A stretch of 64,000 nt of DNA from an uncultured virus (IMG/VR IMGVR_UViG_3300030330_002762) (IMGVR_UViG_3300030330_002762); one strand, 5' to 3'; positions 1-64,000 are shown, numbered from the stretch's first letter. Program-made: numbers and translations. The notes: generated from the sequence alone by a model not told the origin.

Positions 1-342
1 TCCAACTCCACATCCTGATAACAATAGAAACATTATCTCGTTGAAAGCATCTAAGCTATCAACAGGTAAATAAGAGCAGTTATATAATCTATTAGGAGAG
101 ATTTCAATTGGCTTTCCAGCAAACTGTAAACTTCTCATAGATGGTAGTATTTGTTTTGTAAATACATAACTATATGCTTTTCTTATTTCAACCTCCAGCT
201 CTGGGTATTTCTTAATATGCATTGCCATATTTCTATCTACTAATTCTTCCCAAGTTTCTCTACGTTTTAACTCGGGATTGTACTTAGCGTATTTCATATG
301 AACAGTGATATCAGACAAAATGTTACTATTAATTTCTTTCAT
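1..342 (-). CDS. nrdJ: Class II (B12-dependent) ribonucleotide reductase, N-terminal part (runs off window start)
   Basis: Hand translation from ATG 342: MKEINSNILSDITVHMKYAKY..RRETWEELVDR..LPSMRSLQFAG..NCSYLPVD..FLLLSGCGVG, typical of monomeric RTPR-type NrdJ. Confidence 0.9.
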   Translation of the reverse strand, partial: MKEINSNILSDITVHMKYAKYNPELKRRETWEELVDRNMAMHIKKYPELEVEIRKAYSYVFTKQILPSMRSLQFAGKPIEISPNRLYNCSYLPVDSLDAFNEIMFLLLSGCGVG

Positions 343-485
343 TATCGTTTTTTTCTTTTAAATATTGTTAAACAAAAATCTACAAGTGGTAGATATATTA
401 CGTGGTTTTGTTTGTTACGTTCGGTATAACTTCTCATGCCTATAAGTATACCAGGATAAAATCCTACACTAAATTCCCAATTCAT
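342..485 (-). CDS. Small hypothetical protein (47 aa)
   Basis: Hand translation MNWEFSVGFYPGILIGMRSY...; fills the gap exactly, TAATG-coupled to nrdJ. Confidence 0.6.
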   Translation of the reverse strand: MNWEFSVGFYPGILIGMRSYTERNKQNHVIYLPLVDFCLTIFKRKKR

Positions 486-486
486 A

Positions 487-927
487 TTATTTGTTTTTAG
501 TTATTAACTCTATTACCTGATCACATTCTTTTTGGTTCTGAGGCTTATATAAAGTCACATAAGGTCTTGAAATATTAATCATTCTCTTAAACAGTTTCCA
601 TCTCATTGGAAAACTTTCGTTCGCTCGACCTTTACACTCTATTATAAATTTCTCATTTACAAAATCTGGTGTATACTTAATTGGTAATACTTTTTTATTT
701 CCTCTGTTTTTAAATTCTCCTTTTCCATTAGATTGTCTTTCATAACTATCAATTTCAAAATTAAATCCGTCTATTAAGGTAAACGTCTCACCTTCATATT
801 CAGCTTTTATTTTAGCTTTCTTTAAAGCTTGATACATATACCTTTCTAGACCAGAGGCGAAGGTTATACCGTCAAACATAACCTTCTTAGACCTAACAGG
901 TCCTTTCTTTTTACGTCTCTTTCTCAT
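487..927 (-). CDS. PD-(D/E)xK nuclease, T7 endonuclease I / Holliday-junction resolvase-like
   Basis: FASGLE..YTPDF..IIECKG motifs. Confidence 0.75.
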   Translation of the reverse strand: MRKRRKKKGPVRSKKVMFDGITFASGLERYMYQALKKAKIKAEYEGETFTLIDGFNFEIDSYERQSNGKGEFKNRGNKKVLPIKYTPDFVNEKFIIECKGRANESFPMRWKLFKRMINISRPYVTLYKPQNQKECDQVIELITKNK

Positions 928-1195
928 CTAAAAATTCTTTAAGTTCTTCCTGAGCGGTCTGTATATACAGAATTGCATCCATCAGTTCTTCTTGAATATC
1001 AATTAGATACTTCATAAGACCTTTCATTTTCGTTGTTCTCTCTTCATGAAGAGTCGTGCCATACTTAGCGTAACCAGCGTCTGATCGGTCTCTAAATTTT
1101 TGTACCACACGTTTTACAACAGGATCTCTAAACTCACCGTTATAATCGTTTCGGCTTTTAAACCCTTGTGCTTCTATTATTTCTCTACTACTCAT
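911..1195 (-). CDS. Conserved phage protein, possibly all-alpha NTP pyrophosphatase-like
   Basis: KYGTTL..QEELMDAILY pattern; adjacent to MazG and TS homologs. Confidence 0.45.
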   Translation of the reverse strand: MSSREIIEAQGFKSRNDYNGEFRDPVVKRVVQKFRDRSDAGYAKYGTTLHEERTTKMKGLMKYLIDIQEELMDAILYIQTAQEELKEFLDEKET

Positions 1196-1198
1196 ATA

Positions 1199-2023
1199 TT
1201 AATCTTTTACAAATGTTCCATTTTTCATTTTACCAGTTCTATTACTTATTTCAGCGTAAGCTCTTTCAACACACTCTTCAATTGATGTATCTAATAACTC
1301 AGCTAAATTAGTTAGTACAACAACACAGTCACCAATACCATCCATAGCATCTTCTTTGTTTTGTTTAAGTATAGCTCGACAAGTCTCACCAACCTCCTCA
1401 ACTAGTTTTAATGATTGAGTTTTAGGATCTCCATTAGCATATATACCTCTTTCTTCAGCCCAGTCTCTAATCATATCAAAATAGAAAACAGTATCATCTT
1501 CATGTTCGTATAAGGCTTCTTTAAATGGAAGTTCATCGATTTCATTCTTGTATTTTTTGTGGTCTAAATACTTAATCATAGCTTTGTTGTAAACATAACA
1601 CCTATCATTATTAAACATAGATGTCTTAGCGTTTTTAACTATCCATTTAGCTAAATCAGTATCTAAATAAACACTACCATGCTCTGTGTCCCAGCGCATT
1701 TCAAGATTGTCCATCAACTGGCCTTTCAGTTTGTTGAGTGGACACGGAAACGTAGTAGTTTGTTCCGTAACGTTTATTTTCATATTTTTTAATTTTAAAT
1801 TAACACTCAGTTCATTGTATGGTTTTAAATCAACTCTATAACCATACTCTTTTTGAAGTTCTATTTCACGTTTAGATATATAATCTATATCATCAGATGA
1901 TTCAAGAACTTCATACTCACCTACCTCGTAACCTTGTTGTTGTTCAACTCGATTATATAAATCGTTTGTAACACCGATCTTTTTTCCTGGTATGTGGTAT
2001 ATTATATATTTATTATCTATCAT
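1199..2023 (-). CDS. MazG-like nucleotide pyrophosphohydrolase with N-terminal GIY-YIG-like segment
   Basis: C-term WAEERGI..KLVEEVGE..DGIGD..GTFVKD; N-term YIIYH..KIGVTNDLYNR. Confidence 0.8.
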   Translation of the reverse strand: MIDNKYIIYHIPGKKIGVTNDLYNRVEQQQGYEVGEYEVLESSDDIDYISKREIELQKEYGYRVDLKPYNELSVNLKLKNMKINVTEQTTTFPCPLNKLKGQLMDNLEMRWDTEHGSVYLDTDLAKWIVKNAKTSMFNNDRCYVYNKAMIKYLDHKKYKNEIDELPFKEALYEHEDDTVFYFDMIRDWAEERGIYANGDPKTQSLKLVEEVGETCRAILKQNKEDAMDGIGDCVVVLTNLAELLDTSIEECVERAYAEISNRTGKMKNGTFVKD

Positions 2024-2670
2024 AGCTTTTCAATTATATTATCATAAAGATGTAAGTTGTGTGCAAAATGGTAGTAACTACCTATTAATAAACCCGTCTC
2101 TGTAGCAACTAATTCTTGTAACTTAGAGAAACAGTATTGGTCATTACAGAAACCGTACCAAAGGTCGTTAGAACGCATAGTAACACACATGTTAAGATGT
2201 TGAGCTACAATTGTAAATTGAATAGCGTAAGTGCATGGCGTATCTTTTTCATACATGTACCCTTCTTTACGATCGTATATAGATATTGCAGCCTGTCTAG
2301 TTCTTGGATTTGTTTTTAATAAATCTATAACTTCATCTAACTGATCACTTCGTTTCCACTGCCAACCATAATTAGAATTAACATAACCTTCTTTATCAGC
2401 CATACGCTTCCATATCTCAGGTACTTTACCGTATAGCTCTCTTAACTTGCTTATGTTATTGTCACCAGATAAATACCATTGCCATTCAGCTTCAGCATAA
2501 TCCCATTTCCAGTTGCGATCTTGATCTTTAATTAAATTATCCATTGGGTTTTCTATTTCAAAGCCAACATTAAATAACGCTTGCGTATTATCAAACTCAA
2601 TACCATATTCTGGTATTTGCCATTTGTAATACTTAAAAGCTTCATTTGCGTTTTTAAATTTATTCTCCAT
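2020..2670 (-). CDS. Thymidylate synthase-family enzyme of the dCMP (hydroxy)methylase type
   Basis: TPC catalytic Cys, RSNDLWYGFCND, HNLHLY; likely start MENKFKN at 2670. Confidence 0.85.
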   Translation of the reverse strand: MENKFKNANEAFKYYKWQIPEYGIEFDNTQALFNVGFEIENPMDNLIKDQDRNWKWDYAEAEWQWYLSGDNNISKLRELYGKVPEIWKRMADKEGYVNSNYGWQWKRSDQLDEVIDLLKTNPRTRQAAISIYDRKEGYMYEKDTPCTYAIQFTIVAQHLNMCVTMRSNDLWYGFCNDQYCFSKLQELVATETGLLIGSYYHFAHNLHLYDNIIEKL

Positions 2671-2923
2671 CTTTTTTATATTTATTATAATAGTAATCAC
2701 AGTATTCATACACCTTGTGCATAATACTTTCCTTCATGTACTTGTTGGGATCAGTGTTCGTTTTACCGTTTATTGTTATTTCCACTGTCCAATTACCGTA
2801 GTCTTTGTTCCAAAGAGGAATTGGTCCTATTCTTATCCCGTTATTAAGACACCAACTATAAGACGTTAAGTCATCTCTGGTGTGTTGAGGGTATTTACCG
2901 TGTTCTTCTTTTAACTTTCCCAT
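2660..2923 (-). CDS. Hypothetical protein
   Basis: ORF in operon, overlaps both neighbours. Confidence 0.65.
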   Translation of the reverse strand: MGKLKEEHGKYPQHTRDDLTSYSWCLNNGIRIGPIPLWNKDYGNWTVEITINGKTNTDPNKYMKESIMHKVYEYCDYYYNKYKKDGE

Positions 2924-4632
2924 GGTAATGCTCCAACATCAGCTGTATCAGTTACTAACGGTATGTAACTACCTGATTTTGGCTCCCAATTAAAATGAGC
3001 TTCAGCTTGATTCTCACCTAGGTTTTGAAACTTAACCTTTAAGACTTTAACTTTAACTGTTTGAGCTTCATAATCTCTATGAACTAAAAGCCCGTGATAA
3101 CTAGCATCATACCATTCTCCACCACCTTTAATACTGTACATCGTAGGTTCTTCAATTTTACCTTCTTTGTCTCTGTACATTTTAGTAGGGTGAGCAACAA
3201 CCATAACTAACACATCATACTTTTTAGCAAATGTCTCGATCTTAGTTAAATACTCCATGGTATAACGATTAACATCTTCAGTCTTACAGTCAACATCTCT
3301 AATCTTATTAAAAGGATCAATGACTAAACATTTAATACCTTTACGTTTTACAAGCTCAGCGCCTTTACGTAACACATCTTCAAGAGTATATCTATCCATA
3401 TCAATAAAGAAATAATTATCATTAATATGTTCAGTAACTTGTTTCCATTTATCACTACCAACATCATCTTTTGTTGGCATTCCTTCCCATGTCTTACGTA
3501 TTAGCTTGTGAGCGTGTAGGAAATTAGGTTTGTTTTCTGGAGATGCAAATGCTGTTTTCCATCCATAATTTCTATTATAACCTATACACATTTGGTCTAC
3601 AAAATCTGACTTACCAGATGATGGTATACCTGTAACAGTTATAAACTGTGAGGTGTATGTAGAGAATATTCTATCAAAATTCTCTAAACCAACTTGATAA
3701 CCAGGTTTGAAACCATTGTGTACAAAGTCGAGTAAATCAGCTTCTATATCTTTAAGAGTTGAAACCCCTTCTAATGGAACTTGAGTTGCAGATGTTATAA
3801 CTTTTTTAAGTTCTTCTGCTCCGTGTTCTACTAAAAAGTCATTAGCATCTTTATTACCATTGAAATCTACTAAATAACAAACTTCAGCACCAAGACGTCT
3901 AATCAACTCATATCTTAAAGCTTGACCAGCTTCATCAGCATCGACTGCTAATATAACTTTATTCTTGTCTTCAAAATAATCAATACAATTATCTAGATAA
4001 TCTAGATTATTACTGTTTAACGTGGCACCGTTAGGAACTGATATCACATTTTTAATTCCAGCTTCGTGTAATGCTAACGCATCCATTTCACCTTCAGTGA
4101 TAACGCACCAGTCATATCCTACAATACTATTTATATTGTAGAATATCTTTTCAGCACCTTTATATAGTTTAAAATTCTTTCTTCCATCTCTATACTTTAT
4201 ATTAACAAGTTCATCACCCATAATATAATTAAACTGTATAGTATTTTCTTTCTGGCCAGTTTGAGGCATAAACTCTTCACCCGTTGTGACACACAAGTCA
4301 TCTAACGTTTGTTGAGTTATACCTCTAGTTTTAAACCACTCAACAGCCTTGTCTTTAACTGGTTCAAATACTTCAACCGGTATTGGCTTTACATATTCTC
4401 TAGTCGCATTACCTTTGCGCTGATACGTATGTAATTGAAAACTAGTATCACAGTTGTGACAAGTGCCGAGACCACGTTCCCAATCATAAGAAGCGCATTG
4501 TAGCTTTCTATTTTTGGGCTGTCTAGTGTGAGAGCACAAAGGACATATGCCTTGAGTACTCCCAGGTTTTAGACTGTATTGATTGAATTTATCAATCAAG
4601 AATCCATTGATCTCTGTGTTTTCTATATTCAT
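2911..4632 (-). CDS. T7 gp4/Twinkle-like DNA primase-helicase
   Basis: N-term CPLC..CHNC Zn ribbon, TOPRIM ITEGEMD..DAD, Walker A TGIPSSGKS, VIDP, AHP. Confidence 0.95.
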   Translation of the reverse strand: MNIENTEINGFLIDKFNQYSLKPGSTQGICPLCSHTRQPKNRKLQCASYDWERGLGTCHNCDTSFQLHTYQRKGNATREYVKPIPVEVFEPVKDKAVEWFKTRGITQQTLDDLCVTTGEEFMPQTGQKENTIQFNYIMGDELVNIKYRDGRKNFKLYKGAEKIFYNINSIVGYDWCVITEGEMDALALHEAGIKNVISVPNGATLNSNNLDYLDNCIDYFEDKNKVILAVDADEAGQALRYELIRRLGAEVCYLVDFNGNKDANDFLVEHGAEELKKVITSATQVPLEGVSTLKDIEADLLDFVHNGFKPGYQVGLENFDRIFSTYTSQFITVTGIPSSGKSDFVDQMCIGYNRNYGWKTAFASPENKPNFLHAHKLIRKTWEGMPTKDDVGSDKWKQVTEHINDNYFFIDMDRYTLEDVLRKGAELVKRKGIKCLVIDPFNKIRDVDCKTEDVNRYTMEYLTKIETFAKKYDVLVMVVAHPTKMYRDKEGKIEEPTMYSIKGGGEWYDASYHGLLVHRDYEAQTVKVKVLKVKFQNLGENQAEAHFNWEPKSGSYIPLVTDTADVGALPWES

Positions 4633-4635
4633 ATG

Positions 4636-4941
4636 TTAAAACGGTAAATCTTCTTGTTTTACAGGTGCTGGTTCAGCTGCTGGTTGATTATCTCTTGGAG
4701 CAGGAGCTACGTTTTCTCCATTAGTCCAAATTACTCTAGCATTACCAAGATAAGTTTTAGCCTGCTTAGACTCTCTTTCTTCTTTGGTTTGCTCAACAAC
4801 TACTGGACCTTGATTGCCAAATTGATCGACCTCATCATTCAGTGTTATTGTTATTGGTAGGTACTTGCCTTTCTTCCCTACAAATATTTTATCTTTCGGT
4901 ATTTCAGAAAGATTTATAGAAGTTTTTATTATACTTGCCAT
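4636..4941 (-). CDS. Putative single-stranded DNA-binding protein
   Basis: Small beta-rich protein with acidic DLPF C-terminal tail, in replication cluster. Confidence 0.65.
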   Translation of the reverse strand: MASIIKTSINLSEIPKDKIFVGKKGKYLPITITLNDEVDQFGNQGPVVVEQTKEERESKQAKTYLGNARVIWTNGENVAPAPRDNQPAAEPAPVKQEDLPF

Positions 4942-4943
4942 AT

Positions 4944-5138
4944 TTATCCATTTATTAAGTTAACTAATTCTTTTACTTTATCTACAGATACACCCAGTGT
5001 TCTTCTTAGATTATCCATTTGCTTAGAATACGGATGTAAACCATCTTTAGAGCTATTGTTGACATAAAAGTTCTTGTTATTAGCTCTAAGTCTTTTGCCT
5101 GATATACTACAGGTCTTCATTTTATAAGCTGTCGCCAT
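4944..5138 (-). CDS. Hypothetical protein
   Basis: ORF tightly packed in operon. Confidence 0.6.
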   Translation of the reverse strand: MATAYKMKTCSISGKRLRANNKNFYVNNSSKDGLHPYSKQMDNLRRTLGVSVDKVKELVNLING

Positions 5139-5142
5139 AGGT

Positions 5143-5889
5143 TTATAAGGTTTTAGTTATTAAATACTGCTTACTGTCAAAATCATCTGTCTTATAAAAC
5201 AGGTCGTACGCGTCAGTAGCTTTACGTACTTTGTCCATGCCGGACGTGTAAAAATCACCAGAACAGTCGAACAATCCTATTTGTAATGTTTCTTTGTCTA
5301 TTACCATAAACAGCATCTCATAATCAAATAGGAGTCTATAGATATAAGCTTGACTATCATAGTTAAACTTAGAAGCAGACCATCTAAACTTATCTATATC
5401 ACTAGTAGTTTTTAGGTCTATAACTAACCGTTCATCATGGTTAATAATATCCGCCTTACCTTTCCAGTTGTTACCAAATATCTCAGTGTAACCTGGAACT
5501 TCATATTCAATAGTACCGTCACCTAGAGGATCGGGGCCATTAATTAGCTCTCTGCAAATTTTATTATCCATAACAGCTTCTCTCATTAATTCTATTTTAT
5601 CAACTTCGTGTTGAAGTAAACAGATCTCTCCTCCAGACATTTCTTTATATTGCTTAGTATTCCTAGTTGTAGACTTAATAATCTTGAATTTATCAAGTTT
5701 ATCAGGTTCTAGTATTGCAGTGTGAAAATAACCTCCTATCACCATTGCTGATGTCTTTGGTTTATCTTCTCTTAACAACCTAGGATTTTTAAGTAATATA
5801 GATATATCTGAATTACTCAAGAACTGTTTACCATAATCTCCATAGTAATGTTCGTCCTGTTTTAGTTTTTCAATTATTTTTTTATCCAT
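5143..5889 (-). CDS. RecE/exonuclease VIII-like PD-(D/E)xK exonuclease
   Basis: LSNSDI, G..FHTAILEP, KGKAD..VIDLKTT, YDSQAYIY. Confidence 0.85.
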   Translation of the reverse strand: MDKKIIEKLKQDEHYYGDYGKQFLSNSDISILLKNPRLLREDKPKTSAMVIGGYFHTAILEPDKLDKFKIIKSTTRNTKQYKEMSGGEICLLQHEVDKIELMREAVMDNKICRELINGPDPLGDGTIEYEVPGYTEIFGNNWKGKADIINHDERLVIDLKTTSDIDKFRWSASKFNYDSQAYIYRLLFDYEMLFMVIDKETLQIGLFDCSGDFYTSGMDKVRKATDAYDLFYKTDDFDSKQYLITKTL

Positions 5890-6455
5890 TAATTAGACAT
5901 TTTTATTCTTGTTAATCCTGATTTTTGGTCTGGTGTAACATCATACTTAGACTCGATAGCAGTAATAGCTCCTCCTCCTTTAACAAACTCAACGGCTTTC
6001 TTATACTGTTCTTCAGTCATTTTAGCTTTAGCAAATCCCATATTTTGAGTAAGCTGTGCTGCTTTCCCATGACTATTAGTCGAGTCAGCATCGGCTGTAT
6101 CATCAATTAGAAATAAGTTGCCTAGTGCATACTTTTTCCCGTAAGATGAAGCTGCTCCAAATTGTTGAGCCGTTTGCATACCTTTTTGATTAAGGTCTAC
6201 ACCGACTATTGCCGTAGCTGTAATTGAATTTTCGCCATCAGAAATCGTGGCCGTTGATTGAATTGTAGGGGGTGTATCGTGAATCAACTCTTCGTCGACT
6301 CTTACCGACACACCTTCTCTAAGTAAAAAAGGCTTTACTGCCTCGAGTATATCCTCAGCTTTACGGAAATAGTATTTTCCGAAAGAATTATATGAGGATT
6401 TTTTTGCTTTTAGTTCTGTCTGTATGACAGCTAATTTTTGGTTTAAATTCTTCAT
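5889..6455 (-). CDS. ERF-family ssDNA annealing protein
   Basis: NSFGKYYFR.AEDILEAVKP, Q.FGAASSYGKKYALGNLFLIDD.ADAD. Confidence 0.9.
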   Translation of the reverse strand: MKNLNQKLAVIQTELKAKKSSYNSFGKYYFRKAEDILEAVKPFLLREGVSVRVDEELIHDTPPTIQSTATISDGENSITATAIVGVDLNQKGMQTAQQFGAASSYGKKYALGNLFLIDDTADADSTNSHGKAAQLTQNMGFAKAKMTEEQYKKAVEFVKGGGAITAIESKYDVTPDQKSGLTRIKMSN

Positions 6456-6472
6456 GGTTTATTGGTTTTAGT

Positions 6473-6490
6473 CTATATATATAATCACAT
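6473..6490 (-). promoter_or_regulatory. Putative middle/late promoter motif (TGTRAYWAY class)
   Basis: ATGTGATTATATATATAG upstream of ERF, right after the sigma gene. Confidence 0.55.
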
Positions 6491-6528
6491 AAGATTATTG
6501 TTTTTTACATTGGTGAATCACTCTTAAC

Positions 6529-7287
6529 TTACAGATAGTCAACTACTTGCGAGTAAGGAACCTTCTCTATTAACTTGTCAATTGCAAGCTTTTTTAATTG
6601 CGATATACGCACATAAGAACTAGTACCTTTTATGCCTAGTATGCTAGCTATTTCCTTTGCTGAGTGCTTCTTACAGTCAAGTCCGTAGGATAATCTAAGC
6701 ACTTGATATTCTTTTGGGTTTAAGTAGTTTAACATTAAGCTTTTTAAGTAAGCTGATAGCATTTCTACGTTATACTCTTTAACACTGTCAGGTATATTAT
6801 ATGCAGCAGCTTGTTGTTCTGGTGTACCAGCATCCAAGCTTGTAAACACAGAGTTAAAAAACATAGATACCATACGTTTATCTTCACCAAAATCTTTACG
6901 TATCTCGTTAAGTTTATGCTCTGGTATACGCATGCTGCCTCTATTTGTATCAATACCTCTACGTATAGCTCCTTTTATTCTTTTAGCTAAAAATGATTTT
7001 AATCTTTTAGGTTTGTTTTCTGCTTCTAAAACCGTGTCCCACTCTATCCTGTTGACACCGGCACACAAGCCTAAATTACCTTCTTGTATTATATCCATAA
7101 TGCTCATCACGCCACTAGCTTGTTGAGCTGTTGAAAATTTTCTTGCTAGTTTTTCGACTAAAGGTAAGAATCTAGTTATTAATTCATCTTTAGTTAAATT
7201 CTCATAAGGTTTATCTGGCAATCTTTTTATAGCAGCGGCCATGTCATTTTTATATCTTATATAATTTTGTACGTGATATTTCTTCAT
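6529..7287 (-). CDS. Phage sigma70-family RNA polymerase sigma factor
   Basis: Region 2 LPLVEKLARKF..MDIIQEGNLGL..RIKGAIRR, MRIP; region 4 LNPKEYQVLRLSYGL..KEIA..RISQLKKLAIDKL. Confidence 0.9.
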   Translation of the reverse strand: MKKYHVQNYIRYKNDMAAAIKRLPDKPYENLTKDELITRFLPLVEKLARKFSTAQQASGVMSIMDIIQEGNLGLCAGVNRIEWDTVLEAENKPKRLKSFLAKRIKGAIRRGIDTNRGSMRIPEHKLNEIRKDFGEDKRMVSMFFNSVFTSLDAGTPEQQAAAYNIPDSVKEYNVEMLSAYLKSLMLNYLNPKEYQVLRLSYGLDCKKHSAKEIASILGIKGTSSYVRISQLKKLAIDKLIEKVPYSQVVDYL

Positions 7288-7916
7288 ATTTCATTATTTA
7301 AATTTGCTTTTTCTTGTTTTAACTCATTACACATATGTCTATGTATAGTTCTTGATGTACACTTTAAGCTTTTAGCTAATTTAGCTATAGTTATTTTTTC
7401 ACCACTATCGTTTAAAAGTAGCATACTGTCATAAATATCTTCTTTCTTTATACCGTTTAATCTACCTATCAACTTGCCAACTATGCTTAACTTTTCTGAC
7501 TTACTCAAACCACAATTAGGCTTGAATACTATTTTTCTAAGTTTATTTCTTGGTGGCTCATCTAGGTCCATCACACTAATATCATTAATTAATCTAGCTA
7601 CATTCCATCTGTTTATAGTAAAAGTAGTGAAACCGTTATATTTATCAACTATATACATGGCTATGTCCATAGCGTCGTGTTCTGTCCAATTAGGATTTAA
7701 ATACCACAACACTAACATGTGCCACTTAAAAGATCTATAGGTTGTGATCTTCGCTTTACTTCTAAATAAATCATAGCACTGGTATGTACCTTGCTTATAA
7801 AACATGTATGTATCTGTTTCTTCATCAGGTATGTCTGTTATAGGATTTCTTCTACATATAACACGTTTGTCCCATAAGTATTTAAATCTTCTTTCCATGT
7901 AGTCTATGTATGACAT
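7284..7916 (-). CDS. Protein with C-terminal helix-turn-helix (regulator or replication initiator-like)
   Basis: C-term KITIAKLAKSLKCTSRTIHRHM. Confidence 0.65.
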   Translation of the reverse strand: MSYIDYMERRFKYLWDKRVICRRNPITDIPDEETDTYMFYKQGTYQCYDLFRSKAKITTYRSFKWHMLVLWYLNPNWTEHDAMDIAMYIVDKYNGFTTFTINRWNVARLINDISVMDLDEPPRNKLRKIVFKPNCGLSKSEKLSIVGKLIGRLNGIKKEDIYDSMLLLNDSGEKITIAKLAKSLKCTSRTIHRHMCNELKQEKANLNNEI

Positions 7917-7959
7917 TAGCCTATTACTATATAGTTATTTAAGGCTTTTGTCACAGTTT
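7911..7959. promoter_or_regulatory. Palindromic operator-like site A (TGACATTAGC-N28-TGTCACAGTTT)
   Basis: Inverted arms TGACA..AGCCT / AGGCT..TGTCA overlap the ATG of the HTH gene; second copy at 13892-13941. Confidence 0.6.
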
Positions 7960-8063
7960 GGTTTTAATGTTCCTGTTATTAGTCTCATTCTTTTATGAAA
8001 CCAATGATTCTTATTCCATCGGTTGTTGTGTTCAACAACTTTTATTATTAGTCTTTTATTCAT
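7935..8063 (-). CDS. Small basic hypothetical protein (42 aa)
   Basis: Hand translation MNKRLIIKVVEHNNRWNK...; overlaps ligase stop. Confidence 0.4.
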   Translation of the reverse strand: MNKRLIIKVVEHNNRWNKNHWFHKRMRLITGTLKPNCDKSLK

Positions 8064-8931
8064 AATTTCTTAAACATTTAAATAATGGGTGCCTATAGCT
8101 CCCAGCTTTAGTTCTTTCAAAGTATGTAAAGGTAGCACGCTGACCCATATATTCATGGATATTAGCAAGCATTAGTGCAAGATCTTTATAATTATGACCT
8201 TTACCTGGTGGACAACCGAATTGATTTCCATCATCATCTTGCATTATAAACTTACCTAGCGTGCCGGTTCTTTTGCCTTTACCCTCTTCATAACCAACAA
8301 TATCAGCTTCAGCGTCGCTGAAATCTTTGAATTTTCTAAGACTATGTGACCTCTTACATTGGTAAGGTGTATCTAGTCTTACAATAGAACCCTCATAACC
8401 AGCTGCTAAATTTCTAGCATGGTAAACTCTAGCATCATCTTCTCTAAAAACTTGATTAGTTGGTACTAGTTTTATACAATGATTTGACTGTAAATTACTT
8501 CTAAGCCAATCATCACGTTCACTGAACACTAAATTAGTTGGTTCACCTTTGTTGTTGCCTAGATAAACATCTATAACATCATAACAATGAAATTGTACGT
8601 GTTTTTCTGATATAGATCGATCCTCGTCAGTTGGTTTTGTTTTTCTGACCATAGATATTATAGACTCAAAATCGTCCTTAAAATCATGATTATATAATTC
8701 GCCGTCGAGTACAACGTTTGGATTCCAGTGAAAGAATGGTTTTAGATTAAAAAGTATGTGGTCGATATTCTTCCACACTTTACCTGTACGTGAGTACGCG
8801 GTTACTTGGCCATTGTCACACTGTATTAAGCATCTAACACCATCTAATTTTGGTTGTATAAATACTGGTTTACTATAGTCTATTGGTTTCGCGCTTACTG
8901 GATAAGCTAACATTGGTTTATTCCTCATCAT
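8056..8931 (-). CDS. ATP-dependent DNA ligase
   Basis: Motif I QPKLDGVR, LDGELY, FHCYDV, YEGSIVR, KFK, RHP. Confidence 0.95.
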   Translation of the reverse strand: MMRNKPMLAYPVSAKPIDYSKPVFIQPKLDGVRCLIQCDNGQVTAYSRTGKVWKNIDHILFNLKPFFHWNPNVVLDGELYNHDFKDDFESIISMVRKTKPTDEDRSISEKHVQFHCYDVIDVYLGNNKGEPTNLVFSERDDWLRSNLQSNHCIKLVPTNQVFREDDARVYHARNLAAGYEGSIVRLDTPYQCKRSHSLRKFKDFSDAEADIVGYEEGKGKRTGTLGKFIMQDDDGNQFGCPPGKGHNYKDLALMLANIHEYMGQRATFTYFERTKAGSYRHPLFKCLRNYE

Positions 8932-9202
8932 CTTCTAAATTTGTTAAATCAGAATCAATAGATATATTTAATTTATCTGTTAATTCCATTATTCTTATTT
9001 TCATTATAGCACATTTTTCGTACTCTTCACGATCTAAGTATAAATTCTGAAGAGTGACACAGCGTGCTAACTCACCGATAGTGTGGTCTCTCATATTCTC
9101 TTCAATCCAATCCTCAGCGTCAGTTTCTTTAGCTAACCGTATCAACTCTTCAGCTATAAATCTACCTAGTCGTTTTAAATTATCATCTTTTATATTATCC
9201 AT
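8918..9202 (-). CDS. Hypothetical protein with UVR-like motif
   Basis: REEYEKCAIMKIRI. Confidence 0.6.
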   Translation of the reverse strand: MDNIKDDNLKRLGRFIAEELIRLAKETDAEDWIEENMRDHTIGELARCVTLQNLYLDREEYEKCAIMKIRIMELTDKLNISIDSDLTNLEDDEE

Positions 9203-9224
9203 GGGTTATCGTATTTAATTTGTG
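9191..9224 (-). promoter_or_regulatory. Early promoter-like motif, copy 1
   Basis: CACAAATTAAATACGA-N9-GATAATATA on minus strand. Confidence 0.75.
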
Positions 9225-9644
9225 TTATCCTTGATAGTATTTCTTTAATAAATCTCTAGGTTTTCCTACAAATATACATTCATCACCATCAAATATACTA
9301 ATCCATATGCCTTTATTGTAATCACCCCACACATAATAATGGTAATCTATCCACCCATGTGTACCTCTATCTTCAATATATACGTTACCTGGACCATCTT
9401 TTAGTTCAGCTACTATTGAAGCGGCTAAACAACCCAATCCAGCAAACACATAATCTGGGTCATCTTTACTTGATATTCCATTGGTTATTTTCATATCATC
9501 AAGATAAGACGCTAGTGTCACACCCAATCCTTCAGGATATCCATCCCAGTGGTGGTAAATGTCCACAATTGTCTTGTCTGGAATCTCGCTAAACGATACT
9601 CCTTCTTCACGTTTAGCAATACTTATCATTGCTCTTGTTGCCAT
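9225..9644 (-). CDS. Conserved phage hypothetical protein
   Basis: MATRA..IYHHWDGYP.GLG pattern seen in phage early proteins. Confidence 0.75.
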   Translation of the reverse strand: MATRAMISIAKREEGVSFSEIPDKTIVDIYHHWDGYPEGLGVTLASYLDDMKITNGISSKDDPDYVFAGLGCLAASIVAELKDGPGNVYIEDRGTHGWIDYHYYVWGDYNKGIWISIFDGDECIFVGKPRDLLKKYYQG

Positions 9645-9645
9645 A

Positions 9646-9870
9646 TTACCACTGTTCTAATTTATTGTATTCATTTAAAAACTCACTAGCCATACCATCT
9701 GGCAAAGGCTCTGGGTTAACACTATACTGCATGCCTAGCATAAAGTTTTCGGTAGTTTTAAAAGTCCCATACTTACTTGACATTACAACTAAACCGTCGT
9801 GTACAAAGTATCTCATAGGACTTCCACCAACAGTTGTTTTATAAACTCCATCTTTTAATCTTTTACTCAT
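9646..9870 (-). CDS. Hypothetical protein
   Basis: ORF in early operon. Confidence 0.6.
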   Translation of the reverse strand: MSKRLKDGVYKTTVGGSPMRYFVHDGLVVMSSKYGTFKTTENFMLGMQYSVNPEPLPDGMASEFLNEYNKLEQW

Positions 9871-9949
9871 ATATTATTGTTTAGCTTGCCTCGCCATTAA
9901 TAAAAATAAAATAACATAAGTTATTATTATAGTTTTAATACTTAGCATA

Positions 9950-10183
9950 TTAATTATTTATTAAAAATCTATCACCCCACATTAAATCTACTTCGTTAAT
10001 ATCAACAATCTTTACATGGGAATGTAATACCACAGTTCTTATATCACCTATAGTTAGCTCGTCCCAAGAAATAACACTCTTGAGTTTTTCTTTAAGAGCT
10101 TTAGTAGTATAGGGAAACTGTTGTTCATCTGCATTTATACTCGCCATAATTTCTGGGTTGAGTCTTTCATATATCGTCTTCAT
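9950..10183 (-). CDS. Hypothetical protein
   Basis: ORF directly downstream of promoter copy 2. Confidence 0.65.
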   Translation of the reverse strand: MKTIYERLNPEIMASINADEQQFPYTTKALKEKLKSVISWDELTIGDIRTVVLHSHVKIVDINEVDLMWGDRFLINN

Positions 10184-10186
10184 AAA

Positions 10187-10220
10187 TATATTATCTTACT
10201 TTATTCGTATTTAATTTGTG
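10187..10220 (-). promoter_or_regulatory. Early promoter-like motif, copy 2
   Basis: CACAAATTAAATACGA-N9-GATAATATA. Confidence 0.75.
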
Positions 10221-10221
10221 A

Positions 10222-10422
10222 TTACGCGTCAAGATTATCAGGTAAGCAAATAACATTAGCAAGTTCTTCAGTAATTTCGTTATTTTTTACTAATGAATCT
10301 ACCATGTTATTAAATGCCTCTCTTCTAGCTGGACCATCAATTATGTTATCTTGCTCATATACTTCTTTTATTCCAGGAAGTATATAATCTTCAAAATATT
10401 CAACTATTTGTTTTTCTGTCAT
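10222..10422 (-). CDS. Hypothetical protein
   Basis: ORF, acidic, in early region. Confidence 0.65.
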   Translation of the reverse strand: MTEKQIVEYFEDYILPGIKEVYEQDNIIDGPARREAFNNMVDSLVKNNEITEELANVICLPDNLDA

Positions 10423-10434
10423 ATTTAATTAATT

Positions 10435-10755
10435 TAGCAGCTCGGGGAGGAATCGAACCTCCCACCTCGTCAGGCAATATTAGTACCAATTCAAGCTGTG
10501 TGAACCGTAGGTGTGGTTTAATTATTACCGAGTAGTTTAATGTTAAGAGATTTCGCTCCCGCTCATGACTAATTACTTTATCCTACATTGAACCACCTAG
10601 TTCACTGTGACCAACCTCATCTTTATACATAGATATAGTCAGGTCACATTTTGAATATAAAGCTGTGCACATTTTCGTGAATTGTCGCTTTATACTCGCC
10701 CTATACAGGGTTTTTGAGTGGCTCGGTTACCCGAATTTGTCACACCACTCGTGTT
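10435..10755 (-). ncRNA. Putative structured ncRNA with 3' tRNA-like (anticodon-less) domain
   Basis: ORF-free gap of about 340 nt with multiple complementary stems; 3' end has stem CAGCTTG/CGAGCTG and T-arm GGAGG-TTCGATT-CCTCC. Confidence 0.65.
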
Positions 10756-10764
10756 CATAACTGA

Positions 10765-11145
10765 TTAATTCACTTCCGTCGACGCTTCTTCGTCGTCACT
10801 TTCATCAGCTACGCCAAATAACTTCTCAACATCTTGTATAATTTGCTCGTATAAATCAGCATGGCATTCAAATTCTATGTGGCTTAATTCCACCTTATTA
10901 TCATAATCCATACTCATTTCAACATTATAGCAATCAGCTTGGTTGAAATCAAAGTTTTCCACGCTAGTTTCTATAACTCTATGTAACTCAGCAAACTGCT
11001 TGTTAGTTAACTTTGGCTTATCACAATCCTCTAGTCTCTGTGTAGCTACTTTCAAATCGTGTTCTAAATCTTTCACCTGCTCTTGATGAGCTTCAAGTGA
11101 AACCTTTAGTTTCTCTATTTCTTTATTTAATTCTTCTTTATTCAT
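10765..11145 (-). CDS. Hypothetical coiled-coil/acidic protein
   Basis: N-terminal heptads, acidic C-terminus. Confidence 0.65.
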   Translation of the reverse strand: MNKEELNKEIEKLKVSLEAHQEQVKDLEHDLKVATQRLEDCDKPKLTNKQFAELHRVIETSVENFDFNQADCYNVEMSMDYDNKVELSHIEFECHADLYEQIIQDVEKLFGVADESDDEEASTEVN

Positions 11146-11146
11146 A

Positions 11147-11356
11147 TTATCTTAGCATTGTACCATAGCCTCTCCTGCGGAATAGCTTAGCGACTTTCGC
11201 TGCATCTTCACTAGACATTATCTGGATAGTATTACCCGTCTTGTGGTTTATGACTGGAGCACAACCGTACTTCGAAACAGTCGAGCAATCTACACAAACT
11301 CTAAAGCCTAATCGCAGGCGGCCTTCTGGTATTATTTTATTACATTTACATTTCAT
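11147..11356 (-). CDS. DksA/TraR-type C4 zinc-finger-like protein
   Basis: CKC..IPEGRL....CVDC. Confidence 0.6.
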   Translation of the reverse strand: MKCKCNKIIPEGRLRLGFRVCVDCSTVSKYGCAPVINHKTGNTIQIMSSEDAAKVAKLFRRRGYGTMLR

Positions 11357-11359
11357 ATT

Positions 11360-11393
11360 TATATTATCTACGAGTTATCGTATTTAATTTGTG
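11360..11393 (-). promoter_or_regulatory. Early promoter-like motif, copy 3
   Basis: CACAAATTAAATACGA-N9-GATAATATA. Confidence 0.75.
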
Positions 11394-11617
11394 TCCTCAT
11401 CTTCGTCATCAAATATATCTTCTAATTCTATACTATAACTCATACTAGAATCGTTTTCACTTAGTAATCTTATAGCAGTTTGTAGGCCATCTAAGTATCC
11501 TGCTTGATATACTGGTCGATCGTAATCGTCTAGCACGTTAGATGTGATAGCCATGTACTCCTCTGGAGTAAGCTCATCCATTACTTCTTGTTCTAAATCT
11601 TTTAATTGTTCTATCAT
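11384..11617 (-). CDS. Acidic hypothetical protein
   Basis: Very D/E-rich ORF. Confidence 0.6.
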   Translation of the reverse strand: MIEQLKDLEQEVMDELTPEEYMAITSNVLDDYDRPVYQAGYLDGLQTAIRLLSENDSSMSYSIELEDIFDDEDEDTN

Positions 11618-11620
11618 TTT

Positions 11621-12223
11621 TTAACTTAAATTATAACGGTGTCCGTTGATTATTACTTTGATATCATTAACACACAACTCATCATCGTATCTTTTTCCTT
11701 CATCTGTAAATGGTAATTGGTCGTTTTTTCTTTCATTTCTCCACCATTCACCATGTACTTCTGCTACTCTTTTCATGGTATATTCACCAACTAGGTTCAT
11801 TTTACCACTTCTGTAGTAGTTTTTTAGTATGTAATTACATAAATACACCACTCTTTCTTGATGAGTATCTATCATGATTCGCTTGTTAGCGTACCTTTTA
11901 CGGTATTTACCTGTCCATTTTGACTTAGTATAGTCACTATTATACTCGTAATCTTTGAAGTACTCAGCTTCTTTGCGCACTCTATTTAGTTGATAACAAC
12001 TTTGAGTGGCATTATTTTCACCATAAACTACCATTTTACGAACATAACCATTCTTATAAATAGTAAATCTATTGATTTCTGTAGCACCATTGTAGTACAT
12101 AGTTTTGAATGGTAATTCCCATACTTCTGTACCTTTAGCTTTTTGCCACGGTTTAGTGACCTCTTTGATACCAAGTAGTTCAAACACTCGGTATGCTTCT
12201 TCCATTGTTTTTACTTTATTCAT
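11621..12223 (-). CDS. Hypothetical protein
   Basis: 200-aa ORF in early operon. Confidence 0.7.
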   Translation of the reverse strand: MNKVKTMEEAYRVFELLGIKEVTKPWQKAKGTEVWELPFKTMYYNGATEINRFTIYKNGYVRKMVVYGENNATQSCYQLNRVRKEAEYFKDYEYNSDYTKSKWTGKYRKRYANKRIMIDTHQERVVYLCNYILKNYYRSGKMNLVGEYTMKRVAEVHGEWWRNERKNDQLPFTDEGKRYDDELCVNDIKVIINGHRYNLS

Positions 12224-12404
12224 ATTTTTCTACATATATTGTAGCATCTTCGTGTACCATCCAGTGACAATCTTCTGTTTTGTGACCCATTTCTTCAAGG
12301 AAATTTACTATTCTTTGCTCGTCAACACCCCACTTTTCAATGTCATATTGAGTTACTTTACCAGTGGTATAGTCTAATACTGTTATTGTTTTTATTCTAT
12401 TCAT
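12216..12404 (-). CDS. Hypothetical protein
   Basis: Likely start MNRIKTITVLDY at 12404, overlapping the upstream 40-aa ORF. Confidence 0.6.
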   Translation of the reverse strand: MNRIKTITVLDYTTGKVTQYDIEKWGVDEQRIVNFLEEMGHKTEDCHWMVHEDATIYVEKYE

Positions 12405-12519
12405 TATTTTTATGCTTTTTCTTTCTAGTATAAGTCTTTTTACTTTTATGAACACGCTTAAATGACGCTAATTTCCAATAAGGGTCTCTAGTTTTTATGT
12501 CTTTTCTACGTATTTTCAT
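12397..12519 (-). CDS. ArfA-like small basic protein (40 aa)
   Basis: Hand translation MKIRRKDIKTRDPYWKLASFKRVHKSKKTYTRKKKHKNNE; first ORF after promoter copy 4. Confidence 0.55.
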   Translation of the reverse strand: MKIRRKDIKTRDPYWKLASFKRVHKSKKTYTRKKKHKNNE

Positions 12520-12522
12520 AAT

Positions 12523-12556
12523 TATATTATCTTATACTTATCGTATTTACATTGTG
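12523..12556 (-). promoter_or_regulatory. Early promoter-like motif, copy 4
   Basis: CACAATGTAAATACGA-N9-GATAATATA; overlaps the tRNA 3' end. Confidence 0.75.
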
Positions 12557-12628
12557 ATTGAGGTAGGATTCGAACCTACACTCTACAGCTTAGAAGGCTG
12601 TTGCTTTATCCAGTTAAGCTACTCAACC
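12555..12628 (-). tRNA. tRNA-Arg(TCT)
   Basis: Full cloverleaf: GGTTGAG/CTCAATC acceptor, GCTT/AAGC D-stem, ACAGC-CTTCTAA-GCTGT anticodon arm, GTAGG-TTCGAAT-CCTAC T-arm; CCA not encoded. Confidence 0.95.
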
Positions 12629-12630
12629 AT

Positions 12631-12726
12631 TTACCACTCTAAATCAGCTATATCTTCTAGATAACTAGCATAATACTCGTGTTGTTGCTCGTTGTATTCT
12701 TCGTCTGTTAATTCTTTATAAGGCAT
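12631..12726 (-). CDS. Small acidic peptide (31 aa)
   Basis: Hand translation MPYKELTDEEYNEQQHEYYASYLEDIADLEW. Confidence 0.45.
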   Translation of the reverse strand: MPYKELTDEEYNEQQHEYYASYLEDIADLEW

Positions 12727-12983
12727 TTTCTTATCAATTTTTTAGTTAAACCATCTGCTATTTTATCATTTTTGATACATAGCAATTCACCACACTTTTC
12801 ATATTCTTCGGTGTTTTCGTAGAAAGATATTACTTCGTCAATATCTTCAGTAGTTATATCATATGGGTTACCATAAAACATAGCATCTACTCCTTCATAC
12901 TGTTCGAGAATATCTTCTACTGAACACCTATTTGTTAATACTCCGTAAGTATTACTCATTATTATTTCTATATCTATATTCAT
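12708..12983 (-). CDS. Hypothetical protein with UVR-like motif
   Basis: Likely start MNIDIEII at 12983; TEEYEKCGELL. Confidence 0.6.
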   Translation of the reverse strand: MNIDIEIIMSNTYGVLTNRCSVEDILEQYEGVDAMFYGNPYDITTEDIDEVISFYENTEEYEKCGELLCIKNDKIADGLTKKLIRKCLIKN

Positions 12984-12984
12984 A

Positions 12985-13145
12985 GTGGTAGTTGTGGACT
13001 CGAACCACTTGATTGTCATCACTCGGAGAGGACTACAGCCGCCTTCCTACCATGTATTACTCATTCGCATTTTTTATAAGACGCTAAACAAGTGGAACTA
13101 CGTCTTTAAATCACCACTAGTTAATCAGCACTTCACTAGTGGTTT
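12985..13145 (-). ncRNA. Second tRNA-like structured element
   Basis: TGGTAG/CTACCA stem, TGAT-GACA-ATCA hairpin, GTGG-TTCGAGT-CCAC T-arm; upstream hairpins AAGACG/CGTCTT and ACCACTAGT/ACTAGTGGT. Confidence 0.45.
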
Positions 13146-13153
13146 TGTATGAT

Positions 13154-13255
13154 TTATAAATTGCTAATCATAAATATCAATAGCACAATTCCGCTGGCGA
13201 TATAAATAGTGTTTAATAAACTTTTAAACACTACTTCATGATTAAACTTCCGCAT
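13154..13255 (-). CDS. Small membrane peptide (33 aa)
   Basis: MRKFNHEVVFKSLLNTIYIASGIVLLIFMISNL, TAATG-coupled. Confidence 0.45.
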   Translation of the reverse strand: MRKFNHEVVFKSLLNTIYIASGIVLLIFMISNL

Positions 13256-13485
13256 TAGGCAATATCTTCATTTCTTACCGACATTGGCAAATTATTACTC
13301 GCAGTGTACGACTTGTACTTTGCCCAGCAGGCCATCGCTTCTAGCTTGTCTTTCATTATTGCGAACACTTTGTCGTGATTATAAGTCGCGGTTTTACCAT
13401 TTTTGAACTCTACATTTATAGTCGCGTTCTTACCGACTAGAGATTGTCTTACTACAAATCTCTTACTATTTATTACATTAGTCAT
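13255..13485 (-). CDS. Early hypothetical protein, paralog of 13954-14175
   Basis: KRFV.R.SL.GKN..YNHD.V..KD..EAM.C.AKYKSYT shared. Confidence 0.8.
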   Translation of the reverse strand: MTNVINSKRFVVRQSLVGKNATINVEFKNGKTATYNHDKVFAIMKDKLEAMACWAKYKSYTASNNLPMSVRNEDIA

Positions 13486-13512
13486 AATTATATATTTTAT
13501 TTAGTTTACATT

Positions 13513-13546
13513 TATATTATCTACACTTGTTCGTATTTACATTGTG
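13513..13546 (-). promoter_or_regulatory. Early promoter-like motif, copy 5
   Basis: CACAATGTAAATACGA-N9-GATAATATA. Confidence 0.75.
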
Positions 13547-13557
13547 ACGACTCACAA

Positions 13558-13689
13558 TTATTCTTCATTTCGAGAGTTTAACTCGTCAATAACATTTTGA
13601 CGCTTCTCGTTACTTACTCCATATATTCTCATATTATGAAGTACTAATTCTAATTGTTCTTTACTTAATGTTTTTAAATCTATCATCAT
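13558..13689 (-). CDS. Small hypothetical protein (43 aa)
   Basis: Hand translation MMIDLKTLSKEQLELVLHNMRIYG... Confidence 0.45.
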   Translation of the reverse strand: MMIDLKTLSKEQLELVLHNMRIYGVSNEKRQNVIDELNSRNEE

Positions 13690-13765
13690 TCTTCAATTTT
13701 AGCTAATTTCTCAGCGATTTTTACTATTGACCACATTGTCATTATTATTATAAATTCCATATATC

Positions 13766-13799
13766 TTTATTATCTTTTTAGTTTCGTATTTAGTTTGTG
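13766..13799 (-). promoter_or_regulatory. Early promoter-like motif, copy 6
   Basis: CACAAACTAAATACGA-N9-GATAATAAA. Confidence 0.7.
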
Positions 13800-13891
13800 T
13801 AAAAGTAGTAGTTTTGTTTACTTATTATTTTTAGTTAGCAGTTACTCCGCCACTTCTCTTCACTTACAATTACTTATTATTATTAAAAGTG

Positions 13892-13941
13892 TGACATTAG
13901 CTAATTATACTTATAAGAGTAACTGGCAATTGTCACAGTTT
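13892..13941. promoter_or_regulatory. Palindromic operator-like site B (TGACATTAGC-N29-TGTCACAGTTT)
   Basis: Same arms as site at 7911-7959. Confidence 0.6.
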
Positions 13942-13953
13942 TTAGTAGAGATA

Positions 13954-14175
13954 TTACTCAGTAATTTTCATATCTCTACAAAATGCTGGCATAGCGTTAG
14001 TATTAGTGTACGACTTATACTTAGCGAAACAGTTCATTGCTTCAAATCTATCTTTATGTGCATTGTATACTTCGTCGTGATTATACTTTACTACTTCACC
14101 TTTCTTGTTTGTGAATGTTATTACTTCGTTTTTGCCTATTAAGGACTTTCTTATTACAAATCTTTTTAAAGTCAT
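13954..14175 (-). CDS. Early hypothetical protein (first gene of early arm), paralog of 13255-13485
   Basis: Clear pairwise similarity; follows promoter copy 7. Confidence 0.8.
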   Translation of the reverse strand: MTLKRFVIRKSLIGKNEVITFTNKKGEVVKYNHDEVYNAHKDRFEAMNCFAKYKSYTNTNAMPAFCRDMKITE

Positions 14176-14213
14176 ATTATTATATTTTAGTATTATTATT
14201 TATTAATTACATT

Positions 14214-14247
14214 TATATTATCTAGTGATAGTCGTAATTAGTTTGTG
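14214..14247 (-). promoter_or_regulatory. Early promoter-like motif, copy 7
   Basis: CACAAACTAATTACGA-N9-GATAATATA. Confidence 0.7.
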
Positions 14248-14278
14248 AGTAAATGTGAAAAAGTAATTGTGTATATAT

Positions 14279-14347
14279 GGGGGAAGTATGGGGGTGGGTG
14301 AAATAAATGGATTTTTAGGGGAGGGGGTGGGGGTAGGGGGGAGGGGG
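14279..14347 (+). repeat. G-run tract (G-quadruplex-like) at the divergent strand switch
   Basis: GGGG-A-GGGGG-T-GGGGG-TA-GGGGGG-A-GGGGG at 14318-14347 plus upstream G runs. Confidence 0.8.
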
Positions 14348-14398
14348 CAACACTTTACTCCAATATTTATAATACGGAAGTAAATATATTAAACACCA

Positions 14399-14410
14399 TG
14401 TAATTATCTT
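14399..14410 (+). promoter_or_regulatory. Putative late promoter motif
   Basis: TGTAATTATCTT upstream of first plus-strand gene. Confidence 0.55.
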
Positions 14411-14443
14411 CAATATAGGAAAATAATTTAAAACAAAAATATT

Positions 14444-14914
14444 ATGGGAGTAATAACACCTACTTTAACGTTAACATCTAAAGCTGCAGGATCTTCTCCA
14501 GCTAGTGACGCAGGACCACTAAGTTTTGCATTTCAACTATCAGCAACAGATACCTTATCTATAGATCAAGTTGCTACAAAAATAATAGATGTAGATGGAA
14601 CACATGAAGTACTTTGGGATGCTAGTGACTATATAACAACAAGTGCTGCTGGTTCTAAAGGAGGTTTTGTGTATGTTAAAAATATAACAGCAGAAGGTTC
14701 TGGTAGAAATATAATGATAGGTACAGCTAATTCTAACTTATCTGATGAAGTTGATTTAACTTCTACTGTAGATGCAGAAAGATTATTTACTTTACAACCA
14801 GGCGAGTTTGCTTTCTTTCCATGGGATATGACATTTGATTTATATGAAGATGCAAATGGAAGCACAAGTAATGCACTTGAAACTTGGTTATTTGTAAGAA
14901 CAGGAACCAACTAA
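14444..14914 (+). CDS. Putative virion structural protein (paralog family A)
   Basis: ITP.LTLTS, GGF.Y.KN, L.TL.PGEF.FF shared with 14925-15377 and partly 57807-58190. Confidence 0.65.
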   Translation: MGVITPTLTLTSKAAGSSPASDAGPLSFAFQLSATDTLSIDQVATKIIDVDGTHEVLWDASDYITTSAAGSKGGFVYVKNITAEGSGRNIMIGTANSNLSDEVDLTSTVDAERLFTLQPGEFAFFPWDMTFDLYEDANGSTSNALETWLFVRTGTN

Positions 14915-14924
14915 AGATTAAATA

Positions 14925-15377
14925 ATGGCTAAATATATAACACCAGCACTGACATTGACTTCTAACTCGTATGATGCTACCACTAATCCTGGTCCAACAT
15001 CATCGCCTTTAAACATATCTGTATCAGATTTAATAGATGTAACAGAGGTTAGATCTTTTGTTATAGATGTATCAACAACAAATGTACAATTAATAGATGC
15101 TGACCAAATAGCTTCTTCAGTTTCTGCTGGCACTGACGGCGGATTCTTATATTTAAGAAACTTAACAGAAGGACTAGCAACTACCGCAGATATATACATC
15201 GGACACGGTACAGCTGGTGAGCTACAAGGAACTACAACAACTAGACTAATGACATTGAAACCAGGAGAATTCTCTTTCTTTGGTTATGATTTAGAAGCTG
15301 ATTTAATAGTAGATGCTAGCGCGTCTGTAGTAGGAGCATTAGAAGCTATGTATTTTGTAAGAACTGGTACAGCATAA
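14925..15377 (+). CDS. Putative virion structural protein (paralog family A)
   Basis: Tandem paralog of upstream gene. Confidence 0.65.
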   Translation: MAKYITPALTLTSNSYDATTNPGPTSSPLNISVSDLIDVTEVRSFVIDVSTTNVQLIDADQIASSVSAGTDGGFLYLRNLTEGLATTADIYIGHGTAGELQGTTTTRLMTLKPGEFSFFGYDLEADLIVDASASVVGALEAMYFVRTGTA

Positions 15378-15382
15378 TAAGT

Positions 15383-15706
15383 ATGGCTTTTAAATTAAAA
15401 AGAAAACGTAAACCTAATAAGAAAAGTGTCTTATTAAAAAGGCTTAAAGAGTTAGAAAGTAAAAAATCACTTACTAACGTTGAGAAGGCAGAGATGGATA
15501 AGATATTAAAACTTCTAAAAAAGAAGAAAACCAATAAAATAGAAACTAAAAAACTTAATAACAATAAAAATAACGAAGAATCTATAACAACCGCATTCAT
15601 AGATGATACCAATGCAACGCTAGATCACTACAAATCTGCTGCTGGATCTTACAGGCGTGGTAGAATAGATAACCGAAAAAACTTAAAATCAATTAATAAC
15701 CAATAA
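15383..15706 (+). CDS. Basic hypothetical protein, MAFK N-terminus
   Basis: MAFKLK start, Lys-rich. Confidence 0.6.
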   Translation: MAFKLKRKRKPNKKSVLLKRLKELESKKSLTNVEKAEMDKILKLLKKKKTNKIETKKLNNNKNNEESITTAFIDDTNATLDHYKSAAGSYRRGRIDNRKNLKSINNQ

Positions 15707-15718
15707 ATTTAAACCGAT

Positions 15719-16012
15719 ATGACATACATATACTATAAAAGTAGTACATATACTACAGAACCGAAAATTTCAGAGAAACAACTAGCGGAGTGGAAGCACC
15801 TAGCTGACAAAAAGAACTGGAGAATTACACAATTACCTAACGGGTACTACCAAACAGAGGTAAATAAGCCCGATAATGACGAATCTTGGGTAGATATTAC
15901 AAGAAGAGAGACAATGGAAGGCGCAGAAGCTGCAATAAACGGCAGTGTTGAGCACTTTGAGAAGAAATTAGAGTACGTTAAAGGCCCAAAAGTCGTAAAA
16001 ACTTTTAAATAA
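15719..16012 (+). CDS. Hypothetical protein
   Basis: ORF, WRITQLPNGYYQTE. Confidence 0.7.
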   Translation: MTYIYYKSSTYTTEPKISEKQLAEWKHLADKKNWRITQLPNGYYQTEVNKPDNDESWVDITRRETMEGAEAAINGSVEHFEKKLEYVKGPKVVKTFK

Positions 16013-16013
16013 C

Positions 16014-16382
16014 ATGGCATTTAAACTAGGATCAGAAAAAAGAGGATTTAAAAACTCCAGTAATGTTAAAATAGTTAGAACTCCTTTGGAAAAAGACACT
16101 ATAGCTGAAGCTAGAAACGATGGTACTATAGCTATAAGCGAAGATATTCCAGTTAACAGTCCTATGTACCGTAGGGCTGTTAAACATGAGATGAAACACA
16201 TGGAACAAATGGAAGAAGGTAGAGCAGGTTACGGAGATGATTGGGTTATGTGGGAAGGAAAACTATATCTTAGAAGAACTATTAACGGCGAAGCTGTTAT
16301 TGATGGTCCAAATGGGAGGCATCCCGATGGAAGCGACCAACATCCTTGGGAGCAAGAAGCTATGCAAGCTGAAAAAGAATAA
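16014..16382 (+). CDS. Zincin-like metallopeptidase (HExxH), MAFK N-terminus
   Basis: HEMKHMEQ..PWEQEA. Confidence 0.7.
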   Translation: MAFKLGSEKRGFKNSSNVKIVRTPLEKDTIAEARNDGTIAISEDIPVNSPMYRRAVKHEMKHMEQMEEGRAGYGDDWVMWEGKLYLRRTINGEAVIDGPNGRHPDGSDQHPWEQEAMQAEKE

Positions 16383-16406
16383 TAATCGATTAAATAAATT
16401 AAAAAA

Positions 16407-16700
16407 ATGGCGTTTAAAATGAAAAACAAAGCTGCTATGAAAATGGCCAAAATGGCTGGTGATAACAGAGTAGCTATGAACATGAAAAAAGAACCTATGG
16501 CTATGAAAAAAGAGCCTATGACATTGAAGAAAGATCCAATGATGATGAAGAAAGAACCTATGACGTTAAAAAAAGATAATGCTATGAAGATGAAAAAAGG
16601 TGCTATGAAGATGAAAAAAGGTTCTCCTATGGATAAACCTCTTGTTGGTGATCAAGATAAATTACCAGAAAACTTGAAGAAAGAAATACTAAAGAAGTAG
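16407..16700 (+). CDS. Met/Lys-rich repeat protein, MAFK N-terminus
   Basis: KKEPMAM-KKEPMTL-KKDPMMM-KKEPMTL repeats. Confidence 0.7.
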   Translation: MAFKMKNKAAMKMAKMAGDNRVAMNMKKEPMAMKKEPMTLKKDPMMMKKEPMTLKKDNAMKMKKGAMKMKKGSPMDKPLVGDQDKLPENLKKEILKK

Positions 16701-16745
16701 AACTTTAAATCTACAAACAATTTAATTTAATAAAATAAAATACAT

Positions 16746-18311
16746 ATGGAATACAACTTACCAAGTGAGTTGGTGAAAGATCTTAGCTTTGGTGATAATG
16801 CTAAAGCTAAGGTAATCACCGGCGTAAATAAATTAGCCCAAGCCGTTAAATCTACATTAGGAGCGTCAGGTAAATGCGTTATCTACGAAGACGGTCGTGG
16901 CAAACCGGTCATAACAAAAGATGGTGTAACCGTTGCAGAAAGCGTAGTCTTGTTAGATCCGGTTGAGAACATGGGCGCAACGCTCATAAAAGAAGCCGCT
17001 AGAAATACAGTACGCGATGCTGGTGATGGCACAACAACTGCTACAGTATTAGCTGAAGCATTAATTCAACAAATAGACACTGCAGTCGCAGATGGTCTTA
17101 CAATCAGAGAAATTAAAGATGGAGTAAACGAAACACTAGATAGTGTTATTAGCTATTTAAATGATATCGCTATAGGTGTTGAAGGTGATATGCTCAACTC
17201 TGTTAGTGCTATATCTTGTAACAACGATAAAGAGCTAGGTGCTATTATAGCAGAAGCTTATGATAAAGTTGGTAAGCAAGGTGTTGTACTTATGGAAGAA
17301 AGTGAATCAGAAGATACTTATGTAGATATCGTAGATGGTGTACAAGTAGAATGTGGACTTACATCTCCACATTTTGTAACTAACACAGACAAACACACAT
17401 GTGAACTAGATAATCCTCTTGTGTTAATATGTTCATCTGAAATACCTAATATACGTAAGATACAAAACATATTAGAGTATGTTATTAAAAATAACCGATC
17501 TTTACTTATAGTAGCGCAAGTTGCTCAGCCAGTTAAGTCGGCATTATTAATGAATAAAGTAAAAGGTAATATAAAGGTTAATATAATAGATTTACCAGGC
17601 TTTGGTCCTACTAAGAAAGATGCTACTGAAGATCTAGCTATATTAACAGGTGCAACAGTACTTAATGAAGAGTTGGGTGATGATTTAGATCTTATGAAAC
17701 CAGAACACTTGGGTGAAGCTGAGTTTTCTATAACAAACGAAAAGCATACCGTACTTACTATAGAGGGTATGACAGATGGTATTGAAAATAGAATAAACGA
17801 ACTTAATAAAAAGTTTTCTAAAGAGCAAAACAACTTTTTAAAAAATAAACTAGAAGAAAGACTAGCTATGCTATCAGGTAGTGTAGGTATAATACGTGTT
17901 GGGGCAAACTCCAAGGTTGAACTCAAGGAAAAGAAAGATAGAATAGAAGATGCTATATATGCTACTAAAGCCGCTTTGCAAGAAGGTATAGTGCCAGGTG
18001 GTGGTGTAGCGTTGTTAAACGCATCTCAAAAAATTTCGACCAGCGATGCTGGTAAAGTATTGTTAAACGCATTGTCTTCACCGTTTGAAACTATCATGGA
18101 TAACGCTGGACTAAAACTTAACAAAGGCATGAAAGAAGGTTATGGCTGTAATGTTATAGATGGTAGTTTTGTTAAGATGGTTGATAGTGGTATTATTGAT
18201 CCAGTACTTGTAACTAAGTCTGCACTTAAAAATGCTGTAAGTGTAGCACTAACTATTATGTCAGCAGATTGTGTAATATCAAATATAAGAATAGAAAATG
18301 CAAGCAGTTAA
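16746..18311 (+). CDS. groEL: Chaperonin GroEL
   Basis: [34 protein letters not shown]. Confidence 0.97.
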
Positions 18312-18555
18312 CGATTACGTAATAGTTGATATAGTAAAAGAAGGTCCAAAGAAAGTTGGTGGTCTTATATTAACAGACGAAACAGATGAAACAAACAGAT
18401 ATAAAAAAGCAAACATTATATCTGTAGGTAATATGGTTGATGTGGTTAAACAAGGTGATAGTATATACTACGATGCTGTAGCTGGACATGATATAGCGTA
18501 TAATGATACTATGTATCGTGTTATACGTGCTAGAGATATAGTTATAGTAGAATAA
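18298..18555 (+). CDS. groES: Co-chaperonin GroES
   Basis: D.VIV..GGLIL..ISVG..VKQGD; adjacent to groEL. Confidence 0.85.
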   Translation: MQAVNDYVIVDIVKEGPKKVGGLILTDETDETNRYKKANIISVGNMVDVVKQGDSIYYDAVAGHDIAYNDTMYRVIRARDIVIVE

Positions 18556-18574
18556 TTACTATTTAGTAAAAACG

Positions 18575-18588
18575 TGTGATTACTATTA
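18575..18588 (+). promoter_or_regulatory. Putative late promoter motif
   Basis: TGTGATTACTATTA; identical 14-mer on minus strand at 2688-2701. Confidence 0.55.
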
Positions 18589-18668
18589 AAGTAGATTATA
18601 CGTAAACTATAAACCATAAACAATAAACATAAAATCATAAATTAATTATAAACTTAAAAAACTTTGAA

Positions 18669-19025
18669 ATGAATAAAAAATTTTTATATTTCACTTCAGG
18701 AGCAATAGATGCTGGTGGAGGTGATGAAGAATGTATTTTAATCGGAGCTGATAATATTTCTCATTTTGAGATGGATGACGAAACTAGCTTAAAAATATTT
18801 GCTAAAGAAGGTATTGGGCAGATTGCTCAAGCTAATAGTACTAACAATGTGGTAATTGATTTAACAATAACTACTGGTAAGCACAAAGAAGTAATGGCAG
18901 CTATAGCTAGAACAATAAACAAAGGTCCTCACTCAAATGGGTTCTGTGTAATCGCGGATAAAGAAAAAGGAAAATTCTGCCACGCTGATATCACAGGTGT
19001 ACTTATTACAGTTATTGACGCTTAG
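18669..19025 (+). CDS. Hypothetical protein (paralog family B)
   Basis: LYF, SHFEM, IT.GKHKEVM, GF.V.AD shared with next ORF. Confidence 0.75.
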   Translation: MNKKFLYFTSGAIDAGGGDEECILIGADNISHFEMDDETSLKIFAKEGIGQIAQANSTNNVVIDLTITTGKHKEVMAAIARTINKGPHSNGFCVIADKEKGKFCHADITGVLITVIDA

Positions 19026-19055
19026 TAATTTTATAAACCTTTTAAAAATAATAAT

Positions 19056-19427
19056 ATGAATTTAAAAAACTATTTATACTTTGCTAAGGAAGCTCCTGAT
19101 GCAGGTACAGACGAAGAAGTAATAATGGTGGGCGCAGATGCTTTTTCACACTTTGAAATGAAAGACACAACAAAACTCCATATGTGGTTAAAAAAAGGAT
19201 ATGGCCAAGAGTTTTTCGACGCCGCTACTGATGCTAATATTTTAATAGGCATCACCATTACAGCTGGTAAACACAAAGAAGTTATGGAACATTTAGCTTC
19301 TCTAGCTACCGCTAATCATCCATATAGCGATGGCTTTATAGTTGTTGCGGATTCAGAAAACTCAGTATTTTCACATGCCGATATTAAGTCATGTAATGTT
19401 ATTGAAGTTGCTGACGCTTCTGCATAA
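19056..19427 (+). CDS. Hypothetical protein (paralog family B)
   Basis: Tandem paralog. Confidence 0.75.
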   Translation: MNLKNYLYFAKEAPDAGTDEEVIMVGADAFSHFEMKDTTKLHMWLKKGYGQEFFDAATDANILIGITITAGKHKEVMEHLASLATANHPYSDGFIVVADSENSVFSHADIKSCNVIEVADASA

Positions 19428-19867
19428 TGCGATTAACTAGTCACGATTTACGTGATTTACAAATTCTTAAGTATTACAGGCTCGTTAGAAAATGGGCCTG
19501 TAAAACTTACGGGTTAACAGATGCTGATCTTGAATTATTAATCTATTTAGATTGTAAAGGAAGATTCACGCGTCAAGAATTTATCGACGGAACATATACC
19601 ATGAGTTGGGATAAGAACCGTTGGGAAAAATTAAGGAGGAATGGTTGGATAGAAACTTGGAGACATAGAAATAGAACAACCATCAAATACTCTGTATTCA
19701 AAACCTCCTTTAAGTGTTCGCACTTAATAAGTAGAATTTACAGAATACTCTTAGGTGAAGAGGATATACCAACCTCTGAAAAGAGTATATTTTTTAATAA
19801 CAAATCATACACCGATAAGGTCATGAATAAGTCTATCGATGATATGATAAAAGATAATGAACGATGA
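19427..19867 (+). CDS. Hypothetical protein, possible winged-helix
   Basis: GLTDADLELLIYL..L.RNGWI pattern. Confidence 0.6.
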   Translation: MRLTSHDLRDLQILKYYRLVRKWACKTYGLTDADLELLIYLDCKGRFTRQEFIDGTYTMSWDKNRWEKLRRNGWIETWRHRNRTTIKYSVFKTSFKCSHLISRIYRILLGEEDIPTSEKSIFFNNKSYTDKVMNKSIDDMIKDNER

Positions 19868-20286
19868 TAGGAAATATAATTGGTGGCTTATTCAGCAAAG
19901 TAGTAGACAATGCAGAAGGAATACTTGATAAAGTTATTACAACAGACAAAGAAAGAGATGAAGCCAAGCTTGCTCTCAAAACATTATTACTCGAAGCTGA
20001 AAGAGAAGCATTCGCAAAAGAAGTCGAAGACAGAAAGAGCGCTAGAGATATGTACAAAGACGATGCATTTATTCAAAAAATACTTGCAACGTTATTCACG
20101 GCTGCGTACTTTGGATTAAGTTTCATGATGTTTAGGTACTTTGTAATAGGCGATATAAATATGGGTGAATTTGAGATAAGTTTTGTCTCAACAATATTCG
20201 GTGCTATGAGTGCCAAAGTTAATACAGTTGTCGACTTCTTCTTTGGAGGCTCGTCAAAGAAAAATGAACAAATAAATAAAAAATAA
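19864..20286 (+). CDS. Holin-like membrane protein (GTA 3TM holin-like)
   Basis: LDKVITTDKER, DRKSARDM, two TM stretches, FFFGGS. Confidence 0.65.
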   Translation: MIGNIIGGLFSKVVDNAEGILDKVITTDKERDEAKLALKTLLLEAEREAFAKEVEDRKSARDMYKDDAFIQKILATLFTAAYFGLSFMMFRYFVIGDINMGEFEISFVSTIFGAMSAKVNTVVDFFFGGSSKKNEQINKK

Positions 20287-20287
20287 A

Positions 20288-20980
20288 ATGGGAATAAATT
20301 CAACAGGAGTTGCTTATAACTTCGGACAATTAGGTAGTGCTTATACTGATTTAGAATCAAACATAATAGTACCACCTAAAGATCACGTAATAGTTGCAGT
20401 TCAAGCTTGTAGCGCAACAAATGTGTCAGTAAAAGTTCTAACACCAGAACGACTAAACAGTAATGGGCCAAATTTTGTTAATATTGGTGGAGGTACTGGT
20501 AGTGCAACTTTTTTAACCGCCCCAAACACAGGTAACGTCAACGGTGTAGTATCAGTAGCTTTAACAGATAACGCTGGTAGCGATATAAAAACAGTAGAGT
20601 TAAGTGGTGGAGCTAATGCAAAAGTAAAAGTAGGGCAATTTGTATTGTTAGCAAACGCTAACGCGCAAGTAGATGGTGTGCCAGCTTTAAGTATAGACAC
20701 TCAAACACCATCCCCTATTTACAATGGGCCAAATGCTAGAGGCGTTAAAATCGCTAAAATAGATGGAGTAAATGTTACATTAGAAGGTCACGGTACAACA
20801 GCTTTTGCTGGAATATCACCTGATAGTCAAATGTTAATATGTATTGATGAACAACATGGGGCTGGCGGTAAAGATCCTGGAAATGATCTTGAAATAGGTG
20901 CTGGTGTAACTATATATGGTAGATGGACAGAGTTTGGTACAAGTGACAATCACCCAGCAATTTGTTATTTCGGTAAATAA
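20288..20980 (+). CDS. Putative structural protein (paralog family C)
   Basis: Y.FGQ.GS..PP...V.VA..G.TIYGRWT shared with 21356-21757. Confidence 0.65.
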   Translation: MGINSTGVAYNFGQLGSAYTDLESNIIVPPKDHVIVAVQACSATNVSVKVLTPERLNSNGPNFVNIGGGTGSATFLTAPNTGNVNGVVSVALTDNAGSDIKTVELSGGANAKVKVGQFVLLANANAQVDGVPALSIDTQTPSPIYNGPNARGVKIAKIDGVNVTLEGHGTTAFAGISPDSQMLICIDEQHGAGGKDPGNDLEIGAGVTIYGRWTEFGTSDNHPAICYFGK

Positions 20981-21321
20981 TGGCATTAGGTAATAACTCG
21001 GGTAAAAACACTACTGGACATAAAGGTCAAATAGTTAAAGCAATAAAAGAACGTAGAATTGCAAAAGATTATAGATCTGTAACTGGTTCACCTATTCAAG
21101 GATCCGCGGCTTGTGGATACTCAGGTTCACTTAGTGAAACATATTACTTTAATGGCGCATTTGCAGATCCAAGACAAGGTGATGTAATGTACGCAAGTAA
21201 AAGAGCTAGAAGTAATAATAAAATGACAGCTGGTTATATTAAAGTTTTTGACGGTAGAAGTCATCATAATATACAGATAGATACAAGCGGTATTGTTAGA
21301 CGTACAACAGCTTGTCCTTAA
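20980..21321 (+). CDS. Hypothetical (likely structural) protein
   Basis: TAATG-coupled ORF. Confidence 0.6.
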   Translation: MALGNNSGKNTTGHKGQIVKAIKERRIAKDYRSVTGSPIQGSAACGYSGSLSETYYFNGAFADPRQGDVMYASKRARSNNKMTAGYIKVFDGRSHHNIQIDTSGIVRRTTACP

Positions 21322-21355
21322 ATTAACAATAATTAATAATTAAATAAAATAAAAT

Positions 21356-21757
21356 ATGGCATACAAAGACAATATAACAGATTATGGGTTTGGACAAATG
21401 GGTAGTGTTTTTTGTGATTCTGCAAATACACCTATTCAACCTCCATTAAATAAAGTTTTTGTTGCTATAACATTTATAGCTGAAACAAAACTAGAGTCAC
21501 ACTCTAGCGCAACTGATAGTGGTTTAATAGCAGATACATCTGACCCAAACGTTGAGTACGTTGGTACTGCTGTGGCCGCTCACAATGCTACTATAGATCA
21601 AACACCTACCCAACAAACAGTAACTACAGGTTGTGGAGGTGCAAGTATCGATAGTTCTAATATTTTTCCAAGAGGACTTACTATATATGGTAGATGGACT
21701 AGAGTTGAAATAGCTAATGGTGAAAGCGGCGCTTTAATTGCTTATATAGGAGACTAA
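21356..21757 (+). CDS. Putative structural protein (paralog family C)
   Basis: FGQMGS..TIYGRWT. Confidence 0.65.
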   Translation: MAYKDNITDYGFGQMGSVFCDSANTPIQPPLNKVFVAITFIAETKLESHSSATDSGLIADTSDPNVEYVGTAVAAHNATIDQTPTQQTVTTGCGGASIDSSNIFPRGLTIYGRWTRVEIANGESGALIAYIGD

Positions 21758-22755
21758 TGGCTTTAGGTTCACCGCTAGGCTTGCATTTTGATAGCTCAGT
21801 TTCAACTAATGTTGATCACCCTTATAGTGTAGATAAATTAATAGGCTGGTGGGATTTTACAGACAATAACGTTGTTTTTACTGGAGATATTGGTTCTTTA
21901 TCAACAGCTAGTACTGGTGACGCTATAAAACAAATAACAAACAAAGCTAATAGTGGTACAGATAATTTAGGTAATTTTTTAAGAACGTTTGGTAGTAGTA
22001 ATGCCGCTAATAGCTCAAATTTATATGGAATAACAACTATCAACGGTAATTTATTTAGATTTTGCTCAAGAGATGATAATAGTTCTACTAATGATTTACC
22101 ATTCGTTGCTTCAAGAGTAGATGGTTTTGGTGGTGTTGTAAATGGTAATGGGCTAGGAACCAGCGGAACTTTTTCCACATCTATAATCAATAATCATAAT
22201 TTAAGTATATTTTTTGTTATTGACTCTCTCTATACCAATGTTGTTGGAAGTTCTCAAGGAGATCACTTTATGGGTATAGGAGCAACGTTATCTGGATTTA
22301 GTAGTAGTGGTCCTCCATATGCTCCTGGTTTTAGACTTACAGCTAATAGATCCGGAGATGATTGGCAGTGGAGATCTCCAAGTTTAGATTCTGGTTCTCT
22401 TTTAGAGGTTACAAATTTAGACACTAATATTCAGTTAACAACAAATATAGAAGCTTGGTCTATAATAAATTCTTCAGGAACAAACGGTGTTAAAATGTAT
22501 AGAAATTTTGACACTAGCGATGGAGCTAGCACAACAATAACTAATAGTGGAACTGATGATGGTGTAAATTTTCAAATGAATGATGGTTGGTTTTCGCTTG
22601 GCGGTTACTCTTTAGATAAATTTCATAATGGAGTTTTTGATGAAAACTTTGTTAATGTAAAAATATTTGAAGTATTAATATACAACAAGGCTTTGACAGA
22701 TAATGAAAAATCAATTATAGAAAACTATATTAGATCAAAATATTATATAAATTAA
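21757..22755 (+). CDS. LamG/concanavalin-like virion surface protein
   Basis: GWWDF N-term and EVLIYNKALT..E..IENY C-term; Ser/Thr/Gly/Asn-rich. Confidence 0.6.
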   Translation: MALGSPLGLHFDSSVSTNVDHPYSVDKLIGWWDFTDNNVVFTGDIGSLSTASTGDAIKQITNKANSGTDNLGNFLRTFGSSNAANSSNLYGITTINGNLFRFCSRDDNSSTNDLPFVASRVDGFGGVVNGNGLGTSGTFSTSIINNHNLSIFFVIDSLYTNVVGSSQGDHFMGIGATLSGFSSSGPPYAPGFRLTANRSGDDWQWRSPSLDSGSLLEVTNLDTNIQLTTNIEAWSIINSSGTNGVKMYRNFDTSDGASTTITNSGTDDGVNFQMNDGWFSLGGYSLDKFHNGVFDENFVNVKIFEVLIYNKALTDNEKSIIENYIRSKYYIN

Positions 22756-22777
22756 TAATTAAATAAAATTAAATACA

Positions 22778-23059
22778 ATGGCAAAAAAACAAAAAACGGT
22801 TGAACTAAAACCAAAGGTAGAAAAAGTAAGTGATGAACACTTAGAAGATTTACAAAATGTAGTAAACTCTGTTAATTCTATACAGTTTAATATTGGTAAA
22901 GTAGAGGCTCAAAAACATAATCTTCTTCATGGATTAATTGAAGCTCAAGAGCAAATTGGAGTTCTTCAAAAAAAGATGTTAAAAGAATACGGTAGTTTTG
23001 ATATAAACCTACAAGATGGAACTATAAATTGGCCTAAAGAAAAAGAAGATGAAAAATAA
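22778..23059 (+). CDS. Coiled-coil hypothetical protein
   Basis: ORF with heptads, YG..DINL.DG. Confidence 0.65.
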   Translation: MAKKQKTVELKPKVEKVSDEHLEDLQNVVNSVNSIQFNIGKVEAQKHNLLHGLIEAQEQIGVLQKKMLKEYGSFDINLQDGTINWPKEKEDEK

Positions 23060-23273
23060 TATAATCAGAAAAATTACTATAGGTAAAGATTATAAAAACG
23101 ATTCAATGCACTATGCTGTTGATCAAGATGTTTATGGTGGTCATAAAATCTGTGATATAATAGAAGAAGAAGATAAGTATTGTATTTATATTAGAAAAGA
23201 AGAAGTGGTTATACCTTGGAAAGATTTTAATAAAAATATGGCTATATCTGTTGAGTACAATTTAGAATATTAA
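23049..23273 (+). CDS. Hypothetical protein
   Basis: Coupled ORF. Confidence 0.65.
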   Translation: MKNNIIRKITIGKDYKNDSMHYAVDQDVYGGHKICDIIEEEDKYCIYIRKEEVVIPWKDFNKNMAISVEYNLEY

Positions 23274-23860
23274 TGAAAGCTTATAAAGACTTTATTATAT
23301 CACCAATTGGTGAAAGATATAATAATTCTAAGAAAGTTGATGACAAAGAACTCATATTAAACACTGAAGTTTTTAATCATCAATATATAAATAGATTAGC
23401 AAAAGTAATCGCTACTCCACTATTATTTCAATCACCTATTAACGTGGGTGATGAAGTAATAGTGCATCATAATATTTTTAGAAGATGGACTGACGTTAAA
23501 GGTATAGAGCGAAATAGTAGATCATACTGGAAAGAAGATAAGTATATAATATCACAAGATCAAATATATTTATATAAAAAGCAAGAATGGTTAGCCATGC
23601 CAGGCTATAGTTTTGTTCAACCTATAAAATCAAATAACAAACTAACTAGTGATGTAGAGCAGCCATTAGTCGGTATTGTGAAATACACGGATGGTAATTT
23701 AAATGTAAATACACTTGTGGGTTTTACGCCTAATAGTGAGTATGAGTTTGTTATTGAAGGTAAAAGATTATATAGGGTTTTAAATAAATTTATTACAATT
23801 AAATATGAATATCAAGGAAACGAAGAAGAATATAATCCAAGCTGGGCACAAAGCGGTTGA
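23273..23860 (+). CDS. GroES-like protein (apparently tandem GroES folds)
   Basis: KVIATP..INVGDEVIVHHN; second half FVQP..GIVKY..LVGF..EF.IEG.RLY. Confidence 0.55.
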   Translation: MKAYKDFIISPIGERYNNSKKVDDKELILNTEVFNHQYINRLAKVIATPLLFQSPINVGDEVIVHHNIFRRWTDVKGIERNSRSYWKEDKYIISQDQIYLYKKQEWLAMPGYSFVQPIKSNNKLTSDVEQPLVGIVKYTDGNLNVNTLVGFTPNSEYEFVIEGKRLYRVLNKFITIKYEYQGNEEEYNPSWAQSG

Positions 23861-24080
23861 AGAATTAATTAAGGTTGCTAGAGAAGAGATAGTTGATTCA
23901 GACGAAGACATATCAGCAGACAGATTAAAAAATGCCGCGGCAACTAAGAAATTAGCTATATTCGATGCGTTTGAAATATTAAACAGAATCCACGAAGAAG
24001 AAGCAATGCTTGAAGGAAAAACAATAGAAGACGAAAAGAAAACTGCTTTCAAAGGATTTGCTGAAGGTAGATCAAAATGA
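23805..24080 (+). CDS. Putative terminase small subunit
   Basis: Helical 91-aa ORF immediately upstream of TerL. Confidence 0.45.
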   Translation: MNIKETKKNIIQAGHKAVEELIKVAREEIVDSDEDISADRLKNAAATKKLAIFDAFEILNRIHEEEAMLEGKTIEDEKKTAFKGFAEGRSK

Positions 24081-26314
24081 AATACGAACAAAGCTTATAT
24101 AAAATAGTAAAACCAATAAAGCTCAATACTTTAAAAAGATTAAATAAATCTAAAAAGTGGGAATATGGTTATAATAAAGAAAATGATATTGTTGTAATAT
24201 CAAGAACTGGGATGATTGGTGATGTTATAGAAATACAAGGATTTAAAATAGCTCTACCTAAACAACCAAAACAAATATACTCTTGCAGCAATGAAAAATC
24301 AAAACAAAAGTGGAAACAATTTCCGCCAAACCCTGATTTTAAAAAAATTAAAACAGTATTTGACTGGCAGGTTTACCCGGACGATTTTAAAGAAAAGCAT
24401 TACGGATATATTGACGAAGAGTTCAAAAGAAGAGAAGAGGGATTTTGGTTTATGAATCACGGTGAGCCAACATATATAACCGGTACTCACTATATGTACT
24501 TGCAGTGGAGTAAAATAGATGTTGGTGCTCCAGATTTTAGAGAGGCAAATAGATTGTTCTTTATATTTTGGGAAGCGTGTAAAGCAGATAATAGATGTTA
24601 TGGAATGTGTTATTTAAAAAACAGACGTTCAGGTTTTTCATTTATGAGTTCAGCTGAAACAGTTAACTTAGCAACACTTGCTAGTGATAGTAGGTTTGGT
24701 ATATTATCTAAATCAGGAGCTGATGCAAAGAAAATGTTTACTGACAAAGTTGTACCAATAAGTATTAATTATCCATTTTTCTTTAAACCGATACAAGACG
24801 GTATGGATAGACCAAAGTCTGAGTTAGCATACAGAGTACCTGCTAAAAAGTTTACACGTAAAAAAATACGTGAACGTGAAGAGGTTGATGACATGCAGGG
24901 TCTTGATACAACTATAGATTGGAAAAATACAGGTGATAATAGTTACGATGGTGAAAAGCTTTCTTTACTAGTACATGATGAAAGTGGTAAATGGGAGAGA
25001 CCTGATAATATAAAAAACAACTGGAGAGTTACAAAAACTTGTTTAAGACTAGGTAGTAGAGTTGTTGGCAAATGTATGATGGGGTCAACTTCTAACGCGT
25101 TAGATAAAGGGGGTGATAATTTTAAAAATCTATATTATGATTCAGATGTTACCAAGCGCAATAGAAATGGACAAACTAAGTCGGGATTATATTCTTTGTT
25201 TATTCCTATGGAATGGAATTACGAAGGATTCATTGATGAATTCGGACGACCTGTATTCAGTAATCCTAAACAACGAACACTTGATCCACATGGAATAGAA
25301 ATAGACCAAGGTGTTATAGATCATTGGGAAAACGAAGCTGAAGGACTAAGAGATGATCAAGACGCTTTAAATGAATTTTACCGACAGTTTCCTAGAACTG
25401 AAGAGCACGCGTTTAGAGATGAAACAAAAAATAGTTTATTTAATCTTATAAAAATATACGAGCAAATAGATTATAACGAAGGAAATAGAAGTTCATCTGT
25501 TATAACACCTGGTAATTTTCAGTGGTTAAATGGTAAAAAAGATACAATGGTAACTTTTAACCCAGATCCAAATGGTAGATTTAAAGTTAGTTGGGTACCA
25601 GGAGGTAAATTACAAAATAACGTTATTATTAAAAATGGCGTACGATATCCCGGTAATGAACATATGGGTGCATTTGGTTGTGACTCATATGATATATCTG
25701 GAACAGTAGATAAAAGAGGATCAAAAGGAGCTTTGCATGGATTAACAAAGTTTTCAATGGAAGACGCTCCAGCAAACACTTTTTTTCTTGAGTATATAGC
25801 AAGACCACAAACAGCTGAAATATTTTTTGAAGATGTTTTAATGGCGTTAGTATTTTATGGTATGCCACTACTTGCTGAGAATAACAAACCAAGGTTATTA
25901 TACTATTTGCGTAGAAGAGGCTATAGAGCTTTCAGCATGAATAGACCTGATAAAGTTTGGAATAAATTATCAACAGCAGAAAAAGAAGTTGGTGGTATAC
26001 CAAACTCTAGTGAAGACATAAAGCAAGCTCATGCTGCCGCAATTGAAATGTATATCAACGATCATGTTGGTCTATTAGAAGATGGTACTTATGGTACTAT
26101 GTATTTTAATGAGACGTTAAACGATTGGTCAAAGTTTGATATAAATAGAAGAACAAAACATGATGCTTCTATAAGTTCAGGTCTAGCAGTTATGGCTTGC
26201 AATAGACATTTATATAGACCAAACCCAAAACAAAAAAGACAACCTTTAAACCTACATATATCAAAATACAATAACAAAGGAGCTTCATCAAAGATAATTA
26301 AAAATAATATATGA
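24077..26314 (+). CDS. terL: Terminase large subunit
   Basis: Walker A-like LKNRRSGFS, Walker B VHDESGK, GST, nuclease GCDSYD and KHDA. Confidence 0.92.
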   Translation: MKYEQSLYKIVKPIKLNTLKRLNKSKKWEYGYNKENDIVVISRTGMIGDVIEIQGFKIALPKQPKQIYSCSNEKSKQKWKQFPPNPDFKKIKTVFDWQVYPDDFKEKHYGYIDEEFKRREEGFWFMNHGEPTYITGTHYMYLQWSKIDVGAPDFREANRLFFIFWEACKADNRCYGMCYLKNRRSGFSFMSSAETVNLATLASDSRFGILSKSGADAKKMFTDKVVPISINYPFFFKPIQDGMDRPKSELAYRVPAKKFTRKKIREREEVDDMQGLDTTIDWKNTGDNSYDGEKLSLLVHDESGKWERPDNIKNNWRVTKTCLRLGSRVVGKCMMGSTSNALDKGGDNFKNLYYDSDVTKRNRNGQTKSGLYSLFIPMEWNYEGFIDEFGRPVFSNPKQRTLDPHGIEIDQGVIDHWENEAEGLRDDQDALNEFYRQFPRTEEHAFRDETKNSLFNLIKIYEQIDYNEGNRSSSVITPGNFQWLNGKKDTMVTFNPDPNGRFKVSWVPGGKLQNNVIIKNGVRYPGNEHMGAFGCDSYDISGTVDKRGSKGALHGLTKFSMEDAPANTFFLEYIARPQTAEIFFEDVLMALVFYGMPLLAENNKPRLLYYLRRRGYRAFSMNRPDKVWNKLSTAEKEVGGIPNSSEDIKQAHAAAIEMYINDHVGLLEDGTYGTMYFNETLNDWSKFDINRRTKHDASISSGLAVMACNRHLYRPNPKQKRQPLNLHISKYNNKGASSKIIKNNI

Positions 26315-28695
26315 GAACAGAACATTCTATAAATTTTCCATCACAAGCTGTTAGTGATCTAGAAAAAATAAGTGAAGATTATGGTTTAAAAGTTGCTAGA
26401 GCAATTAGACATGAGTGGTTTTCTGGTAGCACTTCTAAGTATGATAACTATCAAAACAATTTTCACAACTTAAGACTTTATGCTAGAGGTGAACAACCTA
26501 TACAAAAATACAAAAATGAATTATCTATTAATGGTGATTTATCTTATTTAAATCTTGATTGGAAACCTGTTCCTATTATTCCTAAGTTTGTTGACATTGT
26601 TGTTAACGGTATGGCTCAAAGAAACTTTGAAATAAATTGTTTTTCACAAGATGAGAAAGGTGTTAGTAAAAGAACAAATTACATGGAGTCTATACTTCGT
26701 GATATGCGAGCTAAAAAATTTAATGAAATAGCACAACAAACTTTTGGTGTAGACTTGTATGAAAATGAAAAAGAAAAACTACCAGATACAGAAGAAGAAC
26801 TTGCATTACACATGCAGCTTGATTACAAACAAGCTGTTGAGCTAGCGGAAGAGCAAGCTTTAAATGTTTTACTAGAAGGTAGTGATTATGATCTTATAAG
26901 AAGAAGATGTTTATATGATTTAACAGTACTTGGTATTGGAGCTACAAAAACTACATTTGATTTTAGCAGTGGAGCTAGAGTAGAATATGTTGATCCAGCT
27001 GATTTAGTTTATTCTTATAGTGAGTCACCATACTTTGAGGATATATACTATATAGGAGAAGTAAAAGAAATACCTATTAATGAATTAGTTAAACAGTTTC
27101 CTAATTTATCAGAGTCTGAGATAAAAGATATAGCAGATAAATATTCATACCCACTAGACTATGTTAACCATAAGGATAAAAATAAAGTTCAGGTTTTATA
27201 TTTTAATTACAAAACTCACATGAATGATGTTTATAAATTAAAAACACTAGGTAGCGGTGCTGAAAGAGTAATTGAAAAAGATGATACATTTAATCCGCCA
27301 GTTGAAAATATGGATGGAGACTTTAGTAGACTAGAGAGAGTTGTAGAAGTTTTATATGAAGGTGTTTATATAATAGGTTCTGATAAAATACTAGAGTGGA
27401 GAATGTGCCCTAATATGATGCGTACAGACTCTGACTTTAGTAAAGTAAAAATGAATTATCAACTAGTAGCACCTAGAATGTATCAAGGTAAAATTGAATC
27501 AATAGTCGGTAGAGTAACTAGCTTTGCAGATATGATACAACTAACGCACTTAAAGTTACAGCAAGTAATGGCTCGTATGGTTCCTGATGGTGTTTACTTG
27601 GATGCAGATGGTTTAGCAGAAATAGATTTAGGCAATGGAACAAATTACAATCCACAAGAGGCTTTAAACATGTTTTTTCAAACTGGTAGTGTTATAGGTA
27701 GAAGTTTTACATCAGATGGAGACGTAAATCCAGGTAAAGTACCAATACAACAAATAAGCAATGGAGTTAATAGTGGTAAAATACAAAGCTTAATAACTAC
27801 TTATAATTACTACTTACAAATGATACGTGATGTAACTGGATTAAACGAGGCCAGAGACGCTAGCACACCAGATCGTAACGCATTAGTAGGTGTACAAAAA
27901 ATGGCTGCAGCAAATTCTAATACAGCTACAAGACATATATTACAATCAATGCTGTACATAACAGCAGAAGTTGCAGAGTGTTTATCTCTTCGTATTGCTG
28001 ATATAATAGAATACTCACCAACTAAAGAAGCTTTTATAAGAGCTCTTGGAGCTCATAATGTTGCTACATTAGATGAAATGAAAAATTTACATCTATATGA
28101 TTTTGGTATATTCATAGAATTAATGCCAGATGAAGAAGAAAAAGCTATATTAGAAAATAACATACAAGTTGCTATAGCTCAAAAATCAATAGACTTAGAT
28201 GATGCTATAGATTTACGTAATGTTAGAAACGTTAAACTAGCCAACCAATTGCTAAAAGTAAAACGTAAAGCTAAAATTGCTAGAGACCAACAAATACAAC
28301 AGCAAAACATTCAAGCTCAATCACAAGCAAATCAACAAGCACAACAAGCTGCTGCTCAAGCTGAAGTTCAAAAAAATCAAGCAAAAACTCAAGCAGAAAT
28401 ACAACTAGAGCAAGAAAAGAATAGATTACAAACTATGTATTTACAGCAAGAAGCTAGTGTTAAAAAAGAATTAATGGCTTTTGAGTTTGAGTTAAATTCT
28501 AGATTAAAAGGAGAAGAAAGAGATTTAGCTAGCAAGTTAGAATCTATGAGAGAAGATAGAAAAGATCAACGTGTTGATAGACAAGCTGAACATCAGAAAC
28601 AAATGATTACTCAAAGAAGTGAGGGTGATTCACTTAAAAAGTTTGAGTCATCAGGTAATGATATAGTTACAGGAGACGCAGGTTTAGACTTGTAG
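26311..28695 (+). CDS. Portal protein
   Basis: Follows TerL; PIIPKFVDIVVNG, GLNEARD, Q-rich C-terminal coil typical of podoviral portals. Confidence 0.85.
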   Translation: MRTEHSINFPSQAVSDLEKISEDYGLKVARAIRHEWFSGSTSKYDNYQNNFHNLRLYARGEQPIQKYKNELSINGDLSYLNLDWKPVPIIPKFVDIVVNGMAQRNFEINCFSQDEKGVSKRTNYMESILRDMRAKKFNEIAQQTFGVDLYENEKEKLPDTEEELALHMQLDYKQAVELAEEQALNVLLEGSDYDLIRRRCLYDLTVLGIGATKTTFDFSSGARVEYVDPADLVYSYSESPYFEDIYYIGEVKEIPINELVKQFPNLSESEIKDIADKYSYPLDYVNHKDKNKVQVLYFNYKTHMNDVYKLKTLGSGAERVIEKDDTFNPPVENMDGDFSRLERVVEVLYEGVYIIGSDKILEWRMCPNMMRTDSDFSKVKMNYQLVAPRMYQGKIESIVGRVTSFADMIQLTHLKLQQVMARMVPDGVYLDADGLAEIDLGNGTNYNPQEALNMFFQTGSVIGRSFTSDGDVNPGKVPIQQISNGVNSGKIQSLITTYNYYLQMIRDVTGLNEARDASTPDRNALVGVQKMAAANSNTATRHILQSMLYITAEVAECLSLRIADIIEYSPTKEAFIRALGAHNVATLDEMKNLHLYDFGIFIELMPDEEEKAILENNIQVAIAQKSIDLDDAIDLRNVRNVKLANQLLKVKRKAKIARDQQIQQQNIQAQSQANQQAQQAAAQAEVQKNQAKTQAEIQLEQEKNRLQTMYLQQEASVKKELMAFEFELNSRLKGEERDLASKLESMREDRKDQRVDRQAEHQKQMITQRSEGDSLKKFESSGNDIVTGDAGLDL

Positions 28696-28729
28696 TTTCT
28701 TAATTTTTAATATTTTATAAAATTTTATT

Positions 28730-29914
28730 ATGACAGAAGAAAATAAAGATGTTGTTGAGGAAGTATCTCAAGAACAAGTTGAGTCACCTGTGGAAGAGGT
28801 TGCTCAAGAAATAGATGAATCAAAATTTAATAGTGCTGGAGATGATAGTATAATTAAAGTTGATTTAGATAGAGCACCTACACAAAGCGAAGAGGTTGAG
28901 CAACAACCCGCTGAAAAAGAGGTGGAAGTGGCAGAAGAGCCAGCTACAACAGAGCAAGTTGTTATGGAAGAAGTTGTTGAAACAGAACCAGAACAAAAAG
29001 TTGAAGTTGAACAACAAGAAGTTGTTGAAGAAGTCAAAGAGGTTGTTGAAGAAGCTGTTAAAGAATCTCAAGCCACTAGCAAACCACTGCCTGAAAATGT
29101 ACAAAAGTTAGTAGACTTTATGGAAGAAACAGGTGGTGATCTTGAAGATTATGTAAACTTAAACAGAGACGTTTCCAAGATGGATAACTCTGATGTACTT
29201 GATGAATATTATCGCGCTACAAAATCTCATTTAACCGCAGAAGAAAGAGGTTTTTTATTAGAAGAAACTTTTGGTTACAATGAAGATGAAGACGATCCTA
29301 AAGATATCAAGAGAAAAAAAATAGCCCTCAAAGAGCAAGTTGCCGAGGCTAAAGCCTATTTAGACGGGCAAAAGTCTAAGTACTATAAACAAATTAAGTC
29401 TGGTGTTAAACTCACTGAAGAGCAACAGCAGGCTATAAATTTTTATGAAAAGTACAACAAAGAAAGTCAAGAGCAAGCAAGTTTATCTGAAGCTAGTAAA
29501 AAAATATTTTTAGATAAAACTAATAATTTATTTAACGACAAATTCAAAGGTTTTGAATACAATGTCGGTGATAAAAAATATAGATTTAACGTTAAAGATG
29601 TTAATAAAGTAAAAGAGACGCAAAGTAATCTTAATAATCTTATCAACAAGTTTGTTGGTAAGGATGGTGTATCACTAGAAGATGCGGCAGGTTACCACAA
29701 ATCTTTATTTACCGCTATGAACGCTGATGCTATTGCTAAGCATTTTTACGAGCAAGGCAAAGCAGATGCTACAAAAGATAGAGTTGCTAGAGATAAAAAT
29801 ATTAACTTAGAGCCTAGAAAAACATTTGGCGAAACAAACGTCGGTGGTGTTAAGTATAGAGTTTTAGGTGATAGTGCTAATGACTATAAATTTAAAATTA
29901 AAAAGAAAAGTTAA
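28730..29914 (+). CDS. Putative scaffold/assembly protein
   Basis: Very acidic N-terminus; between portal and capsid genes. Confidence 0.6.
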   Translation: MTEENKDVVEEVSQEQVESPVEEVAQEIDESKFNSAGDDSIIKVDLDRAPTQSEEVEQQPAEKEVEVAEEPATTEQVVMEEVVETEPEQKVEVEQQEVVEEVKEVVEEAVKESQATSKPLPENVQKLVDFMEETGGDLEDYVNLNRDVSKMDNSDVLDEYYRATKSHLTAEERGFLLEETFGYNEDEDDPKDIKRKKIALKEQVAEAKAYLDGQKSKYYKQIKSGVKLTEEQQQAINFYEKYNKESQEQASLSEASKKIFLDKTNNLFNDKFKGFEYNVGDKKYRFNVKDVNKVKETQSNLNNLINKFVGKDGVSLEDAAGYHKSLFTAMNADAIAKHFYEQGKADATKDRVARDKNINLEPRKTFGETNVGGVKYRVLGDSANDYKFKIKKKS

Positions 29915-29934
29915 TTATTTAAAAAAAATTTATT

Positions 29935-31476
29935 ATGGCAATTACTAATGGGAATTTGCTTAACTTAACGCCCTCGGCAATTAAGCAAAACCTACAAACA
30001 AATTATTTAGATCTTGCTTCTGAGGCTGGCAAAGGCTGGGCTCAACAGTACGTGCCAGACTTAATGGAAAAAGAAGCTGAAGTTTTCGGACCGAGAACTA
30101 TATCAGGTTTTTTATCTCAAGTCGGTGCAGAAGAAGCAATGACAGCTGATCAAGTAGTTTGGTCTGAACAAGGTAGATTACATTTATCTTATAAAGCTCA
30201 AATTACTGACGGTGACGCAGGTACTCACGCTGGTGGTCAAGTTACTCTAGTTAAAGATATAGATAACAAAACTATAGATGGTACTTTATTTAACCATGGT
30301 ATTAGAGTTAATGATACTGTTATAATAGCTTCATCAGAAGCTGTTGTAAAAGCTATTGTTACTAAAACAAATGTTGGTACTAGTAACGTTATTGAAGTTG
30401 CTCCTTATGGTGTAGCTACTTTAAATGCAGCTGGTTTTACTGACTTTAGCTCTAGTGCTGAAGAGTGTACTGTAATGGTTTACGGTTCTGAGTTTAGAAA
30501 AGGTGATGATTACCAAGGAAGTCCAACTAGACAAGCTAACGAACCTTCTTTCAAATCACTTTCTAATAAACCTATTATTATGAAAGATTACTACCAAGTA
30601 TCTGGATCAGATGCATCTAGAATTGGTTGGGTAGAAGTTTCTTCTGAGCAAGGTCAGTCAGGTTATCTTTGGTACTTAAAAGCTGAAGCTGACACAAGAG
30701 CTCGTTTCACTGATTACATTGAAATGGCTATGCTTGAAGCTGTACTTGGTGGTGATGCTTCTGATGTTTTTACTGGAGCTGAAGTTGCTGCTGATGACTT
30801 AGTTGACGATTATTTAGAAGGTGGAACAGCTGCTTACTCTGGTGACTTACATGGAACTCAAGGTTTATTCGATGCTATCGAGTCTAGAGGTCATATAACA
30901 TCTGGTGTAACTGGTGTTAACGCTGCGACTGATTTAGCTGAGTTTGATGCTATACTAGCTGAGTTTGACAAGCAAGGTGCTATTGAAGAGTACATGATGT
31001 TTGTTAATCGTACAACTAGCTTGGCTATAGACGATATGCTTGCTTCAATGAACTCTTACGGAGCTGGAGGTACTTCATACGGAGTATTTGACAACGACGA
31101 AGATATGGCATTAAATTTAGGTTTCTCAGGATTTAGAAGAGGTTCTTATGACTTTTACAAATCAGACTTTAGATACTTAAATGATAAAGCTACAAGAGGT
31201 GGTATCAACGCTGCTGCTGGTTCTAACGCTATTAGAGGTGTACTTATTCCTGCTGGAACTTCATCTGTTTATGATCAAACAGTTGGACAGAGCATTAAGC
31301 GACCTTTCTTACACGTTAGATACAGAGCTTCTCAAACTGATGACCGAAGAATGAAGTCTTGGGTTACTGGTTCTGTTGGAGCTGCTACATCAGCGCTTGA
31401 TGCAATGCAGTTACACTTCTTAACTGAAAGATGTTTAATCACACAAGGTGCGAACAACTTTATGTTGATGAAGTAA
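29935..31476 (+). CDS. Major capsid protein
   Basis: Position, 513 aa, strong GCT/ACT/GGT codon bias, followed by a strong terminator. Confidence 0.85.
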   Translation: MAITNGNLLNLTPSAIKQNLQTNYLDLASEAGKGWAQQYVPDLMEKEAEVFGPRTISGFLSQVGAEEAMTADQVVWSEQGRLHLSYKAQITDGDAGTHAGGQVTLVKDIDNKTIDGTLFNHGIRVNDTVIIASSEAVVKAIVTKTNVGTSNVIEVAPYGVATLNAAGFTDFSSSAEECTVMVYGSEFRKGDDYQGSPTRQANEPSFKSLSNKPIIMKDYYQVSGSDASRIGWVEVSSEQGQSGYLWYLKAEADTRARFTDYIEMAMLEAVLGGDASDVFTGAEVAADDLVDDYLEGGTAAYSGDLHGTQGLFDAIESRGHITSGVTGVNAATDLAEFDAILAEFDKQGAIEEYMMFVNRTTSLAIDDMLASMNSYGAGGTSYGVFDNDEDMALNLGFSGFRRGSYDFYKSDFRYLNDKATRGGINAAAGSNAIRGVLIPAGTSSVYDQTVGQSIKRPFLHVRYRASQTDDRRMKSWVTGSVGAATSALDAMQLHFLTERCLITQGANNFMLMK

Positions 31477-31488
31477 GACTATTTATTT

Positions 31489-31524
31489 ATAAGGGCGGTC
31501 TTGTATCGCCCTTATATTTTTTTT
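31489..31524 (+). terminator. Intrinsic terminator
   Basis: ATAAGGGCG-N9-CGCCCTTAT then T8. Confidence 0.85.
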
Positions 31525-31544
31525 AATTTTTATTATATTATATT

Positions 31545-32378
31545 ATGGCAAAGAAAAAACAAACAACTAAGGTTGAAGAACCTGTAGTTGAAGAAACAAT
31601 AGCTGTTGTAGAACAGCCTAAGGTTAAAGTTCCTGAAATAAAAACTAAACCAACTAATACCTGGGAGATAAAAGATAGAACTTATTTTTTAAAAGGAAGA
31701 AAAAAACCTTTAACAAGAACAATAAGATCTTCTAATATATATTGGTTTGATGAAGAAAAAGGTTATGAAAGAGAACTAAAGTACTGCGCAAATCAAAGAA
31801 CTTGTTTTGTAGACGAGATGACTGGTGATCAAAGACTTGAACACATAACTTTTCAAAATGGTGTTTTATTTGTTCCTAAAAACAAAACAGTTTTACAAAA
31901 ACTTTTAACACTATACCATCCTGCTAACGGTAAAATGTTTTTTGAACACAAACCAAAAGTTATAGCAGAAAATCAACTAGACATACTTGAGATGCAAACA
32001 GATGCTTTAATAACAGCAAGGCAAATGGATATTGATTTAGCTGAAGCTATTATGAGAGTAGAGAAAGGTTCTAGCGTATCCAATATGAGTTCTAAAGAAC
32101 TTAAAAGAGATTTACTATTATTTGCTAGAAAAAATCCTAAATTGTTCTTAGAATTAGCTTCTGATGATAATGTTCAACTTAGAAACTTTGGTATTAAAGC
32201 TGTTGAAGAAGGAATATTAAAACTATCAAGTGATCAAAGGCACTTTACGTGGGGGTCAACTGATAGAAAAATAATGACAGTTCCATTTGATGAGCATCCA
32301 TATACAGCATTAGCACATTGGTTTAAAACCGATGAAGGTATGGAGATATACTCAAATATAGAAAAAAGATTTAATTAA
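31545..32378 (+). CDS. Conserved hypothetical protein of head/tail module
   Basis: 277-aa ORF after MCP. Confidence 0.75.
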   Translation: MAKKKQTTKVEEPVVEETIAVVEQPKVKVPEIKTKPTNTWEIKDRTYFLKGRKKPLTRTIRSSNIYWFDEEKGYERELKYCANQRTCFVDEMTGDQRLEHITFQNGVLFVPKNKTVLQKLLTLYHPANGKMFFEHKPKVIAENQLDILEMQTDALITARQMDIDLAEAIMRVEKGSSVSNMSSKELKRDLLLFARKNPKLFLELASDDNVQLRNFGIKAVEEGILKLSSDQRHFTWGSTDRKIMTVPFDEHPYTALAHWFKTDEGMEIYSNIEKRFN

Positions 32379-32396
32379 TATCTTTTAACTAATATT

Positions 32397-32430
32397 AATA
32401 GCCACTCATTTTGGGTGGCTATTTTTATTT
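32397..32430 (+). terminator. Intrinsic terminator
   Basis: AATAGCCACTCA-TTT-TGGGTGGCTATT then T-rich. Confidence 0.8.
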
Positions 32431-32453
32431 AGGGCTAACCTTTCACTTTATTG

Positions 32454-32465
32454 TGTAATTATATT
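32454..32465 (+). promoter_or_regulatory. Putative late promoter motif
   Basis: TGTAATTATATT directly after a terminator. Confidence 0.6.
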
Positions 32466-32486
32466 ACTATAAAAATATATAGTAAT

Positions 32487-32648
32487 ATGAAGTCAAAAGG
32501 TTTAGGTGATTCTGTTGCTAAAATAACAAAGGCAACTGGTATTAAGTCGTTAGCAGAGTTAGCAGCTAAAGCTGTAGGTGCAAATGACTGTGGATGTAAT
32601 AATAGAAGAAACTGGTTAAATCAAAAGTTTCCTTATAAAAAATATTAA
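32487..32648 (+). CDS. Small hypothetical protein (GLGD..CGC motif)
   Basis: Likely start MKSKGLGD at 32487. Confidence 0.7.
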   Translation: MKSKGLGDSVAKITKATGIKSLAELAAKAVGANDCGCNNRRNWLNQKFPYKKY

Positions 32649-32649
32649 A

Positions 32650-33393
32650 ATGGTAAATATAGATACGGTATATCAAAAAGTTTTATCAATAGCTAACAAA
32701 GAACAAAGAGGTTATATAACGCCTCAAGAGTTTAACTTGCTAGCTAATAAAGCTCAAATGGAAATATTTTCAGAATACTTTTACGAACAAAGTAAATTTA
32801 GAAAAATGTTACCTAACGATACCGTTTACTCTGATAGAGAAGATGATATCCAAGAAAGAATAGATCACTTTGAAAAGTTTATGCAAAATGTTGAAATGAA
32901 CAACGGTGGTAACAACGATGTAGGTATTGGGTTATTACCAGATTATTTTAAAATGGGTAAAGTATATTACGAAAACACTTCTGGTTCTATAGTTGAAATA
33001 GTTCATATTGATCAAAACGATCTTAACAATATAAATAACTCACCACATTTAAAGCCAACAACAAGTAGACCTGTATATGTTAGATTCTCAATTGAACAAG
33101 ATGATAATGTTGGTAGAGAAAGAAGAATAAAGATATATCCTGTTGGAGAATATAATATAGTAAAATGCAATTATATTGCTAAACCTAAAGATCCTAACTG
33201 GGGTTTTGTCGTGGTAAATGGCAAAGCACTTTACAACAGTGATAAGGCTATTCACTTTGAATTACACGCTTCAGAAGAAGAGAATTTAGTTAATAGAATA
33301 CTACAGTTATCTGGAATAATAATAGAGAGTCAAGAGCTATATCAAGCTGCTCTTGTAGACAAACAATTAACTACGCAACAAAAAAATAATTAA
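32650..33393 (+). CDS. Putative tail ring/adaptor protein
   Basis: NKEQRGYITPQEFN..A..AQ; position after capsid. Confidence 0.65.
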   Translation: MVNIDTVYQKVLSIANKEQRGYITPQEFNLLANKAQMEIFSEYFYEQSKFRKMLPNDTVYSDREDDIQERIDHFEKFMQNVEMNNGGNNDVGIGLLPDYFKMGKVYYENTSGSIVEIVHIDQNDLNNINNSPHLKPTTSRPVYVRFSIEQDDNVGRERRIKIYPVGEYNIVKCNYIAKPKDPNWGFVVVNGKALYNSDKAIHFELHASEEENLVNRILQLSGIIIESQELYQAALVDKQLTTQQKNN

Positions 33394-33395
33394 TT

Positions 33396-34325
33396 ATGGG
33401 ATTACTAGATAACCAAACACAACAAAATTATTATACTGGTCTAGGAGAAGATTATGGAAGTTATCAATTTATTAGCCTAGATAGTATAATAGCCAATTTT
33501 ATGATAGCTTATGTTGGTGAAGGCAAAATAATATCAAAAGCTAACAGAACAGACGTGCAGTTTCACGGTATGCGCGCAATACAAGAATTATCTTATGATG
33601 TATTTCGTTCTATTAAGGATCAAGAAATAGAAGTTCCCTCTACATTAAGAATGCCGTTGCCTCAAGATTATGTTAATTATGTTAAGTTGGTTAGGGTTGA
33701 TTCTAACGGTATAGAAAGAGTGTTATATCCAACTGGTAAAACTTCAAATCCGTTTCCTATATCACAGCAAAGTAGTGGTTATTATAATTTTAACACAAGT
33801 AATGATAACCTAAATCAGCAGGGATTAACTAATACCGCTGTTACGCTTACTGACACTAATGAGTACGAACCTTTTAATAGTAACACGCTTGAAGCGTTTA
33901 GTGATCAGACAGAGACTAATGTATATTCAGACGATTCTACTGATTTAGAAATAGATAATAGAGGAAGAAGATATGGACTAGATCCTCAATATGCTCAATC
34001 TAATGGTACGTTTTTTATAGATTTAAGATCTGGATTTATACACTTTGGTTCATCTATAGCTGGTGAAACAATTATATTAAAATATGTTAGCGATAGTTTA
34101 GGCACCGACGCCGAAATGGTCGTGCATAAGTTTTGTGAAGAAGCTTGTTACAAACACATTATATATGCTATATTATCTACTAGATCTAACGTGCCAGAGT
34201 ATATTGTGCAAAGATACAAAAAAGAAAGATTTGCAGAAACTAGAAAAGCAAAAATAAGATTATCAAATATTAAAATAGAAGAATTTACTCAAGTATTAAA
34301 AGGAATGGGTAAACAAATAAAATAA
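33396..34325 (+). CDS. Putative tail ring/tubular protein
   Basis: LPQDYVNYV, ILKYVSD; position. Confidence 0.6.
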   Translation: MGLLDNQTQQNYYTGLGEDYGSYQFISLDSIIANFMIAYVGEGKIISKANRTDVQFHGMRAIQELSYDVFRSIKDQEIEVPSTLRMPLPQDYVNYVKLVRVDSNGIERVLYPTGKTSNPFPISQQSSGYYNFNTSNDNLNQQGLTNTAVTLTDTNEYEPFNSNTLEAFSDQTETNVYSDDSTDLEIDNRGRRYGLDPQYAQSNGTFFIDLRSGFIHFGSSIAGETIILKYVSDSLGTDAEMVVHKFCEEACYKHIIYAILSTRSNVPEYIVQRYKKERFAETRKAKIRLSNIKIEEFTQVLKGMGKQIK

Positions 34326-34329
34326 TAAT

Positions 34330-37300
34330 ATGCCAGATATAAAACACACTTTCACCGGTGGAAAAATGAACAAAGACGTGGACACTAGATTTGTTCCACA
34401 AGGTGATTACAGACATGCGGAAAATGTTCAGGTAAGAACTACACAGGGTGATAGCACTGGAGAGGGTAATTCTGGCTCTGTTCAAAACGTGAGAGGCACA
34501 AGTATTTTAGGTAGTATTAACTTCGACGGGTTTATTAACCCTAATTACGATTGTGTAGGTAGTATTGCTGATGAAAAAAATGATAAAGCTTATTTTTTAT
34601 TTAGAGGTCCAAGTCCAGCTATGGTTACTGGCGAAGGTAAAGCCCCTATAGTATACGCCGATATGATAGCTGAATACAACTTGACTAATAACTTAGAGTT
34701 AGAGCCAGTTTTAGTTGACGTAAAAGGTTATTGGTCTTCTGTATCAGATCTTTTAGACACTGAAAGCGCAGGAACAGCTTATGTAAATATAAACATTAGT
34801 TCGTCTAGCGGTCTTTATGACGCTATAAGGGTGCAAAACGCTGATTCAATTAGAATAGGTATGAGGGTTACTCCTTTAGGTGTTACGTTTAGTGGTGATC
34901 CACAAGTTTTTGTAAAAGATATAATAACTTTTGATGAATCTAATGACTCAAGACTTATACTGTTGAGTGTTCCTCAATCATTAACAACTGGCTTATTACC
35001 TGACTTGGGAAGCGTACTTTTTAGTATGCCAATAAAAGATAGGTTGTTAAATTTTAATCCTCAACAGATTAGTGCTATAAACATTATTGACGATCTACTG
35101 TTTTTTACAGACAATTTTAATGAACCTAAAAAAATAAATATACCAAGATGCAAGGCGGGTACAACTAGTTTTTCTAGTCACACCAAAATGATGGTGACAG
35201 ACCCTAGAGATAGTGATGATATAGTTGATGTTGCTGACGTAGAGTTTATTGGGGTAAGTGACACTAGTTTTTTAAACAATGATTTACTTATTGATAATGT
35301 AACTGTAATAAGAAAACCACCAAAAACTCCACCTTCTATTCACGTTACAAAAAGAGAAGAGATAGATTTGAGTGTACCTGTAGATTTTGTTCCAACAGAT
35401 TCAATGTTAACAGATGGTGGTATTGGCGATATATTAACTTTACAAAGTAATACCTTTACGCAAACTAACTATAAAGTTGGTGATGTTTTAAAAATGCAAT
35501 CGCAAGAAGACCAGTTTTTAAGCCTAACCGTAACTTTCATGTCTTACACTACCGCATTAAGTGTAGATGATTTGGATGAAAGTGAAGAAGATTCTCTTGG
35601 TGTTAACGCGCCTGTTGTAAGTGTTTTAACCCCAACAGACACAATACAAGTTAGTTTAGTTTCTATAAACCTACTAACAGGTGGTGGATTAGACACTACA
35701 GACGATGAATGGATTGTTTCTTTTGATTTTGAAAACGATATAAACCAAAAAAAGTTATTTGAATTAAAATTTCCTAGGTTTGCATATAGATACAAGTACG
35801 ATGATGGTGAGTGTTCTTCTTTTTCTCCATTTTCAGAAGTTGCTTTTTTTCCAGGAGATTTTGATTATGATGTTAAAAAAGGTTATAATTTAGGTATGAC
35901 AAATCATGCTTTTGAGTTGGTTATTAAAGATTTTATACCTATATATACTCATAGAGATTTAGATGTTTCTGCAGTAGATATTTTAGTTAAAACAACAGAT
36001 GATGCTAATGTCTATATTTTAAAAACAATAAAAAGAGGTATTGATCCAGAGTGGGAACTTTTTACAACTGGTGAAGATATTTCTGGTTTTACATTGCAAC
36101 CTACTTTTAAAACAGGTGAGTTAACTTTAACATCAGAAATGATTCACAGTGTTTTGCCAGGTAATCAATTATTAAGAGCTTGGGACAATGTGCCAACAAA
36201 AGCAAAAGCTCAAGAAATGACAGGTAGTAGGTTGTTATTTGCAAATTATACTCAAGGTTATGATTTAAAAAACTCAGTATCTTTAACTCAATCAATTATC
36301 AGTGAAAACACACCTACTTTAAGTAATCCTGAAAGATCTGTTAAAACAAATAGAAGTTACAAGTGGGGTTTGGTTTTTGGTGATAAGTATGGTAGAGAAA
36401 CACCGGTCTTAGATTCTTCTTATATAATTGGAGATGAAACAACTGGTTTTAAAAGCATTACGGGTGACACTGTGGTTCCACAAACATTATGTGCTTTTAG
36501 AAATAGATTTATTATGAAGCAGGATTGGAACGATCCTTCACAACAAGACACCGCTAATCAACCAGATAGCTGGATAGACTACGTAAAATATTACGTAAAA
36601 GAAACAAGCTCTGAGTATTATAATCTTATTTTGGATAGATGGTATTACGCTAAAGAAGAAGAAAACATATGGCTTTCTTTTGATACTTCTGATAGAAATA
36701 AAATAGATGAAGAAACTTATTTATTTTTAAAAGGTCAACATGGTACACCAAAACCAGTAATTGAGAGAGACGCTAGGTATAAAGTTATTGCAATCGAAAA
36801 CGAAGCTCCAATATTTATAAAAACTGAAAATAGAATATTAGGTGATATTAAGTTAACGAATAGTGAAACAGGTGTTGCTTCAGATACTAGCTCCGATCCA
36901 CCAAACAATCTACTAACAGCTAGGAGCATAAACATACCTGGGGATAATACTGGTACATCTACTGCTGGTACTAGTAGTATAGGTTCTTTTTTAAATCAAT
37001 ACAACATTGAAGAAGCTAAAGGTCAATTAGCTTTTAGAATAATTGGGAAAATGATGAGTGGTAGCACTGTAGTTAGTGAGCATAGATTTCACAAGATAAC
37101 ACCTGTGAATAGCGTTCAATGGCAAGGAGGCGATGCATCAAACACATACGTATCTTGGCAAGAACCGCTTGGAAATGAAGTAAACTACGCTAACCATTTA
37201 GCTGATGTAATAGCTAGTGATGATACTCTAGGGTTAGAATATCACATAGAGTTTATTGAGCAAATAGAAGTTAATAAACCAGAGTTTGATGGTAGATTTT

Positions 37301-40300
37301 TTGTATTAATAGAAAAAGATAAATCTATAATTTCTAACGTTGAGTCCCAGTCTGTTCCAACTGGTGATTTCGTCTATGTAGATACTACTGTTAATTTTGA
37401 AATATCGTACTTAGCGTCTGTAGCCAACAATCCTGGTACACAAGGACCGTATTCAAGTTATCAATTTGATGATGATGGTGATATAACGCAATCTGGCAGT
37501 GTCAATATTAACGGAGGAACGCTTGGAATAGGTTGTAGTAATGGTGCATTTGATCAAGCATTTCTTGGTGGAGGAACTAATACTGCGGCTAACACAGCAA
37601 ATTTTATAGAAACAATTAGAAGCCAAGGTCTTGATGATATGCTTTTTATGGATGGATTTAGATTTAGAAGAGCATCATCTCAGTATGCTGAAGATCTAAG
37701 TGATTTAGGTTATACCAGCGCGTTTGGCACTGGTGGTACATATCCTGATCCTTTTAATGGACTAAATTTTACTAGGCCAAGGGCTCTCAGGCAAGGCGGT
37801 GCAGATGCTGGTACATATGGAAGAATGGCTTTATCTCAAATGATAACAACAAATGAGATTGATGGTTTTGCCGGTACGGCATTATCAAATTTAGCTCACT
37901 TTGAAGAAGGTCAAGCTTTTAAGTTTGAAGGTGACCCGTCTAGAATATATAAAGTTATAGCGTGCCACACATTTTCTGGAACAGCTATTAGAAACCATAC
38001 AATTGCCACCGGTACAAACATGTCTGACCCCGACGCTTTTCATATTTTTGCAGACGTTAATAACGCTGGCTCATATCAAAATCGTTACATGGGAACTGAT
38101 ATTAACAATTGCACACCATGTAGCGGTAATAATTTTGGCGGTAATGATTCATGTGCTGACGCTTGTTTTAGAGCAACTAGGGTAATAGATTTTAGAAGAA
38201 TAGATACTGATACAAATAATGTTACAAATGAGGGTGTTGATTATAGTGTATTTGATCCAAGGGGTCAATTAAAACATGACGGTATTAATGTAGCTAATGA
38301 TAGTAATAGAAGAATAAAATTAATAAAAGTTGCTTTAGCGGAAGTACAAGGATCTGTAGTAGTACCTAGCTCTAATAAAGCTATATTTGAAACAGAACCT
38401 AAAGAATCTGTGGATTTAGATATATACTATGAAGCTAGTCATGCTATACCCATGACACTTAATGAAAACAACTACGCCGCATATATACCTCATGACTGTG
38501 AAGTTAAATTAGAAAGATTTATAAAAGATCGTTATGAGATACCTATAATAAGTGAGTTAACTGAAGAAAATAACCAACTAGTTGTAATACCAAAATTTAA
38601 TCCCTTTGTTTCAAACGTTGGTACTTCATCAAGAGGAAATCCAGTTGTAGCATTAAGAGGTTATGAAACCGAAGACTCAGTTGGTGATAGCTCTCTGTTA
38701 AAGCATGGGATATTTCCAAATGATCAATTAAACTTTATACATAAAAACGGTATAAAAACAAAATCAAAAATATTAAGACATATAGAGAGTACTGGTTTAG
38801 AAGTTGAAATTGTTTCTATTACAGTAGAAAATATAACAGCGTTAGGTCAATTTTCTTTTTACACTGGCACAGGTGTAACTATAAACGAAGATGATAACAT
38901 AGGTTTTGTTAATTACCAATCAAATCTTGGTATTGATACTGGGATGCAGTTAGTTAACGCATATATACCTCAATCTTTTTTTGATGCACTAGCAACTCAG
39001 GTGACTATTTTCCCACAGCTTGCTCCCGTAATAGAAATAATAAACAGTGTTGTACAGCAATTAGGCGGCTTTAACACACCTTTAGATATACCAAGTAACG
39101 TTTATATTGTAAATGTTACAGATGGGTTTAGCGCTTTACTTTCTGACACAACTTGGATGGCTGCACCAGAAGGAGATATAGCTATACCTTTTGTTCTTGA
39201 GTTAGTAAAACCAACGGGTTACTACGAGATAGACAAAGAAACATGGAGATATCCTATAGATTTAAGTTGGCACAATTGTTATACTTTTGGAAATGGATTA
39301 GAGTCTGATAGAGTAAGAGATGACTTTAATGCTCCTCAATTAAATAATGGCGTAAAAGCTTCTACAACAGTAACCGAGTATGGAGAAGAAAATAGATCTA
39401 GTGGAATAATATATTCTGGCGTGTATAACTCAAGATCTAGTGTAAACAAACTCAATGAGTTTAACATGTCTGAAAAAATAACCAAAGACTTAAATCCAGC
39501 ATATGGTTCGATTCAAGCTCTTAAGACAAGAGATACCGACGTTGTTGTTTTTGCTGAAGACAAAGTACTAAAGGTATTAGCTAATAAAGATGCTTTATTT
39601 AACGCTGATGGTAATCCGCAACTAACAGCTTCTGATAAAGTTCTTGGCACAGCTATTCCTTTTGTAGGAGACTATGGTATATCTAAAAATCCAGAATCAT
39701 TAGCTAGTGATCAATATAGAATTTATTTTGCCGATAAACAAAGAGGCGCTATATTAAGATTATCAAGAGATGGTTTAACTCCTATATCAAGTGTAGGTAT
39801 GAAATCTTGGTTTAGAAATAATCTTAGAATGACTTCTAAAATTTTAGGAACATTTGACGTGGTTAACGGCGAATACAACGTTTCTCTTACTATACCTGCT
39901 TTTCCTAATATAAAAACAATTTCTTTTAATGAAGCTACTAAAGGTTGGGTTAGTTTTAAATCATATAGACCTAGTAGTGGTGTTTCTGTTTCTGGAAAAT
40001 ACTTAACTTCTTTTAAAGCTAGTGTGTATGAAAATAACGCTAGTTCTACATCCAGAAATATTTTTTACGACGATCAAGAGCCTAATGCCTCAGTTTTAGA
40101 AGTTATGTTTAATGATATGCCTAGCACTGTTAAATCTTTCACTGCTATTGACTACGAAGGAACTCAAGCTAGAATTAGCATTGATAATAATGATAGCGAA
40201 TATTATAATCTACAAGAAAAACCTGGTTGGTATGTTGATTCAATTTCTACAGATATAGAATCAGGTGATACATACAATTTTGTAAACAAAGAAAACAAAT

Positions 40301-40512
40301 GGTTCGCCAAGATATGTGGTGAAGAGAATGTGTTTGACACCTCACACTTTGCTATACAAGGGTTAGGTTTTGCAACCTCTGAACCAATTTTAATTGAACA
40401 AACAAGTGGAGGAGATGTTAACACTAGTGTAGATAGCAATGACAGTAACGAAGTAAATATAGATACACAAACGCCAATGAATTTAACAATACGAAATAAT
40501 CCAAATCATTAA
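34330..40512 (+). CDS. Large tail protein (nozzle/stabilization protein-like, 2060 aa)
   Basis: F..GKMNKD.D start, LLFFTDN.NEPKKINI, FAYRYKY.DGE.S..SPFS, YGISKNPES, GWVSF. Confidence 0.75.
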   Translation: MPDIKHTFTGGKMNKDVDTRFVPQGDYRHAENVQVRTTQGDSTGEGNSGSVQNVRGTSILGSINFDGFINPNYDCVGSIADEKNDKAYFLFRGPSPAMVTGEGKAPIVYADMIAEYNLTNNLELEPVLVDVKGYWSSVSDLLDTESAGTAYVNINISSSSGLYDAIRVQNADSIRIGMRVTPLGVTFSGDPQVFVKDIITFDESNDSRLILLSVPQSLTTGLLPDLGSVLFSMPIKDRLLNFNPQQISAINIIDDLLFFTDNFNEPKKINIPRCKAGTTSFSSHTKMMVTDPRDSDDIVDVADVEFIGVSDTSFLNNDLLIDNVTVIRKPPKTPPSIHVTKREEIDLSVPVDFVPTDSMLTDGGIGDILTLQSNTFTQTNYKVGDVLKMQSQEDQFLSLTVTFMSYTTALSVDDLDESEEDSLGVNAPVVSVLTPTDTIQVSLVSINLLTGGGLDTTDDEWIVSFDFENDINQKKLFELKFPRFAYRYKYDDGECSSFSPFSEVAFFPGDFDYDVKKGYNLGMTNHAFELVIKDFIPIYTHRDLDVSAVDILVKTTDDANVYILKTIKRGIDPEWELFTTGEDISGFTLQPTFKTGELTLTSEMIHSVLPGNQLLRAWDNVPTKAKAQEMTGSRLLFANYTQGYDLKNSVSLTQSIISENTPTLSNPERSVKTNRSYKWGLVFGDKYGRETPVLDSSYIIGDETTGFKSITGDTVVPQTLCAFRNRFIMKQDWNDPSQQDTANQPDSWIDYVKYYVKETSSEYYNLILDRWYYAKEEENIWLSFDTSDRNKIDEETYLFLKGQHGTPKPVIERDARYKVIAIENEAPIFIKTENRILGDIKLTNSETGVASDTSSDPPNNLLTARSINIPGDNTGTSTAGTSSIGSFLNQYNIEEAKGQLAFRIIGKMMSGSTVVSEHRFHKITPVNSVQWQGGDASNTYVSWQEPLGNEVNYANHLADVIASDDTLGLEYHIEFIEQIEVNKPEFDGRFFVLIEKDKSIISNVESQSVPTGDFVYVDTTVNFEISYLASVANNPGTQGPYSSYQFDDDGDITQSGSVNINGGTLGIGCSNGAFDQAFLGGGTNTAANTANFIETIRSQGLDDMLFMDGFRFRRASSQYAEDLSDLGYTSAFGTGGTYPDPFNGLNFTRPRALRQGGADAGTYGRMALSQMITTNEIDGFAGTALSNLAHFEEGQAFKFEGDPSRIYKVIACHTFSGTAIRNHTIATGTNMSDPDAFHIFADVNNAGSYQNRYMGTDINNCTPCSGNNFGGNDSCADACFRATRVIDFRRIDTDTNNVTNEGVDYSVFDPRGQLKHDGINVANDSNRRIKLIKVALAEVQGSVVVPSSNKAIFETEPKESVDLDIYYEASHAIPMTLNENNYAAYIPHDCEVKLERFIKDRYEIPIISELTEENNQLVVIPKFNPFVSNVGTSSRGNPVVALRGYETEDSVGDSSLLKHGIFPNDQLNFIHKNGIKTKSKILRHIESTGLEVEIVSITVENITALGQFSFYTGTGVTINEDDNIGFVNYQSNLGIDTGMQLVNAYIPQSFFDALATQVTIFPQLAPVIEIINSVVQQLGGFNTPLDIPSNVYIVNVTDGFSALLSDTTWMAAPEGDIAIPFVLELVKPTGYYEIDKETWRYPIDLSWHNCYTFGNGLESDRVRDDFNAPQLNNGVKASTTVTEYGEENRSSGIIYSGVYNSRSSVNKLNEFNMSEKITKDLNPAYGSIQALKTRDTDVVVFAEDKVLKVLANKDALFNADGNPQLTASDKVLGTAIPFVGDYGISKNPESLASDQYRIYFADKQRGAILRLSRDGLTPISSVGMKSWFRNNLRMTSKILGTFDVVNGEYNVSLTIPAFPNIKTISFNEATKGWVSFKSYRPSSGVSVSGKYLTSFKASVYENNASSTSRNIFYDDQEPNASVLEVMFNDMPSTVKSFTAIDYEGTQARISIDNNDSEYYNLQEKPGWYVDSISTDIESGDTYNFVNKENKWFAKICGEENVFDTSHFAIQGLGFATSEPILIEQTSGGDVNTSVDSNDSNEVNIDTQTPMNLTIRNNPNH

Positions 40513-40514
40513 TT

Positions 40515-42251
40515 ATGGGAAATTTAGAAAACTGCATACTATTAAATGGTGCTGGCGAACAAATCGACAATCCATTTGTTATTTTTACAGTAGAAGAAAA
40601 TTCTGGCGATACCGCTGGCAGTACCACCGCTCAACTAGAACCTATGCAATTTGGCGTAGACTCTAATAACGAGGCAAACATGCTAGATCCTGGTGTTTAT
40701 AAATTTAGAATAGCACCCGCTGTAACTGGTTGGCGTGTTACAATTAATAACTTCAGTATATCTGGTGTTCAAGAATCAAACCCATATGGCACTTCTACAC
40801 CGCCTAACACACCTGATATAACTCAAGAAAGAATTGCTATTTCAGCTGGTGCTATTGAGTGGGTGAATGGTGAGCAAGGAAATAATGATTTAACAGTTAC
40901 AATGCATGAGGCAATTGAAAGAGTTTACATGCATAACACTGTTATAACAAATACTGAATATCAAGGCAATGGGGGAGCTGCAGACCCCGATAACAACCAA
41001 GTAGAGGTAACAATAAAGTTGAAAGATGACTATCCTATGCCAACAAGTAATTTAACTATAGATCTAGATATTGATGGTGATGCTGAAGACTATGACGAAG
41101 TTGGTGGCGGTGTTGAGATTGAAGGAGGTGCAGCTGATTTTAAATTTCATATTATACCTTATCTTTTTAATCCACACTCTAGTAACACGGGGATTACAAC
41201 TTTTGACTCTGGAGATGGCACGCCAATGACCGGATACTATTCAAATCCTAATAATTACGATGATTCTAGGTTTGAAATTGCACCTAGCATTACTTCAAGT
41301 TTGCAATATGAGCCAAATGTAACTTGCTGCCCAATGTTACAAGACACCGTTAACAACGAAGCTTATATTCTTAGTGACTATATTGACGAGTATGCTGAAA
41401 GTGTGTCATCAGACACGCAGGTGAATGAATTATTTTATGGTGGATGCGGCACGTATGGAGAGTATGTTAGGGGTCAATACGGTGGTGACTATGAAGATAT
41501 TAATGACCCCGAATTTCAAGGTTTAGGCACTGATTTTAGTGCGTACCCAATTGGAGCTACAAATCTTGGGAGTCCTTTTGTTGCTGACTATCAATTAAGT
41601 CAAGTTCAGGGAAACACAGCGCAATTGCATATGGTTGAAGAAGATGTTAATTATAATCCTATGAACGAGTTGTGTAGAGCTATTCAATTCCACAATTACA
41701 ATGGTGTTACTAACACCACCACCAACATGTTTGGTAATACTATAGGGGCTTCAGGCTTACCTGAATCCATTAAGTTTAAATTCAGAGTTGCTAGCGATCC
41801 TTTTATGGGTGTGGCCGATGGTGATATTGTTAATTTAGAAGAAACTAGACCGCTGTTTGTTTGGTTAAAATACACAACTGGAAATAATGTTGATATTGTC
41901 AAAGGGTTTTTGATGCAAAGACCAGCTCAAGATAATGATGGTGATGGAGAAATTACTGGTGCTGGCGAGCTAGCTATAAATGACAGCCCCTTTTTACATA
42001 GTCAAGAAGAAACTACAACAGATGACATTGCTTACCAACCTCAATACGAAATAACAGAAATTGAAAATGCTGGTTATGGTGCTTCAGGTGCAGAGATAGA
42101 GTTATTTTTAAATCCTGATTTTGACTTTGCAGCACCACCTGGTAACGATGGAACAGGTGTTTTAGAGGGTAGTACAATGAAAGTTTTTGTATTTTTTTCA
42201 ATACAAAACGAAAATAATCCAAATATTGGCGGTACCACAGGAGGTTTATAA
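40515..42251 (+). CDS. Acidic virion-associated hypothetical protein
   Basis: 578 aa, D/E/G/N-rich. Confidence 0.65.
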   Translation: MGNLENCILLNGAGEQIDNPFVIFTVEENSGDTAGSTTAQLEPMQFGVDSNNEANMLDPGVYKFRIAPAVTGWRVTINNFSISGVQESNPYGTSTPPNTPDITQERIAISAGAIEWVNGEQGNNDLTVTMHEAIERVYMHNTVITNTEYQGNGGAADPDNNQVEVTIKLKDDYPMPTSNLTIDLDIDGDAEDYDEVGGGVEIEGGAADFKFHIIPYLFNPHSSNTGITTFDSGDGTPMTGYYSNPNNYDDSRFEIAPSITSSLQYEPNVTCCPMLQDTVNNEAYILSDYIDEYAESVSSDTQVNELFYGGCGTYGEYVRGQYGGDYEDINDPEFQGLGTDFSAYPIGATNLGSPFVADYQLSQVQGNTAQLHMVEEDVNYNPMNELCRAIQFHNYNGVTNTTTNMFGNTIGASGLPESIKFKFRVASDPFMGVADGDIVNLEETRPLFVWLKYTTGNNVDIVKGFLMQRPAQDNDGDGEITGAGELAINDSPFLHSQEETTTDDIAYQPQYEITEIENAGYGASGAEIELFLNPDFDFAAPPGNDGTGVLEGSTMKVFVFFSIQNENNPNIGGTTGGL

Positions 42252-42275
42252 ATATTTAGTAATTTAAAAAATAAA

Positions 42276-43868
42276 ATGAATAGATCAACTAATTTAATAT
42301 TTGACTTAAGATTAAAATCAAAAAATATCTCTGTGTCTGTTGACGCTGTAGATGTTCCACAATCTTTTATATCAAGAAGTTTTTCTAGAATGAGTAAAGC
42401 TAGAAAAAACTTTTTAAAAACATACGGTGTATCTATACCTAAAAATAATATAATCGTTAAAAACAATAAGTCAATTATATCTTCTAGAGTTTTAAATATT
42501 AACAGTCAAAATGAATTAAAAATTTTTAGTGTTTCTGCTATAACGCCTTTTAACAAAAATGTTATAGTAGCTAAAATATCAATAAATAGTGTTGATGGCA
42601 AAAGAATATTAAATCAACCTTTTTTAAAATTAAAATCTAGCATAACAAACTCCCAGGTACTTGATAAGTTAAAATTTAAACTAGTACCAACTTCTATAAT
42701 AAAAGATTCAGATGGTATAGTCACAGGCTATAATATGAATCTTGTGTACAAAGGTGTGGCGCAAGTATTATCTAATGACAATATAAAATTAGATTTAATA
42801 ATAAACTCTGTAAACAAAACATCTCCAACAAAGTCTATAGATAAGATTAACTTAGGCGCTTCGCACGTCAAAACAATAGGAGAAGAAAGAGATATTAAAA
42901 TATATGGATCTGCAGGTACTAATTTTACTTTTACTGCTACAAATGAAGATAATGTTTCTATACTAGGGGGGTTAGCTAACTCTACTGTAACAACTGATAC
43001 TGGTTTGGTTTTAGAATCAATAACAGGGGTTATACCTGCAAAAGGTTTTTATACAGTTAATTTAATTTTTCCAGAAATACCAACTATTAGATCAACGGCA
43101 GTGAATGGTAGTATGGCTGCTAGTGGTGCTATTAAAGTTATATTTGATGATTTAACTGACGTTAAAGTTGGTGATCAGCTTTTTTCAACAGCTATAGATG
43201 GAAGTAAGTCTATAAAAGTACTAGAGTTAGATCCTGACGGTGACAATGCGAATGAGTGTAATTTATCTCAAAAACTTACAGCTGCTGATGATACAGAAGT
43301 ATTTTTTAAAACGCCTACGAAATATTTTATAAACGTAACAACAACAGATACTTTAAGTTCTAGCTTGCCCGCGACATATCCAATGTTTACTTTAAACCAA
43401 TTTGCAGATCCTCTTTTAACTATAAGAGTAACTACAGATTCTAGACTATACTCTATAAACTCTCAAGCTATTCCAGGTTCTGGAGTTCAAGCATACGATG
43501 TTTATTATACTGGTAGAGCGTTAGAAAAAAATGAAACTCTTGATAAAACTCTTTTTCCGCCCAAGTTTAACAAGTCTTTATTTTTAGATAGAACAGACTC
43601 TGGGTCATTAAGCGTAGTAAAAACACCAAATTTTGAAAGCTCTATTTTTTTTCCTGATACAACCGTTCGAAATAGTGATTGGACAAATACAGATCCGTTA
43701 ACAAATGGTGGTACAAGAGTTTCTATAAACCACAAAGCCCCAGTTTTATCAACCGCCGATGGTGTTGCAAACAATGCTTGCACTATAGATTACGTTTTAA
43801 ATATAATTGAGTGGGGTAGCGAAGACGTAATAATGGAATTAGATTTAGATAACATAATAAACACATAA
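42276..43868 (+). CDS. Putative tail-associated protein
   Basis: 530 aa, beta-rich. Confidence 0.6.
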   Translation: MNRSTNLIFDLRLKSKNISVSVDAVDVPQSFISRSFSRMSKARKNFLKTYGVSIPKNNIIVKNNKSIISSRVLNINSQNELKIFSVSAITPFNKNVIVAKISINSVDGKRILNQPFLKLKSSITNSQVLDKLKFKLVPTSIIKDSDGIVTGYNMNLVYKGVAQVLSNDNIKLDLIINSVNKTSPTKSIDKINLGASHVKTIGEERDIKIYGSAGTNFTFTATNEDNVSILGGLANSTVTTDTGLVLESITGVIPAKGFYTVNLIFPEIPTIRSTAVNGSMAASGAIKVIFDDLTDVKVGDQLFSTAIDGSKSIKVLELDPDGDNANECNLSQKLTAADDTEVFFKTPTKYFINVTTTDTLSSSLPATYPMFTLNQFADPLLTIRVTTDSRLYSINSQAIPGSGVQAYDVYYTGRALEKNETLDKTLFPPKFNKSLFLDRTDSGSLSVVKTPNFESSIFFPDTTVRNSDWTNTDPLTNGGTRVSINHKAPVLSTADGVANNACTIDYVLNIIEWGSEDVIMELDLDNIINT

Positions 43869-43869
43869 T

Positions 43870-44253
43870 ATGAGTACATATACATTAGCTGTAACATTTC
43901 AAAATCCTATTAACATATCAGTAGACGTTGGTGACGATCTTTATTTTACAAACCCATCTACCAACTTTAATAATTCTGGTTTTGATGTTTCAGATTCTAC
44001 TAGTAGTAACATTTTACTTGGAGAAATACAAAGTATAACTACAGATTCAAATTCAACTACTATAGTTTGCAACTACACAAGTGACATAAATAATACTCCA
44101 GGTGAAAATAGTTTTTTTATGTTTAAAAAGAATAAAAAAATAAACACAGCAGCTTTAAAAGGTTATTATTCTAGAGTTGTATTTAAAAATAGATCTTTAA
44201 ACCCATCAGTAATGTATTCTACTACTTGTAGGATTATAGGTAGTAGTAAATAA
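43870..44253 (+). CDS. Putative tail-associated protein
   Basis: INISVDVGD.LYF..FFMF.KN..N...LKGYY. Confidence 0.6.
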   Translation: MSTYTLAVTFQNPINISVDVGDDLYFTNPSTNFNNSGFDVSDSTSSNILLGEIQSITTDSNSTTIVCNYTSDINNTPGENSFFMFKKNKKINTAALKGYYSRVVFKNRSLNPSVMYSTTCRIIGSSK

Positions 44254-44264
44254 CAAGCAAAAAA

Positions 44265-44276
44265 TGTAACTATATA
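44265..44276 (+). promoter_or_regulatory. Putative late promoter motif
   Basis: TGTAACTATATA upstream of internal virion genes. Confidence 0.6.
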
Positions 44277-44302
44277 ATAGTAATTAATTAAAAGAAAAGA
44301 GT

Positions 44303-45022
44303 ATGGATCCATTTACTATAGCTAGTATTGTAACAACGATAGGCACAACCGTGTTTAGCGCTATAGAATCTAGAAGACAAGAAAAAGCAGCTAAAGATAA
44401 AGAAGATGAAGCTCGAAGAGAAATGAATAAGCTTAAGTCTCAGTACGAAAACTTGGATACGAGTAATCCATTTTTAAACATGGAAAATGTAATGGAAGAT
44501 TTAACCATAAATCAAAAGCAAGCTGAATTTCAAAAACAACAATTTCAACAAAGTCAAGCTAATATATTAGAAAGTTTTCGTGAATCTGCTGGTAGTAGTG
44601 GTATAGCAGCATTGGCTCAATCATTATCACGACAAGGACAAATAGCGGCTCAAAAATCTGCTGCTAGTATAGGTGCTCAAGAGGCAGCGAACGAAAGAGC
44701 AAGAGCTCAAATGGCTAGCCAAATACAAAACATGGAGAGACAAGGTGACGTTTACTCAAGATCTTTAGAGCGAGAAAGAATATCAACTCTTTTAGGCATG
44801 TCTCAACAAGAAACAGCTGCTTACGCTCAGCAAGCTGGTATGGCTAGACAGCAAATGATGGAAAGTATATCTAGTGGAGCACAAAATACAGCGTCTATGT
44901 TTGCGGGATTTGGTGATGGTGAAGAAAGACCAGATGTTCAAGGTAGGCAGCAAATTTATAACACAACTACAGGTGAACCACTAGTAAGTTATGATCCTTA
45001 TACTGGAAAAAAATTAACATAA
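44303..45022 (+). CDS. Putative internal virion (ejection) protein
   Basis: MDP + hydrophobic N-term, Q/A-rich helices. Confidence 0.65.
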   Translation: MDPFTIASIVTTIGTTVFSAIESRRQEKAAKDKEDEARREMNKLKSQYENLDTSNPFLNMENVMEDLTINQKQAEFQKQQFQQSQANILESFRESAGSSGIAALAQSLSRQGQIAAQKSAASIGAQEAANERARAQMASQIQNMERQGDVYSRSLERERISTLLGMSQQETAAYAQQAGMARQQMMESISSGAQNTASMFAGFGDGEERPDVQGRQQIYNTTTGEPLVSYDPYTGKKLT

Positions 45023-45031
45023 AAAAAAAAT

Positions 45032-46468
45032 ATGGCAGACGAATTATTAGTAAGAGGTGCTGGTTTAGTAGCACGATCAGAAGGTGTTGGCAACCTAGCC
45101 GGCGCAAAGGCTTTGCAAAATGTTAGTGACTATTTAGCTGAAGGAACAGCTAAAGTTATTCAAAAAAGAAATAAAGAGTTCAACAGAATACTGTCTGAAC
45201 AAATGAATCAACCTGGTATATCAGAGGAGGAGTTGGATAATGTATATAAAAACTTAAACAAACAGAGATTTAGATACGTTTATTTAAACGATAGAAGGCT
45301 TAGAGGTAAAATGGAACAAGAAATTGTAAAGCAAGGTCAACAAAAAGTAGATACTGTTTTAAAAAAAGATGAAATTGCTGACGCTACTAAAAAAGTTTTA
45401 ATTAATACCTCTGGACCAGGTGAAGACGCGTTAGACGAGACTACAAAAGTAAACATAGAAAAAGCTATTACAAATGGTCCAATAAAAGGACCTAATAATG
45501 AAGATGGCTATATAGTGGTGACCGGAGATATTAACACAGACAAAACAAAGTCAGACGCACCAAAGTCAGACGTGCCAGAGTCAGACTCTGTAAAAACAAA
45601 TGAAAAAGAAACAAAAGACACAAAAGCTCAAATTCCATACATGTATGAATTTAGTAGCGAAGTAGACACGGGTATACTGGGAAACTATATAGATAATTAT
45701 TATAAAAAATATTTAGATCCAAACTCTATTTTTAATAATCTTGGTGATGGAGTAGGTGCTAATGAAGTAGACATGGAAACTAGAGGTCCAGACGCTTATA
45801 AAGAAACTGGTATAATAGATCTTAACACTATTAAAAATGATATGAGTAATCTTCCTGAAGGGCTAGAGTTTGTAACTCATAGTGAGTTTATTGATATGAT
45901 AAATTCTAATGGCATGGACGATGTTTCTATTGAAAAATACAGAGCTAATATAGATAAAAAAATTAATCAAGCTCAGAGCTTGCAACCAGGTCAAAACGTA
46001 GATTTTCAATGGCAAGTAGAATTTGACAAAAATAAAACGTTCGTGGTAGATGGTAACGCTGTTTCTATAGCTAGACACGATATATTTGGTAATAGAAATT
46101 TTGAAAAAGATATGATTAAAGGTTTGCAAAATGGAACCTACAAAGATCTAGGTATAAACCTAACAGAAGAACAAGTTAAAGAGCTAGATACAAACGGTGG
46201 AAAAGTAACTGAAGATGATGCCAAAAGAATAACCAAAGAGCTAATAACAAAACCAGAGTATAGAGAATTATTTAATAATTTATTATCTAGTTTTTTAACC
46301 AACATTTCAGAGCAAGTCTATATTGCTTCATTAGATCCAAGCATAAGAAATTCTGCTCCTGAAAAACCAATTTTTATGACCGAAGAAGAAGGTCGTAAAA
46401 AACTTGAAGAAATTGAACAAGAAAAAGATTTACTAAAAACTTCATTATACCAAGGGGGAAAAATATAA
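45032..46468 (+). CDS. Putative internal virion protein
   Basis: Position between ejection-like gene and giant gene. Confidence 0.55.
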   Translation: MADELLVRGAGLVARSEGVGNLAGAKALQNVSDYLAEGTAKVIQKRNKEFNRILSEQMNQPGISEEELDNVYKNLNKQRFRYVYLNDRRLRGKMEQEIVKQGQQKVDTVLKKDEIADATKKVLINTSGPGEDALDETTKVNIEKAITNGPIKGPNNEDGYIVVTGDINTDKTKSDAPKSDVPESDSVKTNEKETKDTKAQIPYMYEFSSEVDTGILGNYIDNYYKKYLDPNSIFNNLGDGVGANEVDMETRGPDAYKETGIIDLNTIKNDMSNLPEGLEFVTHSEFIDMINSNGMDDVSIEKYRANIDKKINQAQSLQPGQNVDFQWQVEFDKNKTFVVDGNAVSIARHDIFGNRNFEKDMIKGLQNGTYKDLGINLTEEQVKELDTNGGKVTEDDAKRITKELITKPEYRELFNNLLSSFLTNISEQVYIASLDPSIRNSAPEKPIFMTEEEGRKKLEEIEQEKDLLKTSLYQGGKI

Positions 46469-46497
46469 AAAATAACACGGGTAACTAACGATACAGT

Positions 46498-49400
46498 ATG
46501 GATAAAAAATATTTACTATCTGATGGTAGAACTAAAATAGTACCATTAGAATTCGAACAACAATTTCTAAATCAATTAGAAAAACAAAACTTAACGGCTG
46601 AACTAATAACTGACGAGCCGGGAAAGTCCCAAGGGACAAGCCTGTCCCAAAACAATCAACTAAAAGTAGACGAGGATTTATCAATAGACCTGACAACAGG
46701 AGAAGTTATATCCAAGCAGCAACAAAAAGCTACGGCATCCAAATCGGACGATGGTTCTTTGGATTTCAAAGACAAAATTAAAGTAAGTACATTTGAAGCT
46801 GGAGTAAAAGCGGGATTAGGTGGTACACTAGGTGCAACCTATGATTTATTTAAAAATATTAGTACGTTAGGTCTTAATGATGAAGATAGAAATAAGTTTT
46901 ATCAATTATACTCTAACAAAATAGACAACATAAAACCAAGAGCTAAAAGAGCATTTAAAGGTGCTTACGCTGCAATGTTAGAGCTATACAAAGATATAGA
47001 TTTTACAGCTATAGCTACTGGAGCATCAAGATCTGAGGAGCAGAGAGAAGAAGAAATAAAAAAACTAGACGAAAAAATTATTAAACAAATAAACGATATT
47101 GGAGAGCTAAAGTTTAAAGATGAAGGGCTTGGTATAGTTAAAGGTTTTAAAGAAGGTGAAGCTGCAGATGTTTTAGCGGCCGCTCTTTTTACTCCAGTTC
47201 AATTTATGGAAACAATGGTTCCAGCTGCCATGACAAGAGGCGCTTCATTAATACCACAAATAGGGGGTCCAATGTATTATGATTTTAACGAACAAAAAGC
47301 AATTAGACTTTACGGTGAAGATGATCCTCAAGCTTTTGAAAAACTAGTTAAAAACAATGAAACAGAAATAGTTGTACCCATGGTAGCTGCAGCTGGTTCG
47401 ATAGCATTAGAAAGAATAGGTTTAAAAGCTGTTGATGACTATGTGAGATCTGTTCCTGGATTAGCAGGTTCTTTTAGTAGATTACTTACAGCTTCTAACA
47501 AAGAGGGTCTTACGGAAATAGGACAGTATGCTATAGAAACTGTAAACACAAGTCTTGGTCAAGGAGATGACTTAGTAGTAGCAACGGCTAAAGGTATCAA
47601 CTCTATGTTTACAGATGAAGGCATAGAAAGTTTTTTACAAGGTTTTATAGGTGGCGGAACTATAGCTACTGGTCGCAAAGCTATAAATAGAGCTTTACGA
47701 AGTGATAAAAATTCTGCTGTAGAAATAAATAAATATATAGATAATTTAAGCGAGTTAAACATACAAAAAAGTATAACGCAAGATCAAGACGTTAAAGATG
47801 CTTTAGATTTGCAAATAAAGCAAACTCAAAAAGATTTTAAACAGTTTATAATAAACACGAGGAGCGTTTCAGAATATCTAGATGATAAACAAAAATCTTC
47901 TTTAATTGAAATAATTAATGAAAAAGATGATATACAAAATAAAATAAACTCTTTAAATAATAAAATTAAAAACAAAAAAATAACTGAAGAAAGTTATAAG
48001 CTATCTATCAATGCTTTAAACGAAAGAAACGTACTATTAGACGACGGTATTGCTAAGATTAAAAAACAAGCTCTTAAAACAGCGGCTAGCAAGCAGGCTA
48101 AACAAGTGGAAACTAAAATAAAAGAGTTTGAGTTGGAGGGTAAGGTTATACAAGCTACATCTACCGAAATAGAAAACATGGATCTTAAAGATGGTGAGGG
48201 CAATGATATATCTAAAAAAGCCGCTGGTGATTTTGGTTTTATAAGGCAGTTTGGTGATGGTAGTTTTGAAATAATATTAAACACAGATAAACCAACTCTT
48301 GGTACCGCTGCTCACGAGTTTTTACATGCGGTCTTGTTTAAAACACTAGCTGGTAGCGATCAAACACAAAACAATTTAGCATCTGCACTTTTAGATTACA
48401 CTTCTACGTTGAAAAGCGAGGGTGATCAAAACTTTGTTAACAGAATAAATGCTTATAAAGACAGCAAAGCCCTTGGAGAAGAGGTTGTAACTGTTATGTC
48501 TGAGTCTATAATGGACGGTAGTTTAAAATATAACGACGGATTTTTTACAAAAGTTGGTGATATACTTAGAAGATTTTTCGCGCAAAGAGGTAAAATTGAT
48601 TATAAGTTTAATACCGGTAGAGATGTATATAACTTTATAAAAGATTATAACAATAGTATTAAAACTGGTAAAGTAAATAAAGCTATAATAAAAGTAGCTA
48701 AAGAAGGAGCAAAAGGAAAACTAGTTGAAGACGCTAAGAGCAAGCCAACTGTAGACATTAAGCAAGATGTGGTTTTAAAAGAATCTAGAGACGCTAAGCC
48801 AGATGTAGATAAGTTAGCTGTTGATCCAAAAACTAATAAAAACTACACGCAACAAGAGTGGGATAAATCTGGTGCCAAGCGAGCTATTGATACGTTAACA
48901 GAAGAAAATTTAATAGATGGTTTAATAGCTGCTAAATATAAAGTAAGACCAGTACCACAATCTTTTGTTGCCGACGTTCTTGGTTCTAAAGAATTTATTA
49001 ATATGATTAATCGCTTTAATAAAGGTAAGCGTGGTAAGTCGGACGAAAACAAAAGTTTATTTGGTTATATACAGGGTCAATTAAGATTTAGAGCTGACGA
49101 TATATTTAAAGAAGCTAGGGTAGGTCAAGTACCTAGAGGTACTGGCACTGTTGAGGCGGACGCTAGAACAACTGAGGGTCAACCAAAAGTACAGCTAGAA
49201 GATACTGGTGATACAACTATACAACGTATAGATGAGCAGGAAATAAATTTAAGAGACGATAAAGTTAAAGATTTAAAACCAGAAATTAGAGAAAGAAAGT
49301 CTACATTTAGAAAAGAAATAGGTATAAAAGGTATTGGCAAAGGTGTAGTATTTAGAGCTGTAAAAACAGCTATTAATACAGCTGAAACTATAACAAAAGC

Positions 49401-52400
49401 CAAAGAGTTTATAAAGTCATATGAAGAAAATCTATCAAATGCTTTATATAGCATGATGGAAAAGAAACTTCCAGATACCAACTCTATGGTTAAGTACCGT
49501 ATGGCTATATTAGAGTCTATACCTTTAAGCACACTAAAAAAAATGCAAAAAGAATTACCAGCTAAAGATAACAGTGGTAATGACTTTGGTAATATATTTG
49601 TTAAAAATCACGGTAGACAAAGTAGTCAAGAGGTGTTAACAGACTTTATGTATGGTTTAAATAAAACAGGTAAAAACCCTAGAAAAAGAAAACTTTTACC
49701 AGACTTAAAAGTTTTATGGGAAAGTGGAGCTAAAGGATTAAAACCCGCTGATGCTAAGAAAAATCCAGACGGCGCGGAATACTATAGAAAAAAAGCAGCT
49801 GGTATTACTATATGGGAAAGGCTACCTGTTAGTTCAACTACTTGGAAGTCTTACGTTGAAGGAGACTTTGTTGGCAAAAGACAAGAAGCTACAGGCTCAG
49901 GAACAAAAGGTAATAATAGAATAAAGATACTAAAAGAGTCTTCTAAAGCTATAGGTAGAGATGCTACACCTGAAAACTTAACTACAGAGTTTATACAAGA
50001 CTACATTGGTAGAAAAAATTTAGAAGGCAAGATAACAGTTGAGCAAGTTAAAAAAGAAATACTTAAGTCTATTGATAGACCTGCTGATTTAAAGTTTAGT
50101 GTTGATCCTAAAGTTCAGGCTGAAAATTTTAAAACAGCCGCAAACAAAACACCAAACAATATTGTTGGTGATAGAGGTGTAACAAACTTAGATGTAGTTA
50201 ATAAAATACAAGAATATAAAAGCGCTAAAAGTGGTAAGATAAAATCTAGAACAATAGTTGATTTTATTAAAAGCTCTAAATTATCACAAGATATTAAAAA
50301 GCATATGGGAGGATTTTTATCTACTCACCCGAAATACATACCTTATTTTCAAGACTCAATGACAGGTGGTTATGATAACGGCTTGTTTGGTATTAAAGAT
50401 GTTTTTTATAAAGTAGTAGGTATTAAAGACGCTGATGTAAAAAGAGATTTGCGTAGAGAAAAATATAGCAAAACAGGCGGTTTACTTGATGTTAATAAAA
50501 TGAATAAGTTTAAGAACAATCAAGGTAAACATGTAGCATCTAACAAAGCTAGAATAGATTTTTTAGAAGGACTAATTAAAGATATGTATACATATATTAA
50601 AGCTAATCCAGATTCTAAACCAGCAATGGTTATGTTTTTTAAAGATGGTTCTAAGCACCAAAACCACGTGTTAAGATACTTAGCACCTATTGTTGGGGCA
50701 CCTGTAAACACTAAAGGAAAGTTTTTAGAAGTTAAAATAAAAGAAGAGCACGGTTATCCTCAAAACCAAGTAAACACTATAATATTAGATTTGTTATTAA
50801 ATGATAATACTAGTATTAAAAGCGTTGATGACGCTATAAAAGTTTTTAAATCTTCATACTCACAATGGGCTTTAATTGAGTCTCATGACAACCAAATAGA
50901 CGACGCAAAGCTAACGTCTTCTATGCCTGAGTATTTTTACAATGATATAGTACCTAGAATATTAAATGGCGATTTAGACAACTTGCCACAAGGTATAGTA
51001 GGTCCTATTATTAGATATATTGAGTCTGGTGTTCCAGTGGGTAGTTATTATCTTTTTGAAGTAAACCAAACTGTAGCAGAATACTTTGGTGTAAACGTTA
51101 AAAACGCGAGCCAAATAGACATGGAACACTTAGCTCCTATACAAAACGAATTAATTAAACAAGTTTTGCTAGGTAACATAGATATTAAAACTGTTAAGCA
51201 AAAAATGAAAAATGTTGCTGCTGTTGGTCACAAGAATACTGTAGCTGAAAACAAAACAGCTAATAATATAATTGATGCGTTTAATAAACAAGCTGAGATA
51301 ATCAAGAAACAAAACAGAGAAATACAGGCTGATTTAGAAAAACGTGGTTATAAGTTTAGTAAAGATGGAGTTGTTGAAGGACAAACCCCATCTCAAATGA
51401 TTAAAATTATACAAGCTGATTTAGAATCAAGAGGTTATACCTTTGTTGACATGGACAAAAGAGGTATGTCAACTTTTGACTTTGATGAAACATTAATTAT
51501 AGATGGTGAAAATTTTGTTGTAGCTACAGATCCTAAAACTGGCGAAACAATAAATATAAAGTCTGGTGATTGGCCTATAAAAGGACCAGAGCTTGATGCG
51601 GCTGGCTACAAGTTTAACTTTGATGATTTTGTAAACGTAAGAGGTGGTGTTGATGGACCACTACTTCAAAAAATGAAAAATCAAATTAAAAAGTATGGAC
51701 CAGAAAATGTTTTTGTATTAACAGCTAGACCTCAGACGGCAGACTCTGCTATACATGGTTGGTTAAAATCTAAAGGTATAGATATACCTATTAAAAATAT
51801 AACAGGATTAGCTAATAGTACTGGTGAGGCAAAAGCCAACTGGATGTTAGAAAAGTTTACAGAAGGCTATAATGATATGTATTTTGTAGATGATGCACTA
51901 CCAAACGTTAACGCTGTTAAAAAAGTCTTAGAACAATTAGATGTTAAATCTAAAGTAGTTCAAGCTAAAATAAAATTTAGCGCAACAGCTAGCCATGAGT
52001 TTAACAATATAATAGAGCAAGTTAAAGGCGTTCATAAAGATAGAATATACTCTGCTGCAGAAGCTTTAAAGCTTGGTATAAATAAAGGTAGATACGATCT
52101 ACTTATACCTCCATCAGCTAATGATTTTAAAGGTTTAATGTATTATTTTATGGGTAGAGGTAAACAAGGTGAAGCTCATAAAGCTTGGTTTGAAAAACAT
52201 TTATTTAAACCTTTTGCTAAAGGTATAAGAGCTTGGAATACATACAAGCAAAACTTACAAAACGAATATGAAACACTAAAAAGAAAACACCCTAATGTAA
52301 TTAAAAAATTAAATAATAAAGTTTCTGGCACAGCGTACACAAATGATTCTGCTATTAGAGTTTATTTGTGGGAAGAGGCTGGTTTTCAAATACCTGGTTT

Positions 52401-54285
52401 AAGTTTAATAGAACAAAAAAAATTATCTAATCACGTTAGAAACAATCCAGACTTAAGAAATTTTGCTGAAACCTTACGTGTTATATCTAAAGTAAAAGAT
52501 GGTTATGCAGAGCCTGGTCAAAACTGGGTTGTTCAAACTATAGCTTCTGATCTTAATAATATAGTAGAAAGAATAGGTAGAAAACAGTTTTTAGCAGAGT
52601 ATTTGGCTAACGCTGAAATTATATTTAGTCAAAGTAATTTAAACAAAATAGAAGCTATATACGGAACTAGATATAGAGAAGCACTAGAAGACATACTGCA
52701 TCGTATGGAAACTGGTAGCAATAGAATACAAGGTTCTAGTAGAATAGTAAACGGTTTTACAGAGTGGATAAATGCTTCTGTTGGTGCTATCATGTTTGTT
52801 AACATGAGGTCCGCGTTGCTTCAGACTATATCTATGGTTAACTTTGTTAATTGGTCTGATAATAATGTTTTTAAAGCTGGTGCGGCTTTTGCTAATCAAC
52901 CTCAGTTTTGGAAAGACTTTGCAATGATATACAACTCAGATCAATTAAAACAAAGAAGAAAAGGTATAAGAATAGATGTGTCTGCCTCTGAGTTAACTAA
53001 AACATTTGCAGAGGGTGGCACTACAATGCTTGACAAAACTCAAGCTTTACTTAGGTATTTATTAGAGAAAGGTTTTACACCAACGCAACTAGCGGATAGT
53101 TTTGCTATAGCGATGGGTGGTGCTCCGTTTTATAGAAATAGATTTAATACATATAAAAAACAAGGGTTGTCAGACGCTAAAGCTAAAGAAAAAGCAATGC
53201 TTGATTTTCAAGAAATAGCAGAAGAAACTCAGCAGTCATCAAGAGAAGATTTAATATCACAGCAACAAGCTAGTCCATTAGGTAGGTTTATACTAGCTTT
53301 TCAAAACGTTACAATGCAAATGACTCGTTTAACGGTTAAAGCTGTTTCTGATTTAGTTAATGGAAGAGGTGATTGGAAAACAAACGTATCTAAAATAATA
53401 TATTACGGCGCCGTGCAAAATATAATATTTGGTTCATTACAGAGTGCATTAGCTTTTATTATGTGGGGTGATGATGAAGAAGAAGATGTTATTAAAGATA
53501 AAACAGCTAGAGTTGCTAACGGTGTTTTAGATTCGTTTTTAAGAGGTACAGGTATATATGGTGCTATGGTTTCTACTTTAAAAAATGTTGCACTACAAAC
53601 TCAAGCTCAATACAAGGCTAAATATGGTAAATCTGATTTTAGTAAAGTAGCTATAGACGCTATTAATTTATCACCACCAGTAGGTAGTAAAGTTAGAAAA
53701 ATAGTATCATCTGCTAAAACACTAGCTTACAATAAAGGCATATCTAAGGAAATAGGTTTTCGTATAGAAAATCCAGTTTTAGTAGCAGCTGCTACAGCTA
53801 TAGAGGCCGTTACAAATATACCTTTAGGTAGATTAGTTAATAAAGCTAATAACGTGGAAGAAGCTGTTACCGGTAACCATAAGCTTTGGCAAAGAGTGGC
53901 ATTACTTTTAGGTTGGGATAAGTGGACTTTAGGTATTAAAGATGAAGAGCTAGAACAAGCAAAGCAAGATGCTAAAGAAACTAGAAATAATAGAAGAAAA
54001 AAAGAAAAACAAGTTCAACAGAAAAAAGAAGAACAAGAGAAAAAAAGAAAAGGAATAAAAACCGTTAGGTGTTCTGGTGTAAACTCAGCTGGTAAAAGAT
54101 GTGGATTAACCACAGAGACTGCAGATAAAACATGGAAGTGTTTTCATCACGCTACATTTAAAGACGGTATGGATAGAGATGGTGATGGTATAAAAGAATA
54201 TAGATGTACCGCTAAAAAAGCAGACGGTAGTAGATGTAAAAATAAAACAGAGAATAAAAACAAGAGATGTTATGCTCACCAATAA
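46498..54285 (+). CDS. Giant multidomain internal virion (polyvalent-like) protein: HExxH zincin, sigma70 region-2-like, HAD, helical C-terminal region, two C3H zinc fingers
   Basis: AAHEFLH (aa 606), EENL..IAAKY..SLFGYI...LR, FDFDETL..LTAR..FVDD, terminal C..C..C..H x2. Confidence 0.75.
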   Translation: MDKKYLLSDGRTKIVPLEFEQQFLNQLEKQNLTAELITDEPGKSQGTSLSQNNQLKVDEDLSIDLTTGEVISKQQQKATASKSDDGSLDFKDKIKVSTFEAGVKAGLGGTLGATYDLFKNISTLGLNDEDRNKFYQLYSNKIDNIKPRAKRAFKGAYAAMLELYKDIDFTAIATGASRSEEQREEEIKKLDEKIIKQINDIGELKFKDEGLGIVKGFKEGEAADVLAAALFTPVQFMETMVPAAMTRGASLIPQIGGPMYYDFNEQKAIRLYGEDDPQAFEKLVKNNETEIVVPMVAAAGSIALERIGLKAVDDYVRSVPGLAGSFSRLLTASNKEGLTEIGQYAIETVNTSLGQGDDLVVATAKGINSMFTDEGIESFLQGFIGGGTIATGRKAINRALRSDKNSAVEINKYIDNLSELNIQKSITQDQDVKDALDLQIKQTQKDFKQFIINTRSVSEYLDDKQKSSLIEIINEKDDIQNKINSLNNKIKNKKITEESYKLSINALNERNVLLDDGIAKIKKQALKTAASKQAKQVETKIKEFELEGKVIQATSTEIENMDLKDGEGNDISKKAAGDFGFIRQFGDGSFEIILNTDKPTLGTAAHEFLHAVLFKTLAGSDQTQNNLASALLDYTSTLKSEGDQNFVNRINAYKDSKALGEEVVTVMSESIMDGSLKYNDGFFTKVGDILRRFFAQRGKIDYKFNTGRDVYNFIKDYNNSIKTGKVNKAIIKVAKEGAKGKLVEDAKSKPTVDIKQDVVLKESRDAKPDVDKLAVDPKTNKNYTQQEWDKSGAKRAIDTLTEENLIDGLIAAKYKVRPVPQSFVADVLGSKEFINMINRFNKGKRGKSDENKSLFGYIQGQLRFRADDIFKEARVGQVPRGTGTVEADARTTEGQPKVQLEDTGDTTIQRIDEQEINLRDDKVKDLKPEIRERKSTFRKEIGIKGIGKGVVFRAVKTAINTAETITKAKEFIKSYEENLSNALYSMMEKKLPDTNSMVKYRMAILESIPLSTLKKMQKELPAKDNSGNDFGNIFVKNHGRQSSQEVLTDFMYGLNKTGKNPRKRKLLPDLKVLWESGAKGLKPADAKKNPDGAEYYRKKAAGITIWERLPVSSTTWKSYVEGDFVGKRQEATGSGTKGNNRIKILKESSKAIGRDATPENLTTEFIQDYIGRKNLEGKITVEQVKKEILKSIDRPADLKFSVDPKVQAENFKTAANKTPNNIVGDRGVTNLDVVNKIQEYKSAKSGKIKSRTIVDFIKSSKLSQDIKKHMGGFLSTHPKYIPYFQDSMTGGYDNGLFGIKDVFYKVVGIKDADVKRDLRREKYSKTGGLLDVNKMNKFKNNQGKHVASNKARIDFLEGLIKDMYTYIKANPDSKPAMVMFFKDGSKHQNHVLRYLAPIVGAPVNTKGKFLEVKIKEEHGYPQNQVNTIILDLLLNDNTSIKSVDDAIKVFKSSYSQWALIESHDNQIDDAKLTSSMPEYFYNDIVPRILNGDLDNLPQGIVGPIIRYIESGVPVGSYYLFEVNQTVAEYFGVNVKNASQIDMEHLAPIQNELIKQVLLGNIDIKTVKQKMKNVAAVGHKNTVAENKTANNIIDAFNKQAEIIKKQNREIQADLEKRGYKFSKDGVVEGQTPSQMIKIIQADLESRGYTFVDMDKRGMSTFDFDETLIIDGENFVVATDPKTGETINIKSGDWPIKGPELDAAGYKFNFDDFVNVRGGVDGPLLQKMKNQIKKYGPENVFVLTARPQTADSAIHGWLKSKGIDIPIKNITGLANSTGEAKANWMLEKFTEGYNDMYFVDDALPNVNAVKKVLEQLDVKSKVVQAKIKFSATASHEFNNIIEQVKGVHKDRIYSAAEALKLGINKGRYDLLIPPSANDFKGLMYYFMGRGKQGEAHKAWFEKHLFKPFAKGIRAWNTYKQNLQNEYETLKRKHPNVIKKLNNKVSGTAYTNDSAIRVYLWEEAGFQIPGLSLIEQKKLSNHVRNNPDLRNFAETLRVISKVKDGYAEPGQNWVVQTIASDLNNIVERIGRKQFLAEYLANAEIIFSQSNLNKIEAIYGTRYREALEDILHRMETGSNRIQGSSRIVNGFTEWINASVGAIMFVNMRSALLQTISMVNFVNWSDNNVFKAGAAFANQPQFWKDFAMIYNSDQLKQRRKGIRIDVSASELTKTFAEGGTTMLDKTQALLRYLLEKGFTPTQLADSFAIAMGGAPFYRNRFNTYKKQGLSDAKAKEKAMLDFQEIAEETQQSSREDLISQQQASPLGRFILAFQNVTMQMTRLTVKAVSDLVNGRGDWKTNVSKIIYYGAVQNIIFGSLQSALAFIMWGDDEEEDVIKDKTARVANGVLDSFLRGTGIYGAMVSTLKNVALQTQAQYKAKYGKSDFSKVAIDAINLSPPVGSKVRKIVSSAKTLAYNKGISKEIGFRIENPVLVAAATAIEAVTNIPLGRLVNKANNVEEAVTGNHKLWQRVALLLGWDKWTLGIKDEELEQAKQDAKETRNNRRKKEKQVQQKKEEQEKKRKGIKTVRCSGVNSAGKRCGLTTETADKTWKCFHHATFKDGMDRDGDGIKEYRCTAKKADGSRCKNKTENKNKRCYAHQ

Positions 54286-54288
54286 ATG

Positions 54289-54300
54289 TGTAATAATAAT
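54289..54300 (+). promoter_or_regulatory. Putative late promoter motif
   Basis: TGTAATAATAAT right after the giant gene. Confidence 0.5.
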
Positions 54301-54315
54301 ATAAAGAAGTAAATT

Positions 54316-54495
54316 ATGATAAATTGGATAAACTCCTGGAAAGCAGGTAATAAAAAAGATAGATACGAACTAGCATTAAGAATAAGTACATTGACAGTGT
54401 TTGAATTAATGTTTTGCCCTTGTTGGGTTTGTAAAAATAAAGGTAAGTGCGTAAGGTTTAGATTTATGATTTTAAACTTTGGATTTGAAATGTAA
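54316..54495 (+). CDS. Small hypothetical protein (59 aa)
   Basis: Hand translation MINWINSWKAGNKKDRY..CPCWVC..FGFEM, TAATG-coupled. Confidence 0.6.
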   Translation: MINWINSWKAGNKKDRYELALRISTLTVFELMFCPCWVCKNKGKCVRFRFMILNFGFEM

Positions 54496-55757
54496 TGAAA
54501 TTTATAGGTCAGTTTATACAAGATCTTATAGCTAGGTTTCGCAATGATGTTTATTTAGAAGGAACAGAAACTGGTACAATTGCTAGCGGTGGTAATCTTG
54601 GTTTAGACTCTAATAATAAAATTGTTAAAGCAGCTAGTGGTAGTGGTGATTTAACTATTACAAACGCTAGCGATAATAGAATTGTAACGTCAACTGGTGG
54701 TACTGGTCTGAATGCTGAAGCAAATTTTACTTATAACGGGGCAAACGTTGAAATTGCTTCTACTGGTAATGGTCCAAATTTTAATCTTCGTACAAGTAGT
54801 ACTACAGCTGCACATAATCCTTCTTTAAACTTTGTGAGTGATGATACAACTGGTTCTGATGGCGACGAGCTAGGTTTAATACAGTTTAATGGATATAACG
54901 ATAGTGGAGGTGTTTTATCTTATGCTAATATAGAAGGATCAATTTCTTCTGCTACAGCTGGGTCTGAAGGTGGCAAACTAACTATTAGTGTTGCTTCACA
55001 TGACGGTGACTTAGAAGAAGGTTTGGTAATACAAGATGGTGACGCTGACGGCGAAGTAGATGTAACAATAGGAGCTGGGGCAGCATCTACGACAACAGTA
55101 TCTGGATCGCTTGCTGTAGGTACAACCGTTATAACAGACGATCAAATACAGTTTACGCCATCGACAGATGATACAGCCACTATAGCTGCTGGTGCGGGTG
55201 GTGTACTGAATATAACAACAGTTGATGATGCTGGAAGAAACGCGGAGCTTAACATTACGGCTGACGGTATAATAAGCACTACTAGCTCTGCGAGCCAGAT
55301 AAATACAACGTATGATTTTCAATCAACCACTTTTGAAAACCTTCTAACCGCAGGTAAGCCAAGTGGTAAGATAATAAAATACTCACCTGCTACAAATGCC
55401 ACACTAACTGCGGGTCAAGTGCATTACTTAAGAGATACTGGATCATGGTTGCTAGCTGACGCTGACGGTGTGTCAACATCATATGGTTTATTAGGCTTAG
55501 GAATGGGTGGATCATCTCAAACAGTGGGTGTTATGATTCAAGGTTTTATGAGAATACCTAGCGCAGAGATATTAAACACACCAACAAATGTTGATGGTCT
55601 ACCAGTTTATTTAGGAACAGAAGCTGGTCACTTTGATTTTACAGCACCGTCTGGCTCTGGTGATATTGTAAGAGTATTAGGATATGCAATTGACGATCAT
55701 CTTGGAGACGTTTTAATTTACTTTAATCCAGATAGAACTTTTATAGAAATAGCATAA
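54495..55757 (+). CDS. Tail fibre-like protein
   Basis: G/T/S-rich, NRIVT..NAEANFTY, GDIVRVLGY..IYFNPD. Confidence 0.7.
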   Translation: MKFIGQFIQDLIARFRNDVYLEGTETGTIASGGNLGLDSNNKIVKAASGSGDLTITNASDNRIVTSTGGTGLNAEANFTYNGANVEIASTGNGPNFNLRTSSTTAAHNPSLNFVSDDTTGSDGDELGLIQFNGYNDSGGVLSYANIEGSISSATAGSEGGKLTISVASHDGDLEEGLVIQDGDADGEVDVTIGAGAASTTTVSGSLAVGTTVITDDQIQFTPSTDDTATIAAGAGGVLNITTVDDAGRNAELNITADGIISTTSSASQINTTYDFQSTTFENLLTAGKPSGKIIKYSPATNATLTAGQVHYLRDTGSWLLADADGVSTSYGLLGLGMGGSSQTVGVMIQGFMRIPSAEILNTPTNVDGLPVYLGTEAGHFDFTAPSGSGDIVRVLGYAIDDHLGDVLIYFNPDRTFIEIA

Positions 55758-55758
55758 C

Positions 55759-56319
55759 ATGAGCTACTTAGACAAAACATTAATATTTGAAGAAGATAAA
55801 ATTTACTACGAAGATAGTGGTATGATATTAGAAATTATGATGGACTGGGAGGACTCAATAATGAAAGCATCCGCGGATTATGTTTGTGAAAACGGGGGTG
55901 ATATATTAGAGTTTGGTTTTGGTATGGGTATATCAGCTGGATATATTCAAGCTAACAATATAAACTCTCACACAATAATAGAGAATCACCCGCAGATAAT
56001 AGAGAGGCTTAGGCTCTGGGCAACTGACAAGCCTAATGTTAAAATAATAGAAGATGACTGGCACAATATAAAAGACTCTTTATTTGTTTACGATGGTATA
56101 TTTTACGATACATATGGAGAACAAGACTGGAGTAGATTTGCAACTGAGTTACCATCATTTACTAAGTCGGGAACTAAAGTTACGTGGTGGAATAATAATC
56201 CAGAGCAGTCTACTATTCACAGTATAGATGGCGTGGTGTATAGCGCTATTAGTGTAAATCCTCCACCAAACAGTTATTTTAATTCTAATGTATATTATTT
56301 ACCTAAAAAAGAATTTTAA
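55759..56319 (+). CDS. Class I SAM-dependent methyltransferase (GAMT/Rmt2-like)
   Basis: MMDWE..IM, GGDILEFGFGMGIS, HTIIE.HP, DGIFYDTY. Confidence 0.85.
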   Translation: MSYLDKTLIFEEDKIYYEDSGMILEIMMDWEDSIMKASADYVCENGGDILEFGFGMGISAGYIQANNINSHTIIENHPQIIERLRLWATDKPNVKIIEDDWHNIKDSLFVYDGIFYDTYGEQDWSRFATELPSFTKSGTKVTWWNNNPEQSTIHSIDGVVYSAISVNPPPNSYFNSNVYYLPKKEF

Positions 56320-56988
56320 ATGCCCACGATAAACGCAAATAGACAAGGAACAGCGACTGGTACTGTTAGTTCTAATTTTAATACAGCTAGAACTAGCAAT
56401 GCAGCCTCTGTAACAGATGGAGACACAGGAGTGTTTACTGTTCAGTATTTTTCTTCTTCAGGTAGAGGTGGTGGAACTAAGCGTTTTAAAAGAATGTTTT
56501 TACACTTTGATACAAGTAGTATAACACAAACATTATCATCTGCTCACATTGATATAGATGGTCATATTTCTAGCCCAGACCCTAATGATACTATAATGTT
56601 GAAAAGCACAGCGTTTGGAGGTGATGGTGGTACTGCGCTGGCAACGACAGATTTTTTTAGCTCAATAGATTATGGCACAGCGTATTCTAACGAATTAACT
56701 TCATGGTCAAGCAGTAATAACGAATACACATTAACAGCAGCTGCTTTAGCTGATATTAAAAATAATGATAATTTTACATTAGCTATAGTTGAACATGACA
56801 GTGATTTTGCAAATTCAGATCAAGGTGATGGAGCTTATGATATAAACGTAAATCTTGGGGTAACAATAACTTTAGATTACACACTAGCGGCTGGATATGG
56901 CAATGCAGTTAACGGAGTAGCATCAGCGAACATAGGTAAGATAAATGGAGTAGCAACAGCAAGTATAAGTAAAGTAAACGGAATATAA
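56320..56988 (+). CDS. Putative tail/structural protein
   Basis: FDTS, C-terminal VNGV/INGV repeats. Confidence 0.6.
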   Translation: MPTINANRQGTATGTVSSNFNTARTSNAASVTDGDTGVFTVQYFSSSGRGGGTKRFKRMFLHFDTSSITQTLSSAHIDIDGHISSPDPNDTIMLKSTAFGGDGGTALATTDFFSSIDYGTAYSNELTSWSSSNNEYTLTAAALADIKNNDNFTLAIVEHDSDFANSDQGDGAYDINVNLGVTITLDYTLAAGYGNAVNGVASANIGKINGVATASISKVNGI

Positions 56989-56989
56989 A

Positions 56990-57313
56990 ATGGCGCAGTA
57001 TACAAAAATTACATCAGAAACCACGACTACTTTAATTGAAAAAGGAGGTCAAAAAGGAGGTGGTATTAGTAAAATACTAATAGCAAACTATAGTGATAGT
57101 AATGATGTTACTATAGATGTTTTTTTAGAAGACGCAGCGGCTTCCGCATCTACTGACGCTAGCAACAACAAGTATTATTTTGTAAATAAAATGGTACTAC
57201 CAGTTGGCGTTAGCTTGGTTTTAGATGACAGCTTATCTTTTGATGTCAATAAGTATAACTTAAGATTAACAACTGTAGGCACAGCGCCTTTAGTTTCACT
57301 AATAATTAAATAA
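56990..57313 (+). CDS. Putative structural protein
   Basis: Beta-rich 107 aa. Confidence 0.55.
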   Translation: MAQYTKITSETTTTLIEKGGQKGGGISKILIANYSDSNDVTIDVFLEDAAASASTDASNNKYYFVNKMVLPVGVSLVLDDSLSFDVNKYNLRLTTVGTAPLVSLIIK

Positions 57314-57805
57314 ATGAATTTAGAAGTAATTAGATTTTCTAGTGGTACTGATAGTACAAATGGAATATTATTTGAAACCATCGAGCAAGGCAACGATATA
57401 GATGGAAGTTTTAAACAAAGAAAATTTTTAGCATACACGCTAGAAGATGAACAACGAAATGAAAAAGTATATGGCGAAACAAGAATACCAAATGGGACTT
57501 ACGAGCTGGCTCTTAGAAAAGTTGGTGGATATCACGCGAAGTATTCAAAACGTTTTGCTCACATTCACATTGGCATGCTTCACGTTACTAATGTTCCTGG
57601 TTTTGAGTATATTCTTATACATTGTGGCAATACCGATGAGCATACAGCTGGCTGTCTCCTCGTTGGTGACTCGCAAGAAAACAACCAAATCACGAAGGAC
57701 GGTTTTATAGGTAAATCGACTCAAGCATACAAAAGAATATACCCACGCATAGCAGAAGCTATTGATTGTGGAGAAAAAGTAACAATAACATATAAAACAA
57801 TATAA
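57314..57805 (+). CDS. DUF5675-like putative peptidoglycan-acting enzyme (candidate endolysin)
   Basis: YTLED, TRIP.G.Y, ILIH.GN....T.GCLLVG. Confidence 0.7.
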   Translation: MNLEVIRFSSGTDSTNGILFETIEQGNDIDGSFKQRKFLAYTLEDEQRNEKVYGETRIPNGTYELALRKVGGYHAKYSKRFAHIHIGMLHVTNVPGFEYILIHCGNTDEHTAGCLLVGDSQENNQITKDGFIGKSTQAYKRIYPRIAEAIDCGEKVTITYKTI

Positions 57806-57806
57806 A

Positions 57807-58190
57807 ATGTCTAAATTAAATGCACTAATAAAACTACACAGCAATGATAATGTTGCAGCAAATTTAACTGTAAATTTTATAAAAGAAAATATTATTGACG
57901 TTACCGATGCGGCTAAATCAGAAACTAGAAATATAACTACCTCCACGAATAGCATAGCAACATCATCTGAAAATACTAGTGGTTTTTATTTCTATGGACA
58001 AAACAAAAGTACTGCTGTTACCATAAGATTAAATCTTGAAACAGATGGAACTTCTGGCGCAACATACGCGGCTATACCACCGGGGGAGTTTGTATTTTTA
58101 TTTATTCCAGATACAATTGGTATAGAGGTATCAACAGCTAGTAACGCGGCTAAGTTACACTTTAGTTTATTTCAAAAACAATCAAGCTAA
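57807..58190 (+). CDS. Putative structural protein (distant paralog family A)
   Basis: F.Y..N, A.IPPGEFVF. Confidence 0.5.
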   Translation: MSKLNALIKLHSNDNVAANLTVNFIKENIIDVTDAAKSETRNITTSTNSIATSSENTSGFYFYGQNKSTAVTIRLNLETDGTSGATYAAIPPGEFVFLFIPDTIGIEVSTASNAAKLHFSLFQKQSS

Positions 58191-58192
58191 TT

Positions 58193-59245
58193 ATGAAAAA
58201 AATATTATTATTATTAGTGCTTATTAGTACTATTTGCAACGCTCAAATAAAAGATTTTTTTAAATACTCTACGTTTTATACATCAATGACAATGGGTACT
58301 TCTTTTATAGAAACAGAAGATTATATTGCTGTCGATAAAGGCTATGAAAACGTAACAGAAGTTAATCCTTACGACTACAACTTAACGATCGGGTTGAGAA
58401 AAATAGCTCGCATGGATTATGAGTATAAGGTTAAAACGTGGTACTATGGGACTGAAGATGGAGTAAGTGATAACGTGACGATAGGTAATGCTATTGGTTG
58501 GGAGTATTTACTTAACTACTCTTTTATTAGAGAACGTGGTGAAAAGTTTAACAATCAAAACTTTTGGTTGAGATACCTGGGTAATAGTTGTGTTACTAAA
58601 CTACAGTATACCGACAACCAAAGAGTTGATTTAAGATTTGGATCTTTTGATACTAGGTTTAGATTAACAAAAGGTAATTGGGATTTTACAGTAGGTGCAG
58701 TAGCTAGAATACATCCTGTTTATGGTGTAACGCCAATAGACGATTTTTGGGTTCCAGGTGAAAACACGTTTCAAGATCTAGCAGAAGACTTTGGGTACGC
58801 ATCAGAACCTTGGATACAAGGATTTTACATCAACCAAAACTGGTATGATGTTAGTGGTGGAGACTCTCTCCTGATCGCTACCTCCAATGACGAGTTCTTC
58901 CACCACTATTTTGGAGATGCAGTTGCTAGGTTTAATGAGAGAGAATTAGAAAAATTAGGTTTACAAAAAGAACTAAGTGCTGTTGTTGGTTTAGCTTACT
59001 ATAAATACACTCCTAAATTATGGCTTCATGTTTGGGCTAACTGCTTGCCATTACACTACGGGTTAGATGAGTATTCATTTGAATATGGAAAAGAAAAATA
59101 TGACAATATTGAGTGGGATGCTGGTATTGTATTTGGCTCAAGGATTACTAAATCACTTGGGATGTTTATTGAAGGGACTCACATGAAATACTGGGATAAA
59201 CCAGTTTATGAGGTGAAGTTTGGTTTTAACTATTTAATATTTTAA
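58193..59245 (+). CDS. Signal-peptide protein, probable outer-membrane beta-barrel
   Basis: MKKILLLL..CNA-Q signal, alternating aromatic strands, C-terminal KFGFNYLIF. Confidence 0.6.
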   Translation: MKKILLLLVLISTICNAQIKDFFKYSTFYTSMTMGTSFIETEDYIAVDKGYENVTEVNPYDYNLTIGLRKIARMDYEYKVKTWYYGTEDGVSDNVTIGNAIGWEYLLNYSFIRERGEKFNNQNFWLRYLGNSCVTKLQYTDNQRVDLRFGSFDTRFRLTKGNWDFTVGAVARIHPVYGVTPIDDFWVPGENTFQDLAEDFGYASEPWIQGFYINQNWYDVSGGDSLLIATSNDEFFHHYFGDAVARFNERELEKLGLQKELSAVVGLAYYKYTPKLWLHVWANCLPLHYGLDEYSFEYGKEKYDNIEWDAGIVFGSRITKSLGMFIEGTHMKYWDKPVYEVKFGFNYLIF

Positions 59246-59247
59246 TT

Positions 59248-59922
59248 ATGAAGAAATATATTATAATACTATTTGCGTTTATTGGCTCGTTCGCTAACGC
59301 GCAGGAATTAGATTTTCAACAACTATGTTTAGATTGTGTAGCACAAAATGGTTTTTATTGTGGTGATGATCCAGCGAATTGGACACAATACTCTCCGAAT
59401 GGTTGTGTACCAAACGGTGCTAACGGTTTAGAATATTTAAATGACGGGTGGGAAGATTGTGTAGATGGATCAGATGAAAATGGAGCTGTGCCAACACCGG
59501 CAGAAGCTTGTGGTCCAATTGGTCCACCAGAGTGTGATACAGTTTTTGTTGAAGTTATTGAATATGAAACATTATTTGATACAATATACAATACAATATA
59601 TGAAACAATAATTGAATACGATACAATCGTTCAGATTGAATATATACAACAAACTGATACGGTTATTGTGTACGACAATATATCAGATACGTTGTTTATT
59701 GAAATACCAATAGTTGAGTATGATACTATTATAGAAATACAATACGAAGAGATCGTAGAGTATATTGATTGTGATTCAGGATTGCCTTGCAATTCAGGGA
59801 TGCAAGAGGCGATAGATAAATCGCTTCAAAATTCTGTAATATATAATATAAAGGGGCAGGCGATATTAACAAGAGAAGGGTTGTACATTGAAAATGGTAA
59901 AATTTACTATAAAACAAAATAA
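59248..59922 (+). CDS. Secreted protein with LDL-receptor class A-like motif and T9SS-like C-terminus
   Basis: Signal ANA-Q, FYC..GCV..NDGWEDCVDGSDE, DT repeats, IYNIKGQ..GLYIENGK. Confidence 0.6.
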   Translation: MKKYIIILFAFIGSFANAQELDFQQLCLDCVAQNGFYCGDDPANWTQYSPNGCVPNGANGLEYLNDGWEDCVDGSDENGAVPTPAEACGPIGPPECDTVFVEVIEYETLFDTIYNTIYETIIEYDTIVQIEYIQQTDTVIVYDNISDTLFIEIPIVEYDTIIEIQYEEIVEYIDCDSGLPCNSGMQEAIDKSLQNSVIYNIKGQAILTREGLYIENGKIYYKTK

Positions 59923-59924
59923 TT

Positions 59925-60119
59925 ATGGCTTTTAAAATGAACGGGTGGAGCGCATTCACTAAAGAAACTAGAATGGAGGGTCCTAAAAACAAAGACACTA
60001 AAACTAGAGTATTTAAAGATTATCCACGAAAGAGTGGTGGAGGTATAAATCCATCTGGCAGTGGTAGTGAAGAATATATATACACAGATGATCCACGTCA
60101 CCCTAATTATAAAAAATAA
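59925..60119 (+). CDS. Small protein, MAFK N-terminus
   Basis: MAFKMNGWSAF. Confidence 0.6.
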   Translation: MAFKMNGWSAFTKETRMEGPKNKDTKTRVFKDYPRKSGGGINPSGSGSEEYIYTDDPRHPNYKK

Positions 60120-60128
60120 AATACTAGA

Positions 60129-60473
60129 ATGGCTAAAGAACTATCAGAGGACAGTAAGTTTCAAATAAGTGTTAAAACCTTAGTGGCAATTGTTATGGCT
60201 GTTGCTACGGTTATATCAGCTTATTTCGGGTTAATGGCGACAATAAACTCTAAGTTCTCAGAACTTGAAGGTAAAGTTGAACAAGCGCTTGAACTACCTA
60301 AACCTGGAACAGGTATATATACAATTGACATGGGTGATCCAGCTGCTACTAATACATGGCCACCAACTCGTATGGAGTTTAACATGAAAGATCAAATGGC
60401 TCGTAATCAAATTGATGCGTTGGTAAAAGAAGTTGATGAGTTGAAAGACGAAATAAAACTATTAAGAAAATGA
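60129..60473 (+). CDS. Single-TM coiled-coil protein
   Basis: TM LVAIVMAVATVISAYF plus C-terminal coil. Confidence 0.65.
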   Translation: MAKELSEDSKFQISVKTLVAIVMAVATVISAYFGLMATINSKFSELEGKVEQALELPKPGTGIYTIDMGDPAATNTWPPTRMEFNMKDQMARNQIDALVKEVDELKDEIKLLRK

Positions 60474-60877
60474 AAAAAAGAATAGACGTTACAACTTGGG
60501 CTTATATCGCTACTATAGTGATTATATATTTTCTAGGCACAGCAATGGGTTTGACTCAAGAAGTTATTACTGCTAGTAATTTTGATAGTAAAATAGCTAA
60601 AGATATTTCTGTAGTAGAATTTTGGGCAGACTGGAATAAACAAAATCAATTTGCTGAATTAGTTAAATTAAAAGAAACAGAAAAGTATAGAGTTGATATA
60701 ATGAATGATGCCGGTTTACAGGCTGAGTATAATATAACTGCTATACCAACTGTTATTATATTTGACAACGGTGTAGAAAAACAAAGGTTTAATGCTAATA
60801 TCATGTTTCAATTAGAGGCCGATAAAAAAACTATACAAAATTCTATTGACACAATAATACTAAATAAATTTCAATAA
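60470..60877 (+). CDS. Exported thioredoxin-fold protein lacking CxxC
   Basis: N-terminal TM/signal, VVEFWADWN, IPTVIIF.NG. Confidence 0.75.
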   Translation: MKKRIDVTTWAYIATIVIIYFLGTAMGLTQEVITASNFDSKIAKDISVVEFWADWNKQNQFAELVKLKETEKYRVDIMNDAGLQAEYNITAIPTVIIFDNGVEKQRFNANIMFQLEADKKTIQNSIDTIILNKFQ

Positions 60878-60879
60878 CC

Positions 60880-61101
60880 ATGGCGTATGTACAAAAAAAT
60901 AATCCTATAGCTAAAACATCTTGTGGTAGACGTAGAGCTGGTGGTATTGGTAGTGGTTTTAAAAAAATAAAAAGAACAAAAATTAGCGCGCCTTGTAAAG
61001 CTGCTGCTAAGCGTAAGTTTAAAGTGTGGCCAAGTGCTTATGCCTCCGGTTGGGGCGTTAGGTGTACTCGTAATCCTCGTAAGTATTTAAAAAGAAAGTA
61101 A
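60880..61101 (+). CDS. Small basic protein
   Basis: MAYVQKNNP start; AKRKFKVWPSAYASG. Confidence 0.65.
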   Translation: MAYVQKNNPIAKTSCGRRRAGGIGSGFKKIKRTKISAPCKAAAKRKFKVWPSAYASGWGVRCTRNPRKYLKRK

Positions 61102-61385
61102 TGGCTATATTTAGAGCAACACCTAATAAAAAAAAGAAAACATCTAAGTCAATTACTTGGCACGACTCAGATGCACCTGATGCTAAAGGTAAGTTTAAAG
61201 AACTATCACCATCAGCGCTAGCATCGTGGCTTATTAAAACTAGAAGAGGTAATTTATCTAAAATAATAAGTAGCTTAAACCAACAGTATGTTTTTAATAG
61301 ACAAAAGAAACCAAGCTATGCTCGTAAGATGAAGACAGTTATGAATATAGTTAGAAAACGTTTAGGTAAAAAGAAAGATGGCTAA
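61101..61385 (+). CDS. Small basic protein
   Basis: Coupled Lys-rich ORF. Confidence 0.65.
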   Translation: MAIFRATPNKKKKTSKSITWHDSDAPDAKGKFKELSPSALASWLIKTRRGNLSKIISSLNQQYVFNRQKKPSYARKMKTVMNIVRKRLGKKKDG

Positions 61386-61836
61386 GGCTTATAGAGGTGT
61401 TTTAAAAGCTAGAATAAATAAAATATACGGAGGCGATGTTACTATCGATAAGTGTAAGAAATTAAAAGCTAGACCTGATGCTACACCAAGAGACAAACAA
61501 TTATGTAACTGGTTTATTAATATGCAAACAAACAGACCTTCACCAAATAAAAAACGTAAAGACCCTGTAGTTGGTACGGGTAAAAAACCTAAAGGTAGTG
61601 GTAGAAGATTATATACTGATGAAAATCCTAAAGATACTGTTAGTATTAAGTTTGCTACAGTAGCTGACGCTAGAAGAACTATAGCTAAGGTTATTAAAAT
61701 AAATAAGCCGTATGCTAGAAAAATACAGATACTAACTGTATTAGAACAAAGAGCTGAGGTTATGGGTAAGATGGAGCAGGCAAGACTTGCTAGAGCGGCA
61801 AAGAAAAAACTAAAAGCACAAAGAAAAAATGTTTAA
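61378..61836 (+). CDS. Basic two-domain hypothetical protein
   Basis: WFINM; RLYTDENPKDTV. Confidence 0.65.
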   Translation: MAKAYRGVLKARINKIYGGDVTIDKCKKLKARPDATPRDKQLCNWFINMQTNRPSPNKKRKDPVVGTGKKPKGSGRRLYTDENPKDTVSIKFATVADARRTIAKVIKINKPYARKIQILTVLEQRAEVMGKMEQARLARAAKKKLKAQRKNV

Positions 61837-62371
61837 AAATTTTAACATAGATAGATTTAAAAATATAAAACCACCTGCTAATGATTCTTTTACTACTATG
61901 AAAGAAATTAAGCAGTTAAATACTATACCTATGAATATTTCTAATGTTAAGAAGTTTGATAACATAGAAAAAACTTTTGCAAATGTTGCTACTAAAAACA
62001 ATATAACAAATTATCCTAAAGAATTAGTATCTAATTTAATTAAAAAATCTGCACCAATAATAATAAAATTAAAAAAACATTTTAACAGACCTAGACCTAA
62101 AGTTTTAGCAAAGAGATTAGGCATGAACTTTAAAGACTACGAAATGAGTTCTATGAAAACAGCTTCATATCCTAGCGGCCACTCAACTCAAGGCATTTTA
62201 ATAGCAAAAATATTGGCAGATAAATTTCCTAATGCTTCAAAAGACTTTATTAAAGCTGGTAATAATATATCTGATAGTAGAAATGTAGCTAAAGCTCATT
62301 ATAAATCAGATAGTAATATGGGTAAAAGGCTAGGTAATGCAATGTATGAACATATAAAAAATAAAGTATAA
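61829..62371 (+). CDS. PAP2/haloperoxidase-superfamily phosphatase
   Basis: K..FNRPRP, SYPSGH, SR.....HY.SD. Confidence 0.85.
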   Translation: MFKNFNIDRFKNIKPPANDSFTTMKEIKQLNTIPMNISNVKKFDNIEKTFANVATKNNITNYPKELVSNLIKKSAPIIIKLKKHFNRPRPKVLAKRLGMNFKDYEMSSMKTASYPSGHSTQGILIAKILADKFPNASKDFIKAGNNISDSRNVAKAHYKSDSNMGKRLGNAMYEHIKNKV

Positions 62372-62649
62372 TGGCTTTTAAACAACTTAACAATCCTTTT
62401 AAAAAACAAAAAGGTGGGGGAACTAGAAAAGTTTGTTTACCCGCAGCTAAGGTTCGTAGTATGAGCCCTGAAGAAAGACAAAAAGTTATAGCCGCAAAAC
62501 AAACAGCAGGTAAAAAAGGTAAGTATAAAAGATCTAGTAAGAGTTTTATTAAAAACGTTCGTAAAAAAGGTGCTACACTAAGAGACTGGTTTAAAAAAGA
62601 AAACTGGGTACAAGTAGGCAACCCAAGTAAAAAATGTGGAGAAAAATAA
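62371..62649 (+). CDS. Small basic protein, MAFK N-terminus
   Basis: MAFKQLNNPF; CLP.AK; WF..E.W. Confidence 0.65.
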   Translation: MAFKQLNNPFKKQKGGGTRKVCLPAAKVRSMSPEERQKVIAAKQTAGKKGKYKRSSKSFIKNVRKKGATLRDWFKKENWVQVGNPSKKCGEK

Positions 62650-62655
62650 TTAATT

Positions 62656-62982
62656 ATGGCTTTTAAAATGAAAGGGTTCTCACCCTTCGATAAAATAGAT
62701 AAATCTAAAATGGCTTGCAACAAGCCTAAGCGATCTCCTAAACCTCAAAAAAAGAAAGTTGTTAAAGCTTGCGAAGGAGGTAAAGAGAAAATTATACACT
62801 ATGGTCATACTAGTTATGGGCATAACTATTCTGCTGCTGCTAGAAAAAGCTTTAGAGCTAGACATAAGTGTGATCAAAAGAAAAGTAAATTAACAGCTAG
62901 CTATTGGGCATGTAAAGATTTGTGGGCGGGTAAAGGTGGTTCAACAAAGGCTAATCCTAAAGGTGTTCGAGGTAAGTTTTAA
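62656..62982 (+). CDS. Small basic protein, MAFK N-terminus
   Basis: MAFKMKGFSPF; RKSFRARH.C..A.YWAC. Confidence 0.7.
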   Translation: MAFKMKGFSPFDKIDKSKMACNKPKRSPKPQKKKVVKACEGGKEKIIHYGHTSYGHNYSAAARKSFRARHKCDQKKSKLTASYWACKDLWAGKGGSTKANPKGVRGKF

Positions 62983-63051
62983 TACTATGTGTCCTTGTCC
63001 AATATGTACAACCGCTGCAATAGTTGGTTTAGTAATTTTTAAAATAGCAAT

Positions 63052-63086
63052 AAAAAAAGGGAGCCGTTAAGCTCCCTTTATTATTT
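63052..63086. terminator. Bidirectional intrinsic terminator at convergence of the two arms
   Basis: A-run, AAAGGGAGC-CGTTAA-GCTCCCTTT, T-rich. Confidence 0.8.
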
Positions 63087-63264
63087 AAGAATTTTTCATT
63101 GCTTGAACCTCTTGTCTAACATTTTGTGCAACAGCCTTTATAGTCTGCATGTGTTTTCTAACTCTAGTTCCCGCGGATTTGTTTCCACTATTAAACTTCA
63201 TAGCTTCAGTTTCTGCGTTATACATTTCTTCTTTCATTGTGCCTATTAATTGTTCTAAACTCAT
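63085..63264 (-). CDS. Histone H1-like (Hc1-type, Bacteroidota) protein, 59 aa
   Basis: Hand translation ..KFNSGNKSAGTRVRKHMQTIK..AQNVRQEVQ. Confidence 0.75.
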   Translation of the reverse strand: MSLEQLIGTMKEEMYNAETEAMKFNSGNKSAGTRVRKHMQTIKAVAQNVRQEVQAMKNS

Positions 63265-63281
63265 ATTATAAAATTTTAAAA

Positions 63282-64000
63282 TTAAACTATTTCACAGGCT
63301 CCACCAGCGCAAGCTAACTCGCCTGATAAATCTGTGTTATCTTCAGCTTCAATAACTTTCGTTAAATCCACATTAGATAATACTTTAGACATTTTATTGT
63401 ATTTAGCTTCGTCAATGTCCTCAAACGGAGCCTGTGTGTATGTACCACCATCATATGGTAATACAGATAACCCATTGTAATATTCTCTATTCTCCCACAT
63501 CCATTCACCTGCTTTTTTCCATTCATTCTCTTTTAAAGATATAGTTGCTGACACGTTGTGCGTGTTACTACCTCGCCTGTGACCAGGTCGTATCCACTCT
63601 TGTGCAACACGCTTAACTCTCTCAAGAGTATCAAATGGAGATTCAGTTCTAAGTATTGAACCATCAGGTGCTTTTTGTGGTATGGAAATAACAGCGGTAT
63701 CATGAGGTCTGAAGTATTCATCTTCAATCAATTCCTTATGGTTATTTAATAAATACCCATATATAGCCTCATTCTTCCCCACGCGCATTCTACGGACATA
63801 ATAATCATTATGCCAAGCATGAATACCCGAAGACGTTCCGAGGACCAGAGATGTTGTCCCTGCAGGTTTTACAGTTGTACATCTAGCTGATGAATTAATC
63901 CCTATTAGTTTCGCTACTCGTGCGTTTTCCTTTGTCACGATATTTGCAGCGGCCTTCATATCCATTTGGAGCACAGCGGCACTCCCGATTCCTGTCATTG
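63282..64000 (-). CDS. nrdJ: Class II ribonucleotide reductase, C-terminal part (runs off window end)
   Basis: TTVKPAGTTS, HNVSATI, YTQAPFE, C-terminal ACAGGACEI. Confidence 0.92.
   Translation of the reverse strand, partial: MTGIGSAAVLQMDMKAAANIVTKENARVAKLIGINSSARCTTVKPAGTTSLVLGTSSGIHAWHNDYYVRRMRVGKNEAIYGYLLNNHKELIEDEYFRPHDTAVISIPQKAPDGSILRTESPFDTLERVKRVAQEWIRPGHRRGSNTHNVSATISLKENEWKKAGEWMWENREYYNGLSVLPYDGGTYTQAPFEDIDEAKYNKMSKVLSNVDLTKVIEAEDNTDLSGELACAGGACEIV

Follow-up and report, generated by a model that had tools for sequence, protein, structure and literature searches.

A mosaic of structured RNA modules ending in an anticodon-less tRNA-like element in a phage genome: a putative variant of tRNA/tmRNA mimicry

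The DNA analyzed here (the window, 64,000 nucleotides in full) is the genome of a phage, about 64 kb in size and with a G+C content of 33%, which encodes a terminase, portal, GroEL/GroES, two giant virion proteins, primase-helicase, ligase, Erf, and a sigma-like factor. No integrase was found when 37 ORFs were compared with PHROGs and 65 ORFs with Pfam. The terminase shares 62.5% identity with its counterpart in an uncultured freshwater podovirus and 46% with the terminases of Flavobacterium elemoviruses, and the next matches belong to Cellulophaga, Tenacibaculum, and Maribacter phages; judged from these relatives, the host is very probably a marine member of Flavobacteriia. The GroEL and GroES homologues are encoded at 16746–18555 on the plus strand and the sigma-70-like factor at 6529–7287 on the minus strand. 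A 2060-aa virion protein (34330–40512, plus strand) has a weak C-terminal match to the crAss 'muzzle' (E = 5e-4), which lies under the Pfam cut-off.

The cassette that is the subject of this report occupies a gap of 342 nt in a block of small ORFs on the minus strand. The gap separates ORF 10765–11145 (minus strand) from ORF 10222–10422 (minus strand) and contains no ORF of 40 aa or more. Relatives of the upstream ORF were present in three viral contigs only and gave three further loci, and no relatives of the downstream 66-aa ORF were found among viral contigs. The structured region extends over 10437–10750 on the minus strand, about 315 nt between the two same-strand ORFs, and is followed by a 14-nt trailer of A and U only (10423–10436), which runs directly into the ATG of the downstream ORF. 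There is no terminator on the minus strand, and no promoter or terminator prediction stands out around the cassette.

The original prediction for this region was a structured non-coding RNA of about 320 nt with an anticodon-less tRNA-like domain at its end. All the stems it named were found at their minus-strand positions, and the minimum free energy (MFE) fold recovers them. The MFE of the minus strand is −99.5 kcal/mol, compared with −78.6 ± 5.6 kcal/mol for shuffled sequences (z = −3.71, with none of 100 shuffles as good); for the plus strand of the region z is −2.98. At gathering score, Rfam 15 has no match in the region. In the interval 10300–10900 nothing scores below E = 1, the best sub-threshold match being tRNA-Sec (15 bits, E = 4.7), and the tmRNA model RF00023 has no match there at E up to 10. 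In the whole window, nothing other than tRNA-Arg falls below E = 0.05 and no sub-threshold tmRNA match appears. ARAGORN called only the tRNA-Arg at 12554–12628 (minus strand) in the window and made no call in the cassette region. The Infernal/Rfam and ARAGORN checks proposed with the prediction thus gave no known family and no tRNA or tmRNA, and its statement that the terminal element is not a canonical tRNA agrees with the silence of both ARAGORN and the Rfam tRNA model on that element. Together with the comparative evidence below, these results support a conserved structured phage RNA that is absent from Rfam 15.

Homologues came from uncultivated viruses and metagenomes. A near-identical record (G001) carries the region at 100% identity, and two divergent relatives were recovered from IMG/VR by exact-word scanning. 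No match was obtained when the region was compared by blastn with 50,697 phage records of GenBank. Loci were gathered by way of the nearby ligase gene, 43 of them viral and 80 metagenomic, the latter kept from at least 557 relatives. The tRNA-like element (TLE) lies 1.0–2.3 kb upstream of the ligase on the same strand. A model (R1) built from 12 aligned viral TLE sequences scores the window's TLE at 71.8 bits (E = 2e-13) and, in a search of the whole window, matches the TLE and tRNA-Arg only. In the 80 metagenomic loci R1 gave 30 matches in 29 loci; of the 29 metagenomic loci with 1.6 kb or more of sequence upstream of the ligase, 22 contain a match. ARAGORN called none of the homologues in 25 loci a tRNA or tmRNA. 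Among deposited phages, R1 had no match at E up to 1 in the cultured relative Flavobacterium phage Elemovirus NC_055854.1, and gave a weak match (20.9 bits) at 519–634, in an unannotated gap, in the freshwater podovirus MW202828.1 (L049/L053), the nearest relative deposited in GenBank; that match shares the non-alanine acceptor top of the window. No cultured phage carrying the element was found. A same-strand ORF of at least 40 aa starts 15–78 nt after the element in 34 of the 43 TLE loci examined. These ORFs fall into at least 10 unrelated protein groups, the largest accounting for 17 of the 34, and therefore the cassette is not tied to one gene.

The TLE (10437–10498, minus strand; 62 nt) is the 3'-most module. 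As in tRNA (RF00005), it has a 7-bp acceptor stem, formed by 10492–10498 and 10438–10444, and a T arm (10445–10463) with a canonical 7-nt T loop, the T stem being of 6 bp and not 5. It has no D stem-loop and no anticodon arm with 5 bp and a 7-nt loop. Between the acceptor and T stems there are only 16 unpaired nucleotides and a 4-bp hairpin with a 4-nt loop; this stretch includes a GG that mimics the elbow (10486–10487), a 10-nt spacer (10476–10485) at the site of a variable arm in homologues, and the mini-hairpin itself (10464–10475, with its near-invariant loop at 10468–10471). The stem is followed by an invariant C (10437). A hammerhead-like identity of the mini-hairpin was considered and rejected, the rest of the core being missing and Rfam giving no match.

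In the alignment of 12 viral sequences, 203 of 204 cells of the TLE helices are paired, and in 27 distinct metagenomic sequences, aligned to R1 and hence to a model made from the viral set, 99.1% of 448 cells are paired. The same fraction of pairs, 13 of 17, has compensatory changes in each alignment. None of 500 shuffles matched the observed covariation score or the percentage paired in either alignment, and slid controls were 35–51% paired. One locus (L020) was left out of the TLE alignment A3, its mini-hairpin being displaced by two columns. With covariation and pairing far above those of the shuffles and slid controls, the 62-nt TLE is a real element under selection. Lack of covariation had been named in advance as an outcome that would count against the prediction; strong covariation was seen, both here and in the pseudoknot described below.

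The 4-nt loop of the mini-hairpin is identical in 12 of 12 viral and 29 of 30 metagenomic sequences, and the base after the acceptor stem is C in all of them (12/12 and 30/30). At the top of the acceptor stem, the first pair alternates cleanly between C-G and U-A, the second is A-U in every viral (12/12) and metagenomic (25/25) sequence, and the third is G-C in 11/12 and 24/26, respectively; pairs 4–6 vary freely. The GG after the acceptor strand and the G-C pair that closes the T loop are invariant or almost so. Wobble pairs occur on the minus strand only (nine cells in the viral set and many in the metagenomic set, for example G-U in 16 of 27 sequences at one pair). Since these positions are mismatches on the other strand, the RNA is assigned to the minus strand.

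The acceptor and T stems together form a helix stack of 13 bp (7 + 6) as against the canonical 12. An alternative register, seen in the alignment of L027 with L033, has 6 + 6 bp plus an extra terminal pair; in that register the invariant C would be the first base of a partly encoded CCA, and it would otherwise be a discriminator C. A C one base after the stem is also present in the phage tRNA-Arg and in other tRNA-like elements. The interval between the GG and the mini-hairpin ranges in homologues from 10 to about 95 non-conserved nucleotides, often forming a hairpin, and the shortest form is that of the window, G001, and one further locus (L067). The description 'anticodon-less' is thus true of the window, where it is the extreme of a variable feature and not a fixed property of the family. 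One related locus (L101) has two window-type TLEs in tandem, at 1187–1271 and 1286–1397, the second with a different mini-hairpin loop.

A single unpaired base (10499) joins the TLE to the preceding module E (10499–10605, minus strand), a pseudoknot domain closed by a 6-bp helix, H1 (10600–10605 with 10500–10505). Inside H1 are helix S1 (10592–10596 with 10513–10517) and the crossing helix S2 (10582–10586 with 10507–10511), and the helices are separated by a loop rich in A and by a variable insert that contains a small hairpin. The crossing helix is revealed by comparison of six long forms of the module with three short forms of 51–55 nt. In these nine sequences all 45 cells of S2 are paired and three of its five pairs show compensatory changes, and by eye H1 and S1 change in step between long and short forms. 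The value of 82% paired for S1 is an alignment artefact, as MAFFT shifts S1 by one column in two short forms. The nested pairing that had been predicted beside the long-range helix fails in the short homologue forms, and the pseudoknot fits better. Among 14 viral homologues inspected, the pseudoknot adjoins the TLE in 10 and another hairpin module does so in the remainder. A role of the A-rich stretch in encoding a tag peptide was considered and rejected: by eye no reading frame is common to the homologues, and the stretch pairs in the pseudoknot.

Three hairpin modules, described here from the MFE fold, lie further 5' on the minus strand. Module A (10711–10750), a hairpin with an internal loop and a capped inner hairpin, begins 15 nt past the stop codon of ORF 10765–11145; in its variants in L002, L011, and L012 the outer stem is kept through one compensatory change and the inner hairpin differs, as judged by eye. 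Module B (10651–10710) consists of a 4-bp hairpin followed by an 11-bp hairpin and is 97% identical in L011 and L104. Module D (10606–10647), a long irregular hairpin, is 98–100% identical in L007, L008, L076, and L079, and the only change seen in its stem (L008) yields a wobble pair on the minus strand. Modules B and D vary too little for covariation testing.

These 5' modules recur, often with 97–100% identity, across phages whose ligases are just 70–80% identical. Their order and combination vary from phage to phage, and they are mixed with modules that the window does not have, but they are found at this one locus in every case. The TLE is the last module in every cassette seen, whatever precedes it. 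The original view of one RNA of about 320 nt holds in that the region is a conserved, structured minus-strand phage RNA; it does not hold in that the RNA is a mosaic of exchangeable modules and not a fixed unit. Two other conserved, structured modules occur in the same cassettes and are missing from the window, module C (L007, L008, L012, L015, L019, and L029) and module F (L010, L012, L015, L032, and L055). Metatranscriptome contigs link module F to the window's module D in relatives, with loose ends at 10647. A search of Rfam with the cassette of one relative (L012, 4300–4950) found nothing credible.

The cassette is not the only place in these genomes where a tRNA or tRNA-like element is found between genes. 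The tRNA-Arg of the window (anticodon tct as printed) begins 3 nt after a stop codon. A second element, at 12968–13150 on the minus strand, has at its 3' end a T arm and a short acceptor-like helix that is followed by an A; before these come a hairpin, whose covarying stem encloses a conserved 17-nt loop, and an A-rich stretch that is likewise conserved. This element overlaps a probably spurious ORF (12708–13022), and many related loci have counterparts 1.5–2.7 kb further upstream of the ligase. Its fold is no better than that of shuffled sequences (z = −0.93), and an Rfam scan of 12640–13300 found nothing credible. In many related loci a similar short A/T-rich motif is seen within the 15–45 nt that follow the tRNA or tRNA-like elements, just before the next start codon; this motif could be a phage promoter or a translation leader.

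Relatives of a different type bear on the affinities of the TLE. In six cases a tRNA-like element lies 2.0–2.7 kb upstream of the same ligase gene and carries G1-C72, G2-C71, G3·U70, and A73. These alanine-type, mini-tmRNA-like genes are found in L021 (3564–3658), L022 (3562–3646), L024 (1246–1420), L025 (1390–1477), and L027 (3680–3853), and as the second element of L020 (about 3880–3983), where the alanine-type element and a window-type TLE stand in tandem. The element of L027 encodes CCA. Four of the six, which lie 2.2–2.7 kb upstream of the ligase gene, match RF00023, at both ends of the model only: L025 with 42.6 bits (E = 1e-13), L022 with 35.1, L024 with 27.0, and L027 with 23.8 bits. 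All four partial matches (E from 1e-13 to 1e-5) fall short of the gathering score (47), since 326 model positions are represented by a body of just 40–130 nt. L027 (3670–3865) and L033 (3769–3966) are 96% identical, and most of their differences fall in the acceptor strands, where the alanine type is changed to a non-alanine type. This switch points to discrete acceptor identities.

The TLE of the window has the layout of the tRNA-like domain of tmRNA (TLD), that is, an acceptor, a T arm, a GG-bearing substitute for the D loop, and no anticodon arm. As had been predicted, it does not have the alanine ends of tmRNA: its third acceptor pair is G-C, its stem is followed by C, and G3·U70 and A73 are absent. 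It has no tag frame with a resume codon; its inner body consists of 10 nt and a 12-nt hairpin, and the pseudoknot is outside it, on the 5' side. When the 10 bases after the acceptor strand are compared by eye with the Rfam tmRNA consensus, seven are equal in L002 and L007 and four in the window. R1 scores the alanine-type elements at 29–36 bits, barely above real tRNAs (up to 28.7 bits), and sequence does not establish a common descent of the two types. Because four relatives match the ends of RF00023 upstream of the same ligase, the nearest known kind to the window TLE is tmRNA-TLD mimicry.

Part of the stretch is present in 20 of the 24 sequencing runs listed, six of the 20 being RNA libraries. 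One study has two metatranscriptomes with contigs, 236 and 209 nt long and both 100% identical to the window, that cover 10560–10795 and 10570–10778, and the longer contig extends 31 nt into the upstream ORF. Two further studies have contigs in which single modules are covered and continue into other sequence, as would be expected from the shuffled cassettes of relatives. No contig from the two best runs covers 10437–10498 or most of the flanking 5 kb, and coverage ends at 10560 and 10570; as assembled contigs and not reads, these data say nothing of transcript ends, strand, or absence, and RNA libraries can contain DNA. A 92-nt contig of X19 spans 10486–10538 but has just 13 nt on the tail side of the cut proposed below and was not counted as bridging it. 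The RNA-library contigs fit a transcript of the cassette without proving one.

What, then, is the tRNA-like end of the cassette for? The explanation that we consider best, to which we would give about an even chance (0.5), is that host RNase P and RNase Z excise the TLE from an early polycistronic transcript and leave a stable RNA capped by the pseudoknot. A cassette of independently folding modules would be transcribed together with the small early minus-strand genes, and its last module, a mimic of tRNA, would be recognized by the tRNA-processing enzymes of the host. The cut on the 5' side of the TLE, by RNase P, would fall at 10498/10499 or beside that position, and a second cut, by RNase Z or an equivalent, would fall behind the TLE. 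Three products may be expected: an upstream structured RNA of about 250 nt, ending in the closing helix of the pseudoknot with an overhang of 1–2 nt, a 3' end that 3' exonucleases would find hard to attack; a free mini-tRNA of about 62 nt, which could receive CCA; and a downstream mRNA with a short, unstructured A/U leader.

Several observations favor processing. The TLE keeps the helix stack, the canonical T loop with its invariant G-C closure, and the invariant GG, and so retains the features needed by tRNA enzymes that read the elbow and the acceptor. Its fold is embedded in a longer stretch with RNA modules before it and an ORF after it; it is always 3'-most while the preceding modules differ, and no minus-strand terminator is present. 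The tRNA-Arg and the second tRNA-like element occupy the same kind of position between ORFs. The distance from the preceding structure also fits: in 35 of 35 loci a predicted helix ends 1–8 nt (median 2) before the acceptor, and in the window the distance from the closing helix of the pseudoknot to the acceptor is 1 nt; in tRNA-Arg controls the median distance is 6 (n = 8), a modest contrast. Other observations are not accounted for by processing alone. Conservation of the 4-nt loop, the acceptor top, and the C behind the stem exceeds what a signal of shape needs, the stack has 13 bp, and the acceptor begins with a pyrimidine, a base that is less than optimal for bacterial RNase P. The tandem copies in L101 and L020 would be needless for a mere cutting mark. 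Processing alone leaves the sequence invariance, the 13-bp stack, and the tandem copies unexplained. These features point to a specific protein partner of the released mini-tRNA. Processing and a role of the TLE as effector or decoy are compatible with each other.

A tentative alternative, clearly less probable than processing, places the function in the TLE itself, as an effector derived from tmRNA-TLD that would bind a host protein at its acceptor end or elbow and act as a decoy, inhibitor, or carrier of an amino acid, the upstream modules then being cargo or separate RNAs. SmpB, an aminoacyl-tRNA synthetase, EF-Tu, or a tRNA-targeting defense enzyme could be the partner. Such a role is suggested by the four relatives with RF00023 ends, G3·U70, and A73 upstream of the same ligase, by the switch between alanine and non-alanine acceptors in L027 and L033, by an acceptor top and following C that are (near-)invariant while the lower stem varies, and by the agreement with the tmRNA consensus after the acceptor strand, greater in L002 and L007 (7/10) than in the window (4/10). 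There is also a precedent in the TLD-only tmRNA of phage DS6A, a kind of molecule described as an inhibitor of tmRNA (PMC4131195, citing Mao et al. 2009). The window TLE, however, has neither G3·U70 nor A73 and no tmRNA match at E up to 10, the R1 scores of the alanine-type elements hardly exceed those of real tRNAs, and no gene for SmpB, a synthetase, or a CCA-adding enzyme was found among the 37 ORFs compared with PHROGs and the 65 compared with Pfam. Combining effector and processing, one may speculate, with considerable doubt, that podophages of marine Flavobacteriia keep 'tRNA-scaffolded' RNAs derived from tmRNA-TLD with at least two interchangeable acceptor identities. The first identity would be the alanine type. 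The second, that of the window (a pyrimidine-purine end pair, A-U second, G-C third, the invariant C, and the 13-bp stack), would be read by a specific protein of host or phage, the mini-tRNA would interfere with ribosome rescue or tRNA-directed defense, and the modules with their pseudoknot cap would be exchangeable cargo released by the same cut.

The structured region starts 15 nt past a stop codon and finishes 14 nt short of a start codon of the same strand. This position might instead suggest a cis-acting untranslated region, either a 3' UTR that stabilizes the upstream mRNA or a 5' leader governing the ORF downstream, and the lack of an outstanding promoter or terminator prediction and the entry of the 236-nt contig into the upstream ORF by 31 nt would agree with it. 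We consider this unlikely, given that the downstream ORFs belong to at least 10 unrelated groups (the largest 17/34), that relatives of the upstream ORF occur in three viral contigs only, that two different upstream ORF ends are seen, and that the modules are shuffled. An origin of the TLE by decay of a tRNA gene, or as the portion of an attachment site that derives from a tRNA, is very improbable: tRNA and tmRNA genes are frequent targets of phage integration and the acceptor and T arms are tRNA-like, but 13 of 17 pairs are kept by compensatory changes over 39 distinct sequences, features foreign to tRNA are conserved, and no integrase was found among the ORFs compared with PHROGs and Pfam. 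Moreover, a search with the 3' half against 185,579 species, one genome each, gave a single match, in a Gemmatimonadaceae MAG, with no ARAGORN or R1 call. Hardly any weight can be given, finally, to an element acting as DNA (an origin, a packaging site, or promoter hairpins). On the plus strand, too, the fold is better than those of shuffles (z = −2.98), and the phage has a sigma-like factor of its own; against this, wobble pairs are restricted to the minus strand and would be mismatches on the other, the T loop and elbow are features of RNA, and RNA-library contigs cover the region.

Known systems share parts of the architecture. Mycobacteriophage DS6A was reported to have a tmRNA gene reduced to the TLD (Hudson et al. 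2014, PMC4131195), and according to the same article, which cites Mao et al. 2009, a TLD-only molecule strongly inhibits tmRNA whether or not it can be charged, perhaps by titrating SmpB. The alanine-type relatives resemble this gene. The window TLE is like it and RF00023 in being phage-encoded, with an acceptor, a T arm, a GG-bearing D-loop substitute, neither D stem nor anticodon arm, and almost no body; it differs in the absence of G3·U70, A73, a tag frame, and any RF00023 or ARAGORN match, and in its 6-bp T stem, the mini-hairpin before the T stem, and the fused 5' array of modules.

The 3' ends of MALAT1 and MEN-beta (PMC8457004, PMC4824109) consist of a triple helix and a tRNA-like RNA (mascRNA) cut by RNase P. 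There, as in the cassette, a compact structure lies directly upstream of a non-decoding tRNA-like element of about 60 nt, and a protected 3' end and a mini-tRNA are expected. MALAT1 is, however, eukaryotic and nuclear, with a U-A·U triple helix and a proven cleavage, whereas the cleavage in the window is predicted and there is no sequence relation. Plant mitochondrial t-elements are tRNA-like structures in polycistronic transcripts that were proposed to be cis-signals for RNase P and RNase Z, defining mRNA ends (Forner et al. 2007, PMC1920247); they are degenerate copies of tRNA without conserved extra motifs, whereas the TLE has invariant non-tRNA features and covarying stems in many phages. 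The YrlA Y RNAs of bacteria and phages are, like the cassette, non-coding RNAs with a tRNA-like domain, and in M. smegmatis YrlA is a substrate of RNase P to which CCA is added (Chen et al. 2014, PMC4201824). Unlike the TLE, YrlA is encoded beside Ro60, and it carries its tRNA-like domain, with a D arm, internally. No TROVE/Ro60 domain was found in the window (37 ORFs against PHROGs and 65 against Pfam), and Rfam had no match in the region. The 3' tRNA-like structures of the plant viruses TYMV and TMV have an upstream pseudoknot domain and a pseudoknotted acceptor arm, are aminoacylated, and stand at the 3' end of an RNA genome. They too have a pseudoknot directly 5' of the tRNA-like structure; the TLE differs from them in its acceptor helix, which is an ordinary one, and in its place inside the transcript of a DNA phage.

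In a full-text search of the literature we found no description of the architecture. A survey of IMG/VR lists 8,495 viral candidate structured RNAs, some of them tRNA-like (PMC10690425); no description of an element with the architecture of the TLE cassette was found in it, and its supplementary tables may list the family. On sequence evidence, we regard the cassette as an undescribed variant of phage tRNA/tmRNA mimicry, with a putative function.

The genes for tRNAs in phages are usually explained by codon supply. The TLE cannot decode, yet it is under tight structural selection, in a phage group that is common in marine metagenomes, with at least 557 ligase relatives. The finding joins three subjects that are as a rule considered separately, namely tmRNA-like domains of phages, tRNA-like processing signals, and the capping of RNA 3' ends by pseudoknots or triplexes. 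If the processing model is true, viruses that infect bacteria would make stable non-coding RNAs in a manner like that of MALAT1. If the TLE is a decoy, there would be a second, non-alanine acceptor identity for TLD-like RNAs.
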